Of a stretch of DNA of 64,000 nt, positions 1 to 64,000 are shown in pieces; within the stretch, counting starts at the first letter, position 1; every line of letters begins with the position of its first letter. Position numbers and translations under genes: made by a program. This stretch comes from Acidobacteriota bacterium. Its GTDB lineage: Bacteria; Acidobacteriota; UBA6911; RPQK01; JAJDTT01. The notes under the pieces are model-generated. The model saw only the letters and a list, made by a program, of their open reading frames with translations. It did not search any database and was not told the origin of the DNA. The stretch spans positions 224,001-288,000 of the forward strand of contig OZ253580.1 of the NCBI GenBank assembly GCA_965263035.1. Reading direction: 5' to 3'.

Positions 1-25
1 CACTGATTCCTTTCGGAGCGCAGCA

Positions 26-1738
26 GTGAGGCAGCGCTCGATGGTGTCCATCCGGCTGGCCTCGGCCTTGCGCCCGCTTCTACCGGCAGCCGTCCTGGCG
101 CTGACACCGGTTTGGATCCACCCGGGCCGAATCACCTTCGTGGACCGGGCCACCCAGGCAGGCATCACCCTGAAAGACCTTTCGGGCGGACCCAGGAAAG
201 ATGCCCTGCTGGAGACGTTGGGACATGGGGCCGCCTGGTTCGACTACGACGGAGACGGCTGGGTGGATCTGTACCTGGCCAACGGTTCCACGCTGGACAA
301 GATCCGGGGACGGGACCCGGAGCCGCCCCCCGGAGGCGCGCTCTATCGGAACCGTGGCGACGGGACCTTCGAGGATGTGACCCGCCGGGCCGGTGTCGAC
401 GGCGGCGACCTGTGGGCCATGGGGGCCGTGGCCGCCGACATCGACAACGACGGGGATCCGGATCTGTTCGTCACCGGCTACGGCCGGAATCTCCTCTTCC
501 GAAACCAGGGGGATGGGACCTTCGTGGAGATCTCGCGGGAAGCGGGAGTCACGGGCGGCGGCTGGTCCGCCGGCGCCGCCTTCGGGGACTACGATCGCGA
601 CGGGTTCCTGGATCTCTACGTAGCCCGCTACGTGGAGTTCTCCCCGGAGAACTACCCCACCGAGTGCCTCTTTTCCGGTCTGCGGGTGACTTGCGGACCC
701 CGACGCTATGCCGGGAGCCCTGACCTGCTCTACCGCAACAACGGGGACGGCACCTTCCAGGACGTCTCGATCGCTGCGGGCATCCGCCGCGGCGAGCCGT
801 ACAATGGCCTCGGCGTCCTCTTCCTGGACTACGACAACGACGGCCTCCAGGACATCTACGTCGCCAACGACGCCACTCCCGCCAACCTCTGGCGGAACAA
901 CGGCGACGGCAGCTTCACCGATAACGCCGTTCTGGCCGGCTGCGCCTTCAGTGAGGATGGGCGGGAACAGGCCCGGATGGGCGTCGACGCCGGCGACTTC
1001 GACCACAGCGGGCATCTGTCCCTCTTCACCACGAACTTCTCGGGAGACGTCAACACTCTGTTCAAGGCGAATCGCGACGGGACCTTCTCGGACCAGACGG
1101 GACCCCTGGGACTGGGTGCGCCAAGTCTGCTTCATCTGGGCTGGGGCGCCGGGTTCATCGACTACGACAACGACACCTGGCTGGACCTGTTCATGGTCAA
1201 CGGCCACCTCTACCCCGAAGCGAAACGGCTCGACTACAAATACCTCCAGTCCAAGCTCCTGTTCAGGAACACGGGAGCCGGCCAATTCATTGAGGTTACC
1301 GGGGAAGCAGGCACGGCACTGACACGTCCGAACGGCGGGCGCGGAGCCGCCTTCGCCGACTACGACAACGACGGCGATCTGGACGTGGTGGTGACCAATA
1401 TCGACGGGCTACCCGAGTTGTTGGAAAATCAGGGGGGCAACCGCGGGAATTTCCTCTCCCTCCGTCTGGTGGGGACTCGAAGCAACCGGGACGGCGTCGG
1501 AGCTCGGATCCGGGTCCGCACCGGGGACACCCTCCAGATGAGGGAGGTCCGTAGCGGAGGCAGCTTCATGTCCCACAACGACCTCCGGACGCACTTCGGA
1601 CTGGGAGACGCCCCTGCTGCCCAGGTGACGATCCGCTGGCCCGACGGCCGGTTCCAGGAGCTCTCCAATTTGGAGGCCAACCACTTCTACACGATCCGGG
1701 AATCAGAAGGAGTGATCCGGAAAAGCCCGAGGAGATGA
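26..1738 (+). CDS. CRTAC1-family protein (FG-GAP/VCBS repeats + C-terminal ASPIC/UnbV domain), exported
   Basis: Repeated DxDxDG..DL motifs (DYDGDGWVDLY, DIDNDGDPDL, DYDRDGFLDL). C-terminal SNRDGVGARI...SGGSFMS...HFGLG...V.IRWP signature. Hydrophobic N-terminus. Start could be ATG at 41. Confidence 0.9.
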   Translation: MRQRSMVSIRLASALRPLLPAAVLALTPVWIHPGRITFVDRATQAGITLKDLSGGPRKDALLETLGHGAAWFDYDGDGWVDLYLANGSTLDKIRGRDPEPPPGGALYRNRGDGTFEDVTRRAGVDGGDLWAMGAVAADIDNDGDPDLFVTGYGRNLLFRNQGDGTFVEISREAGVTGGGWSAGAAFGDYDRDGFLDLYVARYVEFSPENYPTECLFSGLRVTCGPRRYAGSPDLLYRNNGDGTFQDVSIAAGIRRGEPYNGLGVLFLDYDNDGLQDIYVANDATPANLWRNNGDGSFTDNAVLAGCAFSEDGREQARMGVDAGDFDHSGHLSLFTTNFSGDVNTLFKANRDGTFSDQTGPLGLGAPSLLHLGWGAGFIDYDNDTWLDLFMVNGHLYPEAKRLDYKYLQSKLLFRNTGAGQFIEVTGEAGTALTRPNGGRGAAFADYDNDGDLDVVVTNIDGLPELLENQGGNRGNFLSLRLVGTRSNRDGVGARIRVRTGDTLQMREVRSGGSFMSHNDLRTHFGLGDAPAAQVTIRWPDGRFQELSNLEANHFYTIRESEGVIRKSPRR

Positions 1739-3285
1739 TCCGATTGGGTCCTGAGCAGATTCGCGGCCGAAACAGATTCCGGTCCCTGAGGGCCTTGACC
1801 CTCTGCTCGGCGATCACTCTGGGAGTCCTGGGAACTGCGGGCCTCGGCCAGACGAAGGAGGAGAGGCTGGCCGAGGTGTATTCCCGTCTACGCTCCGAGT
1901 CCTACGCCCAGGCGGCCCGATCCTTGGAGGCCCTGGTTCAGATGGCCCCGTCCGACGCTGCGCTGCAGAATCTTCTGGGCACTACCCGGGAGAGAGCGGG
2001 AGAACCGGCCAGAGCCCCCTCCTGCTACTTGCGCGCATTGCAACTGCGCCCCAATTGGTCCACCGCGCGTCTGAACCTGGCCCTCAGCTATCTCCGCTTG
2101 GGACAGCGCTCGGCCGCCGCCGGGCAGTTCGCCCGTCTGGTCCGGTCCACCGCGCCGGCCACACCTGCCCTGAGCTTCTACCATCAGGCGCCCATCGGCG
2201 ACGAAGTGGAGCAGTTCGCCCTGACCCTGGGGTCGGAACAGCACGAGTACCTTTCATTGGGGGGAGTCTTCCTGGTCCACGAGCTTCCTGAAGCCGCGTC
2301 GGTGGTTTTCTCCGCCGGCGTCCAGGCCAATCCCGACTCTCCTCTGCTGCAGGACGCCCTGGGACGCACCTACCTCAAGATGAAACGCTTCCGGGAGGCG
2401 GAAACGGCCTTCGCCCGGACCCTGGAGCTGGAGCCGGACGCCGAGGGCTCCTGCCTTCACCTGGGATATGCCCAAGCCTCCCAGGGCGGAGTCGAACCCG
2501 CCCGGAAAACCTACGCCGAGTGCGTCCGTCAGGACCCGGATGACTACGCCGGTCACTACTTCCTGGGCTCGACGCTGTTGGATCTGGACCGGCCCCAAGA
2601 GGCCATCTCCGAGTTGGAAGAGGCGCTACGGCTCAACCCCCGTTCGGTCAACTCCCGCCTCTTGCTGGGAAAGGCGTACGCCGCCGCCGGGAGAGAATCG
2701 GAAGCCCTGGCCGCGTTTCTGCCGGTCGTGGATCGGGAGCCGGACCACGAGGCGGCCCTGTTTCATCTGGGGACTTTGCACCGGAAGATAGGTCAGTTGG
2801 AGAAAGCCCGGAAATTCCTGGTCCGCTTCCAAAAGGTCAAGGCGTTCGAGCGGCAAAGGTCGCGGCGGGCCCTCCTGCCCGGGTCGGACCGGGTCGACCC
2901 CAGAGAGAGCTCCGAGGTGGCCCGGGCAGTGAATCGATTTTACCTCCGTTACAAGGAGGCCCTGTTGGAGGGAAGGTACGGGGAGATCTGGGATCTGCTG
3001 ACGCCGTCTTCGCAAGCTCTCTACGGGGACTTTCGGAGCTTCCGGACTACTGCTTCATCCGTCTTTGGCAACAGCCAGATGCGGCAACGGATCGCGGCCA
3101 GCCGGATCCGGGACGGCAACACCCTGCGCAAGCGGATCTTCTGCCGGCTGGTCACGGCGTGGGGCGAGCCCCTCCCGCTCCTGGTCCTGGTGCGCCAGGG
3201 AGACGAACTGAAGATCGACTATGACTTCGATTTGAGCCTGGCGGGGGTTCGCACTCTCGGAGGCCGGTCCTCAACCGCGCAGTAA
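1735..3285 (+). CDS. Tetratricopeptide-repeat protein, exported
   Basis: Many TPR-like helical repeats (ARLNLALSY, GHYFLGSTL, ALFHLGTLH). ATGA overlap with the upstream gene. Confidence 0.85.
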   Translation: MIRLGPEQIRGRNRFRSLRALTLCSAITLGVLGTAGLGQTKEERLAEVYSRLRSESYAQAARSLEALVQMAPSDAALQNLLGTTRERAGEPARAPSCYLRALQLRPNWSTARLNLALSYLRLGQRSAAAGQFARLVRSTAPATPALSFYHQAPIGDEVEQFALTLGSEQHEYLSLGGVFLVHELPEAASVVFSAGVQANPDSPLLQDALGRTYLKMKRFREAETAFARTLELEPDAEGSCLHLGYAQASQGGVEPARKTYAECVRQDPDDYAGHYFLGSTLLDLDRPQEAISELEEALRLNPRSVNSRLLLGKAYAAAGRESEALAAFLPVVDREPDHEAALFHLGTLHRKIGQLEKARKFLVRFQKVKAFERQRSRRALLPGSDRVDPRESSEVARAVNRFYLRYKEALLEGRYGEIWDLLTPSSQALYGDFRSFRTTASSVFGNSQMRQRIAASRIRDGNTLRKRIFCRLVTAWGEPLPLLVLVRQGDELKIDYDFDLSLAGVRTLGGRSSTAQ

Positions 3286-3300
3286 CAACGGATATCCCGA

Positions 3301-4563
3301 TCAGGGGATACGGAAGATCACCTTCTTCAGATGCGTGGAATACTGGGCTCGGAGGCTCTCGTACCGCTCCCGGTGGCGGGAAGCCGCTTCCGGTTCGTTC
3401 AGACGAGTGTAGACCTGGGCCAGCTTGAAATGGGCGGCCGCGTGTTTGGAGTCCAAGGTAAGGACTCGTTTTAACAGGAGTTCCGCTTCCCGATAGTCGT
3501 TCCGGAGCCAAAGGATCCGGGCACGGTAGAAGAGCGCCTCGATCCGCTCCGGGTCTGCTTTGAGGACACTTCCAAAGGGCTTCCAGGCGGCTTCCGGTGA
3601 CCCGCTCTTGTAGAGGTTGACCCCATAGCGGTGGGTGGCCTCCAGGTGGTCCGGTCTTCGTTCCAGGACGTTTTCCAACTGGCGGACGGCCTCGCGGTGA
3701 CGGCCCTGCATCTCGTATCCGATCCCCAACAGGTAATACGGCTCCGCTCGGTCCGGATTGGTTTTGATCGCCTCCTCCAACAGCGGGACGCCTTTGGCGA
3801 GACGGCTTGAGGTGAGGTAGCCGTAACCCAGCGATTGGAGCAGTTGCCCGTCGCGAATGCCCAGCTCCAGGGCCCGCTCCAGATGCGGGAGGGCCTCCTC
3901 CGACTGTCCCTGCTGCAGGAGAAACAGGCCCAAGATCCTGAGGCCGGCCCCATTGTCCCTGGCCAGCTCTGCGACCTGTCGGGAGCGTTTCAAACCTTGC
4001 TCCGTCTGGCCGTTCCGGAAATGGATCTCGGAGAGCAGACGCAGCAGTTCCGGATCGCCGGGAGCAGACCTCTCGGCTCTCAGAGCCGCCCTCAGAGACT
4101 CCTGTGGATCGTCCCGGGCCAAAAGGACTCGGGCACGCCCCGCCCAGGCCGCTGAATGATTCGGGTCCAACTTCAGAACCCGATCGAACCGGGCCATTGC
4201 CTGACGGTGATTCCCCAAGGAGAACAGGGCGTACCCCAGGTTGCTTCCGGCCGCCACATGGTCCGGGTTCAGGGCCAGCGCCCTCTCGAAGCTCCGGACG
4301 GCCTCCTGCACCCGTCCCTGTCGCCGAAAGATGATCCCCCACAAATTCAGGGCGGCCGGCCAGCGGGGAACCGCCGCCAAGGCCCGGCGCACTTCCGCCT
4401 CCGCCCGGGAGAGTTCCCCCTGGTCCAACCACTCACTGGCTTGACGGTAGTGATGAGCGGGGTCCCCCTGATCTTGAAACCCCAGACTGGGACCGGCGAG
4501 GAGGAGGAACAGAACTGGCGGGAAAAACGGACACGGCACGGTCGATGCTGCTCTCCTATTCAC
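3301..4563 (-). CDS. Tetratricopeptide-repeat protein, exported
   Basis: About 10 TPR repeats and a signal-like segment (VLFLLLAGPSLG). The ORF-track TTG at 4593 lies in a terminator T-tract, so GTG at 4563 or 4539 is more likely. Confidence 0.85.
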   Translation of the reverse strand: MNRRAASTVPCPFFPPVLFLLLAGPSLGFQDQGDPAHHYRQASEWLDQGELSRAEAEVRRALAAVPRWPAALNLWGIIFRRQGRVQEAVRSFERALALNPDHVAAGSNLGYALFSLGNHRQAMARFDRVLKLDPNHSAAWAGRARVLLARDDPQESLRAALRAERSAPGDPELLRLLSEIHFRNGQTEQGLKRSRQVAELARDNGAGLRILGLFLLQQGQSEEALPHLERALELGIRDGQLLQSLGYGYLTSSRLAKGVPLLEEAIKTNPDRAEPYYLLGIGYEMQGRHREAVRQLENVLERRPDHLEATHRYGVNLYKSGSPEAAWKPFGSVLKADPERIEALFYRARILWLRNDYREAELLLKRVLTLDSKHAAAHFKLAQVYTRLNEPEAASRHRERYESLRAQYSTHLKKVIFRIP

Positions 4564-4594
4564 CGAAAGCCGTGGCTGCAACGGCAAAAGCAAA

Positions 4595-4620
4595 AGGGGC
4601 GGGAGTCGCCTCCCGCCCCT
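4595..4620 (-). terminator. Intrinsic terminator after the TonB-like receptor
   Basis: AGGGGCGGGAG-tcgc-CTCCCGCCCCT 11-bp stem, followed on the minus strand by TTTGCTTTT. Confidence 0.75.
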
Positions 4621-4673
4621 CTTCGTTTAACGAATCGTTCCGCAAGGCTGTCCGGGACAGCCTTGACGACGAA

Positions 4674-7600
4674 CTAGAACATCCACTTGACGCTCATCAT
4701 GATTCGTCTCGGCCAAGTGACGTCCGACCCGACCGCCCGAAACTTCCGCTGGTGGGGCTGGTGTTGGCCGCACCGAAGCTGGCGTGGTTGAGGGCATTCA
4801 GGAACTGGGCCTGGAAACGGATCCTGTGATCGTCGTTGATGTAGGTGTCCTTGATGACACTCACGTCCCAGAAATCGATGAAATCGGACCGCAACTGGGC
4901 GAACCGCAACGGAAAGGTCCGCTTGTGGGTGCCTTCCGGCGCTTCACTGGGATTGCGCACGAAGCCGGCATTGGTGTTGAACCACTTCTCCACCGTCTTC
5001 CCCCCGCCGGAAAGACGGTCGGGGCTGAAGCTATCGGTGGTGAAGACATTGCCGAAATTCAGCGGGAAGCCACTCTGGAGCTGCCACACCGCCGAGACCT
5101 GCCAACCTCCGAGCAGGCTGTTCTTCCCCCAGGGCAACTGGTAAATGCCGCTCAACTTGAAGTTGTGGGGCCGATCGGCGCGGGCCACAACCTCGAAGGG
5201 AACCGCATCGCTGGAATTCAGGAACTGGACCGCCTCATGGAACCGGGACCAAGTGTAGCCGAGGCTGTAGCTGAAGCCGCCGGCGAGGCGCCGCTCAAGA
5301 CGGCTCTCGAAGGCGTGGTACCAGGAATAGCCCTGGTTGGTCTGATTCAGGGATACGCCCGTGAACTGGGGATAGGGCAGCAGCAGCTGTCTTCGAGAGA
5401 CAGTGTTGGTGTTGAGACCCGTCCCTGGCAGCAGGCCAGCGAACGGATTCGGCACCGCCGTGTTCAGGTAGGCGTGATTGTCGTTGTTCCGGACGTTGGC
5501 TGAGCTCAGGTACCGTTCCGGCAGGACGTTCAGGTTCCGGCCGCCGATGATGCGCACACCGCGTGTCCCAATGTAACCCAACTCGAGAAGGGTGCTGCCC
5601 AGCATATGCTGGACCGTGAGCGACCAGCGCTGGTTGTAGGGCACCTTCAGGTTATTCTCGTTGAAGAAACTGACGCTCTGGCCCAGGTTCGTCGCCAGTC
5701 CCCGGGCGTTGCCGATGGGGCTGAGGATCCCGTCCGGGAACGGATTGGCGAAGTCGGCCACGAAGGTCTGGCCATTGTCGAATGTCGGTACCAAGTCCGT
5801 GGTCTGACTGTATCCGGTCAGAATGGGGGACACGCTGTTCCCCAGGATCCCGATAGGCTGATGGAAGATACCGTAGCCGCCCCGGATCACCGTATCCTCG
5901 CCGAGGCGGTACGCAAAGCCGAAACGGGGCGCGAAGATGTTCGAGGGGACGTCGTAAAGAGCCCGCGGTGTATCTCCGACGCCGGCGTAGGTGATCCCGC
6001 CGTTCACCGCAAAGGCGCCGGCGGCGATGTCAGGAATGGGGTTCATGGCATAGGCGGCCTGCGCCGCCGCCGCAACCGGGCTGGCCGTGTCGAACGCGAA
6101 GCCGGCCACGCTCCGGTCGAAGCGCTCCGTGAGCGGAGCGAAGTACTCCCAGCGGATCCCGAAGTTGAAGGTCAATTCCGGAGTCGCCTTCCAGTTGTCC
6201 TGGATGAACCATGCGTAATAGTTGTGATGGGCGGCGTAGTTGTCGTTCCGGTTGATGAAGCCGGTAGAGGGCTGTCCCAACAGGAAGGACGCAAACCCCT
6301 GACCCTGGGCGCTGGGCGAGGTGTTGAGTGGGCCGTTGGTGTAGGTCGACCGGAACCGATAGACCGGGTTGGACCAGCGCTGATCGTTCCGGTTCAGATA
6401 GTTGGAGCGCGCCTCCACACCGAGCTTGATGTTGTGATTCCCCTCGTGGATGTCGGTGGCCGCCTCACCGAAGACATAGGTGGAGAAATCGAAGTTGTTC
6501 CGGGTCTCGTCGTGGATCCCGCTGAAGCTTTCGATCTGGACGTGGGGCAGCGCCGACTGGTCCGGATCGAGCTGGGCCTTGAGCGAATCGGCCAAGGGCA
6601 GCGAGAAGATGTCGAAGGGCTCGCCCCGCGGATGCAGCTTGTGGCTCTTGTGCACGCGCGGATCGGTCCCCCGATTGTAACCGCCGCGGAAATTGAGGAT
6701 GACGTTGGGATTGACGGTCCAGACATCGTCCACGCCGAAGGTCTCGCGAATAACGGACTCGTGGAAGCCGGTGGCGCCGTTGCCGTAGTAGTCCCGCCAT
6801 TCCCCCGCCCAGTTGTCCAGCTTGGTCAAGCTGCCGAAGATCCGGTTGGAGGGACCGAAGGTGTGATCGACTCGTAGGAACCACTGCTCCCACTGGGTGG
6901 GCGAGGCGGTGCTGGGCTCGAAGTTGCCGGTAGAGTCGCTGCCGCCCGCAAGATTGGGTTCCGGGTAGTAGGACATGAGCTGCTGGGAGATGGGGTGGAT
7001 CCGGCTGGCGGGGATCACGTTGTTGGGAAAGGGCATCCGGGAGAAGAACCTGTCTCCGGTGGCCTGAATGGTGGACGGATCGTAGATCTGGTACTCGGGC
7101 CCCAAGGCCAGGAGAGCCGAGAAGTCCCCCCCCTTCATGGCCCCGGTCGGCACCGTCCGGGCACCGTAGAACTCCAAGGTCTGCTGGAAGGTGCGCTCCC
7201 AGTTGAAGGCGACGTGGGTCTGGTCCTTGAAGATAGGCCCGTTGATGCCACCTCCGGTGCGCCGGTATTTCGTGTCCGCCTTGGGGGAACCGGCCCGGTT
7301 CTGGAAGAAGGCATTGGCGGCCCAGGCGCTCTGGCGGAAGAAACCGTAAACGGATCCATGCCAGTCGTTGGTCCCCGACTTCAGGGTGACGTCCATGGTG
7401 GTGCCGTTGTGGTGTCCCCGGGCGGCCGTGTAGTCGTGGGAGATCTTGATCTCCTTGACCGCCTCGGCCGGGGGCGCCGTCTGGGCCTGCTGGGCTCCAC
7501 CGAAAACGGTGCCCACGTTGTTGATGCCGTTCAGGGTGAAACCCACGGCGTTGCCCTGGCTTCCATGGAAATAGAACCCGGTGGTGATGGACCACCCGGG

Positions 7601-8122
7601 CTCATCCCACTTCCAGCCGCCGCCCGGAGGGCTCGAAGCGCCGGGGGCCATGACCAGCAGATGGCTCGGATTGCCCTGGGCCATGGGCAGGGTCTCGATC
7701 TGCTCGGCCTCGATCAGGTTGCTGAGGGTGGCGTTCGTCGACTGCAGCAGAGGCGCCTGCGCCTGGACTGTGATCTGCTCGGTGACTTCTCCCACGACCA
7801 AGGTGAAATCCACGGTCGGGTCATCTCCAGTCCTCAGATCAATTGTCTGGGTCGTCGTCTTGAATCCCGGAAGAGAAGCCGTCACGTCGTACGGACCGGG
7901 GGTCAGAAAATCGATACGATACAAACCCGTATCATTGGTGACCGTCGGAAATTCGACACCGGTGGCGGTGTTCGCGGCGGTCACGTTCACGCCGGGAATC
8001 ACGCCTCCCGTGTTGTCCATCACTCGGCCATTGAGACTCGCGCGTGCGCCTTGGCCCCACAGCGGCGCTGCCGCCAGCGGGACTAGGAGCAAGCCCACGA
8101 AGAGGATTCTCCACTTCCGCAT
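4674..8122 (-). CDS. Acidobacterial TonB-dependent receptor-like outer membrane protein with N-terminal carboxypeptidase-regulatory-like domain; apparent 1-bp frameshift near the 3' end
   Basis: Signal peptide and N-terminal G.V.D.TG..IPG..V motif. TLKSGTN.WHGS, FIQDNWK...LTFNFGIRWE and FAPRFGFAY motifs. SD GGAGGT. As read, the ORF stops at 4697; the family-type C-terminus (WPRRIMMSVKWMF*) is in the adjacent frame, ending at 4674. Confidence 0.88.
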
Positions 8123-8406
8123 TACTTAAAACCTCCTAAAACTGAAATCAGAACTCCGAGCACTGGGGATGCAAGTCTGCCTATCAGCGCGGCATTCTAG
8201 GTCATTCCGACTTTGGATTCAAACCCTCCGCGAAAGAAAATTGCGCGACTCGCCGGAATCTTCTCCCGCACGAAGGGCCGGGGAGCCGGAAGTCTGGCCT
8301 CCGCAGAGCACGAAGTCTACAATGTCCCCCCGACAGGAGCGGCGACTTTCCAACCTCCGAAATTCCTTATGTTCGAACCACTATTCGTTTCCGGTTATAC
8401 AGGATT

Positions 8407-9603
8407 ATGAATTTCGAATTGAAGACAGAAATGCTGCACGGACTTTGGCAAGTTCTCAGGACGACTGGAACCGGGTGGACCCTGATCGGCCTGCTCTGGG
8501 TGCTGTTTTCAGCACCGGTTTTGCGGGCTCAGGAAGCGTCACACCGGGTCCCCGACCTCGCCGGAAAGGTCCTGACGGTCAACGGCCCGGTAGACCCGGA
8601 ATCCCTGGGCGCCGCCATGGTGCACGAGCACATCTTCATCAACCGGAACCATCCCAACCGGCCGGCGCCGACGGAAGCCACCCGGGTCCGCTTTTATCTC
8701 AGTCCGTTGACCATGGACATGCTGGGTGCCGTGACCATGGGCTATCCCAATCGGGACAATCTGATCCTGGGAGATGAGCCGATGGCCGTCCAGGAGCTGA
8801 CCGACTTCCGGAAACGGGGCGGCGGGACGCTGGTGGACGTAACCAGCATCGGACTGGGCCGGGACCCGGCGGCGCTGCGGCGGGTCTCCAAGGCGACCGG
8901 AGTCCACGTGGTCATGGGCACCGGTTGGGATATCCGCGCCGTGGATTCCCGGGAACTGGAGAAGCGCTCGCTGGAGAACCTGACCTGGGAACTCGTCCGG
9001 GACGTGACCGCCGGTGTGGGAAAAAGCGGCATCCGATCCGGAATCATCGGCGAGGTGGCCACTGCCGGGGATCCCTTGACCGCCGTGGAGATCAAGGTGA
9101 TCCGGGCCGCTGGCCGGGCCAGCCGCATCACCGGCGCCGCCGTCTCCATGCATACCGGCGACAGCGGAACCCGGAGCACGCACGCGATTCTGGACCTGCT
9201 GGAAGCGGAAGGGACGGACCTGGGGCGGGTCATCCTGGGACATTGCGACAGCCTGGTCCGGGATCTGTCCTCCTTGACCAGCCTCCTGAAGCGAGGGGTC
9301 CATGTGGAGTTCGACGGCATGTCGGAGTTCCACATGCTCCGCCAACCGGCGACGGCGGCCCATGTCGGGGACGGCATCCTGGAGCTGATCCAGCGCGGAT
9401 TCCTGGAGCGGATCCTCCTTTCCCAGAACGTGGACCGGAAGATCGATCTCAAAGCCCTTGGCGGGATGGGCTACACTTTCGTCCTGGATCAGTTCGTTCC
9501 CCATCTCACGGGGAAAGGGGTCACGGAGGAGCAGGTCCGGACGCTGATCTACGAGAATCCTAAGCGGGTCCTGACCTTCGTTGCTCCCAGGCCGGCCCGG
9601 TGA
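8407..9603 (+). CDS. Phosphotriesterase-related (PHP/PTE) amidohydrolase with probable signal peptide
   Basis: VLTVNGPV...HEH, GGTLVDVT.IGLGRDP, GIIGE, SMHT, ILGH and RILLSQN motifs. Confidence 0.88.
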   Translation: MNFELKTEMLHGLWQVLRTTGTGWTLIGLLWVLFSAPVLRAQEASHRVPDLAGKVLTVNGPVDPESLGAAMVHEHIFINRNHPNRPAPTEATRVRFYLSPLTMDMLGAVTMGYPNRDNLILGDEPMAVQELTDFRKRGGGTLVDVTSIGLGRDPAALRRVSKATGVHVVMGTGWDIRAVDSRELEKRSLENLTWELVRDVTAGVGKSGIRSGIIGEVATAGDPLTAVEIKVIRAAGRASRITGAAVSMHTGDSGTRSTHAILDLLEAEGTDLGRVILGHCDSLVRDLSSLTSLLKRGVHVEFDGMSEFHMLRQPATAAHVGDGILELIQRGFLERILLSQNVDRKIDLKALGGMGYTFVLDQFVPHLTGKGVTEEQVRTLIYENPKRVLTFVAPRPAR

Positions 9604-9628
9604 AGGGACCGGCCGGACGCGAGATACC

Positions 9629-9766
9629 GGGAGAGGCGGGTTTCTTGTCGCCTGCACCGGACTGAGGAAGAAGAAAGAGGAGGGGGACTAATCGTCCCCC
9701 CTCAACCCCCTAATCGGCGACTGGAAAGTCGCCGCTCCCACTCGGCGGCAAGAAAGCCGCCGCTCC
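9629..9766. repeat. Cluster of REP-like palindromes (GGCGACTGGAAAGTCGCCGCTCC family) between convergent genes
   Basis: 9681-9766 is an inverted near-copy of 39593-39678. Units GGCGACTGGAAAGTCGCC and GGCGGCAAGAAAGCCGCC. Confidence 0.8.
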
Positions 9767-9776
9767 TGACGGCGAA

Positions 9777-11294
9777 CTACTCCACCTTGATGGAATAGAG
9801 CTTGGCGTTCCCCAGGAGGAACTTGAGGCGGACTGGCCCGTCTCCCACGCCCGACAGGTCGCGGCCCCCTTCCCAGGTGACCTCCTGGTAAAGGTTTCCA
9901 TGGTGCACGGGCGTGCAGTTGGAGGCCTCATAGCCAGCCAGTGCCACGCCGTCCGTGTCCTGGACCTCTACCCGCACGTACCCCTGAGCTGACGGATTCT
10001 TGCTGTAGAGCTTGCTGTAGAGCTCCTTGCCGCTGTCCCGCTGGAAGTTCAGCCGCTTCTCGGTCATGGAGGACATGTTCACCGACAAGGTTCTCCCCCC
10101 GAGATTCAGCGGCGGGGTCAGGACCCAACCTTCGCTGGTGGCGTCGAAGGAGACGAACCCGTCCTGGCGCAACGTGCCGAGCCCGATCCGGCCGTCGTGG
10201 TCCCGAGACGGTGCGTTGTGCAGATTGGTGAAGCCGGAGTAGTAGATCCAGACCTTGCCGTCCTTCACGAACGGACTGCTGGAGGGGTAGACCATGCCGC
10301 TGTCGAAGGTGTCGTTGCGGTAGTTCCCGTCCGGCGCCAGCTTCATGAAGCGCCGGCGGCCCACCGAGCGCTCCCACTCGAGCCCGTCCCGGCTGGAGAC
10401 CAGTTGGGAGTCCATGAACTGGGTGTAGGTGTGGTAGACCCAGAGCAAGCCCAGGTACTGGCCGGCGTAGGGAAAGGCCGAGAGACCGTAAAACTCGGTG
10501 TCGGGCGGATCATACGGATCCGGATCCAGGACCTGCTGGGAATCCCGCCATTGGATGAAATCGTCGCTCACCAGTCGGGAGACCTTCCGGATAGGTCTGC
10601 TGATGGTCTTGTGGTAGAGCAGGAACTGACCGCTGTCCGGGTCCTGGGTCACCGAAAACGTGTCGCCGGTCGCCCAACACGGCACCACCGGATTCTCCGG
10701 GTAGTCGGTCCACTCCTTCCCGTCGGGCGAGAAGGCCACCGAGATCCCGCAACGATCCATGTCATGGGTCTGCCAATAGGCCAGTTTGTAGCGCCGCTTC
10801 GGATCCGTGTCCGAAGGGTCTTTCAGGAGGGTGTGGGTCCAACCGGACCACTTGAGGAAGATGTTGTTTTTCTTGGATCCCCTGAACTCCACCAACCCCA
10901 GATCCGGTTTCTCCCAGGCGAGGCCGTCGCGGGAGGTAGCGTAGCAGAGGTAGTCTTCGACGTAGGGCCGTTTTTGGGTGCCGATGGTGTTGTACCACAT
11001 CTTGAAGAGCTGCTCTTCCTCATCCCAGATCACGGTCCCGGGTTGGAGCACCAGGTAGCCCTCCCAGGGCCGATCCGGCTTCACCACCGGGTTTTCCCGG
11101 TGCTTGGTCGGGCGATTCAGGGAGCGCCATACCCTGTCCGTCTGCGCCACCAGACGATCGTCCACGAAGAGGTGGGTTCCCGGTCCCACCTCGATGGGAG
11201 GCGGTCCCTCCTCAGCGGGTTCGGAAGTACAGGAAAGCGCGCCGAAAAGGCAGGCGAACAAAAGGACCGTTGCGAATCTCCCCAGATTTTTCAC
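9777..11294 (-). CDS. Lipoprotein with GH32/GH43-like five-bladed beta-propeller plus conserved C-terminal beta domain
   Basis: Lipobox (LFGALSC). HLFVDD, NPVVKPDRPWE, YATSRDGLAWEKPDLG and RQDGFVS...V.W...LKF motifs shared with paralogs at 11340 and 31076. Confidence 0.75.
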   Translation of the reverse strand: MKNLGRFATVLLFACLFGALSCTSEPAEEGPPPIEVGPGTHLFVDDRLVAQTDRVWRSLNRPTKHRENPVVKPDRPWEGYLVLQPGTVIWDEEEQLFKMWYNTIGTQKRPYVEDYLCYATSRDGLAWEKPDLGLVEFRGSKKNNIFLKWSGWTHTLLKDPSDTDPKRRYKLAYWQTHDMDRCGISVAFSPDGKEWTDYPENPVVPCWATGDTFSVTQDPDSGQFLLYHKTISRPIRKVSRLVSDDFIQWRDSQQVLDPDPYDPPDTEFYGLSAFPYAGQYLGLLWVYHTYTQFMDSQLVSSRDGLEWERSVGRRRFMKLAPDGNYRNDTFDSGMVYPSSSPFVKDGKVWIYYSGFTNLHNAPSRDHDGRIGLGTLRQDGFVSFDATSEGWVLTPPLNLGGRTLSVNMSSMTEKRLNFQRDSGKELYSKLYSKNPSAQGYVRVEVQDTDGVALAGYEASNCTPVHHGNLYQEVTWEGGRDLSGVGDGPVRLKFLLGNAKLYSIKVE

Positions 11295-11339
11295 GATTCA
11301 TCACCTCTTGAGTTGATGGTCTTTGACACGGACGCAGGA

Positions 11340-12980
11340 TCAGACCGGTTCACGTGCGAATTGAAATGAAAAGAGTTTGGCCCTGCGGACCTGGAAACGG
11401 ACCTGCACCGGCTTCCCTTCCAGGGCGCCGACGTCCGCGCCACCCCGCCAGCTCACGGTGTGGCGGATGCTGTCGGAACCAAAGGCGCGGCAATCGTCCA
11501 GACCGTATCCGGGCAGAATCCGGCCGGTCTCCCCGTCCAGCAGGGCCACCTTGACCGTCCCGTAGCCGTCTCCAGCGTACCGGTCCCGGCCGGTGGCATT
11601 GAGGTTGAGGCGGTTGCCCTGGAAAACGAGAGGCCGGGTGGTCAACGACCCGGCGCCGGTGATGCTGACGAACCCGTCCAGACGAAGGATGGCCAAGCCG
11701 ACCTGGCCTCGTTGCTGCTCGCCCCGCTGGTTGAAGTGGTGCCGTCCGCCGAACCCTTCGTAGTAGATCCAGATCTCCCCCAGGTCCTCTCGAACGATGG
11801 GCGCCTGGACCGTGTAGCAGAGATGCTCATCCCAGCTGCCCTCGGGGCCGTTGGGCAGAAACACCCTGCGGTCCCCGACCCGCTCGAAGCGCCGGGCGTC
11901 CCGGCTCCAGAGCAGCTGGACGTCGATCCGGTCCACCCATGGGCTCCGGGCCTTGCCCAAATCGGTCCCGGCGGGAATCTGGCCCATCAGGTTGTGGTAA
12001 ACCGACGTGAAACCGACCAGCCCGCCACCATAAGGGAGCACCTCCAAGGTGTAGAAATCCCGGTCCCCGATGCGGTCGGCGGCGTCAGCATGAAAACAGA
12101 AGTACCGATCTTCCGGCTCCTGCTTGTCGCCGGGACCGTCCCAGTCCAGGAAGTCCCGGCTGGCCGCCCAGGCCGCCGTTCGCGCCCGCGCGCCCTCGGG
12201 ATAGACGGGCTCCGGCTGAAACCAAAGATCCAGTCTCGGGTAGGTCCTGTGGTAGACGAGGTATTCGTTGGTCCCCGGGTTCCAGATCGGGTTGTTGTTG
12301 GTATCGCTATGGAAGGGAATGATGGGCCGGGAGACGGGATAGGGCTGGAAGCGGATGCCATCGGCGGAATAGCCGGGATAGAGCCCCCCCGCCCCGTCCT
12401 GCTTGCGTTGGAACACGATCTTGTACCGTTCCTGGGGCCTTCGGGCCGCCGGATCCCGGAAAACGCCGATGTTGCCGGGACTCGCGTCTCCCAGGAAGGG
12501 TAGTTGGATGAAGTTAGTGTCGAACCCCAAGTAACGAACTTGGCCCAAGGGTGGCTTTCGCCAGTGGAGACCGTCCTCCGACTCGGCGTAGAAGATGAAC
12601 TTCCGAACCGAACTTCCCCGGGGAGGCCATGGGATCATCCAGCCATAGAACCGATAGAGCTTGAGTTCCGGGTCGTAGAGGACGGACCCGGCGTCGCCCC
12701 CGTGGGAGAGCCCTCCCTTCTGCTCCCAGTCGGTCCCCAGCGGAATCACCGGATTCTCCGGGTAACGGACGGGCTGGTTCAGGAGCTTGAAAACCCGGGG
12801 CTCCATGGTTTCGACGACATGGTCGTCCAGGAAGAGCTGCTTCTCCTGACCGATCTCCAGGGGCGTTCTCGACGGCCCGGCGTGGACGGCGCCTCGGACC
12901 GGCGTCGAGACCGCCGTCGGCAGCGCCGAGGCAGCCGCACCACCGGATCCCAACAGTCTCAAGAAACTCCTGCGCTTCAT
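11340..12980 (-). CDS. Tat-exported GH32/GH43-like beta-propeller protein
   Basis: MKRRSFLRLLG twin-arginine signal at 12980. QLFLDD, YAESEDGLHWRKP and RLDGFVS motifs. Confidence 0.75.
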   Translation of the reverse strand: MKRRSFLRLLGSGGAAASALPTAVSTPVRGAVHAGPSRTPLEIGQEKQLFLDDHVVETMEPRVFKLLNQPVRYPENPVIPLGTDWEQKGGLSHGGDAGSVLYDPELKLYRFYGWMIPWPPRGSSVRKFIFYAESEDGLHWRKPPLGQVRYLGFDTNFIQLPFLGDASPGNIGVFRDPAARRPQERYKIVFQRKQDGAGGLYPGYSADGIRFQPYPVSRPIIPFHSDTNNNPIWNPGTNEYLVYHRTYPRLDLWFQPEPVYPEGARARTAAWAASRDFLDWDGPGDKQEPEDRYFCFHADAADRIGDRDFYTLEVLPYGGGLVGFTSVYHNLMGQIPAGTDLGKARSPWVDRIDVQLLWSRDARRFERVGDRRVFLPNGPEGSWDEHLCYTVQAPIVREDLGEIWIYYEGFGGRHHFNQRGEQQRGQVGLAILRLDGFVSITGAGSLTTRPLVFQGNRLNLNATGRDRYAGDGYGTVKVALLDGETGRILPGYGLDDCRAFGSDSIRHTVSWRGGADVGALEGKPVQVRFQVRRAKLFSFQFAREPV

Positions 12981-13039
12981 ATCGACTTCCCCTCGCGTTT
13001 GGGGCTCTTGCAACGGCGATAGGCAGAGATGAGGCCGGC

Positions 13040-15235
13040 TTACCTGGAAAAGTGCCCGAAACGCACTGGGACCGCCTCCGTCTCCTCCTCTTCCAGCATC
13101 GCTCGGTAGATGTCCTGCCCCTTCCGGAAGAGGTCCAGGGTCTTCTGCTTCTCCCTCTCGTGGCTGAACTGGCCCCTGTCATGAACTCGCTGGATCAGTT
13201 GATCGATCTGCTTCACGAAGAACTGGGCGGCGGCCCGGGAACGGACGGGACGATTCTTGAAGCTGAGGTAGACCGGACTGGTATGGGCATAGAGGGCAGA
13301 GTCGTTGGGAAGAAGCCGGTGCGCCTCGCCCCGGACCCGGACCGCCATCCAGCAGCTGTCCGTGACCTCCAGCCCCTTCTTCAAACGGACCCGCTTCCCA
13401 TCCTTGCGCGCCTTCTCGGTTGCCACCACCCGCCCGTTGACCACGAGCTCGATGCTGGACATGGGAATGTGGGACTCGGCTTCGGCCTCCACCTTCACCT
13501 GCAGCGTCCCCTTCTCCCACTTCAGCTCCGACCCAGGCTCCCGGCCGTTGACGGTGAAGGTGACCATGGGGGCGTTGGTCGCAAAGCTCTTACCCTCCAA
13601 GTAGGCGTCGATCCAATCGGAATAGTCGAGCCGGGGACCCGACTTCACGTAGACCCGACCGGCTCCCGGGATGAGATGGTAGGGCAGGTCAAAGTAGCTG
13701 TCGGTTCCAGCCGAAATGGGACAACGGAATCCGGCGTTCAGGAGCTGGTACCAGTGGGCCGTGTTCTTCTCTTCGTCGCCCTGGCACATGACGTCGATGG
13801 TGTCGACCACGCCCAGGGCGATGTCCACCGGGTACTCGCTGGGCAGGCTCGGGTGGACGTAGATGACGGCGGCATTCTGCGCCTTGGCCTTGACGGCCTG
13901 ATAGTAGTTGGCCGGGTCATCCTGGGGATGGGTGGTGCCGGGCCAGCCCACGAAGGCCGGCTCCACGAAGCTCTTGATTCTCAAGAATCCCATGTGCCCG
14001 TAGAGGCGCAGGTTGCGCATCTCCTCGTTCCAGTAGAGGACGTAGCGATCCTCCGAGAGGGCATTGGGCCGGCCTTCGACCCGCTTGCGCTCATAGACGT
14101 AACCGTCCTCGCTGTTGCAGGCCAACATGTGGGCCACGTTCAGGTCTTCGGCCTTCACCACGAAGAGCACGTCCTTCGGTTTGATCCGGTCGTCCGCCCC
14201 GGTGATGGGATCGTGGAAGAGATTGGCGTGCAAGTGAGTATCGCCGGACCACCAGCCCTTGGCGCCCATGTCCCACGTGCGCTCCAACCGAAAATCCAGT
14301 TCCTTCACCTGACCCTTGGCGACTTGGACCTTTCGCGCCACCGGTGCATATTCCAGGCCCTTGACCACCTCCAGCGAGACGGTCCCGGCCGGGACGCCCA
14401 GTTCGAAGCTGCCGTCGGCGTAGAAGTAGTACTCCCCGCCGTAGGGCTGGCGGTAGTCGCCGTTGGTGATGCGAGGTTGAGCCCCCGCCGGAGTGTAGGA
14501 CTTTCCATCGGGTCCGGAGAGATAGACCCGCGCCTGGGTCGGCCGGCCGTCTTCATCCACGACGCTGACCTTCAGGGTCCCCGAGTCCCAGGCCCGGGTG
14601 GGAAGCGAAATCTCCCGGGACAGCGTCCCGGCATCGAGCTTCAGGAGCACGGCGCCGCCCGCCCACCCCTTCAGGGAGACGGGGACGAACCAACCCAGGG
14701 TCTGTCCGGCTTGCAGAGTCCGAGTCTTCTCCTGGACGCTCACGCCCATGGTCCCGCTTCGGGCCGACACCTGGATTTCCCCGGTTCCCGAATTCCGGAC
14801 GATGAAGGGGACGGGAATCACCTGCGATTGCAGGAGGTCCAACCTTTCGGGCGCCTGCTTGACCTCGATCCGATCCGAAATCTCCAGCTTCACCAGGCGC
14901 GGACTCTCCAATTGCTGGTACGCATCGCTCATCAGATCGACCACTCCCTCCAGGGGCAGCGGGTTGTAGTTCAGATTGTCGCCCCACTCCTGGGCGTAAG
15001 TTTCGCCCTTGATGATGCGTTGAACCTTGAGGATGGAGGGCCGATTCGTGTCCGACCACTGGAGCAGCCGGATGGCGAACTCGGCGGCGTCCCCCAGGTG
15101 GGGCGCCACCGGCTTGTTCATGACGTAGTTGCCCAACAGGGGGATCTGGGTCAGAGGAACTTTTTTGGTCTCCGCCCGGAGCGAGCCGGAGCCGGCGGCA
15201 AGAACCAACAGAAACACGAGTAGCCATCGATGCAT
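13040..15235 (-). CDS. CehA/McbA-family (PHP-like) metallohydrolase, exported
   Basis: WWSGDTHLH, NEEMR...GHM, YVHP, ISAGTD, GRVYV, FATNAP and AHTSPVY motifs. Signal peptide from MHRWLLV. Alternative start at 15247. Confidence 0.8.
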   Translation of the reverse strand: MHRWLLVFLLVLAAGSGSLRAETKKVPLTQIPLLGNYVMNKPVAPHLGDAAEFAIRLLQWSDTNRPSILKVQRIIKGETYAQEWGDNLNYNPLPLEGVVDLMSDAYQQLESPRLVKLEISDRIEVKQAPERLDLLQSQVIPVPFIVRNSGTGEIQVSARSGTMGVSVQEKTRTLQAGQTLGWFVPVSLKGWAGGAVLLKLDAGTLSREISLPTRAWDSGTLKVSVVDEDGRPTQARVYLSGPDGKSYTPAGAQPRITNGDYRQPYGGEYYFYADGSFELGVPAGTVSLEVVKGLEYAPVARKVQVAKGQVKELDFRLERTWDMGAKGWWSGDTHLHANLFHDPITGADDRIKPKDVLFVVKAEDLNVAHMLACNSEDGYVYERKRVEGRPNALSEDRYVLYWNEEMRNLRLYGHMGFLRIKSFVEPAFVGWPGTTHPQDDPANYYQAVKAKAQNAAVIYVHPSLPSEYPVDIALGVVDTIDVMCQGDEEKNTAHWYQLLNAGFRCPISAGTDSYFDLPYHLIPGAGRVYVKSGPRLDYSDWIDAYLEGKSFATNAPMVTFTVNGREPGSELKWEKGTLQVKVEAEAESHIPMSSIELVVNGRVVATEKARKDGKRVRLKKGLEVTDSCWMAVRVRGEAHRLLPNDSALYAHTSPVYLSFKNRPVRSRAAAQFFVKQIDQLIQRVHDRGQFSHEREKQKTLDLFRKGQDIYRAMLEEEETEAVPVRFGHFSR

Positions 15236-15637
15236 TGATTTTTCCATGAAAAGGTGACCTCTGGAGCCCGAAACTGGGCCGGATTCTAGCAGTCTGCGGC
15301 CAAAGTCGCCATGGCATTGACCGGCAACTGCGACCCCCAACTGTGCAAACCGTCAGCGGGTGGCGAAGGCAGACGCCACGACCTGCGTCGACAATCCCGG
15401 AGTCGCGAGGGCATCGTCACCGCCATTGAATTCCAACTTGACCAAGCCCTTGAACCGTTCAGCCAGAGGCGCATCGAATTCTCCACCGTCATGGACATCC
15501 GGCCGGCAAGTATTCCGAAGGTGGGACGGTATGAGGTATGGGAACCTATTCCAGATGTGCCGTAGGCAAAGGGACCATTGATGAGCGTTTCGTACCCGGG
15601 CTGAACCGTTCCGGAGTGTCCAGCCGGTAGGCCGCCC

Positions 15638-15949
15638 TCACTTCTGCTGGCCTTCTGGAAGTGCGAGCAGCCGCTCACTACGCCAGATACGCACGATCCT
15701 TATTCGGCGTGAGTCGCGTCGGTAGACGATACGAAACGGCGGATGGATCAGCTCCCTCAGATAGGGTTGAGTGAACTCCGGCACGATCCGCCCCAGCTCC
15801 GGATAATCACGCAGAGCTTGGATGCGCCTGAAGATTTCCTTGACGATCCGATTGCCGACCTCGGGCACACCCTGCTCCGAATACCAGGTCCTGAGCGCTT
15901 CCAGATCCGCGACCGCGGAATCGGCGAAACGAATGGAAACTTCAGGCAT
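15638..15949 (-). CDS. RelE/ParE-family toxin
   Basis: IRFADSAVADLEAL...YPELGRIVPE...RELIHPPFRIVYR...IVRIW. Starts 4 bp after the antitoxin stop. Confidence 0.88.
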   Translation of the reverse strand: MPEVSIRFADSAVADLEALRTWYSEQGVPEVGNRIVKEIFRRIQALRDYPELGRIVPEFTQPYLRELIHPPFRIVYRRDSRRIRIVRIWRSERLLALPEGQQK

Positions 15950-15953
15950 TCGG

Positions 15954-16223
15954 CTAATTGAAACCGAGCCGCGCCTTTGCGTCCGCCAAGGAAACCTCCC
16001 GGCCGGCCTCAAGGTCTGCAAGCCCGGTGACGACGGCCCGCATGAAAACCCGTTCTTCTTCGGCCCTCTCGTAGTCTGTGACCGACTGAACCACGGCCAC
16101 GCTTCGACCGCGGCTGGTCAGGAGCACCGGTCGGTGTGCGTCCACCGCCTGCTTGACCACCCGACGTGGATCAACCTGCAGGTCGGTAAGAGAAACTGGC
16201 TCGTCGAAGAATTTTGTGTCCAT
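15954..16223 (-). CDS. Phd/YefM-family antitoxin
   Basis: VSLTDLQ...VVKQA...PVLLTSRGRSVAVVQSVTDYE, directly upstream of the toxin. Confidence 0.88.
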   Translation of the reverse strand: MDTKFFDEPVSLTDLQVDPRRVVKQAVDAHRPVLLTSRGRSVAVVQSVTDYERAEEERVFMRAVVTGLADLEAGREVSLADAKARLGFN

Positions 16224-16406
16224 CCTCGGCGATTCCTAACTGGGAAGTGATCCTACAGTAGCATCCGGCAACAGAGTCTTGCTACCGATTCCATCCGGCT
16301 TTTGCCCCAGCATGTCTTGTAACTATCGTGCTTCGCAGACCCTGTCGAAGTATACTGAGTTGGAGAATCAGAAGGGTAAATCCTCCGCAAGAAAAGATCG
16401 AAGGCC

Positions 16407-17297
16407 ATGAGAAAAGCACGCATCGACGACCGCGACTGGAGCGCTCTGTCCCGGGGAGAACAGCTCTATCAGATCGAGGTGGAGGGCTATCTGCTCATGC
16501 CGAATATGCTTTCGCCCCAGGAGGTGCGGCAGCTCAAGTCGGAGACGGCGCAACTGAAGACCTTCCCCATGCCCTACAGCGAGCACCAGCGCGACCGGGT
16601 GCTCCAGCCGGGGCCCAACCCCTATCCCGGCTCCGACTGGGAACCCTACCGCTTCGGCCGGCAGGGGGGCGCCATCGCGAACCTCATCGGCCACCAGCCC
16701 ATGGTGGACTTTCTGGAAGGGCTCTTCGGTGACGAGATCGTCTTCATGACCTATCTGTACGCCCGGTCCGAGCCGGGACACCCGGGGATCAGCCTTCACA
16801 CCGACGGGCAGCCCTACGGATCGGAAATCTTCGGATACGAGTGCAGCTGCCCGGTCATGGTCAAGGTCCTCTACTACCTGGACGACCTGACTCCCGACGT
16901 CTCTCCCTTCAGCGTCCTTCCCCGGTCCCACCTGTCCCTGCACCGGCAGGCCAATCCCTACCAGCGCTACCGCGACCACCCGGATCTGGTGATGGTCACG
17001 GCAACGGCCGGATCGGCGCTGGTGCTCCATCACCGTGTCTTCCATGGCACCTACGCCAACGTGGGCCGCCGGTCTCGGGAGATGTTGCAGCTGGGATACC
17101 GCCCCGCCTGGTCCGGACCCATCCAGGAGAAGGTTCCGGCCTGGGACCCCGAGGAACTGGACCTGCTTCCGCCTCGGGTGCGGCGCCTGTTCACGGACCG
17201 GAACGCCTGCAAGTTCAGGGACGACGGCGATCACAAGCCGGCCGACATGGCCAGCTCCGCCGACTGGATCAGTCCCCAGCGCTGGGACTGGAGATAG
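16407..17297 (+). CDS. Phytanoyl-CoA dioxygenase (PhyH)-family Fe(II)/2OG oxygenase
   Basis: GYLLMPNML, HTD iron motif, YYLDD...LPRSH and AGSALVLHHRVFHG...R. Confidence 0.85.
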   Translation: MRKARIDDRDWSALSRGEQLYQIEVEGYLLMPNMLSPQEVRQLKSETAQLKTFPMPYSEHQRDRVLQPGPNPYPGSDWEPYRFGRQGGAIANLIGHQPMVDFLEGLFGDEIVFMTYLYARSEPGHPGISLHTDGQPYGSEIFGYECSCPVMVKVLYYLDDLTPDVSPFSVLPRSHLSLHRQANPYQRYRDHPDLVMVTATAGSALVLHHRVFHGTYANVGRRSREMLQLGYRPAWSGPIQEKVPAWDPEELDLLPPRVRRLFTDRNACKFRDDGDHKPADMASSADWISPQRWDWR

Positions 17298-17341
17298 AAC
17301 CGCCTTTCGAGCGGGCGCCGGCGCCTGAGGTCGGGTGATGC

Positions 17342-18727
17342 CTATTCCTGGAGCCGCGTGAATGTGAAGGTTCCCAGTGGGTTCGCAGTCCGGCCGTCGC
17401 CGAGGGGAGGTTCCGTGATCCTCCGAATTGGCTGCGGTGGAACCGTAGGCGCGTTGGGAGAGTTGAAGGTCACTCCACTGTCGGTCCCGGCGTCATAAGG
17501 GAAAAGCTCAAGAGTCCGTTCCTCGACCCAATCCTCCGATTCGAAAAGACTCAGATCACGCACGCCCACGAACCAGTCAGGGCTGGGGGCGATCATGGAC
17601 ACGAGGGTCACCAGTGGATAGTCCTGACTGATCTCGAATTCCAAGGAGACCGATCCAGGCGACCTGCCGATGCCCCTTCCCTGGAGCACGTGCTCGGCGG
17701 TCCCGAGCGGGATGGCGCCCCGGACTTCACCAGCCAGCCGACTCTGGGCGCCGGTCTCGGCCATGCTCTTGATCCCCGGAGTGGCGTTCTGTCCCGGCCC
17801 CCAGAAACGGACCGCCTCGTTGTGAGTGCCTCCGATGAGTCCCGAGAAATGAGGTGACGACGGGAAATCCCGGGGTTGGGTGGCTGCGCTCCAGGTGGCG
17901 TTGAAGACGACCCGGTAACGAGCCGTGGCCGGAAGATCGGGGGGAATACCCGGGAGAATAGCGGCCGGGACTCCGGTCAGATGAAACCGTCCTCCCTCCA
18001 GCAGCCGCTGCCGGAGTGCCACCAGATGAAAAGGGTCCTTCGATTCGCAGAGAATCGATCCGATGAATTCCCCTTGACCCGCGTGCTCGGGAAAGAACTC
18101 GCTGGCGAACCTGGCGCCCTCCTCTTCCACCGGGATGGTGTCCAGCGACTCACCGCCTTCATCGAAAAGGGTCAGCCGAAAGGGCGCCGGCTCATCCCCG
18201 ACGGATTCGCCGGAGCGAGGACGGCGAATGGCGATGCCGGTCCTGGTCTCCGTCGAAGGAGACACCTCGACCGGGATGCTCACGCGGTGGGCCGCAGGCG
18301 AGGCTGCCACCCCCACCATGTCCACCAACTCTCCGTCCAGCCAGTACTCCAGAAAAAAGGTCACGGCCAAATCGCTCGCCGAGGACCCGTTCTGCCCCTC
18401 GATCTGGAAGACGTCGGACCAGATGGGCGAACCGGGTGGAGCCGCCAGGACGTGGCGCATCGTGGCCTGGGGCTCAAGGAGCAACGGAGTCCCGTCGCTG
18501 CCGGTGCGATCGACTCCGTTGTGGGTCCAGGACCGTCCCGACCCGGAACCGAAATCGGGCAGCCGCATCGAACCCTCCCACGTCCGGTCGGTCGGATTGG
18601 TGGTCAAAACCACCACCTGGAAGCCTCCTCCCACCACCAAGTGGGGGTAGACCACCGGTTCGGATTCTTGGGCCCAGGTGGAGGTTCCGAAGACCAGCAG
18701 GATCCCGGGAAGGATCCGTTTGGCCAT
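17342..18727 (-). CDS. Exported protein with C-terminal Spondin_N domain
   Basis: ARYRVVFNATWS...HFSGLIGGTHN...SMIAPSPDWFVGV...YDAGTDSG. Signal peptide from MAKRILP. Longer starts at 18739 and 18772 are possible. Confidence 0.85.
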   Translation of the reverse strand: MAKRILPGILLVFGTSTWAQESEPVVYPHLVVGGGFQVVVLTTNPTDRTWEGSMRLPDFGSGSGRSWTHNGVDRTGSDGTPLLLEPQATMRHVLAAPPGSPIWSDVFQIEGQNGSSASDLAVTFFLEYWLDGELVDMVGVAASPAAHRVSIPVEVSPSTETRTGIAIRRPRSGESVGDEPAPFRLTLFDEGGESLDTIPVEEEGARFASEFFPEHAGQGEFIGSILCESKDPFHLVALRQRLLEGGRFHLTGVPAAILPGIPPDLPATARYRVVFNATWSAATQPRDFPSSPHFSGLIGGTHNEAVRFWGPGQNATPGIKSMAETGAQSRLAGEVRGAIPLGTAEHVLQGRGIGRSPGSVSLEFEISQDYPLVTLVSMIAPSPDWFVGVRDLSLFESEDWVEERTLELFPYDAGTDSGVTFNSPNAPTVPPQPIRRITEPPLGDGRTANPLGTFTFTRLQE

Positions 18728-18861
18728 CGGAGTGATCATGCTGTTCGCGAACTCAGGAAATGTGATTGGCATACATTATAGTCTTACCCAAAAGTTGCGT
18801 TGCCGGGGCCGAATTACACCAAGGGAGTGTCTGGAACCCGCGCCGTGGCGCCAAATCCCGT

Positions 18862-20052
18862 CTACGCCGGCAGATCCAACTCCTCGATGGTCCAGGAGAC
18901 GGGACGGCCCCGCTTGTCGAAGGAAAAACGTTCTCCCAGGTTTCCGGTAGTGAAGACGAAGCCGTCAAACCCGGCGAGCCGAGCCAAATCCTCCAGCTGC
19001 TCCCCGTCCGGTTCCCGGCGGTTCAGATCGACCCCCGCCCCCAGATAGAGTCGGCATCCCGCCCGGCGGCAGACGGACCCGTAGACCCGAGCCAGATCCT
19101 GGTCCAGAGGATTCAGACCGACCCCGTCCTCGCCGTTGTTCAGGTACCCGTAACCGGACAGCCCTTCCGTCAACTGGCGCCCGCTGATGACGTTCACAAC
19201 GAGCTCGTCCACCAAACCGTCGCGGACCCACTTCTGCCAGTCCAGGTGCAGGTTGCCGTAGGGTGGCCCCAGGTAGTTTCCCCGGGGGACCGCCAGGGAG
19301 AGACGCCGGCCGGCGGCCCTGAGCAGAGCCTTGACCTCGGAGAGAAACAGGCTCAGCGACTCTCCCCGAATCCGGCGCCAGGATTCCAGGTCGAAGTCGC
19401 TGTGCAGAATGTCCACGCCGTGACGGCGGCGGTACTCCTCCACCACGGGGCGATTGAAGCCGAACTGGTCGCCGTAGGCGGCCGGCAGCACGTAGGAACG
19501 GGTGCAGAGGTGGAGCCCGTCGGCCGGAGCTTCCGCCAACAGATCGCGCAGCATCTCGAGACGGTAACGGCGGACTTCCGGGTAGTCGTAACAGAGGACT
19601 CCCCAGTGGCGCTCCGTCCCTGAGCGGTCCACCTCCACAAGATCGGGATGGGCTGCGGAAAAACCACTTTGATAAGGATACGGCGTCCCGCGGGGCCGAT
19701 AGAGCAGATCTCGGGGAAGACCCTCATCCAGGAAGGGGAGATAGAGATAAGCTTGCGCTCCCGCGGCACGGGTCACCTCGACGAAATCGGCCACATCCTG
19801 GATCCGGGAAGCCGCCAGCGTCTCCCAGAACCGGGACCAGCCCCGGGACACTTCCCGGTCGTCCTTTCGCTCCACGCAGTATCGCTGGATGAACCAGTGG
19901 TCCACCCGCCAGTAGAATCGACGGACGCCGAAACGATCCCTCCAATACGCGACCGCCGCCGCCAGCTTCTCCCGATCGTCCAGGCGGGCCTCCCCCCGCC
20001 CGTACTCCAGATGATCGGGCCAGTGCACTCGAAGAACGATTTCCTTCGGCAT
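18862..20052 (-). CDS. Glycoside-hydrolase-like TIM-barrel protein (GHL10/DUF187-like)
   Basis: HPDL...LCYDYPEVRRYRL, FGFNRPVVEEYRRRHG and DWQKWVRDGLVD motifs. Confidence 0.7.
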   Translation of the reverse strand: MPKEIVLRVHWPDHLEYGRGEARLDDREKLAAAVAYWRDRFGVRRFYWRVDHWFIQRYCVERKDDREVSRGWSRFWETLAASRIQDVADFVEVTRAAGAQAYLYLPFLDEGLPRDLLYRPRGTPYPYQSGFSAAHPDLVEVDRSGTERHWGVLCYDYPEVRRYRLEMLRDLLAEAPADGLHLCTRSYVLPAAYGDQFGFNRPVVEEYRRRHGVDILHSDFDLESWRRIRGESLSLFLSEVKALLRAAGRRLSLAVPRGNYLGPPYGNLHLDWQKWVRDGLVDELVVNVISGRQLTEGLSGYGYLNNGEDGVGLNPLDQDLARVYGSVCRRAGCRLYLGAGVDLNRREPDGEQLEDLARLAGFDGFVFTTGNLGERFSFDKRGRPVSWTIEELDLPA

Positions 20053-20116
20053 ACGCGCTCTGGGGACCGAAAAGACAGATGCGGACGTCTCATGCCGCCG
20101 AACGGCATGGCGCCGC

Positions 20117-21901
20117 CTACTCGGCGATAAAGGTCATCTCCCAATCGCCGATTTTCTTGAGCCGGCTGCCGGACATCCGGATGGGAGGCTCGCCCGATTC
20201 GGCCCAGGCCTCCAGTTCCTCGACGTGCCCCAGGCGCCTCAAATCCGGCAGCGACGTGCCGTGGCCCCAGAAATAGGCCGAGTGGGCGTCGAACTCGGGC
20301 CCCCAGACCTTGGCCGTATCCCAGAAGACCAGCGACTCGACTCCCAGAGCATAGAGCTGGCGGGCCTTTCGCCGGTACTGCTCCGCGCTCAGATGCCGGG
20401 GCATGATGTTGAGAGTCAGCCGGCATGAGGTCCCCCGGGTCAGGTCCAGCCAATATCGGACGTCGTCCGGATCCTCCCAGGCCAGTTCCCAGCTGTACAG
20501 ATCCTCCGCCGAGGTGTAGGGCACGATGGTGTCCACCAGGCCCTCCCGGATCCACCGCTCCACGTCCAGACCCCAATAGAGGTTCTCGTCCCGCCGCCCG
20601 AACACCCAGACCGAAAGCTTCTTGGGACGACCCTGCTCCGCGGCGGCCTGATCCAGCATCCGTCTCAGATCCCGGACGAACTCGGTCAGCACCGCTGCCC
20701 GATGGTTCAGCCAGCGCGGGTCCCTCTCCTCCAGCTTCCGGGGATCCTGCCCGTATTTTTTCCGAAAGCTCTCCACCAACGGCTCTTCATACTCCACGTA
20801 GGGCGGGCGACGATTGAACAGGGGACAGATTCCATCCACCGGATAGCCGACCATCTCCCGAAACAGCGACACCAGATAGCGTCGGGTCTCCGGATAGCTC
20901 AGGGAAATCCGGGGCGCTCGGCTCCCATCCCGCCGGACCGCCCTCAACTCGGGATGGTTCTCGTAGAAACCGCCCTGGTTCATCTCCTCGAATGGAGGGG
21001 AGAAATGGAATGGACCCATCCCCTCGGCGAACCGGTAGGAAGCATGAAACTCCATCCCCAGCTCGTGGGCATGGTCCACGGCAATACGGAACGGATCGAT
21101 TCCTTTCTCGACGTACTCGGTCCAGTTTTCCACCAGCCGCCGATACTCGAAGAGCGAGTAGTCGTCGATCTGCAGGTGGCGGGTGGTGCATATCCGGCCG
21201 ATTTGGGTGAAGTAGGCGCAAAGATCCCCCGCGCCCGCTTCCCAATAGATGCTGCCGAAGTCTGTGTCCCGGTAAGTCTCCAGCAGATCCCGGACCGTGC
21301 CCGGCTCACTGTCGACCACGATCCCCGTTCCCACGTCCTGGGTGGCCACAAGACGCTTTCGGTCGGACCGCTTCCGGTCGGCCTGCAGAGTCTCGACCTC
21401 CTCCGGCTCCAAGGGCACCAGCTTGATGTAGGCGATCCACACGTTCTCGCTGGTGCTGCGCCCCGTCTCCCCCGCCGGGACCTGCTCCCGGCAGAGCTGT
21501 TTGAAGCGGACCCCCTGACCGGTCAGATCCGCCGTCTTCCAATAGACGTCCCGGACCGCCTGGTCGCTCTCCATGGCGGGAGCCGGGAGGAAGACCAGGG
21601 AAAACGCCAAATCATCATCCAAGCGGGTCCACACACGTTGTCCCCGAAAGGGCCGAAACGGCGTGTTGTACAACCCGATGTAGACGTCGTGCCAGCCTCG
21701 AATCTCGAGCGGATATCGAACTTCCGCCGCCGCCGTCTCGGGACCCGCCCGCAGGAACACTCCCCGGAAGTCCTCGGCCTCGTAGTCGATCAGACGCCAG
21801 CACGACCGCTTGCCGACTCGACTCAGGGACGAATCGGGCCGGCATCGGTTCAGATCGGTCAAGTAGATGGGGTCGTTGTTCCGCGTCGGTCCATCGGACA
21901 T
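20117..21901 (-). CDS. Glycoside-hydrolase-like TIM-barrel protein (GHL10/DUF187-like) with N-terminal beta domain
   Basis: AHELGMEFHASYR, ENHPEL, LSYPETRRY, YPVDGI and DVERWIREGLVD motifs. Start at MSDGP with SD AAGGAG. The ORF-track extension to 22072 is repeat sequence. Confidence 0.75.
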   Translation of the reverse strand: MSDGPTRNNDPIYLTDLNRCRPDSSLSRVGKRSCWRLIDYEAEDFRGVFLRAGPETAAAEVRYPLEIRGWHDVYIGLYNTPFRPFRGQRVWTRLDDDLAFSLVFLPAPAMESDQAVRDVYWKTADLTGQGVRFKQLCREQVPAGETGRSTSENVWIAYIKLVPLEPEEVETLQADRKRSDRKRLVATQDVGTGIVVDSEPGTVRDLLETYRDTDFGSIYWEAGAGDLCAYFTQIGRICTTRHLQIDDYSLFEYRRLVENWTEYVEKGIDPFRIAVDHAHELGMEFHASYRFAEGMGPFHFSPPFEEMNQGGFYENHPELRAVRRDGSRAPRISLSYPETRRYLVSLFREMVGYPVDGICPLFNRRPPYVEYEEPLVESFRKKYGQDPRKLEERDPRWLNHRAAVLTEFVRDLRRMLDQAAAEQGRPKKLSVWVFGRRDENLYWGLDVERWIREGLVDTIVPYTSAEDLYSWELAWEDPDDVRYWLDLTRGTSCRLTLNIMPRHLSAEQYRRKARQLYALGVESLVFWDTAKVWGPEFDAHSAYFWGHGTSLPDLRRLGHVEELEAWAESGEPPIRMSGSRLKKIGDWEMTFIAE

Positions 21902-21918
21902 GAGGGGATTCTCCTTAA

Positions 21919-22078
21919 CAGTCCGTGGTGAAAGTCCCGCGAGCACCGAGACCGTTCCTGCGCCCGCCGGACCAGGCGCAACGGAGGGAGCATACCGGGA
22001 GTATGTGAGCCGATAGCAACGCAGTCCGCGCACGATGCAGGGACGGTCGAATGCCGTGACGACTTTTGCCACGGGCTG
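21919..22078 (+). mobile_element. MITE-like element family A, copy A1 (160 bp)
   Basis: Imperfect 18-bp TIRs CAGTCCGTGGTGAAAGTC / GACTTTTGCCACGGGCTG, flanked by TTAA on both sides. Four further copies in the window. Confidence 0.85.
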
Positions 22079-22246
22079 TTAAGGTCGAGTCCTGGAACGC
22101 TCCAGTCATACAATAAATGAACCCTTATGGTAATGGTGCCGTCAATAAAACTAAGAAGCTTGCCAAGAACGATACCGTCGATACTTCCGGCTCGATCGAC
22201 GCCTTCATTAGCGATGGCCGTTTCACGCCCAGACGGAGGTTGTGGG

Positions 22247-23935
22247 ATGAACCTGCCCAACCGACTTCCCCTATTTCAAACTCTCGTAGCGGCAGCATTG
22301 ATCCTGGCGAACACGCCGGTTTGGGGCGCTACTCCGGTGCTGGATGCCATGAAGCAAGAGCTCCAACGCTCCGTCAAGCTCCTCGCTGAACAGCCGATTC
22401 CCATCTACTATCTCAGTTACGAAGTCACTGAAAACCGGAATGTCATCCTGGGCTCGGCCTTCGGCAACATCACCAGAAGCTCCAAGGGAGATCGCCGTCT
22501 CGTGGACATCGATCTCCGGGTCGGCAGTCCCCAACTGGACAACACTCACCCGATCCGCGGTGATTTCTTCTCCAACTTCCGTTCTTTTTCCCGAGTGGAG
22601 GCGCCTACCGGGGATCTGGAAGCACTACAGAACATCCTCTGGTACGAGACGGACAAAAAATACAAGGAAGCGATCGAACGGCTGACCAAAGTCAAGGCAA
22701 ATGTCCAGGTCAAGGTGGAGGAGGAGGATCAGGCGGGAGATTTTTCGTCCGAGGCGCCGGAGACATGGGTGGAAGATCCTGCGTCTCTGACCATCGATCG
22801 AGCCTCGTGGGAAGAAAAGCTCCGCAAGTACACGGCTCCCTTCTCCCATTCCGGTCAGATCTACTCGGCAGATGCGACCCTGTCGGCCAACGCCGAGACT
22901 CGATGGTACGTAAACAGCGAAGGATCCGAGATCCGAACCTCCCAGACCTACTATCGACTGATGATCTCGGCGTTCACCAAGGCTGAGGACGGGATGGAGC
23001 TGCCCCGCTATGAGTCCTTTTTCTCCTTCACGCCTGACGGACTTCCCGACGACGGCGCCGTGCTGAGCGCAGTGGATGACATGATCCGTGATCTCGAAGC
23101 ACTGAGGGTGGCCCCCGTGGTCGCTCCGTATACCGGGCCCGCTATCCTCTCGGGCCAAGCCAGCGCCGTCTTCTTTCACGAAATCCTCGGCCACCGGGTG
23201 GAAGGACACCGGCACAAGGAAGAAGACGACGCCCAGACCTTCAAGGAAATGGTGAATCAGAAGGTTCTGCCCGAGACGTTCTCGGTCATCTTCGATCCGA
23301 CGGTTCGGCGAATTGAATCAACGGACCTGGTCGGCGCCTACCGCTATGACAATCAGGGAGTGAAGTCCCAGCGAGTGCCGGTCATCGAAAACGGGATTCT
23401 GAAGAGATTCCTCATGTCCCGAAAACCGGTCGAGGGCTTCTCGAACTCGAACGGCCACGGCCGTAAACAGGCCGGTCTGCCGCCGGTTGCCCGCCAATCG
23501 AACCTGTTCGTCGAGGTGACCGAATCCCATTCCCGGGAAGAGCTCAAGGCTCGGTTGATCGACTTGATCAAGGAGGCTGACAAACTCTTCGGACTCTACT
23601 TCGAAGACGTCCAAGGTGGATTCACGTTCACGGGCCGAACCATTCCGAACGCCTTCAACGTGCTGCCGATCATCGTGTACCGGATCCATGCTGACGGACG
23701 CGAGGAACTGGTCCGGGGCGTTGACCTGATCGGCACACCGCTGACGACATTCAGCAAGATCACGGCCGCTGACAACCAGATCGACGCCTTCAACGGAATC
23801 TGTGGAGCCGAGTCGGGCGGCGTTCCCGTTGCCGGTATCTCACCGGGGGTTCTTGTCTCCCAGATCGAGGTCCAGAAGAAGGAGAAATCCCAGGAACGTC
23901 CTCCGATTCTCCCTCTTCCCGAGTCAGGGCCTTAG
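22247..23935 (+). CDS. tldD: TldD-family metalloprotease with signal peptide
   Basis: FFHEILGHRVEG (HExxxH), SNGHGR and C-terminal GICGAESG Cys. SD GGAGGT before MNLPNR. Confidence 0.85.
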   Translation: MNLPNRLPLFQTLVAAALILANTPVWGATPVLDAMKQELQRSVKLLAEQPIPIYYLSYEVTENRNVILGSAFGNITRSSKGDRRLVDIDLRVGSPQLDNTHPIRGDFFSNFRSFSRVEAPTGDLEALQNILWYETDKKYKEAIERLTKVKANVQVKVEEEDQAGDFSSEAPETWVEDPASLTIDRASWEEKLRKYTAPFSHSGQIYSADATLSANAETRWYVNSEGSEIRTSQTYYRLMISAFTKAEDGMELPRYESFFSFTPDGLPDDGAVLSAVDDMIRDLEALRVAPVVAPYTGPAILSGQASAVFFHEILGHRVEGHRHKEEDDAQTFKEMVNQKVLPETFSVIFDPTVRRIESTDLVGAYRYDNQGVKSQRVPVIENGILKRFLMSRKPVEGFSNSNGHGRKQAGLPPVARQSNLFVEVTESHSREELKARLIDLIKEADKLFGLYFEDVQGGFTFTGRTIPNAFNVLPIIVYRIHADGREELVRGVDLIGTPLTTFSKITAADNQIDAFNGICGAESGGVPVAGISPGVLVSQIEVQKKEKSQERPPILPLPESGP

Positions 23936-24023
23936 ACGCAAGGGAGCAGCCCCGCCATTGTCTGCTATCACCGGCACCGACCAAGACCCTCCAATCGTCC
24001 AGCAAACAAGGAGCAGGTCCCTG

Positions 24024-25805
24024 ATGCCCCACCACGCCCCTATTCTGTGCATGCTCATTCTTTTCTTGTCGGGTCCGTCGTGGCTTCAGGCGCAAGAGAA
24101 CGTCCTGATGAAGGCGATGCGCGATGAGCTGGGACGGACTATGGAAAAGCTGCAACTCGAAGGTCTGGAGAAACCCTATTACGTCGCCTATTGGGTTCAG
24201 GAATCCCAGAACCTGAGGGTTTCGGCCAGCCTGGGGGGAGTTCTCAACCGCGGAGGGGGAACCAGCCGTCAACTGTCGATTCAGGTCAGGGTTGGCGACC
24301 CTTCCTTCGACAACACGAATTTCTTTGATTTCGGCGAGATGCGTTCCGGAGTGGTCTGGACGATAGGCCCCATTTCCTTACCACTGCGAGACGACTACCG
24401 GGAGTTGAGACGGCAGATCTGGTTGGCCACCGACGGCACTTACAAGCAGGCCGTGCAAAGACTTGCCAAGAAACGCGCAGCCCTCCAGAACAAGACGCGC
24501 GTCGAGGAGGTGGCCGACTTCAGTCAGGAAGAACCGGTTGAATTCAGAGGTCCCCAGGACCCGGCGGAACTGCCGGATGCGGCCCAGGTAGAGGCGACGT
24601 TGAAGGAACTATCGTCCCTCTTCAAGGAAGCACCGCACATCTATGCTTCCAGCGTACGAGCCAACGTTCGCCGTGTGACGACTTACTTCGTGAACAGCGA
24701 GGGATCTTCGTACGTGCAAGGCGAGCCTTCAGCCTATATCCGGGCTCTGGCCCGGACTCAGGCCTCCGACGGGACGGAGTTGGAAGACTTTGTCGTTTCT
24801 TACGGACGTTCGTGGGACGACCTGTCCAGCCCGACTGAGTTGGCGCAAAGGATAAGGGCGATGGCCGCCCACCTGGGGCGGTTGCGGAAGGCCGAGATCG
24901 CAGACCTCTACAGCGGTCCGGTCCTCTTCGAAGGACAGGCGGCGGCGGAACTGGTGAGCCAGGGTCTGGTGCCCAGACTTCTGGGTCTGAGAGTCCCCAT
25001 ATTGGACGACCCGAGAAGCCAACGATATATGCAACGCGCCAGAAACCCCTTCCAGGACAAGTTGGGGGCCCGCGTCCTCCCCAGGTTTCTCTCGGTCATC
25101 GACGATCCGACGGCCAACCGCCACGGTGAGATTCCTCTTTTGGGCGGATATCAGGTGGACGAAGAAGGAGTCCGATCCCGCGAAAACACCGTTATCCAGA
25201 GGGGAATGCTCAAGACTTTGCTGACGACCCGAAACCCGGTCCGGGGCGTACCCAAGAGCACGGGAAATCGGAGGAACATGGGGCCGGCCCCCTCCAATCT
25301 GTTCGTTCGCGCCCGAAACGGCATGACCAAGGAGGAGCTGAAACAGGAACTGGTGAGTCTGGTGCAGGAACGGGGACTCGACTACGGAATCATCGTGCGC
25401 CGCCTGGGAAACCCGCACCTGAAGTTTTCCAGGGACCGCCGTCCCTCATTCATGATGCGGGGCGCCCGGGGGGGAACCCGGATTGAACCGGCCGTTCTGG
25501 CCTACAAGGTGCTGCCGGACGGACGGGAAGAGTTGATTCGAAAGGTCACGCTGTCCGGATTCAGCGAGTCGAGTTTCCGCGACATCGTTGCTGCGTCCGA
25601 GACGGCCGTGCCATACACCACTGAATACCGTCCTCCGGACCGAATGTTCGCTTCGCTCGATATGTTCGGCACCGGGGGGTCGAGCGAAACCCCTCTGATG
25701 TCTCTGGTGACGCCGTCTCTCCTGTTCGAGGACCTGACCCTGAAGAGACCCACGGAGGACATTCCCCGCCCGCCCGTGACGCCTCCCCCATCGCGGGGGC
25801 AATAG
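24024..25805 (+). CDS. TldD/PmbA-family non-catalytic (TldE-like) partner with signal peptide
   Basis: Paralogous to the upstream gene (AMRDEL.R, PYYVAY, RVGD..FDNT, YSGPVL) but lacks HExxxH. SD AAGGAG. Confidence 0.8.
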   Translation: MPHHAPILCMLILFLSGPSWLQAQENVLMKAMRDELGRTMEKLQLEGLEKPYYVAYWVQESQNLRVSASLGGVLNRGGGTSRQLSIQVRVGDPSFDNTNFFDFGEMRSGVVWTIGPISLPLRDDYRELRRQIWLATDGTYKQAVQRLAKKRAALQNKTRVEEVADFSQEEPVEFRGPQDPAELPDAAQVEATLKELSSLFKEAPHIYASSVRANVRRVTTYFVNSEGSSYVQGEPSAYIRALARTQASDGTELEDFVVSYGRSWDDLSSPTELAQRIRAMAAHLGRLRKAEIADLYSGPVLFEGQAAAELVSQGLVPRLLGLRVPILDDPRSQRYMQRARNPFQDKLGARVLPRFLSVIDDPTANRHGEIPLLGGYQVDEEGVRSRENTVIQRGMLKTLLTTRNPVRGVPKSTGNRRNMGPAPSNLFVRARNGMTKEELKQELVSLVQERGLDYGIIVRRLGNPHLKFSRDRRPSFMMRGARGGTRIEPAVLAYKVLPDGREELIRKVTLSGFSESSFRDIVAASETAVPYTTEYRPPDRMFASLDMFGTGGSSETPLMSLVTPSLLFEDLTLKRPTEDIPRPPVTPPPSRGQ

Positions 25806-25902
25806 TCCTCCGTCTCGAGTTTCGACATTTTGACGACCTGAGGCCCCGCTCACTGCGGCTACCATTCCCACCCCGCCCATGTACAATGGGAGCCGGTTTG
25901 CC

Positions 25903-28482
25903 ATGGTCTTCAAGTCCTGCATTCTCATCGTTTTCGGACTGCTCGGGTTCGGTTTCGGGGCGGAGTCCCGTTCAGCGGCGGTCCCGGACCCGTTGGCCCA
26001 AGAAGTCCGGACCCTCTTCGAGAATCACTGCATCCAGTGCCACGGTCCCTCGCAGCAACTGAACGGCCTTCGTCTGGACAGCCGGGAAGGCGCGCTGGAA
26101 GGGGGCTACTCGGGACCCTCTCTGGTCTTGGGCGACGGCGGCGGCAGCACCTTGATCCGGAGATTGACCAGCGACGACCCCAGCACGCGCATGCCCCTGG
26201 CGGCGCCACCCCTCCGTCCGGATCAGATCGAGGTGCTGACCCGTTGGATCGACCGGGGAGCCCCCTGGCCCCGCGACATGACGGTTCGAACCGGAGCGGA
26301 TTCCATCTCCTCGAAGCAGGTCCGGCACTGGTCGTTCCGCCCCATCGACCGGCCCGAGTCCCTGCCGGAGGCAACGGGACCGTGGGACCGGTCTCCCCTC
26401 GACTCGTTGATCCGGAACCGACTGGAGCAGGAAGGTCTGGCCCCTTCCCCCATGGCCCCCAAAGAGACCCTCATCCGAAGGGTCAGCCTGGATCTGACCG
26501 GTCTTCTGCCCAGCGTCGAGGAAGTGGAGGCCTTCTTGCGCGATGACCGGCCCGACGCCTATGAGCGGTTGGTGGACCGGCTGCTGGCATCACCCCGTTA
26601 CGGCGAGAAATGGGCGCGTCACTGGCTGGACCTGGCCCGCTACGCCGACAGCGACGGTTACGAGAAGGATCTGCTCCGTCCCCACGCCTGGCGCTGGCGG
26701 CAGTGGGTGGTCCAGGCTCTGAATCTCGACCTCCCCTTCGACCGCTTCACCATCGAGCAGTTGGCCGGAGACCTCCTTCCCGGGGCGAGCCTTGAACCGA
26801 GGGTCGCCACCGGATTCCTGCGCAGCGGCCTCAAGAACCGGGAAGCGGGCGTGCCTCGAGGTCAGGTGCGGTTCGAGGAGACGGTGGACCAGACCAACAC
26901 CATGGGCTCGGTCTGGCTGGGCCTGACCTTGGGCTGTGCCCAGTGTCACGACCACAAGTACGATCCCTTGAGCCAGATGGAGTACTACCAGTTCCTGGCC
27001 TTCTTCAATCAGACCCAGGGCCGGGAGATGGACGCACCCCTCGCCGGAGAAACGGAGCCCTACCTGGAAGAGTTCCCGCGCTACCGCCAGAAGCGGAGAG
27101 AACTTCTGGACAACGGCGAGATCTCGGTTCCCAGGCTCCAGGCGCGGTGGGAGGCCATGCTCCTGGAGGCAATGGAGCACCCGGGAAGGCATCTGGACTG
27201 GGACGACATACTCCGGGGCGCCATTCTCAGCGAGTTGGACCGGGCTCCCGAGTTGTTGCGGTCCGGTCCTGCGGGCCGCACTTGGCGGGAAAACGATCGG
27301 GTGACCCACTATTTCTTCAAGTTTCCCGGTCCGGAGAACGCCAAGGACGAGGCCCTGAGCGAGAAGTTGAAGGACCTGAAGGGAAAGCTGGCCGAGCTGG
27401 AGGGGTCCTTCCCCGACGTGACACGGGCCGACGTGGTCCAGGCCATGCCGGCCGCCACCCATATCGCACTGCGGGGGGACTATCGAGTTCCTGGGGTCGA
27501 GGTCCGGCCCGGCACGCCCGGCTGGCTGCCTCCCCTCCCGAATGGGGAAGAACCACCCCGGCTGCGCCTGGCCCGATGGCTGGTGGATAAGAACAATCCC
27601 CTGACCGCCCGAGTCGCCGCCAATCGATTCTGGCAGGAACTGTTCGGCCGCGGACTCGTGAGAACTCCCGAGGACTTCGGCACCCAGGGATCCAAGCCCT
27701 CCCACCCGGATCTCCTGGACTGGATGGCCTCGGAGTTCATGCACCGGGACTGGAGCCGGAAGCAGATGCTGCGCCGGCTGGTGACGTCGGCCACCTACCG
27801 CCAGGCCTCTCGCGTCGATCGGCGGCTGGAGGAGATGGATCCGGAAAATGTCCTGTTGGCCCGGCAGAATCGGCTGCGGCTTTCCGCCGAGTTGATCCGC
27901 GACGCCGCGCTGAGGGCGGGCGGTGTGCTGGATTCCCGAATCGGTGGCAAGAGCGTTCGTCCGGCTCAGCCCGATTGGATCGCCACGATCACGTATGGCA
28001 AGTCCGGCTGGGAGCCCAGTTCGGGTGCGGACCGCTTCCGCCGCGGCCTCTATGTGCTCTTCAGGCGAAGCGCCCCCTATCCCCAGATGGTCAACTTCGA
28101 CGCTCCCGACGCCAGCGCCGCGACCTGCCGGCGGGAACGTTCCAACACACCGCTCCAAGCCCTGAACCTGCTCAACGACCCCGTCTTCATGGAAGCCGCC
28201 CGGTTCCTGGCGCAACGCACACTCCGGGAGGCCCCTCCCCGGTGGGAAGAACGCTTGGACCACATCTACCATCTCTGTTTGAGTCGGGACCCCACTCCGG
28301 GCGAACGTCGTCTGTTCCGACGTTTTCTCGTACGGCAGAGGGCGATTCTCCAGGAGGAACCGGAGTCGGTGAAACAGCTCGCGAACGGTGCCGGTTCCGA
28401 TCTGGAGCCCCTGCTGGCGGCCACTTGGATCGCGGCTGCCCGAGCCGTGTTGAATCTGGACGAGTTCATCACCCGGGAATAG
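25903..28482 (+). CDS. Planctomycete cytochrome c / DUF1549 / DUF1553 (PSD1) protein
   Basis: CIQCH and CAQCH. HWSF.P, LIRRVSLDLTGL, YGEKWARHWLDLARYADSDG, NPLTARV.ANR.W and SNTPLQALNLLND motifs. Confidence 0.9.
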   Translation: MVFKSCILIVFGLLGFGFGAESRSAAVPDPLAQEVRTLFENHCIQCHGPSQQLNGLRLDSREGALEGGYSGPSLVLGDGGGSTLIRRLTSDDPSTRMPLAAPPLRPDQIEVLTRWIDRGAPWPRDMTVRTGADSISSKQVRHWSFRPIDRPESLPEATGPWDRSPLDSLIRNRLEQEGLAPSPMAPKETLIRRVSLDLTGLLPSVEEVEAFLRDDRPDAYERLVDRLLASPRYGEKWARHWLDLARYADSDGYEKDLLRPHAWRWRQWVVQALNLDLPFDRFTIEQLAGDLLPGASLEPRVATGFLRSGLKNREAGVPRGQVRFEETVDQTNTMGSVWLGLTLGCAQCHDHKYDPLSQMEYYQFLAFFNQTQGREMDAPLAGETEPYLEEFPRYRQKRRELLDNGEISVPRLQARWEAMLLEAMEHPGRHLDWDDILRGAILSELDRAPELLRSGPAGRTWRENDRVTHYFFKFPGPENAKDEALSEKLKDLKGKLAELEGSFPDVTRADVVQAMPAATHIALRGDYRVPGVEVRPGTPGWLPPLPNGEEPPRLRLARWLVDKNNPLTARVAANRFWQELFGRGLVRTPEDFGTQGSKPSHPDLLDWMASEFMHRDWSRKQMLRRLVTSATYRQASRVDRRLEEMDPENVLLARQNRLRLSAELIRDAALRAGGVLDSRIGGKSVRPAQPDWIATITYGKSGWEPSSGADRFRRGLYVLFRRSAPYPQMVNFDAPDASAATCRRERSNTPLQALNLLNDPVFMEAARFLAQRTLREAPPRWEERLDHIYHLCLSRDPTPGERRLFRRFLVRQRAILQEEPESVKQLANGAGSDLEPLLAATWIAAARAVLNLDEFITRE

Positions 28483-28484
28483 AG

Positions 28485-29930
28485 ATGACTCCCTTTCAAC
28501 TTCGTACCCTCCACGGCCGCCGGGACTTCCTGCAGAACTGCGCTTCCGGAATCGGCGTCATGGCTCTGGCCGACCTGCTCACCCTGGACGGCCTGACCGC
28601 CGCCTCCACTAAGGGCGGCCCCCTGCGGCCGGCGGCTCCCCACTTCGCACCCAAGGCCAAGAACTTCATCTTCATGTTCATGGAAGGCGGTCCCAGCCAG
28701 TACGAACTCTTCGATCCCAAACCGGCTCTCAACCAATATCACGGCAAACCTCTTCCCGAATCCCAGACCGAAGGCCTGGAATTCGCCTTCATTCAACCTT
28801 CGGCGTCGATCCTGGCAAGCTCCGTTCCCTTCCGGCGCTACGGCCGATGCGGCATGAAGCTCTCGGAGTTGATCCCCCACATCGGCTCCTGCGCCGACGA
28901 CATCAGCCTGGTCCGCTCCATGCACACCGACTCCTTCAACCATCATCCGGGACAGTTGCTGCTCTTCACCGGAACCATCCAGATGGGCCGTCCCAGCCTC
29001 GGCGCCTGGATCGCCTACGGCCTGGGGAGCGAGTCCAGGAACCTGCCGGGATTCGTGGTCCTGACTTCCGGCCCCGGGGGCACCAGCGGCGGGTCCACCA
29101 ATTTCGCCAGCGGCTTCCTGCCCTCCCACTACCAGGGAACGGTCTTTCGCCAGTCGGGAGACCCGATTCTCTACCTGGGCAACCCACCCGGGATCAGTCA
29201 TCCCACCCAGCGGGCTTCGTTGGACCTGATTCGGGATCTGAACCGAAAACATCGCGATGCCACCGGCGACGCCGAGATCGCCTCTCGCATCTCCAACTAC
29301 GAGCTGGCGTTCCGGATGCAGACGGCGGCTCCGGAGTTGACCGATCTCTCGTCCGAACCGGCCGAGACCCGGGAACTCTACGGCCTCGACCGTCCGGACG
29401 AAGCGGAGCGCCAGTTCGCGGGTAATTGCGTGCTGGCTCGCCGCATGGTGGAGCGGGGGGTCCGTTTCGTCCTGATGATGGACCACGGCTGGGACGATCA
29501 CACCGAGATCAACAAGAAGCTCCCCAAACGCGCCCGCAAGATCGACCGGCCCACGGCGGCCCTGCTCAAGGACCTGAAGCGGCGGGGCTTGCTGGAGGAG
29601 ACCCTGGTGGTGTGGGGCGGTGAGTTCGGGCGAACGCCCATGGTAGAGCTGAGAACCCCTGAAGACGCCAGCTACGCGGGCCGGGACCACCAGCCGTCCG
29701 CCTACAGTCTCTGGATGGCCGGAGGGGGAATCCAGGGAGGTCAGGTGGTGGGTCGAACCAACGACTTCGGGATCCGGATCGAGGAAGACCCGATCCACGT
29801 CCACGATCTGCAGGCCACCCTGCTCCACTGCCTCGGCCTCGACCACACTCGGCTCACCTACCGTTACATGGGCCGCGAGTTCCGGCTCACGGACGTGGCC
29901 GGCCGGGTGATGGAAAAGCTCTTGGCGTAA
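28485..29930 (+). CDS. DUF1501 domain protein (Tat-exported)
   Basis: RRDFL signal. FMEGGPSQ.ELFDPKP, GWDDH, VWGGEFGRTP, GRDH and HVHDLQAT motifs. Usual partner of DUF1553. Confidence 0.9.
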   Translation: MTPFQLRTLHGRRDFLQNCASGIGVMALADLLTLDGLTAASTKGGPLRPAAPHFAPKAKNFIFMFMEGGPSQYELFDPKPALNQYHGKPLPESQTEGLEFAFIQPSASILASSVPFRRYGRCGMKLSELIPHIGSCADDISLVRSMHTDSFNHHPGQLLLFTGTIQMGRPSLGAWIAYGLGSESRNLPGFVVLTSGPGGTSGGSTNFASGFLPSHYQGTVFRQSGDPILYLGNPPGISHPTQRASLDLIRDLNRKHRDATGDAEIASRISNYELAFRMQTAAPELTDLSSEPAETRELYGLDRPDEAERQFAGNCVLARRMVERGVRFVLMMDHGWDDHTEINKKLPKRARKIDRPTAALLKDLKRRGLLEETLVVWGGEFGRTPMVELRTPEDASYAGRDHQPSAYSLWMAGGGIQGGQVVGRTNDFGIRIEEDPIHVHDLQATLLHCLGLDHTRLTYRYMGREFRLTDVAGRVMEKLLA

Positions 29931-29990
29931 ACGCCCTCTTTTGTCTGCCCCCTGGCGCGACGACGTCCTGTTCCCTCCTCTGAGAAAAAT

Positions 29991-30280
29991 AGGAAAGAGA
30001 AAAGCTCCCCCACCGGCCCGGTCCGGCGGACGCCCGGTAGAAAAAGGGTAGGAGCGCCGGTTTCCAACCGCCGAACTCCGGTGGAGCATGGAGGAATGGG
30101 CGACTGGAAGTCGCCCCTCCTTGTTTCTTAGAAGAGTGAAGAAAGGCGCGTAATTTACGCGTAGCGGGCACCGCAACCGAAATGATCTCTTCAAGGCTAC
30201 CGGAGCCAGATTGGTTCGAAGCCTTGTTTCTCCCATGAATCCGCCGGGGCCCAGCCGGTGAGGGAGCTTTCCTCTTTCCT
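29991..30280. mobile_element. MITE-like element family B, copy B1 (~290 bp), containing an internal REP-like pair
   Basis: 27-bp TIRs AGGAAAGAGAAAAGCTCCCCCACCGGC / GCCGGTGAGGGAGCTTTCCTCTTTCCT (2 mismatches). Near copy at 36421-36712. Confidence 0.8.
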
Positions 30281-31068
30281 TACCGGGCGGCCAGGATGCT
30301 CCCCAGGAACTTTCGCGTCCGGGCTTCCCGCGGCTGAGAGAAGATGATCTTGGGAGCCGCGTCCTCCACGATCCGTCCCCGGTCCAGAAACACGACCCGA
30401 TCGGCGATGTCCCGGGCAAAGCCCATGTGGTGGGTCACGATCAACATGGTGATGTCGCTCTCCTGGGCCAGCATTTCCAACACCTGAAGCACCTCGCCCA
30501 CCAACTCGGGGTCCAGCGCAGACGTGACCTCGTCGAAGAGCATGATCCGGGGCTGCATGGCCAGCGCTCGCGCGATAGCCACCCGCTGCTTCTGACCTCC
30601 CGAGAGCTGCGCCGGGTAGGCTTCGATCTTGTCCAGGAGGCCGACTTTCTCCAGCAGAGCCAGAGCACGCCCCCGAGCCGATTCCTGGGACAGGCCCAGG
30701 ACCCGCAGGGGCGCCACCGTCAGGTTCTTGAGCACGGTCATGTGGGGAAACAGATTGAACTGCTGGAAGACCATTCCCACCTTGCTCCGAATCTCCCTCA
30801 AACGTCGAGATCCGGCGGGAACCTGCCTGCCACCGCGGTCCTGTTCCCAGACCGCCTGGCCGTCGATGAACACCTGGCCCGAGTCCACTCGCTCCAAGGT
30901 CATGAGGACTCGGAGAATGGTCGATTTTCCGGAACCGCTGGGACCGATCAGCGCCAGCTTCTGGGACGGGGGCACTTGGAGGTCGAGATCGTCCAACACC
31001 AGAAGCTCACCATACGACTTCCGGACCCGTTGCATGGAGATGATGGGATTGGGGCTGGTCTGGGACAA
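30280..31068 (-). CDS. ehuA: Polar amino acid ABC transporter ATP-binding protein, ectoine/hydroxyectoine EhuA-like
   Basis: GPSGSGKSTILRVLMTLE, LSGGQKQRVAIARALAM.P and FDEVTSALDPELVGEVL. The LMTLE and DEVT variants are typical of EhuA. Confidence 0.75.
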   Translation of the reverse strand: MSQTSPNPIISMQRVRKSYGELLVLDDLDLQVPPSQKLALIGPSGSGKSTILRVLMTLERVDSGQVFIDGQAVWEQDRGGRQVPAGSRRLREIRSKVGMVFQQFNLFPHMTVLKNLTVAPLRVLGLSQESARGRALALLEKVGLLDKIEAYPAQLSGGQKQRVAIARALAMQPRIMLFDEVTSALDPELVGEVLQVLEMLAQESDITMLIVTHHMGFARDIADRVVFLDRGRIVEDAAPKIIFSQPREARTRKFLGSILAAR

Positions 31069-31075
31069 GAGCTGC

Positions 31076-33586
31076 CTACTGAATCTGGAATCCGTACAGG
31101 TCGGCGCGCTGGAGGTGGAAGCGAAGACGGACCGGCCGGCCTCGCAAGGAAGCGAGATCCGGTTTTTCTTTCCAGGTCACTTCCTGCCGAGTGCTGTCGA
31201 AGGCCGCGAGCAAGCACTCGTCCCGGCCGTAACCAGCCAGCGGACGTCCTCCTTCGTCCAGGACCTCCACGGTCACCCCGCCACCGGCGGCCGCCGCGTT
31301 GACCGTCAACCGGGTCCCCTGGAATACCAGCGGATGGGTCGTCAGCATGCCTTCCCGCTCTCCGGCCCGCCGCGACGCGAACCCATTGGTGCGGTACTCC
31401 ACCCGGGCCGGAGCGATCTGGAACCCCCGGCTCTTTTCGATATGGTCCTCGCGCGTCTGGCCGGTATGGGCTTTTATCTCCGCCCAAAACGCTTCCCGCA
31501 CTTCCTCCACGGTCTGGCTGCAGCGGGGCCGCCGCCAACTCCAGATGCAATCGTACAGAGCCCACCCCGGTTCCACCGGAGCCGGTGGGGAAAGGTAGGC
31601 GCGACCGCTGTATTGCATATCGTCGAAGATCTTGGAGGCGGGAATTCCGGGGTCATCCGGACCGCCCCCCACCAGCTTGTCCCGGTTCCAGGCATTGAAG
31701 TGCAGGGTGTTTGTGCCGTGGTAGAAGCCGATGGAGCGGTCTCCCTCCACCGGGCCCTCCGCGAAACCGTAGACGATCCCGTAATCGAAGCTGCCCTCGG
31801 TTCCGTTGGGAATCCAGGCCTGATCTCCTCCCAGATCCTCCCAGTGGATCCCGTTGCGGCTCATCCAGAGTTGGATCGCCATCCGTTGAGTCCCGCAGTC
31901 GTAGAGCGGAAAGAAGGCGACGTAGAGGTCGCCGATCCGCTTCACCCGCTGCATCCCGTAGCTCTGGTGTTTCGGGTGTTCCCGCGGCGGCGCCCAGATG
32001 TAGCTCCGGTTCCAGTTCACCCCGTCGCGCGTGGTCATCCGTCCCAGGTTTCGCGAGACGGCCCACTTGTTGTCGTACCTCACCAACGCCCGGCCCTTGG
32101 ACGGGGGATGGGCCGCGAAATAGAGCACCAGCTCCCCGGTCCGCTCGTCGTAGAACATGGGTCCCAGGTTGTCGGTGGGACTGTCCAGCGTTTCCACCTG
32201 CAGGTGAAGCCGCATGAAGGGGCGTTCCGTAGTGAGGTACCCCACGCCCTCCGAGTCCCGGACCATCAGGTAGACTCCCCGCTGAAACTCCATGTCCGGG
32301 AATTTGGGACTGTTGACCCGGGTGGCGGTCCGCAGATCGGGCGTCCCACGGGTTCGGTAATCCCACAGGCCCCCGTACTCGTCCCCTTCGCCCACGTGGC
32401 CCCGGTCCGGCATCTTTTCCAGGATGTTGTTGGCCCGGGAACCTTGGAACTCCACCAGCCCCAGCTCCGGCTTGGTCCAACGGACGCCATCGCCGGACAC
32501 CGCCAGTAGCCGATAGCGGGTCGGGCTCAAATATTCCAGTTCGTACCGTTGCTGCTCCCGGTTGAAGGCAGGGGCGGCTCCGGCGGGCAGCATGACGGCA
32601 TGGCCCTCCCAAGGCCGGTCGGGCCGGACCAGGGGCCGATCCTCCAATTTGCGGGCCGGATGGAAGACCTTCCGGAGATTCCGCTGGTCCTCGATCAGGA
32701 AGTCGTCCACGAACAGCTGGGGAGCCACGGGGATCTCCAGGGGCGGTTCCGGTTTCGGCGCCGGCCCGTTCCGGTGCAGGTACAATGCCCGGCGGACCCC
32801 ATCCTCCCAGAGCCGCCCGTCGACTCGGGGCCTCACCCGCACGTGATACGTGGCCGCCTTCAGGCCGGTGAGATCGAAGCCGACACGAGCCTTGTCCCGG
32901 GTGAGCCGGAGTTGATTGGCGGGTGACCGCCGGCGGCCGGTGCCGGCTTCCACCAGATCCACCTCCACCGACAATTCCCGGACCGGCGCGCCTTCCCTGA
33001 GCCAGAGCTCCACCTCGGCGGCGTTGTCGTCGATATAGGCCAAGCGGTCCAGATCCGCTCCGACCCAGGTCTGGACCGGAAGCCGAAAGTCGTTGGAGAA
33101 CAGGATCCGGCCGTCCCGCACCCGCCTTCCCTTAACGGTCAGGAGGTAGTTGCCCGGGTCGTGGGTGTCGATCCACCAGCCGGTTCGCAAATATCCCCGG
33201 ACCCTCTCCTGAGGTCCCTTGTGGCTGGCGGCGGGGAGCGGCCGGTAAGGTCCGTGACCCAAGAGAGGACCCAGATCGAAGCCGACCGTTACACCGTCCG
33301 CGCCCGGCTCCACCAGTCGTTTCTCGGTTCGGGCCCCTCCTGCGGGAAACCCCACCGACACTTCCAGTTCCACGGCTTCCGCCGCGGCGTAGTGAAATTG
33401 GAGCCGATGTCCGGCCTCTCCCACAAAATTCAACCGGAGCCCGGTGGGATCCGCTTCCTGACCGCCCCGTTGGACCCGATAGGGAGTCAGATCGATGGGC
33501 GCGGACGGACTCTGAGGAACCACCTCCGGGGAGAAAAAGAACAAGACCAGGATCGGAGCCAGCATCCGTCGGGCGCTCGAATTCAT
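31076..33586 (-). CDS. Large exported protein with C-terminal GH32/GH43-like propeller (paralog of 9777 and 11340)
   Basis: Sec signal. QLFVDD, PLVRPDRPWE, SGDGVRWTKPELG and R.NGF.S...G.LTTHPL...V.W...LRF motifs. Confidence 0.75.
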   Translation of the reverse strand: MNSSARRMLAPILVLFFFSPEVVPQSPSAPIDLTPYRVQRGGQEADPTGLRLNFVGEAGHRLQFHYAAAEAVELEVSVGFPAGGARTEKRLVEPGADGVTVGFDLGPLLGHGPYRPLPAASHKGPQERVRGYLRTGWWIDTHDPGNYLLTVKGRRVRDGRILFSNDFRLPVQTWVGADLDRLAYIDDNAAEVELWLREGAPVRELSVEVDLVEAGTGRRRSPANQLRLTRDKARVGFDLTGLKAATYHVRVRPRVDGRLWEDGVRRALYLHRNGPAPKPEPPLEIPVAPQLFVDDFLIEDQRNLRKVFHPARKLEDRPLVRPDRPWEGHAVMLPAGAAPAFNREQQRYELEYLSPTRYRLLAVSGDGVRWTKPELGLVEFQGSRANNILEKMPDRGHVGEGDEYGGLWDYRTRGTPDLRTATRVNSPKFPDMEFQRGVYLMVRDSEGVGYLTTERPFMRLHLQVETLDSPTDNLGPMFYDERTGELVLYFAAHPPSKGRALVRYDNKWAVSRNLGRMTTRDGVNWNRSYIWAPPREHPKHQSYGMQRVKRIGDLYVAFFPLYDCGTQRMAIQLWMSRNGIHWEDLGGDQAWIPNGTEGSFDYGIVYGFAEGPVEGDRSIGFYHGTNTLHFNAWNRDKLVGGGPDDPGIPASKIFDDMQYSGRAYLSPPAPVEPGWALYDCIWSWRRPRCSQTVEEVREAFWAEIKAHTGQTREDHIEKSRGFQIAPARVEYRTNGFASRRAGEREGMLTTHPLVFQGTRLTVNAAAAGGGVTVEVLDEGGRPLAGYGRDECLLAAFDSTRQEVTWKEKPDLASLRGRPVRLRFHLQRADLYGFQIQ

Positions 33587-33695
33587 CGCAGACCCTCCAC
33601 CGATTTCGGGTGTTCGTTTCGTATCAGTTTCGGACTCATTCTAGCCTGAATTCCACACCGGGTCCCGGTGGCAACAAGGTAACGGGAATTGTCAT

Positions 33696-33855
33696 CAGTC
33701 CGTGGTGAAAGTCCCGCGAGCACCGAGACCGTTCCTGCGCCCGCCGGACCAGGCGCAACGGAGGGAGCATACCGGGAATATGTGAGCCGATAGCAACGCA
33801 GTCCGCGCACGATGCAGGGACGGTCGAATGCCGTGACGACTCTTGCCACGGGCTG
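33696..33855 (+). mobile_element. MITE-like element family A, copy A2
   Basis: Near-identical to A1 over 160 bp. Flanks TCAT/GTAT. Confidence 0.85.
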
Positions 33856-33868
33856 GTATCGTGCTGCG

Positions 33869-34825
33869 ATGGCGAACGCTCCCGCCCTCCGTCTTCGCGG
33901 CATCAGGAAGAACTACGGCAAGAAGATGGCCTTGGGCGGAGTGGATCTGGAAGCGCCACACGACTCCATTTGTGGTCTGATCGGCCCCAACGGCGCCGGA
34001 AAGACGACCCTGCTCCGCATCATTCTCGACATCATCGGTCCCGACGCCGGAACCGTCGAGGTGTTGGGCACTACCGATCTCCGGTCGACCCGCCTCCGCA
34101 TCGGATACCTCCCGGAAGAACGTGGGCTTTATCCCAAGATGCGGGTCGTCGACCACCTGGTGTTTCTGGGCGTGCTCAAGGGTCTGGGCCGACGAGACGC
34201 CATGAAACGGGCTCGCGCCGGACTCGAGGAGGTCGGACTCGGCGAGCGCGCCCGGGACAAGGTGGAGACTCTCTCCAAGGGAATGCAGCAGAAGGTCCAG
34301 CTTCTGGCCACGATCCTCCACGAGCCGGAGCTGCTGGTCCTGGACGAGCCGTTCAGCGGGCTGGACCCACTCAACGTGGAGCTCTTCAAACGGTTGGTGC
34401 TGGAGCAACGCCGGGCGGGAGCGACCGTACTCTTTTCCACCCACCTGATTGAAGACGCCGAGCGTCTCTGTGACCGGGTGTGCATGATCGCCGGCGCCAA
34501 CAAGGTCCTGGACGGGAAGGTGAGCGACTTGAAGGCGGCCTCCGGGCGGCGGGATCTGGCCATCGCCTTCGAGGGGAACAGCGAGTTCCTGGCGGCGCCC
34601 GGCCTGGTGGAACGGGTGGCCGACCAGGGCGGTTACGTGGAAGTTCGGCTCAAGGCCGATGCCGACCCACAGGCACTGCTCCGCCGGGCCCTGGAATCGG
34701 GAGTGACGATTTCACGTTTCGAACTGACGGAACCCTCACTGCGCGAGATCTTCATGGAGAAAGCGGAGGCGGCCGGTCTGTCGGCGAGTGACGCCCCCAG
34801 GGCTGGTGAGGGAACCGGTAGATGA
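33869..34825 (+). CDS. ABC-2 type transporter ATP-binding protein (NatA-like)
   Basis: GPNGAGKTT, GYLPEERGLY, LSKGMQQK, LDEPFSGLDP and EPSL.EIF motifs. Confidence 0.9.
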   Translation: MANAPALRLRGIRKNYGKKMALGGVDLEAPHDSICGLIGPNGAGKTTLLRIILDIIGPDAGTVEVLGTTDLRSTRLRIGYLPEERGLYPKMRVVDHLVFLGVLKGLGRRDAMKRARAGLEEVGLGERARDKVETLSKGMQQKVQLLATILHEPELLVLDEPFSGLDPLNVELFKRLVLEQRRAGATVLFSTHLIEDAERLCDRVCMIAGANKVLDGKVSDLKAASGRRDLAIAFEGNSEFLAAPGLVERVADQGGYVEVRLKADADPQALLRRALESGVTISRFELTEPSLREIFMEKAEAAGLSASDAPRAGEGTGR

Positions 34826-36222
34826 ACCCGTTTACGCCGAATGTACTCGCAGTTGCGGCCCGTGAGTTCATGCAACGCGTCAAGACAAAGTGGTTCATCC
34901 TGGGCACCATCGGAATGCCGGTGATCATGGTCGGGGTGGCATTCCTGATCGTTTTCGCGATGCGGGACGTGGAGGACTCCGAGCGGGGGAAGACCATCGG
35001 CGTCGTGGACACCGATGGCACCGTAGCGGACCTGCTGGTGGAGGAGTTGAACGACGGTTTCGTTACGGCCTCGAGGGTGCGCGATCTGGAACGTCTTCCC
35101 GCCCCCACGATCAGGGAGCGGTTCCTGTCGGCACCTTTCGACTACCTGCTGATTCTACCGTTGGGTGCCGCCGCTTCAGAGGGGGTGGCCCGCTCCCCGA
35201 ATCGACGGGAGCCGGCGAAGAACGGGGAAACGGATGACGCCGGGGACCGGCTGGCCGCCACCCTGCTGGGCAAGGACAGGGTCCCGTCGGCAACCCGGAG
35301 ATCGGTCCGAAATGCGCTCCAACGCGCCCTCTTGCAGACTCGCCTCCAAGCGGCGGGAGTCGAAGCGGTGGACGCTCGAGAGCTGTTGCGCAGACCTCGA
35401 TTGAATACGGTGAACGTCACCGAAACGGGCGATAGCCGCTCCCAGACCATACAGACCGTTGCCAGCATGGGTATCGTCTATGTCTTTTTCATGCTCCTGG
35501 TGGCTTACGGGCAGATGGTCCTGATGTCGACCATCGAGGACAAGCAATCGAACATCGTCGAAATCCTGGCATCGTCGTTACGCCCCTGGGAACTGATGTT
35601 GGGGAAGATACTGGGGTGCGGCGCCATGGCCCTGGCTCAGATCGGAATCTGGGCGCTGATGTTGGCGGCCACGGCGGGCTACGCTCTCGCCCGCGGCGGA
35701 TTGCCGAGCCTACCGTCCACCGCCCCTGTTTCCGGCGGCCCCGGCCCTCTCACCGGTGCTGCTGCCGAGTTGGCGGACATCGACCTGATTTCGGGCTCGA
35801 TCCCGTGGGACAGCATGGTCCCCGCTGTCCTTTTCTTCCTGCTCGGCTACCTCCTCTATACCTCGGTTTTCGCCGCTGTCGGGGCCACGGTCAGCGACCT
35901 TCAGGACGCCCAACAGGCGGTGACGCCCATCGTTTTCGTGAGCATGATCTCACTTGTCGCGGGCCCCTTGCTGATGGAGAGTCCCAACAACCGATGGGCC
36001 GTGATCCTGTCGATGGTCCCGCCCTTCAACGCCGTGGTGATGCCCTCCAGGCTCTTCGCCACCGAGGTGCCCTTCTGGCAGTGGGCACTCTCCCTCCTCC
36101 TGTTGGCCACGGGTGTGGCGGCCGCGGTCTGGGTGGCCGGGCGGATCTATCGGGTGGGAATCCTGATGAGGGGACAGCGCGCCAGCCTGCCCGAGATCGT
36201 TCGCTGGGTCCGCCACGGCTGA
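34822..36222 (+). CDS. ABC-2 type transporter permease (NatB-like)
   Basis: REF..RVK, IEDKQSNIVEILASSLRPWELMLGKILG, multiple TM segments. ATGA overlap with the ATPase gene. Confidence 0.9.
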   Translation: MNPFTPNVLAVAAREFMQRVKTKWFILGTIGMPVIMVGVAFLIVFAMRDVEDSERGKTIGVVDTDGTVADLLVEELNDGFVTASRVRDLERLPAPTIRERFLSAPFDYLLILPLGAAASEGVARSPNRREPAKNGETDDAGDRLAATLLGKDRVPSATRRSVRNALQRALLQTRLQAAGVEAVDARELLRRPRLNTVNVTETGDSRSQTIQTVASMGIVYVFFMLLVAYGQMVLMSTIEDKQSNIVEILASSLRPWELMLGKILGCGAMALAQIGIWALMLAATAGYALARGGLPSLPSTAPVSGGPGPLTGAAAELADIDLISGSIPWDSMVPAVLFFLLGYLLYTSVFAAVGATVSDLQDAQQAVTPIVFVSMISLVAGPLLMESPNNRWAVILSMVPPFNAVVMPSRLFATEVPFWQWALSLLLLATGVAAAVWVAGRIYRVGILMRGQRASLPEIVRWVRHG

Positions 36223-36275
36223 ACTGACCACCCCCTGCATTGGCCAACTCTCTCTAGAAAAACAATACGGGCACC

Positions 36276-36350
36276 CTGGGAGCGAGGACATTCTTGTCCC
36301 CGTCTTCATCGCCGACGCGGAACCGGCGGCTGGAAAGCTGTTGCTCCCAG
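36276..36350. repeat. Degenerate inverted REP-like pair
   Basis: CTGGGAGCGAGGACATTCTTGTCC ... GGCGGCTGGAAAGCTGTTGCTCCCAG with CTGGGAGC/GCTCCCAG outer arms. Confidence 0.6.
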
Positions 36351-36420
36351 ACATCCCGTTTTTCTGGTTGGATTGCGCCGGACCGGGGCCGGTGGGGGAC
36401 TTCTGAGAAACCGAGCAAAG

Positions 36421-36712
36421 AGCAAAGAGCAAAGCTCCCCCACCGGCCCGGTCCGGCGGACGCCCGGTAGAAAAAGGGTAGGAGCGCCGGTTTCCAACCG
36501 CCGAACTCCGGTGGAGCATGGAGGAATGGGCGACTGGAAGTCGCCCCTCCTTAGTTTCTTAGAAGAGTGAAGAAAGGCGCGTAGTTTACGCGTAGCGGGC
36601 ACCTCTACCGAAAACGATCTGGTTAAGGATTCTGGAGCCAGATTGGTTCGAAGGCTTGTTTCTTCCATGAATCGTCCGGAACCCAGCCGGTGAGGGAGCT
36701 TTTCTCTTTCCT
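36421..36712. mobile_element. MITE-like element family B, copy B2
   Basis: Co-linear with B1, same orientation, with the same TIRs. Confidence 0.8.
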
Positions 36713-36766
36713 CGCCTTCCCCTCGTCCTCATTGCACCCAGGTTCGGTTCGGCATAATCTGCCCCT

Positions 36767-37165
36767 GTGAAGACCCTGGCCAGCTCCATGCTCCTGCTCG
36801 TCCTGGCCACCAGTCCCATGGTCTGGGTGGTTCAAGAATCGGAGAGCGAGCCGGCGGCTTCGGTCTGCCCGACCCATGGGAGCGTCTGCTGCTGCCCGGT
36901 ATTGTGCCTGAAGCAGTTGAAGAACCCGGACGACGGTCATCGGGCCTGCGCCCGGCCGGTGCGGAAGGCGGACCCGCTCCGGTTCGTCGCCGACTGCGGA
37001 GCCGATCCCTTGGGCATCGGTTTCATGACCCTGAAGGCGGTCTTCCTGCCTCCGGTCCGGACCGATTTCGGAGACCTTGACTCCGGTCTTCCCCAGGACG
37101 CCCCCGTTCGAACACCCCTGGTTCCGCCAGCCGTAGAAGATCCTCCTCCACGCCGCTTCTCCTGA
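36767..37165 (+). CDS. Cys-rich exported leader protein ending in DPPPR; putative ribosome-arrest metal sensor (CruR/CutF-like)
   Basis: Hydrophobic N-terminus, CPTHGSVCCCPVLC...HRAC...C, Pro-rich C-terminus VPPAVEDPPPRRFS. Lies 110 bp upstream of the TonB receptor. Confidence 0.7.
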   Translation: MKTLASSMLLLVLATSPMVWVVQESESEPAASVCPTHGSVCCCPVLCLKQLKNPDDGHRACARPVRKADPLRFVADCGADPLGIGFMTLKAVFLPPVRTDFGDLDSGLPQDAPVRTPLVPPAVEDPPPRRFS

Positions 37166-37273
37166 ACCGACGACAGCAGTACGACGATTTCGGGTCCCCG
37201 ACCGCCGGAGTGACATCCGCGCGCCCGCCGGGGTCCCCGTCTCATCTGACCGTGCGACACCACAAGGAGGATC
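37139..37273 (+). promoter_or_regulatory. Putative anti-SD/SD pairing (GATCCTCCT 37139-37147 with AGGAGGATC 37265-37273)
   Basis: Exact 9-nt reverse complement covering the receptor SD. The anti-SD is the Asp-Pro-Pro codons of the leader ORF. Confidence 0.6.
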
Positions 37274-37275
37274 GT

Positions 37276-39591
37276 ATGCGCCGACTTATTGGCACCGCGG
37301 TCTGGCTCCAACTCGCCGGCATCGCTCCTGCGGGAGGGATGCTCCTGGCCTCGGAAGCCGAACCCATATTGTTCGAGGGCCGGGTCCTGGACCCTCACGG
37401 CTATCCCATTCCGGGCGCCGAAGTGAAGGCTCTCAGTTCCGGTCGACCGGTGGAGGCCCGCTTCACCGATGATCGAGGCGAGTTTCGGGTCCGCCTGAAA
37501 CCGGGACGCTACTCGTTGAGGGTCCGGGTGCCTGGATTTCAGATCTACGCAAAGACGTGGCTTCTAGGAGATGAGCCCCAGGAGTTGCTGTTGCGGCTGG
37601 AGGTGGACACCACCACGCAACATCTGGAGGTCAGGGCGAGTGCTCCCCGGATGCACAGCGAACTGGCTGTCGGGAGTGGCAAGATCGACCGTCAAGAGAG
37701 TCAGGACCTGGCCGAGCTCCTCCGGGGCGAGGCCGGAACGGCTGCGGTCCGGCGAGGACCCATCAACCTGGAACCGAACATTCGGGGCCTGCAGGAAAAC
37801 CAGATCGGAACCTTCGTGGACCGGACCCGGACTTTTGCCGCCGGTCCCGCCCGGATGGACTCGGACATGAGCCACGTCAGCCCCCACGCGGTTCGGTCCA
37901 TCCGTGTGGTCAAGGGACCCTACGCCCTGGGTTGGGGGGCCGGGGTTCTGAGCGGAATCCAAGTGCAGACCTTCCGGCCACCCTTCTACACCGGCGGCAG
38001 CCGATTCCATGGCCGGCTCGGGTACCGCTACGGACAGAATGCCGTCAACCAGGATGGACATGGCCTGTTCTGGGGCGGTAACGAGTGGATGCGGCTTCAT
38101 CTGCTCTTCAACCGGCGGCAGGGGAATGACTACCGTGCGGGCGACGGGAGCCGGGTCCCAGGCGACTACAAGTCGGACGACGTGCATTGGAGCCTGGGAT
38201 TCAAGCTCCTGCCGGAACTCGTCCTGGACTATGCAGGGAGCTACCAGCAACAGAATGGCATCGATTACCCCGGACGCATCCTGGACGCCACCTATTTCTA
38301 CACCCGGTCCAACGCCGTGGGGTTGACCTGGAATCCGGCCGGGGGAGCCCTTTCGGAGATCCGCGGCCAGTTCTACCTGAACTTGAAGGACCACCTCATG
38401 AACAACGAGGAGAAGCCGACGGCGCGTCCGATGCCCGGCCGCACGCCTCCCTTCGGTCTGCTGGTGGACATTCCCACCGAGTCGAACACCGTCGGTGGAG
38501 ACTTCTCGGCTCTGGTTGAGCGAGGTCTCTGGGACTGGAGGTTCGGACTGGACTTCTACAATTCGAACCAGTCGGCCACCCGGTCCATCTTCAGGCGAAG
38601 TCCCAGGGTCCTCCTGTTCCGGGACGTGGTCTGGCCCGATGCCGAATTGAACGACCAGGGATTCTACGTTCAGATGCGCCGCGAGGGGGAGCACTCCGAA
38701 CTGGCGGGGACGGTCCGATTCGACCGGGTCCAAGCCGCGGCGGGCGCCGTTTCCGATTTCTTCGCCGCCAACACCAAGGGCGGGCTCGACCAGGGGGAGA
38801 CTCATCTGAGCGCTGCCGTGAACGGCAGTTGGTGGATCAGCCGGGACGTGTCCTTGACCGCCGGACTGGGACGCGCCGTGCGAACCGCCACGGTCCTGGA
38901 ACGCTATTCGGACCGATTTCCCGCGACCAAGTTCCAGATCGCGGCCGAGTTCATGGGCAATCCGGCCTTGAACCCGGAAGCAAGCCTGGAATTCAATGTG
39001 GGCGGCAGTCTACTGCGGGAAAGGACCCACTTGGGCCTGGACCTCTTTCACCGCGAGATCGACAACTACATCACCGTGCAGGCGGACCCCTCCCTGCGGA
39101 AGCGTCTGCCTTTGAGCCCGCCGCTGGTGTTCCGCTACATCAACGGTTCGCAGGCCCGTTTCCGCGGAGCGGAATTGACGCTGGAACAGGACCTGACTTC
39201 CGTTTTTCGGCTCCGGGGATTCCTCTCCTACGTCTGGGGGGTGGATGAGCTGTTCGGAGAACCGATCCTGGGTCTACCCCCGTTTCAGGGACTGGCGGCT
39301 CTGGAACTGAGCTCGCCCGACCGGCGGTACTGGGTGGACCTGGCCGTGACGCTGGTGGACAGTCAAACTCGGGTGGCCTCCCGCCGGTTCGAGCAGATGA
39401 CCGATGGCTACACCATCGTCGATCTGAGAGGACGGGCTTCTCTCACCTCCGGATGGACTCTGAAGGCCGGGGTCGAAAACCTGGGTGATCGGCTCTACAG
39501 CAATCACCTCAACTCTCCGAATCCCTTTAACCGCCGCCGGATCCCGGAGCTGGGCCGGAATTTCTACGTGGGACTGGTGTACGAGTTTTGA
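37276..39591 (+). CDS. TonB-dependent receptor, OprC/NosA (copper receptor)-like, with N-terminal carboxypeptidase-regulatory-like domain
   Basis: SD AAGGAGG and signal peptide. Plug motifs EPNIRG...AGPARMD...IRVVKGPYAL. KDHLMNN, GNPALNPE, GVENL.DR.Y.NHL and C-terminal ...GLVYEF. Confidence 0.88.
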   Translation: MRRLIGTAVWLQLAGIAPAGGMLLASEAEPILFEGRVLDPHGYPIPGAEVKALSSGRPVEARFTDDRGEFRVRLKPGRYSLRVRVPGFQIYAKTWLLGDEPQELLLRLEVDTTTQHLEVRASAPRMHSELAVGSGKIDRQESQDLAELLRGEAGTAAVRRGPINLEPNIRGLQENQIGTFVDRTRTFAAGPARMDSDMSHVSPHAVRSIRVVKGPYALGWGAGVLSGIQVQTFRPPFYTGGSRFHGRLGYRYGQNAVNQDGHGLFWGGNEWMRLHLLFNRRQGNDYRAGDGSRVPGDYKSDDVHWSLGFKLLPELVLDYAGSYQQQNGIDYPGRILDATYFYTRSNAVGLTWNPAGGALSEIRGQFYLNLKDHLMNNEEKPTARPMPGRTPPFGLLVDIPTESNTVGGDFSALVERGLWDWRFGLDFYNSNQSATRSIFRRSPRVLLFRDVVWPDAELNDQGFYVQMRREGEHSELAGTVRFDRVQAAAGAVSDFFAANTKGGLDQGETHLSAAVNGSWWISRDVSLTAGLGRAVRTATVLERYSDRFPATKFQIAAEFMGNPALNPEASLEFNVGGSLLRERTHLGLDLFHREIDNYITVQADPSLRKRLPLSPPLVFRYINGSQARFRGAELTLEQDLTSVFRLRGFLSYVWGVDELFGEPILGLPPFQGLAALELSSPDRRYWVDLAVTLVDSQTRVASRRFEQMTDGYTIVDLRGRASLTSGWTLKAGVENLGDRLYSNHLNSPNPFNRRRIPELGRNFYVGLVYEF

Positions 39592-39815
39592 GGGAGCGGA
39601 GGCTTTCTTGCCGCCGGGGAGCGGCGACTTTCCAGTCGCCGATTAGGGGGAGTTAGGGGGGACGGTTAGTCCCCCCTCTACGCTTACCGGCCCCTACACC
39701 TTCCGACCGCCGAATCGTACAGCATCACAGAAGAGCAGGCGACAAGAAAGTCGCCTGTCCCAGTGGGCGACAAGAAAGTCGCCCCTCCTAGCAGGCGACA
39801 AGAAAGTCGCTCCTG
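39592..39815. repeat. REP-like cluster including three tandem GGCGACAAGAAAGTCGC units with 28-bp period
   Basis: Units at 39738, 39766 and 39794. The left part is an inverted copy of 9681-9766. Lies between convergent genes. Confidence 0.8.
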
Positions 39816-41132
39816 TCACACCACGCAACGCGGTTTCAGCAACCGCTGAAGCCTGGGGCTCTCCTCCAGAATAATGGTCTCGGACCGGTTTGGACCGGTG
39901 GAGATGATGGAGATATCCGCGCCGGTGAGTTCGCGAATCCGATGCAGGTAGGACTTGGCCTTCTCCGGCAGGTCGTCGTAATTCCGAATGTCGGAGGTGT
40001 CCCGCTGCCATCCGGGATGCGTCTCGTAGATGGGGCTCACCTCTTCAAGTGCTCCCACGTCCGTGGGGAAACTCGTCATTCGGGTCCCTCGGTAGCGGTA
40101 GCCGGTACAGATCCGAAGCTCTTTCAAATGGTCCAGTACATCCAATTTGGTGACGACCAGAGTGTCCACGTGGTTGATCAGATTGCTGTACCGGGCGACG
40201 ACGGCGTCGAACCATCCGCAACGCCTCGGCCGCCCCGTGGTGGCGCCGTACTCGACGCCCCGCTCGCGGATCTCCTCCCCTTCCTCACCGTCCAACTCGG
40301 TCGGAAACGGGCCGCCTCCGACACGAGTCGAATAGGCTTTGGTAATTCCCATCACTCCGTCGATGGCACCCGGCCCCACGCCGCACCCGGTGCAGGCTCC
40401 ACCGGCCGTGGCGTTCGAGGAGGTAACGAACGGATAGGTCCCGTGATCCACGTCCAGCAGCGTTCCCTGGGCGCCCTCGAAGAGGATGTTCTTTCCCCGC
40501 CGGATCTCGCGATTCAGGTACTCGGCCGTGTCGGTGACATAGGAGGCGATCCGTTCGCCGATCGCCAGATAGGTCTCCTCGATCTGGTCAGGGTTCACCC
40601 CGTCACGCCCGTAGACCCGGTTCAGGATTCGGTTCTTCAGATCGGCATAGTTGCGGAGCTTGGAGCGAAAGAGCCGGGGCGACAACAGGTCGCCGACCCG
40701 GATTCCCCGGCGGGCCATCTTGTCTTCATAACAGGGTCCGATGCCCCGGCTCGTGGTCCCGATTTTCGCCTTGCCCAACCGGCTTTCCTCGGCGCCCTCC
40801 AGCAACCGGTGGTAGGGCATGATCAGGTGTGCCCGGTTGCTGACATGGAGCCGGCCTTCCAAAGAGAACTCCCGGAGCGCCAGCAGTTCCTCTTCCAGCG
40901 CCACCGGGTCCACCACGACCCCGTTGCCGATGACGCAGACCTTGTCGGGGTGGAGGATCCCGGACGGAATCAAGTGAAGAACATACTTGGCGCCCGCAAC
41001 GGAAACGGTGTGCCCGGCATTGTGTCCACCCTGGTAACGGGCGACGACGTCGAAGTGACGTGTGGTCAGATCGACGATCTTTCCTTTGCCTTCGTCACCC
41101 CATTGGGTGCCGACGATCACGACGTTAGCCAT
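39816..41132 (-). CDS. purA: Adenylosuccinate synthetase
   Basis: QWGDEGKGK, GGHNAGHT, GTYPFVTSS and GATTGRPRRCGWFD motifs. Confidence 0.98.
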   Translation of the reverse strand: MANVVIVGTQWGDEGKGKIVDLTTRHFDVVARYQGGHNAGHTVSVAGAKYVLHLIPSGILHPDKVCVIGNGVVVDPVALEEELLALREFSLEGRLHVSNRAHLIMPYHRLLEGAEESRLGKAKIGTTSRGIGPCYEDKMARRGIRVGDLLSPRLFRSKLRNYADLKNRILNRVYGRDGVNPDQIEETYLAIGERIASYVTDTAEYLNREIRRGKNILFEGAQGTLLDVDHGTYPFVTSSNATAGGACTGCGVGPGAIDGVMGITKAYSTRVGGGPFPTELDGEEGEEIRERGVEYGATTGRPRRCGWFDAVVARYSNLINHVDTLVVTKLDVLDHLKELRICTGYRYRGTRMTSFPTDVGALEEVSPIYETHPGWQRDTSDIRNYDDLPEKAKSYLHRIRELTGADISIISTGPNRSETIILEESPRLQRLLKPRCVV

Positions 41133-41272
41133 AGTGCAGGCGAAAAACGGAAAGCCGGTTAACGGACTTGGACCGGATCGGTGCGCATACCGACCTCAGA
41201 CCAAGCTGCAGTCGACTCCGCACGGAAAGTCCGTAAACCGGGTGAGCCATCCATTCCCGAACGCCGGGACGG

Positions 41273-41599
41273 CTAGAGCTGGTTCTCGATCAGCCGAGCG
41301 ATGTTCTCTCTAGACGTGGCGCCGACGACCTGGTCCTTGAGTTCTCCATTCTTGAAGAGCAGCAGGGTCGGAATACCCCTGATCCCATATCTGGCCGAGG
41401 TCTCACGGTTGTCGTCGACGTTGAGCTTGACCACTTTGGCGCGACCGGAAAAGTCCTGGGCAATCTGATCGATGGTGGGGGAGAGCATCCGGCAGGGAGC
41501 GCACCAAGCGGCCCAAAAATCCACCAGTACGGGATCGCTCGACTGTAAAACGTCGGTCTCGAAACTCTGATCTGTTACGTCCTGAACCTTGTCGCTCAT
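41273..41599 (-). CDS. trxA: Thioredoxin
   Basis: VLVDFWAAWCAPC, KLNVD and IRGIPTLLLFKNG. SD GGAGG. Confidence 0.95.
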   Translation of the reverse strand: MSDKVQDVTDQSFETDVLQSSDPVLVDFWAAWCAPCRMLSPTIDQIAQDFSGRAKVVKLNVDDNRETSARYGIRGIPTLLLFKNGELKDQVVGATSRENIARLIENQL

Positions 41600-41793
41600 C
41601 CTGACCTCCTGAATTCTCGCTCCAACTGGCGCCCAACGCCGCCGCAGGCTCCGCTTGACCTTCAGAAACCCTTTTCAGCTGCCTCTTGTTGCGGTGGCGC
41701 AGAGACCCGAGCGCCCACCTCTGCACATGTTAACATAGGAGCCTGCGGTGGAAGTCGCCGCGGACTGCCTGCGGTCCTGCCGATCAGCCATAT

Positions 41794-41954
41794 CAGCCCG
41801 TGGCAAAAGTCGTCACGGCATTCGACCGTCCCTGCATCGTGCGCGGACTGCGTTGCGATTCGGCTCACATACTCCCGGTCTGCTCCCTCCGTTGCGCCTG
41901 GTGCGGCGGGCGCAGGAACGGTCTCGGTGCTCGCGGGACTTTCACCACGGACTG
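41794..41954 (-). mobile_element. MITE-like element family A, copy A3 (inverted)
   Basis: Reverse-complement copy of A1, 161 bp. Flanks (C)ATAT / ATAT(G). Confidence 0.85.
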
Positions 41955-41956
41955 AT

Positions 41957-42757
41957 ATGACTCCAAACTTCCCCCGGGCCAAGCGTTCCCTGGGGCAACA
42001 TTTCCTCCACGACGCCGGCTACTGCCGCCGGATGGTCCGGCTGGCGGCGCCGACCGACAGGGACACCGTCATCGAAATCGGCCCCGGCACCGGACAGCTC
42101 ACGCGCCTGATCCTGGCGCGAGCCCGCAACGTGGTCGCCATCGAGTTCGACCGGGACTTGGTCGACCACCTCAAGCGGAGTCTCGGCCCCGAGTCCCTGG
42201 CCCGGCTGACCCTGATCCAATCCGACGTGCTGGATCTCGACTGGGACTCCACCTTTCCCGAAGCTCCCGTCAAACTGGTGGGTAACCTTCCCTACAACAT
42301 CGCCACCGCCGTACTCACCAAGATGATTCCTTTCGGCCATCGGTTTCACAGCTTCACCTTCATGGTCCAGAAAGAGGTGGCCCAGCGCATTCTGGCCCGG
42401 CCCGGCTCCAAGTCCTACGGCTACTTCACTCTGTTGCTCCAATACCACTTTTCCGGAGTGCCCGGTTTCGATGTGCCGGCCGGCGCCTTTGCCCCTCCAC
42501 CCGAGGTCCGCTCCCACGCCATGCAGCTGATCCCGCGCCCGCGGCCGCCCCGCCTCCCCTGCTACGACCGATTCCTGGGGCTGATCCGGACCGGATTCCG
42601 CCAGCGCAGGAAGACACTCAGGAACAATCTCCAGAGTGCTTTCGGACCCTGGAAGGGGCGCCTGGAAAGGGCCTTCGAAAGCGCTGGGATCGAACCCCGT
42701 CAGAGGGCGGAGGAGGTGTCTTTGGAACAGTTTGTGTGTCTGGCACGCATGCTATAG
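41957..42757 (+). CDS. rsmA: 16S rRNA m6,2A dimethyltransferase RsmA/KsgA
   Basis: KRSLGQHFL, IEIGPGTG, NLPYNI, MVQKEVA.R and F.QRRKTLRN motifs. Confidence 0.95.
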   Translation: MTPNFPRAKRSLGQHFLHDAGYCRRMVRLAAPTDRDTVIEIGPGTGQLTRLILARARNVVAIEFDRDLVDHLKRSLGPESLARLTLIQSDVLDLDWDSTFPEAPVKLVGNLPYNIATAVLTKMIPFGHRFHSFTFMVQKEVAQRILARPGSKSYGYFTLLLQYHFSGVPGFDVPAGAFAPPPEVRSHAMQLIPRPRPPRLPCYDRFLGLIRTGFRQRRKTLRNNLQSAFGPWKGRLERAFESAGIEPRQRAEEVSLEQFVCLARML

Positions 42758-42768
42758 TTGGCCGCCAT

Positions 42769-44436
42769 ATGAGCAGTCAACTGGAAGTCATCCCTCTGGG
42801 AGGCCTGGGCGAATTCGGGATGAACTGTGCCGCCCTCCGGGCCGGAGACGATCTGATTCTGGTCGATGCCGGGATGATGCTGCCGGACCGTGGCGCAGTG
42901 ACCAGCCTCGGCGTCGACCTGATGGTTCCCGACATCAGTTTCCTGCTGGAGAACCGGCGCCAGCTGCGAGCCATCGTGTTGACCCACGGCCACGAAGACC
43001 ACACCGGGGGAGTCTCCTACATCATCGACCAGCTCCAGGTCCCGGTCTACGGCAACCGTTTGACGTTGGGTCTGGTTTCATCCCGTCTCCGGGAACGAGG
43101 ATTGGACAAGGAGGCGGATCTTCGGCTGCTGGAACCCGATCGGCCGGTGGACCTGGGGGCCTTCCAGGTGGAACCCCTCCGGATGACCCATTCTTTTCCC
43201 GAAAGCTATTGTTTCGCGATCCGGACCCCCGTGGGCCGGATTATCTGGACGGGAGATTTCAAGTTCGACCAGACTCCCATCGATGGCCGCAGGAGCAACT
43301 TGGCGAGACTCGCCGAACTGGGCCAAGAAGGCGTTCTGGCGCTCTTTTCCGACAGCACCAACGGAGACGTCCCGGGTCTTTCCCCTTCCGAGTCGTCCGT
43401 CTACGAACCGCTGCAAAAGCTGTTTCGACAAGCTGAGGGAAAGATCGTCCTGGCCACCTTCGCCAGCAGCATGCACCGGATTCAGATCGTCCTGGACCTG
43501 GCCCGCGACGCGGGGCGGAAGGTGGTGCCCATGGGGAGAAGCATGGTCTCCAATATCCGTCTGGCGTCCCAGCTGGGATACCTGAGGACCGATCCCGAAG
43601 TCCTGAGATCGCGGGACAATCTGGCCAGGATTCCGTCGGACCGCCTGATCGTGTTGGCCAGCGGCAGTCAAGGGGAGCCCATGTCGGCCATGAGCCGACT
43701 GGCCGTGGACGGGGTCTCGAAGGTTCGAATCGAGTCTGGCGATCTTGTCCTCCTCTCGTCCCGCATCATCCCCGGCAACCAGAAGGCCATCGGCCAGATG
43801 ATCAACCACTTCTACCGCCGAGGGGCTCGGGTGCTGGACTCTCGCCATCAGCCGATCCACGCTTCGGGCCACGGTTACCGGGAAGACCTCAAGCTCATGA
43901 TCGACCTGACCCGGCCCCGGTACTTCATTCCCATCCATGGCGAATTTCGTCAGTTGGCGGCCCATGCCCGCTTGGCCCGGCGCCAGGGGATCCCGCCAGA
44001 CCAGGTCCACCTCCTGGAAACCGGCGAAGTCCTGGGCCTGAGTCCCGACAAGGCCGAAATCATGGGCCAGGTCCCGTCAGGACGCCGCTACATCGATGGG
44101 GGCATCCGGCGGCAGGTGGATCAGGAACTGCTCAGAGACCGCCGTTTCCTGGCCACGGACGGAGTCCTGGTGGTGGGACTCCGGATCGACCGCAAGAGCT
44201 GGGAACTCATCGGGGAGCCGGAGCTGATTTCCCGTGGATTCGTGCGGCCGGAGGATTCCCAGGAATTGATGCGGGAGATTCGGGCCCGAATCCACCGTCT
44301 CGTGTCCGAAACCGGTGCCAACGGGAAACGGGACGAAGGCCTGCTGGAGGAGATGCTGCAGACTGGATTGAAGCGTTTCTTGCGCAAGCGCACGAGAAAG
44401 AGGCCCCTGATCGTCCCGGTGATGCTGACCCTGTAG
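42769..44436 (+). CDS. rnj: Ribonuclease J
   Basis: PLGGLGEFGMN, THGHEDH, TGDFK.D.TP, GSQGEP, HASGH and PIHGE motifs. Confidence 0.95.
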   Translation: MSSQLEVIPLGGLGEFGMNCAALRAGDDLILVDAGMMLPDRGAVTSLGVDLMVPDISFLLENRRQLRAIVLTHGHEDHTGGVSYIIDQLQVPVYGNRLTLGLVSSRLRERGLDKEADLRLLEPDRPVDLGAFQVEPLRMTHSFPESYCFAIRTPVGRIIWTGDFKFDQTPIDGRRSNLARLAELGQEGVLALFSDSTNGDVPGLSPSESSVYEPLQKLFRQAEGKIVLATFASSMHRIQIVLDLARDAGRKVVPMGRSMVSNIRLASQLGYLRTDPEVLRSRDNLARIPSDRLIVLASGSQGEPMSAMSRLAVDGVSKVRIESGDLVLLSSRIIPGNQKAIGQMINHFYRRGARVLDSRHQPIHASGHGYREDLKLMIDLTRPRYFIPIHGEFRQLAAHARLARRQGIPPDQVHLLETGEVLGLSPDKAEIMGQVPSGRRYIDGGIRRQVDQELLRDRRFLATDGVLVVGLRIDRKSWELIGEPELISRGFVRPEDSQELMREIRARIHRLVSETGANGKRDEGLLEEMLQTGLKRFLRKRTRKRPLIVPVMLTL

Positions 44437-44467
44437 TCCGGGCGGCTTGAATTCGGAAGGAGCCGAC

Positions 44468-46804
44468 ATGAGCATCCAGGCCTACCAACGCGTTTCGGAG
44501 TTGTTGGGACTCTCGCTCCTTTTCGGGTCCGTCCTGCTGATCCTCTCCCTCGTGAGCTACGATCCCACCGACGCTTCATTCAGCGTCGCCTCGTCCCGCC
44601 AGATCTACTCCAATCTGGCGGGCAAGATCGGTGCCTTGAGTTCGGACATCCTCTACCAGCTGCTGGGTTGGTCGGCCCTCTGCGTGCCCGTTCCGTTCCT
44701 GCTTCTGGGATACCGGTGGCTTCGGAGACGGCGCCTCGAAGACCCCTTCCTGAAGCTGTTTTGCACTGTCTCCGGCTTGATCTCCTTGAGTGCGGCCATC
44801 TCCATCGTTCCTCCCCCCATCGGTCCGGATGTGAACTTTGCGCCCGGCGGCATCCTGGGAGTGATGCTGGGGCAATACCTGGCCGCCCTGCTGAACGGTC
44901 CAGGAGCGCTGCTGCTCCTGGCGACCGTTCTGATTCTGTCTCTGGTGGCCGGCACCACCTTTTCGGTGGACCGGTTCCTGGGCTGGATCGGAAGCCGCAA
45001 CTGGAATGTCCTTCGGATCGCCCGGGAGAAATATTCGGAGTGGTCTCAAGAGCGGCGCCAGACAAAGGAAGTGGAGACCTGGAACAAGAAGAAGGAATCC
45101 CGGGTGGCACAACCCATGCCCCGGAAGATGACGTGGGACGGGGTCAAATCCGAAGATGAGCCTCCTCCCGAGACCATCCCGGAAACCATTCCATGGACGG
45201 TTTCACAGACCGTCTCAACGACCGTCCCGCAGGCCATTCCGGCCACCGTTCCCGAGGCCGAACCGGAGCACGGATCCGACCCCGACCCGGTTGCGGTGCC
45301 GGTGGCTGCGGCTCCCGCGGAATCGACTCAGATCGATCGGCGGCCGCAGACTGCGGCTTCCGCCTACACGCTCCCCCCTCTGGACTACCTGGAAGAGAAC
45401 CTGATCAAGCCGAAGATCGACAAGGCCGACCTTATTCAAAGAGCCCATCTCCTGGCGACCAAGTGTGCCGAGTTCGGGGTCTTGGGACAGGTGTTGCAGA
45501 TCCATCCGGGACCCGTGGTCACGACCTTCGAGTTCAAGCCGGATCCGGGCATAAAGTACAGCCGCGTCACCAACCTGTCGGACGATCTCTGCCTGGCTCT
45601 GAAGGCCGAGTCGGTCCGTATCGAACGGATCTCCGGAAAGAACACCGTCGGCATCGAAGTCCCCAACTCGGATCGTCAGATCATCTATTTGAGAGAGATC
45701 CTCTCGTCCGGCAGCTTCCATAAGATGGAGTCCCCTCTGGCCCTGGGACTCGGGAAAACCATCCATGGCGCCAATTACGTGGCGGACCTGTCGCGAATGC
45801 CGCATCTGCTCATCGCCGGAGCCACCGGATCGGGAAAGAGCGTGGCCCTGAACTGCGTCGTCTGCTCCATCCTCTACAAGGCCGGTCCGGATGAAGTCCG
45901 ATTCATCATGATCGATCCGAAACGGCTCGAGCTGGGACTGTACGCCGATATCCCGCACCTGATGGCACCCATTGTCACGGACCCCAAACAGGCGGCCAAC
46001 GCATTGAACTGGGCGGTGGGAGAGATGGAGCAACGGTACCGGACGCTGGCCCGGGCCGGTGTCCGCAACATCGCTCAATACAACAGGCGGGTGACCGAGG
46101 ATACGGACGAGTCGGAAGAGGGTCCCCTTCCCTACATCGTGGTCATCGTCGACGAGCTGGCCGATCTCATGCTCACCACGGGCAAGGAGGTGGAAACCGC
46201 CGTCACTCGACTTGCCCAGATGGCCAGGGCCATCGGGATCCACCTGATTCTCGCCACTCAGCGCCCCTCCGTGGACGTCATCACCGGCTTGATCAAAGCC
46301 AACTTCCCCAGCCGGATCTCCTTCCGAGTCTCCTCCAAGATCGACTCCAGGACCATCCTGGACAGCAACGGCGCGGAACAGTTGCTGGGTATGGGAGACA
46401 TGCTGGTGCTGGGCTCCGGAACCTCGCGACTGGTTCGGGCACACGGGGCCTGGGTGAGCGTGAAGGAGATCAACGGCCTGACCTCCTTCATCAAGGACCA
46501 GGGCAATCCCGAATACCGCGAGGAGATCCTTGCCGGCAACGAGGAGGAGAATGAACCTGGAGCCGTCGGCGGCGTCTCCCCTGCAGAAGACAGCCTGTTC
46601 GATGAGGCCGCCCGGTTGGTGGTGGCGACCGGCAAGGCTTCCACTTCCCTACTGCAGCGAAGGCTCAGAATCGGATACGGACGTGCCGCCAGGCTCTTGG
46701 ACATCATGGAGCACGAGGGCATCATCGGTCCCCCCGACGGAAGCAAAGCCCGGGACATCCTGGTGGCATCCAACTACTTCGAAGAAGTGGACAATCGGGA
46801 TTGA
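44468..46804 (+). CDS. ftsK: DNA translocase FtsK
   Basis: N-terminal 4TM domain, MPHLLIAGATGSGKS, DELADLM, ATQRPSVDVITG and C-terminal gamma domain (STSLLQRRLRIGYGRAAR). Confidence 0.97.
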   Translation: MSIQAYQRVSELLGLSLLFGSVLLILSLVSYDPTDASFSVASSRQIYSNLAGKIGALSSDILYQLLGWSALCVPVPFLLLGYRWLRRRRLEDPFLKLFCTVSGLISLSAAISIVPPPIGPDVNFAPGGILGVMLGQYLAALLNGPGALLLLATVLILSLVAGTTFSVDRFLGWIGSRNWNVLRIAREKYSEWSQERRQTKEVETWNKKKESRVAQPMPRKMTWDGVKSEDEPPPETIPETIPWTVSQTVSTTVPQAIPATVPEAEPEHGSDPDPVAVPVAAAPAESTQIDRRPQTAASAYTLPPLDYLEENLIKPKIDKADLIQRAHLLATKCAEFGVLGQVLQIHPGPVVTTFEFKPDPGIKYSRVTNLSDDLCLALKAESVRIERISGKNTVGIEVPNSDRQIIYLREILSSGSFHKMESPLALGLGKTIHGANYVADLSRMPHLLIAGATGSGKSVALNCVVCSILYKAGPDEVRFIMIDPKRLELGLYADIPHLMAPIVTDPKQAANALNWAVGEMEQRYRTLARAGVRNIAQYNRRVTEDTDESEEGPLPYIVVIVDELADLMLTTGKEVETAVTRLAQMARAIGIHLILATQRPSVDVITGLIKANFPSRISFRVSSKIDSRTILDSNGAEQLLGMGDMLVLGSGTSRLVRAHGAWVSVKEINGLTSFIKDQGNPEYREEILAGNEEENEPGAVGGVSPAEDSLFDEAARLVVATGKASTSLLQRRLRIGYGRAARLLDIMEHEGIIGPPDGSKARDILVASNYFEEVDNRD
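45167..45262 (+). repeat. Degenerate 12-bp tandem repeat (8 units) in the FtsK linker
   Basis: Encodes PETI-PETI-PWTV-SQTV-STTV-PQAI-PATV-PEAE. Confidence 0.65.
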
Positions 46805-47013
46805 GAACGATGACGAACCGGGGATCGAGATGCTCTCCCGTAGGTCCGGGGACACGGCGTTGTTCGGGCAGATCGTGAATCACGCACCCCTGACCCAATA
46901 CACTCCCTTTTCGGTTTCGTTCCGCGGCCAAACCTCCCCCCTGCTCCTCTCCCTCCTCCCTTCCCGCCGTCCCTTTTACTTTTCAAACGTATGCCCTAGA
47001 ATGGTTTCAGTAC

Positions 47014-47907
47014 ATGGGTAGTTTTCTCCCAGCCGCACTCATACTGTTGCTGGGGAGCACCTGGGCTTACGCCAACGAGCGGGACCTGCCTCCCCGGTTC
47101 CGGGTCGATGTTGACATGGTGGCCCTTCGGGTCACCGTGACCGATCCCCTGAACCGATACGTGATCGGCCTTGAACCCGAGCACTTCCGAGTCTTCGAAG
47201 GCAAGGTCGAGCAGTCCATCATTCACTTCTCCGTCGACAAGGCGCCCATCAGTGTCGGCGTCATTCTGGACCGAAGCGGGTCCATGGGCGACAACATGAT
47301 GAGTGCGCGCAATTCCGTAGTCCGCTTCCTGAAACAGGGCAACCGTAAGGACGAGTATTTTCTGGTCACCTTCAACGACCGGACCTCGTTGGTCCAGGAC
47401 TTCACGGCGCAGAGCGAGAACGTCCAGAATCAGGTCACCATCTCGAATCCCAAGGGAAGGACCGCTCTCTACGACGCCATCTACCTGGGCTTGGAGAAGA
47501 TTCGCGAAGCGCGGCACGACAAGAAGGCTCTGATCGTGATCACGGACGGGGAGGACAACAGCAGTCGATACACCTTCAGCGAGCTGAAACAGTTCGTCAA
47601 GGAGTCGGACGTCCAACTCTACGTCATCGGCGAACGGGGCCGACTGCCCTATGGCCGAGGCATCATCTCCGAGATCATCAGCCTGACCGGCGGGCGGGCA
47701 TTCTTTCCCAATAACTTCAAGCAGCTGGACTACTTCGTGGACCTGATCCACACCGAGCTGCGTAATCAGTACCTGTTGGGCTACGTCCCCACCGACCGAA
47801 CCTTCAACGGCAAATGGCGGAAGATCAAGGTCAAGCTGGATCCCCCCGAAGGACTGCCCAGGTTGATCGTCCGCGCCAAGAAGGGTTACTTCGCTCCCAA
47901 CAAGTAG
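47014..47907 (+). CDS. Acidobacterial VWA-domain protein
   Basis: FRVDVDMV...V.D, MIDAS DRSGS, TALYDA, ITDGEDN and ELRNQYLLGY. Confidence 0.88.
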   Translation: MGSFLPAALILLLGSTWAYANERDLPPRFRVDVDMVALRVTVTDPLNRYVIGLEPEHFRVFEGKVEQSIIHFSVDKAPISVGVILDRSGSMGDNMMSARNSVVRFLKQGNRKDEYFLVTFNDRTSLVQDFTAQSENVQNQVTISNPKGRTALYDAIYLGLEKIREARHDKKALIVITDGEDNSSRYTFSELKQFVKESDVQLYVIGERGRLPYGRGIISEIISLTGGRAFFPNNFKQLDYFVDLIHTELRNQYLLGYVPTDRTFNGKWRKIKVKLDPPEGLPRLIVRAKKGYFAPNK

Positions 47908-47933
47908 CCGTTTGCGGGGCCCGGGTCACCGCC

Positions 47934-48911
47934 ATGTTCCTTCCCACTTCGAGCAGGGTCGCTCTGGCCGGTCTCCTCTTTCTGAATCTGGCTCTGGCGG
48001 CACAGTCATCGGGCGGCGCGGACGCCAGACGGGACCGCCCCTTCTTCCGCGCCGAAGTCGACCAGGTGGTCCTGTACGCCGCTGTATTTGACGACACCGG
48101 CGAACTGGTTTCGGGACTGACCTCGGAGGACTTCATCATTCTGGAGGATGGGGCCGAGGTCGAAATCACCTACTTCGGGCAGGACGACGTTCCCTCCACC
48201 AGTGGAATCGTGATGGACAAGAGCGGCAGCATGAGGGCCAAGCAGGACCTGGCCCACCGGGCGACAAAACTGTTCCTTACCCTGAGCCATCCGGAAAATG
48301 AGCATTTCCTGGTCATGTTCGACGACGAAGTGAATTTGGAAGAGGACTTCACCCGCGACCCGGAAGATATCCTGGACATGCTGGACAATACCGTCGTGGG
48401 CGGGGGAACCGCCCTCTACGACGCCATCTATCTCGCTCTGGAGAAGGCTCGGACCGGGTCCGAAGCCAAGAAGGTGGTCACCGTATTCACCGACGGTGAG
48501 GACAAGGACAGCTACTATCGGCATGAAGAGCTTCTGGAAAAGATCGTCCGGTCCAACGACGTCCAACTCTACGTGGTGGCCCTGCTGGACCAGGCGTTGA
48601 GTCGGGACAGAGGCTTCTTCGGCGTGTTCAAGTCCCAGTACGACAAGGTGAGGGCCACGGTGGATGCCATATCGGGGCAGAGCGGCGCCAAGGTCTATTT
48701 TCCCGAGGAGCTTCACGAGCTCAACGACGTCTTTCGACGAATTGCCGGCGAGCTCAGAAACCAATACCGGATCGCCTACATCACCCCCAATTCGTTGGCG
48801 AACGGCGGTTGGCGCACCATCGAGGTCCGACTCGGAAACCCAGGTGAAAAACAGTTGACGATTCAGGCCAAGAAGGGGTATTTCGGCGGCCCGGAGACGA
48901 GCGGGGAATGA
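47934..48911 (+). CDS. Acidobacterial VWA-domain protein
   Basis: MIDAS DKSGS, TALYDA, FTDGED and ELRNQY.IAY. Signal peptide from MFLP. Confidence 0.88.
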   Translation: MFLPTSSRVALAGLLFLNLALAAQSSGGADARRDRPFFRAEVDQVVLYAAVFDDTGELVSGLTSEDFIILEDGAEVEITYFGQDDVPSTSGIVMDKSGSMRAKQDLAHRATKLFLTLSHPENEHFLVMFDDEVNLEEDFTRDPEDILDMLDNTVVGGGTALYDAIYLALEKARTGSEAKKVVTVFTDGEDKDSYYRHEELLEKIVRSNDVQLYVVALLDQALSRDRGFFGVFKSQYDKVRATVDAISGQSGAKVYFPEELHELNDVFRRIAGELRNQYRIAYITPNSLANGGWRTIEVRLGNPGEKQLTIQAKKGYFGGPETSGE

Positions 48912-48993
48912 CCGGTACAGGGTGGGCGCCGAAGTCAATGTCACCTGTGATTCGCTATTATCGGAGAACGCCGAAAACAGGACTCAGGGGAGT

Positions 48994-49022
48994 TTGACTT
49001 GACCCGGAGCGGTCCCTATTCT
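48994..49022 (+). promoter_or_regulatory. Sigma70-type promoter of ilvE (TTGACT-17-TATTCT), probably leaderless
   Basis: 17-bp spacer. The -10 element ends 8 nt before the ATG, with no SD between. Confidence 0.6.
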
Positions 49023-49030
49023 GGATCGTC

Positions 49031-49975
49031 ATGACCGAGCCCAAGAGCAGTTACGTCTGGTACAACGGAAAGCTGGTTCCGTGGGAGAAAGCGACTGTTC
49101 ACGTCATGTCTCACGCCCTTCACTACGGCACCTCCTGGTTCGAGGGGATCCGCTGCTATGAGACTCGCCGGGGACCCGAGATCTTCCAATTCAGGGAGCA
49201 CGTTCGGCGCCTCTTCAACTCATGCAAGATCTACCGGACCGACGTCCCCTTTACCCCGGCCGAGATCGAGAAGGCGATCCTGGAGACGATCCGGGCCAAC
49301 TCTCTGCGGCGATGCTACATCCGGCCCCTGATCTTCCGTGGCTACGGGGAATTGGGCGTCAACCCCCTCAAGAACCCCATCGACGTGGTCATCCTGGTCT
49401 GGGAATGGGGGCGCTATCTGGGAGAGGACGGCTTGGAACAGGGGGTCGACGTCTGCGTCTCCAGTTGGGCCAGGGCCGCTCCCAACACCTTTCCGACGCT
49501 GGCCAAAGTGGGTGGCAATTACATCAACAGCGCTCTGATCAACATGGAGGCCACCCTCAAGGGTTACGCCGAGGGCATCGCCCTCGACACGAACGGTCTG
49601 GTGAGCGAGGGAGCGGGAGAGAACATCTTCGTGATTCAGGACGGGAAGATATCGACGCCCCCGGTAGTCAGCGCCATCCTTCCGGGAATCACCCGGGGCA
49701 CCCTCATCACGCTGGCCCGGGAACGAGGTTACCCCGTCATCGAAGAGCAGATATCTCGCGAGCGCCTCTATATTGCCGACGAGGTCTTCCTGACCGGCAC
49801 GGCGGCCGAGGTCACTCCCGTCCGCTCCGTGGACGGCATCGCCGTGGGCCCGGGGAGACGGGGACCCATCACCAAGCGGATTCAGGAAGACTTCTTCGAC
49901 TACGTCCAAGGTAAGGTGGAGGATCGGCACGGCTGGATGACCAGCGTCTACCGGCAGGCTCACGCCGAAGCTTAG
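49031..49975 (+). CDS. ilvE: Branched-chain amino acid aminotransferase
   Basis: HALHYG...FEGIR, AKVGGNY.NS, EGAGENIF, ILPGITR and GTAAEVTP motifs. Confidence 0.95.
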   Translation: MTEPKSSYVWYNGKLVPWEKATVHVMSHALHYGTSWFEGIRCYETRRGPEIFQFREHVRRLFNSCKIYRTDVPFTPAEIEKAILETIRANSLRRCYIRPLIFRGYGELGVNPLKNPIDVVILVWEWGRYLGEDGLEQGVDVCVSSWARAAPNTFPTLAKVGGNYINSALINMEATLKGYAEGIALDTNGLVSEGAGENIFVIQDGKISTPPVVSAILPGITRGTLITLARERGYPVIEEQISRERLYIADEVFLTGTAAEVTPVRSVDGIAVGPGRRGPITKRIQEDFFDYVQGKVEDRHGWMTSVYRQAHAEA

Positions 49976-50092
49976 CCGGCGTTGCTCACCGGGGGCGCGG
50001 GGCTCCCACCCCGCACTCGGCGGGGGCAGAGTCATTCCCGAAACGCCTCTTCCGCTCCTCCGAACTGCCGCCGTCAACCTGAGATCAGAACC

Positions 50093-52735
50093 ATGAAGAC
50101 GTCCGTGGAAATCCGCAACACCTTTCTGGATTTCTTCCGGGAACAGGGCCATCGCGTGGTCAAGAGCAGTTCCCTGGTTCCGGGAGACGACCCGACGCTG
50201 CTCTTCACCAACGCCGGGATGAATCAGTTCAAGGAGGTCTTTCAGGGACTGGAACAGAGAGACTACAGGCGCGCCACCACCTGCCAGAAATGCATGCGGG
50301 TGAGCGGCAAGCACAACGATCTGGACACCGTGGGCCGAACGCCCCTGCACCATACCTTCTTCGAGATGATGGGGAACTTCTCGTTCGGAGACTACTTCAA
50401 GCGGGAAGCCGTCCGGTATGCCTGGGACCTGTGCACCGAGGTGTACGGGCTTGATCCCCAACGGCTCCACGCCACGGTCTACGAAGACGACGATGAGGCC
50501 TACGGCCTCTGGCGCGACTTCATCGGCGTTCCCCGAGAGCGGGTCTACCGGCTGGGCGAGGCGGACAACTTCTGGGCCATGGGAGACACCGGCCCCTGCG
50601 GTCCCTGCGCCGAGCTGCACTTCGACCTGGGGGTCAGTCCTCTGGGCCACCGGGACTGCAAGCTGGGATGCGAATGCGGCCGCTACGTGGAGATCTGGAA
50701 CCTGGTCTTCATGCAGTTCAACCGGGATTCGCAGGGCCGCACCGCTGCCCTGCCCTCTCCGTCCATCGATACGGGCATGGGTCTCGAGCGGATCACGGCC
50801 ATCCTTCAAGGCGTGACCAGCAACTACGACACCGATCTGTTTCAGCCTCTCATCCAGGAGGCCGAGCGCCTCACCGCGAGTACCTATGGGAACGACGAAC
50901 AGACGGACGTGAGCCTGCGCATTCTGGCCGACCACAGCCGTGCCTGCGCCTTCCTCATCGGGGACGGGGTCATTCCGGACAACGAGGGCCGCGGCTATGT
51001 GCTCAGAAAGATCTTGCGGCGCGCCACCCGCCACGGTCAGCTTTTGGGAAAGGAAGAGCCCTTTCTGTTCACTCTGTCCGCCCTGGCGGCCGATCTGATG
51101 AGCGAGCCCTATCCCGAGCTGGAGCCTCAACGGGAGTACCTGGCGCGGGTCGTGCGCCACGAGGAGGAAAAGTTCCGGGCCACGCTCAACCACGGAATGG
51201 GCCTGTTCGAAGAGATCGTGGCTCGGGTTCGGGAATCGGAAAGCGGAATGCTTCCGGGCGAGGATCTCTTCCGGCTCTATGACACCTTCGGGTTTCCCCT
51301 GGACCTGGCACGGGACCTGGCCCAGGAACGCTCTCTTGAGATCGACGAACAGGGTTTCTTCGCCGAGATGGAGAAGCAGCGCCAGCGGGCTCGCGCCAGT
51401 TGGAAAGGGGCGGGCAGGACCCTGCAGCCGGTGCACCAGGAGTTGATCGGACAGGGATACGAAACGGAGTTCACGGGATACGAGCAGTTGGAAGCCGTCT
51501 CGGGCTCGGTTCTGGCACTGGTTCGCAACCAGCGCCGGGTCCCGCACCTGGGACCCGGAGAAGAAGGCGAGGTGGTGCTGGACCGCAGTCCCTTCTATGC
51601 CGAAGCGGGAGGCCAGGTCGGAGACCAGGGGACCCTGGAGACCGACTCCGCTCGGTTTCGGATCCTGGACACTTACACTCCGGCCCAGGGGCTCCGCCTT
51701 TCCCGGGTCCGCGCGCAGCAGGGCGAACTCAAGTCGGGAGACGCCGTCCGCTCCAGCCTGGATCTCCTGCGGCGGAAAGCCACGGCCCGAAACCACACTT
51801 CGACCCACCTCATGCATGCCGCCCTGCGCCGAATCCTGGGAGTCCATGTCAAGCAGGCCGGATCCCTCGTAGCCCCGGACCGCCTCCGATTCGACTTCAC
51901 CCATTTCCGGCCGGTGACGCCGGAGGAGATTTCCCAGGTTGAGGATCTGGTCAATCAGGTAATCCGGCGCGACAGCGCTGTCGACACTCGTGTCCGGAGT
52001 CTGGATCAAGCTCTCGAGGAAGGCGCCACCGCCCTTTTCGGAGAGAAATATGAATCGCAGGTCCGGATGGTCTCCATTCCCGGCTTCAGCAAGGAGCTCT
52101 GCGGCGGCACCCACGTGGGAAGAACCGGTGAGATCGGGCTCTTCAAGATCACCAGCGAAGGAAGCGTCTCCGCCGGGGTGCGGAGAATCGAAGCTGTGAC
52201 CGGAGAGGTGGCGATGTCCCGTTACTCTCGGATGGACGCCATCGTCTCCGGCCTCTCCCGGCGGCTGAAGACTCCCATGGCGCACCTGGAAGAGGCGATC
52301 CGGAAATCCCTGGAGGACCTCAAGCAGTCCCAGAAGCAGGTCGACGCCCTACAGTTGAAGTTGGCCGGACAGAAGAGCCTGGATACCCTGGACCGGTCCC
52401 GCCGGGTCCGGGGAATTCGCGTGGTGGCGGAAGAGGTGGCGGATCTGGACCGGAGTTCGTTGCGCCAACTGGCGGATCAGCTCAAGAACCGGCTCAAGTC
52501 GGGGGTCGTGGTCCTGGGAACGCCCATTGACGGAAAGGTGAGCCTGATCGCCATGGTCAGCGACGACCTGACCGATCGGATCCAGGCCCATCAGCTGATC
52601 CGCAAGCTGGCCCGGTTGGTGGGAGGGGGCGGAGGCGGCAGGCCGGACATGGCCGAAGCCGGTGGCAGGGATCCCTCCCGGCTGGGGGAGGCCCTGGAGC
52701 AGACCTACCGGCTGGTGGAGGAGTCGCTGAACTGA
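50093..52735 (+). CDS. alaS: Alanine--tRNA ligase
   Basis: LLFTNAGM, HHTFFEM.GNFSFGDYFK, DTGMGLER, NHT.TH, ELCGGTH and C-Ala GGG.P. Confidence 0.98.
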   Translation: MKTSVEIRNTFLDFFREQGHRVVKSSSLVPGDDPTLLFTNAGMNQFKEVFQGLEQRDYRRATTCQKCMRVSGKHNDLDTVGRTPLHHTFFEMMGNFSFGDYFKREAVRYAWDLCTEVYGLDPQRLHATVYEDDDEAYGLWRDFIGVPRERVYRLGEADNFWAMGDTGPCGPCAELHFDLGVSPLGHRDCKLGCECGRYVEIWNLVFMQFNRDSQGRTAALPSPSIDTGMGLERITAILQGVTSNYDTDLFQPLIQEAERLTASTYGNDEQTDVSLRILADHSRACAFLIGDGVIPDNEGRGYVLRKILRRATRHGQLLGKEEPFLFTLSALAADLMSEPYPELEPQREYLARVVRHEEEKFRATLNHGMGLFEEIVARVRESESGMLPGEDLFRLYDTFGFPLDLARDLAQERSLEIDEQGFFAEMEKQRQRARASWKGAGRTLQPVHQELIGQGYETEFTGYEQLEAVSGSVLALVRNQRRVPHLGPGEEGEVVLDRSPFYAEAGGQVGDQGTLETDSARFRILDTYTPAQGLRLSRVRAQQGELKSGDAVRSSLDLLRRKATARNHTSTHLMHAALRRILGVHVKQAGSLVAPDRLRFDFTHFRPVTPEEISQVEDLVNQVIRRDSAVDTRVRSLDQALEEGATALFGEKYESQVRMVSIPGFSKELCGGTHVGRTGEIGLFKITSEGSVSAGVRRIEAVTGEVAMSRYSRMDAIVSGLSRRLKTPMAHLEEAIRKSLEDLKQSQKQVDALQLKLAGQKSLDTLDRSRRVRGIRVVAEEVADLDRSSLRQLADQLKNRLKSGVVVLGTPIDGKVSLIAMVSDDLTDRIQAHQLIRKLARLVGGGGGGRPDMAEAGGRDPSRLGEALEQTYRLVEESLN

Positions 52736-52747
52736 ACTTCGGGCTAA

Positions 52748-52908
52748 CAGTCCGTGGTGAAAGTCCCACGTAGCACCGAGACCGGGGCTGCGCCCGCCGG
52801 ACATGGCGCAACGGAGGGAGCATTCCGGGAGTATGTGACCGAGTCGAAACGCAGTCCGCGCACGATGCAGACCCGGTCGAATGCCGTGAGGACTTTTGCC
52901 ACGGGCTG
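52748..52908 (+). mobile_element. MITE-like element family A, copy A4 (most diverged)
   Basis: Same TIRs, 161 bp, flanks CTAA/TTAA. Compensatory changes in the inner stem. Confidence 0.85.
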
Positions 52909-53013
52909 TTAAACTGGCTGCGAGAAACTCGAATGGCAGCATCCGACCCAACGCATCGAATAATCCGAAAGTCGAATCGGCCATCCCGGCGGGCAGCGCA
53001 TCCTATCCGGAAA

Positions 53014-53640
53014 ATGATCGCATGTCTGCTGGTATTGCTGGTGGCGTCGCCCTCCCTGCTGGCGAACCGAATCCACAGCTATTGGAGAGAAGACGGTGTC
53101 CGCGTGCTCACCAACCTGGTCCCGGACCGGCCGGAACGGGACAGCCTGCGGATTCAGCCCGGCCAGGGGGCTGGACTCTATCGATCCGCGGTTCAGAAAA
53201 TCTCCCGGCGCTACGGCGTGGACATGGATCTGGTGAACGCCGTTATCCGCGTCGAAAGCAACTTCCGTCCGGAAGCGGTCTCTCCCAAGGGATGCCTGGG
53301 ACTGATGCAACTGCACCCCGATACGGCTCGCCGGTTCGGCGTCCGCGACGTGTTCGATCCGGTCCAGAACATCGAAGGGGGCGTTCGTTACCTGGAATTC
53401 CTCCTCGACTATTTCCAGGGCGATCTGGAACTGGCTCTGGCGGGATACAACGCGGGCGAGAACGCGGTGGTCCGTTACGGGGGGGTGCCTCCGTACCCGG
53501 AAACCATCGACTACGTGAACAAGGTCCGGCAAATCTACGGATTCGCCTCGCCCCAGGCCCCCGAGGACCGGATCCTGCGCGTGGTGCAACCCGGCGGACG
53601 GATCCTGCTCACCAATATCCCCCATTCGAACCCCTTTTGA
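53014..53640 (+). CDS. Lytic transglycosylase (SLT domain), exported
   Basis: AVIRVESNF, AVSPKG.LGLMQL, LALAGYNAG and VPPYPETIDYV motifs. Confidence 0.92.
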   Translation: MIACLLVLLVASPSLLANRIHSYWREDGVRVLTNLVPDRPERDSLRIQPGQGAGLYRSAVQKISRRYGVDMDLVNAVIRVESNFRPEAVSPKGCLGLMQLHPDTARRFGVRDVFDPVQNIEGGVRYLEFLLDYFQGDLELALAGYNAGENAVVRYGGVPPYPETIDYVNKVRQIYGFASPQAPEDRILRVVQPGGRILLTNIPHSNPF

Positions 53641-53800
53641 CAGTCCGTGGGGGAAGTCCCGCGAGCACCGAGACCGTTCCTGCGCCTGCCGGACAAGGCG
53701 CAACGGAGGGAGCATTCCGGGAGTATGTGAGCCGATAGCAACGCAGTCCGCGCACGATGCAGGGACGGTCGAATGCCGTGACGACTTTCGCCACGGGCTG
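53641..53800 (+). mobile_element. MITE-like element family A, copy A5
   Basis: 160 bp, abuts the SLT stop codon. Flanks TTGA/TCAA. Confidence 0.85.
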
Positions 53801-53900
53801 TCAACGCCGCGCGGCCACTCTCGCCGCTTCGAACTTGACAGCCGCAGTGTGTACAATTGCGGACGGTAACAGTCCACCCCGGGGCCAAAGGAGTGTGACT

Positions 53901-55535
53901 GTGTGGTTCCGATTTCGACTGCTGTCGGCGCTGTCGTTGGTGCTGTTTGGCGGCTCCCTGTTCGCGGGTCAGGATCGCGACCCCGCCGAAACGGCTTACG
54001 CCGAGGCCTTCCGGTTCGGACTCGAGCTGCTGGCCAAACCGGAGCCCCAGCGGACGATTCCCGATTACCGGAAAGCCGTCTCACTCTACCTCGGTGTCGT
54101 CGACCACGACCCATCCCCGGAGATCGCTGCGGATTCCCTCTACGCCGTCGCAACTCTTTACGACCGCATGGCCGATCGTGTGCCGCAGGCCGAATACCGT
54201 CAGGAAGCCATTCACGCCTACCGCCGCCTGGCCCGGGAGCACCCGCAGTCGCGCCATCGCCGCTCCGCCCTCGAACGGGCCGCCCAGTTGGAAACGGCGG
54301 CCCGCCGTCGGGCCCCGGTTCCCGAAAAGACGCCGCTGGCGGTGGTCTCCGAGATTCGATACCGCGCCAACGAGGACTACACCCGGGTCGTCATCCAACT
54401 GGACCAGGAAGTCGAGTTCGAGAAGCAGGTGCTCAAGTCACCCGACCGAATCTACTTCGACCTGGTGGGAACCCGACCGGGGCCCGAACTGAATGGACGC
54501 ACCATCAGTGTGGACGGGGTCTTCATCAAAAGGATCCGCGTCGCCCGGAACCGCCCGGAGGTCGTCCGCGTGGTCCTGGACTACCACAAGATCCGCGACC
54601 ACAGCGTGTTCGCCCTGTTCAATCCGTTCCGCATCGTCATCGATACCTACGGTCACGACTCCGGACGGAAGGCCAAGACGACCCGGGAGTTCAGTACGGC
54701 CCAGACGGCTCGTCCCATCCCGCCGCCCGCTCCAACTCGCAAAAAACCTCCGGAATCGCCACGCGCCGCCAAACGCGACCCGGAGGAAGACCTCACCCTA
54801 ACCCGGATGTTGGGACTGAAGGTCGGACGAGTCGTGGTGGACCCCGGGCATGGCGGGCATGACACGGGAGCCATCGGCCCCGGAGGGCTGCGGGAAAAGG
54901 ACCTGGTTCTGAGCATCGCCAGACTCCTGAAGCCATTGCTGGAAGAACGCCTGGGAACCCAGGTGATCCTGACTCGGGACGACGACCGTTTCATCCCCCT
55001 GGAAGAGCGCACGGCCATCGCCAACCAGCACAGAGCCGATCTCTTCATCTCGATTCACGGAAACTCCAGCCGCGGGAGACGAGCCACCGGGGCGGAGACC
55101 TTCTACCTGAATTTTGCCAAGACCGCCTCGGAACAGGACGTGGCCACCCGAGAGAACGCCGCGTCCCAGCGGACGGTGGGGGAGCTCGAAGACCTCCTGC
55201 GCCAGATCGCCAAGGGAGACTACAACACCGAGTCCCGCAAATTGGCCGGTGTGGTCCAGACCAGCCTGTTCTCAGGAATCAAGAAGCATCGCCGTCCCTT
55301 CCTGAACCGTGGCGTCAAGACCGCTCCCTTCATCGTGCTCATGGGAGCGAGCATGCCCAGCATCCTCACCGAGGTCGGGTTCATCAGCAATCCCGCCGAA
55401 GAGAAGTTTCTGACCACTTCCGAGAACCGCCAAAAGGTCGCCGAAGCCCTGTTCGAGGGTGTAAAACAGTACCTCCAGGACTTGGGAACCGCCGGTCCCG
55501 GGCAGGAGTTGGCCGAGGTGAGGAGCGAGAAGTGA
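53901..55535 (+). CDS. N-acetylmuramoyl-L-alanine amidase (TPR-like + AMIN + Amidase_3)
   Basis: YTRVVI...PDRIYFD (AMIN). VDPGHGG.D.GA, EK, FISIHGN and SILTEVGF.SN. GTG start after SD AAGGAG. Confidence 0.92.
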   Translation: MWFRFRLLSALSLVLFGGSLFAGQDRDPAETAYAEAFRFGLELLAKPEPQRTIPDYRKAVSLYLGVVDHDPSPEIAADSLYAVATLYDRMADRVPQAEYRQEAIHAYRRLAREHPQSRHRRSALERAAQLETAARRRAPVPEKTPLAVVSEIRYRANEDYTRVVIQLDQEVEFEKQVLKSPDRIYFDLVGTRPGPELNGRTISVDGVFIKRIRVARNRPEVVRVVLDYHKIRDHSVFALFNPFRIVIDTYGHDSGRKAKTTREFSTAQTARPIPPPAPTRKKPPESPRAAKRDPEEDLTLTRMLGLKVGRVVVDPGHGGHDTGAIGPGGLREKDLVLSIARLLKPLLEERLGTQVILTRDDDRFIPLEERTAIANQHRADLFISIHGNSSRGRRATGAETFYLNFAKTASEQDVATRENAASQRTVGELEDLLRQIAKGDYNTESRKLAGVVQTSLFSGIKKHRRPFLNRGVKTAPFIVLMGASMPSILTEVGFISNPAEEKFLTTSENRQKVAEALFEGVKQYLQDLGTAGPGQELAEVRSEK

Positions 55536-55554
55536 GAGAAGAGGGGATTGAGCG

Positions 55555-56691
55555 GTGAGAATTCCCTGGCTTTGTGTGCTCGTGTTCTCGGGATTCGTGG
55601 CTCCGCTCAATTCCCAGGAAGCGCCCGTGGGTGTTCAACGGTATTTGGAGGGGCTGTCCGAGTACCGATTCCGCTTGCTCGAGAAGTCCGCTGACCTGGA
55701 ACGGGGGGCCGGGGATTTTTCGCGGCCCCTGCTCGAGGAATACGCCCTTCAGTCCTATTCCCGCTGGCGCTTCCAGAAGCCGGGGGCTTCCTCCCTGGTG
55801 ATGGAAGTCTACGAGATGCTGCATCAGCAGGGCGCTTTCGGAATGTACCGCCTCGATTCGGTGCTGCGGCCCACAACCGGAGACCGGCTCGAGTTGCCCG
55901 TGGAGAACCGTTGCGGAGAAAGCGGTTGTATTTTCTGGCGGGGTCCCTTTCTGTTTCGTCTCACCGCCAAGCCGGGAGCCCAGGCCAGAGATCAGATCAA
56001 GGGCGCCGTGGCGGCTCTCGTGGAAGCGATCCCCATCGTCAACCTCCATCCCGTGACGGTGCTCCACCTGCCTCGCCAGGACCTGGTCACGGATTCCGTC
56101 GGCGTCTATCTGGGGCCGGCGGCCTTGGCCTACAACGATCGCTTCCCCGACCCGCTCATGGCCAAGATCGGCTTCCAGGACCGGGTCGAGATCGCCTTCG
56201 CGGACTATGGTCCAGACGGCGGCTCCCTGTTTCTGCTGGCCTACCCGACGCCGGCCCTGGCGGCCGACTACTTCCTCGAACTCCAGAACTCGCTGCATTC
56301 GTTCTTTTCTCCCGACGGCATCTACATCAAGCGGAGCGGCGTGCTGCTGGCCCTGTTTCAGGGAACGGAATCCCGGGCACAGGCGGTGTTGGGAGAGGTT
56401 CAATGGGCGCCGGCGGTGAAGTGGGTCCACGACCGGACCGTCGAAGTGAAACCATCGGACCAGGTCCGGAGTTTTCTGGACATGCTGATCCGCACGGCAC
56501 TGGCCACAGTCTGCTTCATCCTGGGCAGCCTCGGGTTCGGCTGTCTCCTCGGATACACCTGGTACCGGCTTGATGAACGCTTCCCGGTGTGGGGGACCAG
56601 GAATGACGCCATTCGATTGAACCTGTCGAGCGCCGCTCCCATGCCGGGCCGCGTCGAGAGGTCATACTGGAGCGGATTCGACAAGTCATGA
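55555..56691 (+). CDS. Conserved hypothetical membrane-anchored protein (DUF6599-like)
   Basis: Signal peptide, EVYEM...GAFG.Y, LFLLAYPTP.LA and a C-terminal TM segment. Operonic position. Confidence 0.65.
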   Translation: MRIPWLCVLVFSGFVAPLNSQEAPVGVQRYLEGLSEYRFRLLEKSADLERGAGDFSRPLLEEYALQSYSRWRFQKPGASSLVMEVYEMLHQQGAFGMYRLDSVLRPTTGDRLELPVENRCGESGCIFWRGPFLFRLTAKPGAQARDQIKGAVAALVEAIPIVNLHPVTVLHLPRQDLVTDSVGVYLGPAALAYNDRFPDPLMAKIGFQDRVEIAFADYGPDGGSLFLLAYPTPALAADYFLELQNSLHSFFSPDGIYIKRSGVLLALFQGTESRAQAVLGEVQWAPAVKWVHDRTVEVKPSDQVRSFLDMLIRTALATVCFILGSLGFGCLLGYTWYRLDERFPVWGTRNDAIRLNLSSAAPMPGRVERSYWSGFDKS

Positions 56692-58046
56692 CCGGCAGGA
56701 AGTCACTCCAGTTGGAGAGGGCCCTCGAGCTTGTCTACCGTTCGGCTCTGGCGGCGGTCGACCCCGGCCAGGTGGTTCGAGGCTCTTTGTCTCTGGACGA
56801 GGAAGCGCTTCACGTAGGCGACCGAACCTATCCGCTGAGGGAGTTCCGCAAGGTCTTTCTGGCCGGCGCCGGGAAGGCCGCCGTCCCCATGGCCGCTGCC
56901 GTCGAGCAGATCCTGGGAGATCGTCTGAGCCGAGGTCTGGTGGTGGTCAAGTACGGGCACGGCGGCGTCCTGGACAAAACCCGGGTGCTGGAGGCCGGAC
57001 ATCCCGAACCGGATGAGAACGGAGTTGCCGCCGCGTCGCAGATCCTGGAATTCCTGGACCGGAACCTGACGTCCCGCGACCTTCTCCTGGTGCTCATATC
57101 GGGGGGCGGCTCGGCCCTGACTCCCTGCCCGGTCCCGGGAATCACGCTGGCGGACAAGCAGGCGACGACCTCGGTCCTCTTGAACTCGGGCGCCACCATC
57201 CACGAGATCAACGCGATCCGGAAGCACCTGAGCCGCTTCAAGGGAGGCCGCCTGTTGCAGCACACCCACGGCGCCCAGGTCGTCTCCCTGCTCCTCTCCG
57301 ACGTGGTCGGGGACGACTTGAGCAGCATCGCCTCGGGACCCACCGTACCCGATCCCACCCGCTTCGAAGATTGTCTGGGAATCCTGAGACAGTACGGCAT
57401 CCAAACCGCGGTTCCCGATCCCGTGCTGCAGGTCCTTCAGGAAGGCGCCGGCGGTGGAGTTGACGCCCCCCGGGAGACGCTCAAGGAGAACCATCCAGCC
57501 TTCGCGAAGGTGCAGAACAGGGTGGTGGGAAGCAACATCCTGGCTCTGAAGGCGGCGGCAGCCGAAGCCGAGCGCCTGGGTTTCACGTCCCTGATTCTCT
57601 CCTCTTCCATCTACGGCAACACGGAGGACGTGGCCAAGGTCCACGTGGGCATCGCCCGGGAAGTTCTCCAGAGCGGTCTCCCGGTGGCCCCACCCTGCTG
57701 CATCATCTCCGGAGGCGAGACCACGGTCAGAGTCACCGGATCGGGCAAAGGGGGCAGGAACCAGGAATTCGCGCTCTGGTGTGCTCGGGAGATGGAGAGT
57801 TGGGGAGACGAGCCGGTTCTCATCTCCTCCATCGGTTCTGACGGCAACGATGGTCCCACCGACGCGGCTGGGGCCTCGGCTACTCCGGAGACCGCGCGAA
57901 GGTCCCGCTCACTGGGCCTCGATTTGGAGTCCTACCTGGGCGACAACGACTCCTACCACTATTTCGAGACGCTGGGCGACCTCATCATCACCGGCCCCAC
58001 CCAGACCAACGTGATGGACCTCCGGTTCATCCTGGTCGGTTCTTGA
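56688..58046 (+). CDS. Glycerate 2-kinase (MOFRL/GckA/TtuD type)
   Basis: GAGKAA.PM, AGHPEPD, LISGGGSAL, SDVVGD, GGETTV...GGRNQE and TGPTQTNVMD motifs. Confidence 0.93.
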   Translation: MTGRKSLQLERALELVYRSALAAVDPGQVVRGSLSLDEEALHVGDRTYPLREFRKVFLAGAGKAAVPMAAAVEQILGDRLSRGLVVVKYGHGGVLDKTRVLEAGHPEPDENGVAAASQILEFLDRNLTSRDLLLVLISGGGSALTPCPVPGITLADKQATTSVLLNSGATIHEINAIRKHLSRFKGGRLLQHTHGAQVVSLLLSDVVGDDLSSIASGPTVPDPTRFEDCLGILRQYGIQTAVPDPVLQVLQEGAGGGVDAPRETLKENHPAFAKVQNRVVGSNILALKAAAAEAERLGFTSLILSSSIYGNTEDVAKVHVGIAREVLQSGLPVAPPCCIISGGETTVRVTGSGKGGRNQEFALWCAREMESWGDEPVLISSIGSDGNDGPTDAAGASATPETARRSRSLGLDLESYLGDNDSYHYFETLGDLIITGPTQTNVMDLRFILVGS

Positions 58047-58064
58047 CCTCTCTCTTGGGAACCA

Positions 58065-58225
58065 AGGAAAGAGCAAAAAGGAAAGAAAGGCGCGTGGTTT
58101 ACGGGTAGCGGGCACCTCTACCGAAAACGATCTGGTTAAGGATTCTGGAGCCAGATTGGTTCGAAGGCTTGTTTCTTCCATGAATCCTCCGGAGCCCAGC
58201 CGGTGAGGGAGCTTTCCTCTTTCCT
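58065..58225. mobile_element. MITE-like element family B, copy B3 (internally deleted)
   Basis: Starts AGGAAAGAGCAAA, lacks the REP-containing left half, and retains the right half and right TIR. Confidence 0.75.
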
Positions 58226-58248
58226 GATTTCCTCTTTTCTCAATTTCA

Positions 58249-60027
58249 TCAGAACCCACGCGCCTCACCCCAGAGGCGAGGGTCGGCCACACCTTCCCGC
58301 AGGCCGCTGACAGGGTCCACCCGGATGCAGTGGGCATCGCCGATCCGACCGCGATAGACCACCTCGTGTCCCAAGGACTCCAATTCGGCCTCGACCTGAC
58401 GGGACAGGGCTCCAGTCTCGGCGACGATCCGGTCGGGCATCCACTGGTGATGGATTCTGGGAGCATCGACCGCCTCATACAGATCCATTCCCTCGTCCAA
58501 CACGTTGAGAATGATCTGCAGAACCGTGTTGATGATGGCGGGTCCGCCGGGACTCCCCAGAACCAGAAGAACCTTGCCGTCCTGCTTGACGAGGGTGGGC
58601 GTCATGGCGCTCAGCGGGCGCTTTCCGGGAGCGATGGCGTTGGCCTCGCCCTGGATCAGCCCGAACATGTTGGGGACTCCCACTCGGGACGTGAAATCGT
58701 CCATTTCGTTGTTCAACAGGAACCCGGCCCCCTCGACGGTGACACCGGAGCCGAAATTGCCGTTGATGGTGGTGGTGATGGCCACCGCGCTTCCCTCGGG
58801 ATCCACCACCGAGAGATGCGTGGTCTGGGGCGACTCCTCTGCCAGTGGGACCGCGGCAACCCGCCTGCTTTCGGTGGCGGACGCTTCGTCCAGATCCTCC
58901 AACCGGTCCCGGGCATGTTCCGTGGACAGGAGCCGATCGACGGGAACCTCGGTGAAATCAGCGTCGCCCATGTAGGCGGCGCGGTCGGCGAAGGCCCGGC
59001 GCATGCATTCCGCCAGCAGATGGAGCCGCGGAGTGGTCTCCTGCCGGCGTCCCGCCAACTCCAACATGTTCAGCATTTCCATGAGAATCACGCCCCCGGA
59101 GCTGGGAGGCCCCATGGACACGACTTCATAGCCCCGGTAATGCCCCCGGACCGGAGGCCGGATCCGGGCGACGTAACCGGCCAGGTCTTCCCGGGTCATG
59201 ATCCCGCCGTGAGCCTGCATGTCCCGTTCGATCAGCTCCGCGATCTCGCCCCGGTAGAAGGCCTCGGCGCCGTCCCGGGCGATGGCCACCAGCGTGCGCG
59301 CCAAGTCGGGCTGGGTGAAGGTCTGGCCCGGCGCAGGGGTACTTCCGCCCGGCAGAAAGATGCGGCGGCTCTCATCGAAACGCTCCAGTAGGGGACCGGC
59401 CGCTTCCAGGGATCGGCTGAAGTGTTCCTCCACCACGAAACCGTTCCGGGCCAGATCGATGGCCGGCTCCAGCAACCGGCTCCAGGGAAGCGTCCCGAAA
59501 CGGCTCCAGGCCAAGTGAAGCCCGGCCACGGACCCCGGAACTCCCGACGCCAGGTATCCCACGGTGGACAACTCCGGAACCACATCTCCCGCAGCATTCA
59601 GGTACATGTCGCGACCGGCGGCGGCGGGCGCCATCTCGCGATATTCCACGCTGATCTCCCTGCCGGTTCCGGCGTCGTGGTGGAGGAGGAATCCCCCGCC
59701 TCCCACGTTGCCGGCGATGGGATGCGCCACGGCAAGTGCGAAACTCACCGTGACGGCGGCGTCGATGGCGTTGCCGCCCTCTCGCAGGATGTCGACGCCC
59801 GCCTGGCTCGCCAGCGGGTTGGCACTGACCACCATCCCCCGGGAAGCGATGGCGACGCCCGGAGCGGTCTCCTCCGGACGGCAGGAGACGATCCCGAAGG
59901 CCACGAGGAGCAGCAGACCCCAGATTGGCAGCCTGCCCTCTCGGGATGCCTTTGGCTGACCCGCCTTACGGGCCGAACGATGGACGGAATCCAGCAGGCG
60001 ATCCAAGTAAATCAAGACGGTCTCCAA
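58249..60027 (-). CDS. ggt: Gamma-glutamyltransferase (probable lipoprotein)
   Basis: GGNAIDAA, GVPG.VAG, PPSSGG, Q-TTH autoprocessing site, LNNEMDDF, PLSAMTP and GSPGG. Lipobox IVSC. Exact start uncertain. Confidence 0.93.
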   Translation of the reverse strand: METVLIYLDRLLDSVHRSARKAGQPKASREGRLPIWGLLLLVAFGIVSCRPEETAPGVAIASRGMVVSANPLASQAGVDILREGGNAIDAAVTVSFALAVAHPIAGNVGGGGFLLHHDAGTGREISVEYREMAPAAAGRDMYLNAAGDVVPELSTVGYLASGVPGSVAGLHLAWSRFGTLPWSRLLEPAIDLARNGFVVEEHFSRSLEAAGPLLERFDESRRIFLPGGSTPAPGQTFTQPDLARTLVAIARDGAEAFYRGEIAELIERDMQAHGGIMTREDLAGYVARIRPPVRGHYRGYEVVSMGPPSSGGVILMEMLNMLELAGRRQETTPRLHLLAECMRRAFADRAAYMGDADFTEVPVDRLLSTEHARDRLEDLDEASATESRRVAAVPLAEESPQTTHLSVVDPEGSAVAITTTINGNFGSGVTVEGAGFLLNNEMDDFTSRVGVPNMFGLIQGEANAIAPGKRPLSAMTPTLVKQDGKVLLVLGSPGGPAIINTVLQIILNVLDEGMDLYEAVDAPRIHHQWMPDRIVAETGALSRQVEAELESLGHEVVYRGRIGDAHCIRVDPVSGLREGVADPRLWGEARGF

Positions 60028-60052
60028 TGGGTGGCAAGCGTGAGTTCGGGCG

Positions 60053-60892
60053 TCAGGAGCCCTTGGTCTGTGCGGAAGAAAGTTCCAGGTTCACCACCTG
60101 ATTCAGGGAGCCGGATCGAAAACTCTGCAGATCCAGAGTGACATACCTATAACCGAGGGAGCGGAGCTTCCGGTTGACGTCGTCGAAGAGATCCGGATCC
60201 ATCAGCTTCTGGCGCTCCGCCCGATCGACCTCGATCCGGGCCAGTTCCTCGTGGTGACGCACCCGGAAACTGATCACCCCCAGGCTCCGGATGTACGCCT
60301 CGGCCGCGTCGACCTGCTGCAGCTTCTCCTCGGTGATGGCGACACCGTAGGGAAAGCGGGAGGAGAGACAGGGCATGGCCGGAAGGTCCCAGGTGGGGAG
60401 ACCCCACTTGAGAGACAGGGACCGGATCTCATCCTTGCTCAGCTTCACGTCGATGAAGGGACTCAGGACGCCCTGCTCTCGAGAGGCGCGCCGGCCCGGC
60501 CGGTAGTCGCCGATGTCGTCCAGGTTTGAACCGTCCAGAATCGCTTCCGCATTCCATTCCTGAAGCAGTTGCTTCAGGTGAACGTAGAGTTCGTCCTTGC
60601 AGAAGTAGCATCGATTCGTGGGATTCCGGACGTAGTCGGGATTGTCCATCTCCCGGGTCTCGATCAGCGTGTGATTCAACTGGTAGCGCCGGGCGAAGTC
60701 CAGAGCCAAACGGCGCTGGTACCCGGAAACGGAGGGCGAAAGGGCCGTGACGGCCCGCGATTCGTCTCCCAACACCCGCTGGGCGCAGAAGGCCAGGTAA
60801 CTGCTGTCGACGCCGCCGCTGAAAGCCACGACGACCCGGTGATACCGCTCCAAGTATTGAAAGAGGTTTTTTTCTTTCGCTTCGAGATCCAC
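60053..60892 (-). CDS. larE: LarE-like ATP-dependent sulfur transferase (PP-loop)
   Basis: AFSGGVDS, RCYFCK, DYRPG.RA, CLSSRFPYG, RVRHH..ARIE and FRSGS.N. GTG start 7 nt after TGATAGAAT. Confidence 0.88.
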   Translation of the reverse strand: MDLEAKEKNLFQYLERYHRVVVAFSGGVDSSYLAFCAQRVLGDESRAVTALSPSVSGYQRRLALDFARRYQLNHTLIETREMDNPDYVRNPTNRCYFCKDELYVHLKQLLQEWNAEAILDGSNLDDIGDYRPGRRASREQGVLSPFIDVKLSKDEIRSLSLKWGLPTWDLPAMPCLSSRFPYGVAITEEKLQQVDAAEAYIRSLGVISFRVRHHEELARIEVDRAERQKLMDPDLFDDVNRKLRSLGYRYVTLDLQSFRSGSLNQVVNLELSSAQTKGS

Positions 60893-61137
60893 TGCCGCGA
60901 TTCTATCATTCGGAGGAATTATCAGGAACGGCGGACGATGAGTACGGATCTCTTGCCACGGCAGGGACCCGGCAAAGTCAGGGAAGATACTGCCTATTTG
61001 GACCGACTGCCTCGGGCGTCCCCGACAAGATCGCCTCCCGTACTCTTTCCTCTTTCCTCGTTCCTCCCCGGTCGGAAAACTCCCCATATGTTAGTATGGA
61101 ATCAATCCAATCGGCGCCCTCGAGCCTGGGAGAAACC

Positions 61138-62169
61138 ATGAAAATAACGCCGAGACTTCTGTTGCTGGCTACCCTCCTCGTCCCCTCCGGACTGGCCCAA
61201 ACGGCGGCCTTGGCCTCAAGCCAGGCGGCGGACCGCGATTCCCGGAAGATCGAGGAGGAAAGGGATCGGCCCCAGGGCCGGGCCGCCCTGACCGTAAAGG
61301 TCAATCAAGTCCGATTGGACGCCACCGTGCGCGACCGCAAAGGCAACCTGATCCAAGGGCTCCAGCAAGAGCACTTCGACGTCTATGAAAACAAGGTGAA
61401 GCAGAAGCTCACTCACTTCAGCCCCATCGAAGCTCCCATCACGGCCGTCCTCGTGACCGAATACAGCGCCGTCCTGCCCTGGGAGATGCTCTACGAAGCC
61501 TGGCTCGGGTCCCGAATCTTCGCGGAGAACATGCGCAAGGAAGACTGGATCGCCGTGGTCGCCTACGACCTGAAGCCGGAAATCCTGGTGGACTTCACCC
61601 AGGACAAATTCGAGGTGTTTCAAGCCCTTAAGCGCCTGAACTATCCCGGCTTTCGTGAGAGCAACCTCTACGACACCATTTTCGACGTCCTGGATCGAGT
61701 CGAAGAGACGGAGGGCAAGACCGCCGTCGTGCTCATCTCGACCGGCTTGGACACCTTCAGTCGAATAAACATGGGAGAGGCCCTGGACAAGGTCAAGAGA
61801 ACCAACGCGGTGATCTATCCCGTCAGCATCGGCCAGAACCTGAGGCTCCGGTACGAACAACACTTCTCGAGCTCGACGAGGATGGACTTCTACCAAGCCG
61901 ACGTGGTCTTGAAGGAGATGGCCAAGTACACCGGAGGAGAAGCGTTCTTCCCCCGCTTCACGACCCAGTTTCGAAACATCTTTCTGACCATCTCCAATCT
62001 TCTCCGGAACCAGTACTCGTTGGGCTATATCTCGACCAACACCAAGAAGGACGGGAAGCTGCGCCGGATCAAGGTGGAAGTGAAGGTGGACGTCGACGGG
62101 GACGGCAAGATCGACAAGCTCAAGGTCGCCCACCGGAGAGGTTACCTGGCCGAAGAGAAAGAGAAGTAA
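61138..62169 (+). CDS. Acidobacterial VWA-domain protein with degenerate MIDAS
   Basis: V.V..V.LD.TVRD, NLYD, ISTGLDT and LRNQYSLGY. SD GGAG. Confidence 0.85.
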   Translation: MKITPRLLLLATLLVPSGLAQTAALASSQAADRDSRKIEEERDRPQGRAALTVKVNQVRLDATVRDRKGNLIQGLQQEHFDVYENKVKQKLTHFSPIEAPITAVLVTEYSAVLPWEMLYEAWLGSRIFAENMRKEDWIAVVAYDLKPEILVDFTQDKFEVFQALKRLNYPGFRESNLYDTIFDVLDRVEETEGKTAVVLISTGLDTFSRINMGEALDKVKRTNAVIYPVSIGQNLRLRYEQHFSSSTRMDFYQADVVLKEMAKYTGGEAFFPRFTTQFRNIFLTISNLLRNQYSLGYISTNTKKDGKLRRIKVEVKVDVDGDGKIDKLKVAHRRGYLAEEKEK

Positions 62170-62217
62170 GCGCCCCCGGAGCGACCGCATCGCGCTGCTC
62201 CGACCTGTCTTCCCTCC

Positions 62218-63354
62218 TCACTTCTCGCTCCTCATTCCTCGCTTTTCCTCTTGCCTGACTCCCTCACCGTGTACCGGAATGCTCAACTGCTCCACCACGT
62301 TCAGCTTGAACCCCTCCAGACCGACGATCTTCTTGGGATGGTTGGTGAGCACCCGGATGTTGCGTAGACCCAGATCGGCCAGAATCTGGGCTCCGACGCC
62401 ATAGTCCCGGAAATTGGCGGGATACTGGATCTCCCCGGTGATCTCCCGCAACAGCCGGTCCTCCTTGTCCGTGTACCGTAGGTAGACCAGGACTCCCCGA
62501 CCCTCGTTCTGGATCATTTCCAGCGCCTTCCGGAGCTCGCGTCCCGAGTCATGCTTCAATCCGGAGAAGACGTCTCCCAGAAGCAGGGCGGAGTGGACTC
62601 GAACCAGGATCGGTTCATCGGTGTTCACTCTCCCCTTGGTCAGGACCAGGTGACGGTTCCCGTCCAGCTCATTCTCATACAGGAGCAGTTGGAACTTGCC
62701 CTGCTCGCCTTCGAAGGGAGTCTCCTGGATGCGTTTGACGAACCGCTCGGTCCGGAGCCTGAACTTCATCAGGTCGACGACCGATACGATCTTGATGCCG
62801 TGCCTCGCGGCGAAACGCTGGAGGTCGGGCAGCCGCGCCATGGTGCCGTCCTCGTTCATGATCTCGCAGATGACGCCGGCCGGGTCGAGGCCGGCGATCC
62901 GGGCCAGGTCCACGGCCGCTTCGGTCTGGCCCGCCCGTTCCAGAACTCCTCCGGGCCGGGCCCGCAGCGGGAAGACGTGCCCCGGCCGGATCAAGTCTTC
63001 CGGCCGGGTGTGGGGGTCGATGGCGGTCAGGATGGTGGTGGCCCGGTCCGCGGCCGAGATTCCGGTGGAAACATTCCGTCGGCCCTCGATGCTGACGCAG
63101 AATGCGGTCTCGTACATGGACTCGTTCCTGGAGACCATGAGGGGAATCTCCAGACGATCCAGCCGTTCGGGCGTCATGGACATGCAGATCAGGCCGCGTC
63201 CGTGGGTGGCCATGAAATTGATGCTCTCCGGCGTCACCCGCTCGGCCGCCATGGTCAAGTCACCTTCGTTCTCGCGGTCCTCCTCGTCCACCACGATGAT
63301 CATCTTGCCGTCGCAGATGTCCTCGATGGCGCTCTCGATGGAATCCAGGCTCAT
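62218..63354 (-). CDS. ribB: DHBP synthase fused to a degenerate GTP cyclohydrolase II-like domain (RibBX)
   Basis: DEEDRENEGD, GLIC, RPGHVFPL, GQTEA and CEIM motifs. The C-domain reads RVHSALLLGD, without the Zn-binding Cys residues. Confidence 0.92.
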   Translation of the reverse strand: MSLDSIESAIEDICDGKMIIVVDEEDRENEGDLTMAAERVTPESINFMATHGRGLICMSMTPERLDRLEIPLMVSRNESMYETAFCVSIEGRRNVSTGISAADRATTILTAIDPHTRPEDLIRPGHVFPLRARPGGVLERAGQTEAAVDLARIAGLDPAGVICEIMNEDGTMARLPDLQRFAARHGIKIVSVVDLMKFRLRTERFVKRIQETPFEGEQGKFQLLLYENELDGNRHLVLTKGRVNTDEPILVRVHSALLLGDVFSGLKHDSGRELRKALEMIQNEGRGVLVYLRYTDKEDRLLREITGEIQYPANFRDYGVGAQILADLGLRNIRVLTNHPKKIVGLEGFKLNVVEQLSIPVHGEGVRQEEKRGMRSEK

Positions 63355-63381
63355 GTCTGAAGATAACTCCTATTATTCCCC

Positions 63382-64000
63382 CTACTTCACCGGTGGGAGC
63401 CGGCGAAGCCAACGCAGCGCAACCTGGGACCGGGTCTGGAAACTGGTCAGGGCGAGACGATATCTGCGTTCCGTGTATTCCAGGAGGATGGGATTGTCCG
63501 GGTCCTTCAACAACACCCATTCGGCGCCTCGATCATCCTCTGCCCGGATGACGGGCACCTCGTACGGGCGTCGATTCAAACTGAGCCGGAATCGATCTTC
63601 CTCCAACAATTCAAGCTTACGGGGAAAGCGGTTCATCTTGATCCGGGTCCTGCCTGTGGTCACGAGCTCACCATAGGTCTTCCGGGAGACCCAGACCGTC
63701 ATGACCTTCTTGGACTCCATCTCCACACCGGGTTCGAAGAGGCCGAAGAGACTGAAGCTGGTCCCCTTGAGCACGGAGTTGCGAAAGAGATGGAGAGTCC
63801 CCTGATTGGCGTAGGACTCCCACTCCAGGACCACGTCGGGACCGTAACGCGCCACCCGCAGGATCCACTCCCGTTCCACGGGACCCGAGTAGCTCTTGTA
63901 GATGAGAACCGAGTTGGGACCCACCTCGATGGGTCCGGCCCCTTCCGCCTTCGAGCTAGCCGGAAAAATCAGCAGGCTGCCCAGTATGGTGACGAATGTG
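63382..64000 (-). CDS. Hypothetical exported protein, 5' end beyond the window
   Basis: The frame stays open from 63924 to the window edge, giving a signal-like TFVTILGSLLIFPASSKA. It stops just upstream of the ribB SD. Confidence 0.65.
   Translation of the reverse strand, partial: TFVTILGSLLIFPASSKAEGAGPIEVGPNSVLIYKSYSGPVEREWILRVARYGPDVVLEWESYANQGTLHLFRNSVLKGTSFSLFGLFEPGVEMESKKVMTVWVSRKTYGELVTTGRTRIKMNRFPRKLELLEEDRFRLSLNRRPYEVPVIRAEDDRGAEWVLLKDPDNPILLEYTERRYRLALTSFQTRSQVALRWLRRLPPVK

What the first reader, a model, noticed from the sequence alone, without database searches (positions are those of the whole stretch)
36767..39591. Candidate metal-sensing ribosome-stalling switch: Cys-rich leader ORF whose polyproline codons are the anti-SD of an OprC-like TonB receptor
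Seen: a 132-aa ORF has a hydrophobic export signal, 7 Cys and 2 His (CPTHGSVCCCPVLC...HRAC...C) and ends VPPAVEDPPPRRFS, 110 nt before the receptor. The D-P-P codons GATCCTCCT (37139-37147) are the exact reverse complement of AGGAGGATC (37265-37273), which contains the receptor SD. The prolines use CCT/CCT/CCA, whereas CCG/CCC predominate in this GC-rich DNA. Known: Bordetella CruR (DUF2946, upstream of TonB transporter bfrG) and Rhodobacter CutF (upstream of cutO) are exported CxxC leader proteins with Pro-rich C-terminal arrest motifs that couple copper to downstream expression. SecM and MifM work by stall-induced unmasking of an SD. Inference: a ribosome paused at PPP covers the anti-SD and frees the receptor SD, while metal binding or export-driven pulling releases the stall and shuts import off. 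The CCC/His pattern and DPPPR motif differ from the CxxC/RAPP type, so this may be an undescribed acidobacterial family.
Basis: partly seen in the sequence, partly recalled or inferred. Interest (0 to 1): 0.85.

Follow-up and report, generated by a model that had tools for sequence, protein, structure and literature searches.

The report
Cysteine-rich polyproline leader before copper-type receptor
A small exported cysteine-rich protein ending in Pro-Pro-Pro-Arg sits in front of a copper-type outer-membrane receptor gene and most likely acts as a metal-sensing ribosome-stalling switch, a known kind of regulator found here in an unannotated family of soil and sponge bacteria.

Summary

The ORF is real. 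It precedes the receptor in 8 of 8 genomes of the genus with an intact receptor. A leader of the same build precedes 27 of 30 orthologous receptors (38-57% identity) in other Acidobacteriota.

These leaders share four features:
- a hydrophobic N-terminus;
- a Cys 47-54 residues before the final proline run;
- a C-terminal PPPR (22 of 27; two have RGPP);
- a 69-213 nt gap before the receptor.

None matches Pfam. Profile comparison with DUF2946 is negative.

PPPR is not new: Rhodobacter CutF ends GPPPRL. This is therefore an unannotated family of CutF/CruR-type arrest leaders, placed before an OprC-like receptor that has Gly where OprC has its copper-binding Cys.

SD masking by the proline codons is predicted in all 8 genus loci. 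Other genera show differently spelled complements. Statistical support is moderate (P about 0.05 to 0.0004), not universal, and partly due to a genome-wide CCT bias in proline runs. Rho-dependent attenuation, as in CruR, is not excluded.

The parts
36732..36760 (+). Possible promoter (TTGCAC, 17 nt, TAATCT) ending 6 nt before the GTG start. No SD precedes the leader.
   Evidence: Inference only. Conservation among the 8 genus loci begins at this block, while the sequence further upstream is unalignable. The consensus scan found no sigma-70 site anywhere in 36200-37400. An RNA-library contig reaches upstream to 36684, which does not fit a leaderless start.
36767..37165 (+). Leader ORF, 132 aa: a CutF/CruR-type candidate arrest peptide.
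   Evidence: Searches give the ORF. 8 homologues were found at 73-98% identity. The ORF is present in 8 of 8 genus genomes with an intact receptor. dN/dS is 0.48-0.57. There is no Pfam or NCBIfam match. The AlphaFold2 model is mostly unstructured, with pLDDT 52.8.
36767..36832 (+). Residues 1-22: K2 plus a hydrophobic segment, the presumed Sec signal or signal anchor.
   Evidence: The sequence is shown. The model has a helix at residues 3-15. A hydrophobic N-terminal segment is present in 21 of 21 tabulated leaders. No signal-peptide predictor was available.
36866..36907 (+). Cys/His cluster C34-P-T-H-G-S-V-C-C-C-P-V-L-C47, which includes a CxxxC (C43-C47).
   Evidence: C34 and C43 are nearly invariant in the phylum-wide alignment A5. 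H37, G38, C41, C43 and C47 are invariant in alignment A2.
36995..36997 (+). Codon of C77, the only invariant residue of the family, 49 residues before the first Pro of PPP.
   Evidence: It is the only invariant column among the 17 sequences of A5. A Cys lies 47-54 residues before the terminal Pro run in 19 of 21 loci.
37142..37153 (+). Codons P126-P127-P128-R129 (CCT CCT CCA CGC), the presumed stall site.
   Evidence: PPPR ends 22 of 27 leaders found outside the genus; 2 end PPPQ, 1 QPPR and 2 RGPP. CutF ends GPPPRL, and its PPP is required for stalling.
37139..37152 (+). Anti-SD arm: GAUCCUCCU pairs with the SD, and the adjoining UCCACG pairs with 37253-37259.
   Evidence: In all 8 genus loci the MFE pairs GGAGG with ORF nt 376-380, the CCUCC of P126-P127.
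37080..37177 (+). C-rich, G-poor stretch (C/G ratio about 2.2), a possible Rho loading site.
   Evidence: The ratio is at or above the 95th to 99th percentile of 78-nt windows of this window. The CruR paper describes a C/T-rich, rare-codon stretch in the second half of cruR.
37192..37237 (+). Conserved G+C-rich hairpin in the gap, enclosed by the anti-SD/SD helix.
   Evidence: Only 2 of 43 consensus pairs show a compensatory change. There is no Rfam match.
37253..37273 (+). SD arm: CGUGCGA, then an 8-nt internal loop, then AGGAGGAUC. The SD core AGGAGG is at 37265-37270.
   Evidence: By my count from the invariant-column list, this block and the two bases after it (37252-37275) are invariant at 21 of 24 positions in the 8 loci. 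The whole gap is invariant at 65 of 110.
37276..39591 (+). TonB-dependent receptor, 771 aa: CarboxypepD_reg, Plug and barrel domains. It is OprC-like, with G190/M194/H373/M375 at OprC's C143/M147/H323/M325.
   Evidence: Pfam domains are. The best NCBIfam hit is TonB-copper at 178 bits, below the cut-off of 472. The best PDB match is OprC, E 4e-26, with the alignment shown. AGPxRMD is present in 16 of 16 orthologues.

Best explanation
The 132-aa ORF is a cis-acting sensor leader of the CutF/CruR kind. It controls the OprC-like TonB-dependent receptor that follows it on the same transcript.

Proposed mechanism:
1. The nascent chain is exported by its N-terminal hydrophobic segment.
2. The ribosome pauses at P126-P127-P128-R129, four codons before the stop.
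3. At that moment the invariant C77 lies about 50 residues from the peptidyl-transferase centre, just outside the exit tunnel. The C34-C47 cluster lies further out.
4. Whether the Cys residues bind metal (most likely copper) or form disulfides then decides how long the pause lasts.
5. The paused ribosome sits on the anti-SD (CCUCC of the Pro codons plus flanks), so the receptor's SD is free and the receptor is translated.
6. Once the leader is finished and the ribosome leaves, the tail re-pairs with the SD and translation of the importer stops.

For an importer, the sensible logic is that metal shortens the pause, as in CruR.

Shown:
- gene order, and conservation of the tail and of the Cys spacing;
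- predicted pairing.

Inferred:
- export, the stall, the ligand, the direction of regulation, and that masking limits translation.
For: (1) Linkage.
- The leader precedes the receptor in 8 of 8 genus genomes with an intact receptor.
- The ninth genome of the genus, G148, lost the leader together with the 5' part and the middle of the receptor.
- Outside the genus, a leader-like ORF precedes 27 of 30 orthologous receptors (38-57% identity). It precedes 0 of 3 receptors of 24-28% identity.

(2) What is conserved is what an arrest sensor needs.
- The terminal motif is PPPR in 22 of 27, PPPQ in 2, QPPR in 1 and RGPP in 2.
- It lies 2-7 residues from the stop in 20 of 21 tabulated loci.
- A Cys lies 47-54 residues before the proline run in 19 of 21.
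- C77 is the only invariant column of the 17-sequence alignment.
- The rest diverges to 13-27% identity, and dN/dS within the genus is about 0.5.
- The model is largely unstructured.

(3) Precedent.
- CutF ends GPPPRL. Its PPP, its CxxxC and a stem-loop shielding the cutO SD are all required.
- CruR has a fixed 45-residue Cys-to-RAPP spacing, a 162-nt gap and a TonB-dependent transporter downstream.
- RGPP is listed among the readily arresting motifs (abstract seen).

(4) Masking within the genus.
- In all 8 genus loci the MFE pairs GGAGG with the CCUCC of P126-P127, and P(unpaired) is 0.05 or less.
- With a footprint imposed on the PPP, P(unpaired) rises to 0.34-0.60 in 7 of 8 loci.
- The receptor SD has P(unpaired) 0.0002. 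The median of 250 control starts is 0.22, and 7.6% of controls are at or below 0.01.

(5) Masking in other genera.
- The complement is spelled differently elsewhere: ACCUCCCCAG/CUGGGGAGGU in L033, CCUCCGG/CCGGAGG in L036, CACCUCC/GGAGGUG in L067 and L069, CACCCCC/GGGGGUG in L059, CUCCACG/CGUGGAG in L030.
- Tested against synonymous recoding, with one locus per genus, Fisher P is 6e-3 for 15 genera and 0.05 without the window's genus.
- The SD-core version of the test gives 3.7e-3 and 1.8e-2.
- CCT at a non-final Pro of the terminal run occurs in 11 of 15 genera, against 1 of 15 at the final Pro. P is 4e-4 after correction for the proline-run context bias.
- The SD's MFE partner lies in the last 15 codons in 14 of 22 loci.

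(6) Contigs from two RNA libraries of one study span leader, gap and receptor start: 36684-37559 and 36779-37378.
Against: - No experiment bears on stalling, export, metal binding or masking.
- Within the genus the helix is invariant, so it cannot be tested by covariation. The alifold covariation term is +0.78. The one position that changes on both sides becomes a C-U mismatch in L012 and L013; in L014 the leader codon differs again and only the 6-nt core stays complementary.
- 26 of 41 four-fold sites are invariant, so conservation of CCT CCT says nothing.
- The energy-based duplex test is weak: Fisher 0.02 with 15 codons and 0.27 with 22.
- Several genera show no complement beyond expectation (g26, g42, g76, g98, g202, g300).
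- In L023, L039, L054 and L065 the SD's predicted partner lies in the gap, not in the tail.
- CCT is generally favoured inside proline runs in this genome. The correction factor for the other genomes is assumed, not measured.
- With one footprint-blocked locus (L009) the SD finds another partner.
- Gaps of 69-213 nt, and the C-rich, G-poor 3' end of the ORF, fit the Rho mechanism of CruR as well.
- The receptor lacks OprC's Cys ligand and scores far below the TonB-copper cut-off, so copper is a guess.
- RNA-library contigs may derive from DNA and cannot show one transcript.
Confidence: 0.55

Rival explanations
1. CruR-type transcription attenuation. The same leader and the same PPPR pause act through Rho. 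A paused ribosome shields a C-rich loading site at the 3' end of the ORF and keeps Rho from terminating in the long gap. When the pause is relieved, Rho terminates before the receptor. The SD pairing would then be secondary or incidental.
For: - The C/G ratio is about 2.2 over 37080-37177, at or above the 95th to 99th percentile of the window.
- The CruR paper reports a C/T-rich, rare-codon, unstructured stretch in the second half of cruR, a 162-nt gap, Rho-dependent termination and a TonB-dependent transporter downstream.
- Gaps here are 69-213 nt in every lineage.
- The CutF authors argue that stem-loop melting by a stalled ribosome suits short gaps.
- The SD complement is missing in several genera, while PPPR and the long gap are universal.
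Against: - No rut site or termination point can be identified by sequence.
- The anti-SD lies inside the footprint of the paused ribosome, so gap length is no obstacle to masking.
- The cross-genus complement and the position-specific CCT enrichment have no role in a pure Rho model, although CCU also adds the pyrimidine-C dinucleotides that Rho binds (recalled knowledge).
- RNA-library contigs run through the gap without a break (weak evidence).
Confidence: 0.22
2. The small protein works in trans in the periplasm, for example as a metal-binding partner, chaperone or redox protein for the receptor. Its proline tail serves the protein itself. The pairing with the SD gives only ordinary translational coupling of two operon genes.
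For: - Seven Cys and an export signal suit a periplasmic metal or redox protein.
- The gene is co-inherited with the receptor.
- Any ribosome passing the tail would open the helix, stalled or not (inference).
Against: - Only a few Cys and the last residues are conserved, while the body diverges to 13-27% identity.
- dN/dS is about 0.5.
- No fold is predicted: pLDDT 52.8, pTM 0.20, from a shallow alignment.
- The conserved element is a known stall motif placed 2-7 residues from the stop, with a fixed distance to a Cys. A folded protein has no reason to keep that arrangement.
- CutF itself is degraded after export and cannot act in trans.
Confidence: 0.13
3. The complement between the Pro codons and the SD is a by-product. 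Proline runs are CCN repeats, CCT is favoured inside runs, and strong SDs are GGAGG, so CCUCC/GGAGG pairs arise without selection. The leader, if regulatory, uses neither masking nor this helix.
For: - 40% of proline runs of 3 or more in this genome carry a non-final CCT.
- 0.9% of SD-bearing starts have a complement of 9 nt or more.
- 7.6% of control SDs are predicted as buried as this one.
- The duplex-energy test is not significant with 22 codons.
Against: - The flanks beyond the core match in the window (9 of 9), in L033 (10 of 10) and in L036, L059, L067 and L069 (7 of 7), each with different letters.
- Per-genus Fisher P is 6e-3.
- CCT enrichment stays at P 4e-4 to 7e-3 after correcting for context.
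- The SD's MFE partner is the 48-nt tail in 14 of 22 loci.
Confidence: 0.1

Closest known systems
CutF of Rhodobacter capsulatus (cutFOG operon; Ozturk et al., mBio 2023, PMC9973294; bioRxiv 10.1101/2025.02.05.636593). I read passages of both.
   Same: - A small (<150 aa) exported protein with a Cys motif: CxxxC in CutF, C43-x-x-x-C47 here.
- The same C-terminal motif, GPPPRL in CutF against DPPPRRFS here.
- It is the first gene of the operon and acts in cis.
- An mRNA structure shields the SD of the next gene and is thought to be opened by the paused ribosome.
   Different: - There is no detectable sequence or profile similarity to DUF2946.
- The downstream gene is an importer, not a detoxifying oxidase, so the logic is probably inverted.
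- The gap is 110 nt.
- The anti-SD lies in the stall codons themselves rather than in a stem-loop between the two genes.
- The organism is an acidobacterium.
CruR (Bp2923) of Bordetella pertussis, DUF2946 (Roy et al., mBio 2022, PMC9426467). I read passages.
   Same: - An upstream ORF with an export signal precedes a TonB-dependent transporter linked to copper.
- The intergenic region is long.
- The spacing between a Cys and the C-terminal Pro-Pro arrest motif is fixed: 45 residues in CruR, and here the Cys lies 47-54 residues before the run.
- The 3' part of the ORF is C-rich.
- The arrest motif lies a few residues from the stop.
   Different: - CruR has CXXC and RAPP, and it is a Pfam DUF2946 member.
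- It acts through Rho-dependent termination, independently of its signal peptide and of EF-P.
- Here the motifs are a single invariant Cys plus an N-terminal Cys cluster, with PPPR.
- The receptor is OprC-like, not of the CrtA/BfrG family (one search lists no such hit).
OprC/NosA copper receptors (Bhamidimarri et al., PLoS Biol 2021, PMC8610252). I read passages.
   Same: - It is the best match among solved structures (E 4e-26) and the best NCBIfam model (TonB-copper).
- M147, H323 and M325 of the CxxxM-HxM copper site align with M194, H373 and M375.
   Different: - The Cys ligand, which is essential for Cu(II) binding in OprC, is Gly in all 16 orthologues examined.
- The score is far below the equivalog cut-off (178 against 472).
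- There is an added N-terminal CarboxypepD_reg domain.
SecM, MifM and VemP monitoring substrates (named in passages of the CutF papers).
   Same: - An exported nascent chain carries a C-terminal arrest motif, and its stalled ribosome unmasks the SD of the downstream gene.
   Different: - Those systems sense secretion or insertion capacity and regulate Sec or YidC components. Here the downstream gene is a metal-type receptor and the leader is Cys-rich.

Membership tests
DUF2946 / CruR family (Pfam PF11162) | Match to the PF11162 profile. | tested here: not met
   - No hit at E<=1 for the window's leader.
- None at E<=0.1 for 10 distant leaders.
- No PF11162 match in the whole genome in six frames.
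- hhalign of the leader alignments against 4 acidobacterial DUF2946 proteins gives probability 0.2% and 0.8%.
DUF2946 / CruR family (Pfam PF11162) | CXXC motif and C-terminal RAPP. | tested here: not met
   - There is no CXXC; the window has CxxxC and a CCC cluster.
- The tail is DPPPR, not RAPP.
- The 4 true DUF2946 proteins found in the phylum do carry CxxC and RAPP or RGPP.
DUF2946 / CruR family (Pfam PF11162) | Fixed spacing between the metal-binding Cys and the arrest motif (45 residues in CruR). | tested here: inconclusive
   A fixed spacing exists but with another value. A Cys lies 47-54 residues before the proline run in 19 of 21 loci. This is the same principle, not the same number.
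CutF-like proteins (operational filter of Ozturk et al. 2023) | [quoted passage not shown] | tested here: met
   The leader is 132 aa, PPP lies at residues 126-128 of 132, and the gap is 110 nt. The filter itself was read.
CutF-like proteins (operational filter of Ozturk et al. 2023) | N-terminal signal peptide. | tested here: inconclusive
   K2 plus a hydrophobic stretch at residues 4-22, modelled as a helix at 3-15. No signal-peptide predictor was available and no clear cleavage site is seen.
CutF-like proteins (operational filter of Ozturk et al. 2023) | Cys-rich motif (CxxxC in CutF) and a PPPR-type tail. | tested here: met
   The window has C43-P-V-L-C47 and D-P-P-P-R. CutF's tail, P109-EPEGPPPRL-118, was read.
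CutF-like proteins (operational filter of Ozturk et al. 2023) | An mRNA structure shields the downstream SD and is opened by the stalled ribosome. | tested here: inconclusive
   It is predicted in 8 of 8 genus loci, and a footprint constraint relieves it in 7 of 8. There is no covariation within the genus and only moderate cross-genus support. No experiment exists.
Ribosome arrest peptide (functional class) | Translation pauses at the motif. | not testable with these tools
   This needs toeprinting, ribosome profiling or peptidyl-tRNA detection.
OprC/NosA TonB-dependent copper receptor (TIGR01778) | Score above the equivalog cut-off. | tested here: not met
   178 bits against a cut-off of 472.
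OprC/NosA TonB-dependent copper receptor (TIGR01778) | CxxxM-HxM copper site. | tested here: not met
   The site here is GxxxM-HxM: G190, M194, H373 and M375. Gly is at this place in 16 of 16 orthologues. The site definition was read.
TonB-dependent receptor (Pfam Plug + TonB_dep_Rec_b-barrel) | Plug and barrel domains above the gathering scores. | tested here: met
   PF07715 scores 43.6 bits and PF00593 scores 97.2 bits.

The most novel reading that the evidence does not exclude
Across Acidobacteriota an unannotated family of about 130-aa exported Cys-rich leaders governs an OprC-like receptor clade that has lost the Cys ligand. It would do so with a two-in-one element: the polyproline stall codons are themselves the anti-SD. 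The same nine or so nucleotides would then encode the arrest motif, hold the ribosome, and mask or unmask the receptor's SD. The leader and SD flanks would co-evolve lineage by lineage. The family would have reached the CutF/CruR architecture (Cys at a fixed distance of about 50 residues from a C-terminal PPPR) independently of DUF2946.
Probability: 0.4. Interest if true: 0.75.

Novelty: new variant of a known kind. Interest (0 to 1): 0.62.

Why it matters
Metal-sensing arrest leaders (CutF, CruR) are a recent discovery. So far they are tied to one Pfam family and mainly to Pseudomonadota and Bacteroidota.

This locus adds three things:
- The same architecture exists in at least 15 genera of Acidobacteriota, in a family that no profile recognises. 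Searches based on DUF2946 therefore undercount such switches.
- The architecture appears to be fixed by geometry (Cys about 50 residues from PPPR, 2-7 residues before the stop) rather than by sequence. This gives a sequence-independent rule for finding more.
- The stall codons may also serve as the anti-SD. Synonymous and compensatory mutations could test that directly.

It also defines an OprC-like receptor clade with Gly in place of the copper-binding Cys. Its ligand is open.

Tried and rejected
Leads that went nowhere:
- The sequence search for relatives of the leader stayed within the genus. There were 8 proteins. An HMM over 1.84 billion representatives gave only the leader's own cluster plus one 136-aa relative, P0009, and P0009 has no relatives of its own.
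- The JGI metagenome scan found none.
- A profile of 17 diverse leaders found 12 proteins, all unnamed (only 8000 word-sharing candidates were scored).
- The wider family was found only by walking upstream of receptor orthologues.
- ESM Atlas gave 29 of 30 hits in unnamed clusters and one DUF6769 cluster at 0.94. It returns no sequences, so I did not follow it up.
- The promoter scan found no site in 36200-37400, not even before the leader. It therefore cannot say whether the gap holds a promoter.
- Rfam gave only sub-threshold hairpin matches, all inside the upstream repeat.
- A genome-wide scan of G000 for other small ORFs with a signal, 3 or more Cys, a C-terminal PP and a long downstream gene returned 3 candidates. 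Only this one is convincing.
- In the fold of L023 the SD pairs elsewhere, although a 7-of-8 complement to its PPP codons exists.
- The column-wise covariation count across family f44 was abandoned because the gaps do not align.
- The joints in the read laying (36509 to 39592) first looked like a form lacking leader and receptor. They are explained by a multi-copy repeat: the 18-mer has 34 exact copies in G000.
- Depth in the laid contigs was not used to rank expression, as the tool advises.
- The leaderless-mRNA idea for the leader is not supported by the contig that starts at 36684 and remains a guess.
- Supplementary lists of CutF-like and DUF2946 proteins could not be read. They may already contain acidobacterial members.
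- 'Not in print' rests on three searches and on the absence of 'Acidobacteri' from the main text of PMC9973294.

Full report
**1. The observation**

- The GTG-initiated ORF runs 36767-37165 and encodes 132 aa.
- It has K2 followed by a hydrophobic stretch, Cys at 34, 41, 42, 43, 47, 61 and 77, and His at 37 and 58.
- The tail is VPPAVEDPPPRRFS, with the stop at 37163-37165.
- The receptor ATG is at 37276, after AAGGAGGATCGT, so the gap is 110 nt.
- GATCCTCCT (37139-37147) is the exact reverse complement of AGGAGGATC (37265-37273).

The MFE and centroid folds of 37100-37300 pair these two 9-mers. The fold as a whole is not more stable than shuffles (z -0.59).

- A perfect complement of 9 nt or more covering the GGAGG, within 200 nt upstream, occurs at 12 of 1389 GGAGG-bearing starts of this genome.
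- CCT is only 10.7% of all Pro codons. Inside proline runs, however, it fills 23% of non-final Pro codons, and 175 of 434 runs of three or more contain one.

**2. The ORF is a real gene tied to the receptor**

- Eight homologues at 73-98% identity exist, one named only 'hypothetical protein' from a Candidatus Aminicenantes MAG.
- Record titles of related loci read Acidobacteriota.
- Of the nine genomes of the genus, eight have a full-length receptor at 87-100% identity, and all eight have the leader immediately upstream with a gap of 110-112 nt.
- The ninth genome, G148, keeps the upstream ABC-2 permease gene. It has lost the leader, the gap, the first about 370 nt of the receptor and its middle.
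- dN/dS within the genus is 0.48-0.57. Variable columns by codon position are 38, 43 and 64. This is a weakly constrained coding sequence.
- The AlphaFold2 model from a 10-sequence alignment has mean pLDDT 52.8 and pTM 0.20, with only the N-terminal helix and one short helix.

**3. The receptor**

- Pfam finds CarboxypepD_reg, Plug and the TonB barrel.
- The best NCBIfam model is TonB-copper, at 178 bits against a cut-off of 472.
- The best solved relative is OprC, E 4e-26.
- In that alignment OprC's copper ligands C143, M147, H323 and M325 (defined in PMC8610252, passages read) face G190, M194, H373 and M375.
- All 16 orthologues I looked at have AGPxRMD, that is Gly at the Cys position.

'OprC-like' is therefore fair, but this is a separate clade and copper is not established.

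**4. The wider family**

Sequence searches with the leader stop at the genus, with one lone 136-aa relative. Walking upstream of receptor orthologues was what worked.

Two searches supplied the loci:
- 401 genomes of the phylum, of which 36 had a match at E<=1e-30;
- 251 genomes of the class of G110, of which 23 had a match at E<=1e-80.

Together with L023, these gave 30 orthologous loci outside the genus at 38-57% identity.
- In 27 of the 30, an ORF on the same strand ends 69-213 nt before the receptor start. It has a hydrophobic N-terminal segment, three or more Cys and a proline run at its end.
- It was not found in L038, L057 or L071.
- It was found before none of the three receptors of 24-28% identity.

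The tails are PPPR in 22, PPPQ in 2, QPPR in 1 and RGPP in 2.

In the 21 loci tabulated:
- the last Pro is 2-7 residues from the stop in 20; L023 has 17;
- a Cys lies 47-54 residues before the first Pro of the run in 19.

MAFFT of 17 diverse members gives a single invariant column, C77. C34, C43, P126 and P127 are nearly invariant. Overall identity to the window's protein is 13-27% for members outside the genus.

None of 10 distant leaders has any Pfam match at E<=0.1.

**5. Relation to what is known**

CruR (PMC9426467, passages read):
- is an exported DUF2946 protein with CXXC and a RAPP motif three residues from its end;
- has a 162-nt gap and a TonB-dependent transporter downstream;
- stalls at RAPP, which blocks Rho; copper relieves the stall.

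CutF (PMC9973294 and the 2025 preprint, passages read):
- has a Sec signal and a CxxxC;
- has the C-terminus P109-EPEGPPPRL-118;

So PPPR is the CutF motif, not a new one, and the window's C43-P-V-L-C47 is a CxxxC. The window's ORF passes the authors' operational filter for CutF-like proteins.

It is not a detectable DUF2946 member.
- There is no PF11162 hit for the protein or anywhere in the genome.
- Profile-profile comparison with four genuine acidobacterial DUF2946 proteins gives 0.2% and 0.8% probability. Those four do carry CxxC and RAPP or RGPP.

I therefore file it as working like CutF/CruR, but not as a member of DUF2946.

I found no paper describing such leaders in Acidobacteriota. 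The supplementary lists of the two key papers were closed.

**6. Is the SD masked by the proline codons?**

*Within the genus*
- The prediction is uniform. In all 8 loci the MFE pairs GGAGG with the CCUCC of P126-P127, and P(unpaired) is 0.05 or less.
- Forcing a 28-nt footprint around P127 to be single-stranded raises P(unpaired) to 0.34-0.60 in 7 of 8 loci. In L009 another CCUCC takes over.
- RNAalifold adds a second helix, UCCACG with CGUG-GA, beyond an 8-nt internal loop.
- Against 250 control starts the receptor's SD is among the most buried: 0.0002 against a median of 0.22, with 7.6% of controls at or below 0.01.
- The genus is too uniform to test the helix. 26 of 41 four-fold sites are invariant, and the covariation term is +0.78.
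- The only helix position that changes on both sides becomes C-U in L012 and L013. In L014 the leader codon differs again, so only the 6-nt CCUCCU/AGGAGG core stays complementary.

*Across genera*

| Locus | Leader tail | SD region |
|---|---|---|
| L033 | ACCUCCCCAG | CUGGGGAGGU |
| L036 | CCUCCGG | CCGGAGG |
| L063 | ACCUCCG | CGGAGGU |
| L067, L069 | CACCUCC | GGAGGUG |
| L059 | CACCCCC | GGGGGUG |
| L030 | CUCCACG | CGUGGAG |

In L037 and L040, by eye, the complements are 10 of 11 and 9 of 10.

Formal tests against synonymous recoding used local codon usage with pseudocounts.

| Test | Result |
|---|---|
| Longest complement, one locus per genus, 15 genera | Fisher P 6e-3 |
| Same, without the window's genus | 0.05 |
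| SD-core version, 12 loci | 3.7e-3 |
| SD-core version, 9 loci without the window | 1.8e-2 |
| Duplex energy, last 15 codons | 0.02 |
| Duplex energy, last 22 codons | 0.27 |

CCT sits at a non-final Pro of the terminal run in 11 of 15 genera (14 of 29 such codons). It sits at the final Pro in 1 of 15.
- The naive P is 2.8e-7.
- After correcting for the proline-run bias measured in G000 (factor 2.15), P is 4e-4. With a factor of 3 it is 7e-3.

The SD's MFE partner lies in the last 15 codons in 14 of 22 loci. These cover 8 of 15 genera, plus one of two loci in a ninth.

Several genera (g26, g42, g76, g98, g202, g300) show nothing beyond expectation. I read this as real but lineage-dependent use of the proline codons as anti-SD.

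**7. The rival mechanism**

- The last 100 nt of the ORF are C-rich and G-poor, with a C/G ratio of about 2.2.
- The gaps are long in every lineage.
- CruR, the closest analogue by gene order, works through Rho.

Nothing here excludes the possibility that the pause acts by blocking Rho, alone or together with SD masking. The universal features (Cys spacing, PPPR, long gap) fit both mechanisms. Only the complement and the CCT pattern speak for masking in particular.

**8. Expression**

Contigs from two metatranscriptome libraries of one study cover 36684-37559 and 36779-37378, with 4-5 differences. They therefore span leader, gap and receptor start. As the tool notes, such contigs may include DNA and do not prove one transcript.

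**9. Verdict**

This is very probably a metal-responsive arrest leader of the CutF/CruR kind, in a family that no database recognises.
- The 'Pro codons = anti-SD' idea has moderate comparative support.
- The claimed novelty of the PPPR motif is wrong.
- The metal, the direction of control, the stall itself and the share of Rho are all untested.

My confidence in the best explanation as a whole is about 0.55.

Noticed in passing
window 36254-36761: The gap between the ABC-2 permease stop (36222) and the leader is 545 nt here but only about 110 nt in the 7 related loci. The extra DNA is a copy of a dispersed repeat. An 18-mer from it has 34 exact copies in G000, many with more than 90 nt of flanking similarity, and one lies at window position 30062. 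It has very high depth in all laid runs and causes apparent joints to 39592.
   Followed up: partly
window 39592-39830: Directly after the receptor stop come hairpin units GGCGAC-N6-GTCGCC, three of them in tandem at 28-nt spacing (39738-39821). The pattern occurs 122 times on the + strand of the genome. This is a REP-like element family.
   Followed up: partly
L024 (G148), positions 748-2438: In one genome of the genus the locus has decayed. The permease end is kept. The leader, the gap, the first about 370 nt of the receptor and its middle (window 37877-39239) are missing.
   Followed up: yes
L035 and L056: Two leaders before the same receptor clade end in P-R-G-P-P plus 7 residues instead of PPPR. 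RGPP is a published strong arrest motif. The two motif types therefore seem interchangeable in this family.
   Followed up: partly
L026-L029: [quoted passage not shown] None is in the window's genus. Their downstream genes were not examined.
   Followed up: no
whole genome G000: Codon choice in proline runs is position-dependent. CCT is 23% at non-final positions of runs, 11% at the final position and 10.7% overall. This general bias matters for any argument from 'rare' CCT in PP motifs.
   Followed up: yes
L037 (G325); L071/L072 (G702): In L037 the leader reads in two frames: the Cys-rich part in one and the PPSPPPRA tail in another. This is a frameshift or an assembly error. In G702 the receptor carries an in-frame TGA, and no leader was found by the script.
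   Followed up: no
window 36732-36766: The leader's GTG has no SD. It is preceded by a block conserved in all 8 genus loci that can be read as TTGCAC-17 nt-TAATCT, 6 nt before the start. This may be a promoter with a very short 5' leader.
   Followed up: partly
L030 (G157): The receptor's reading frame is open from the base after the leader's TGA, in the same frame as the leader, for 147 nt up to the ATG that I took as the receptor start. Read-through of the stop would fuse the two. Probably chance.
   Followed up: no
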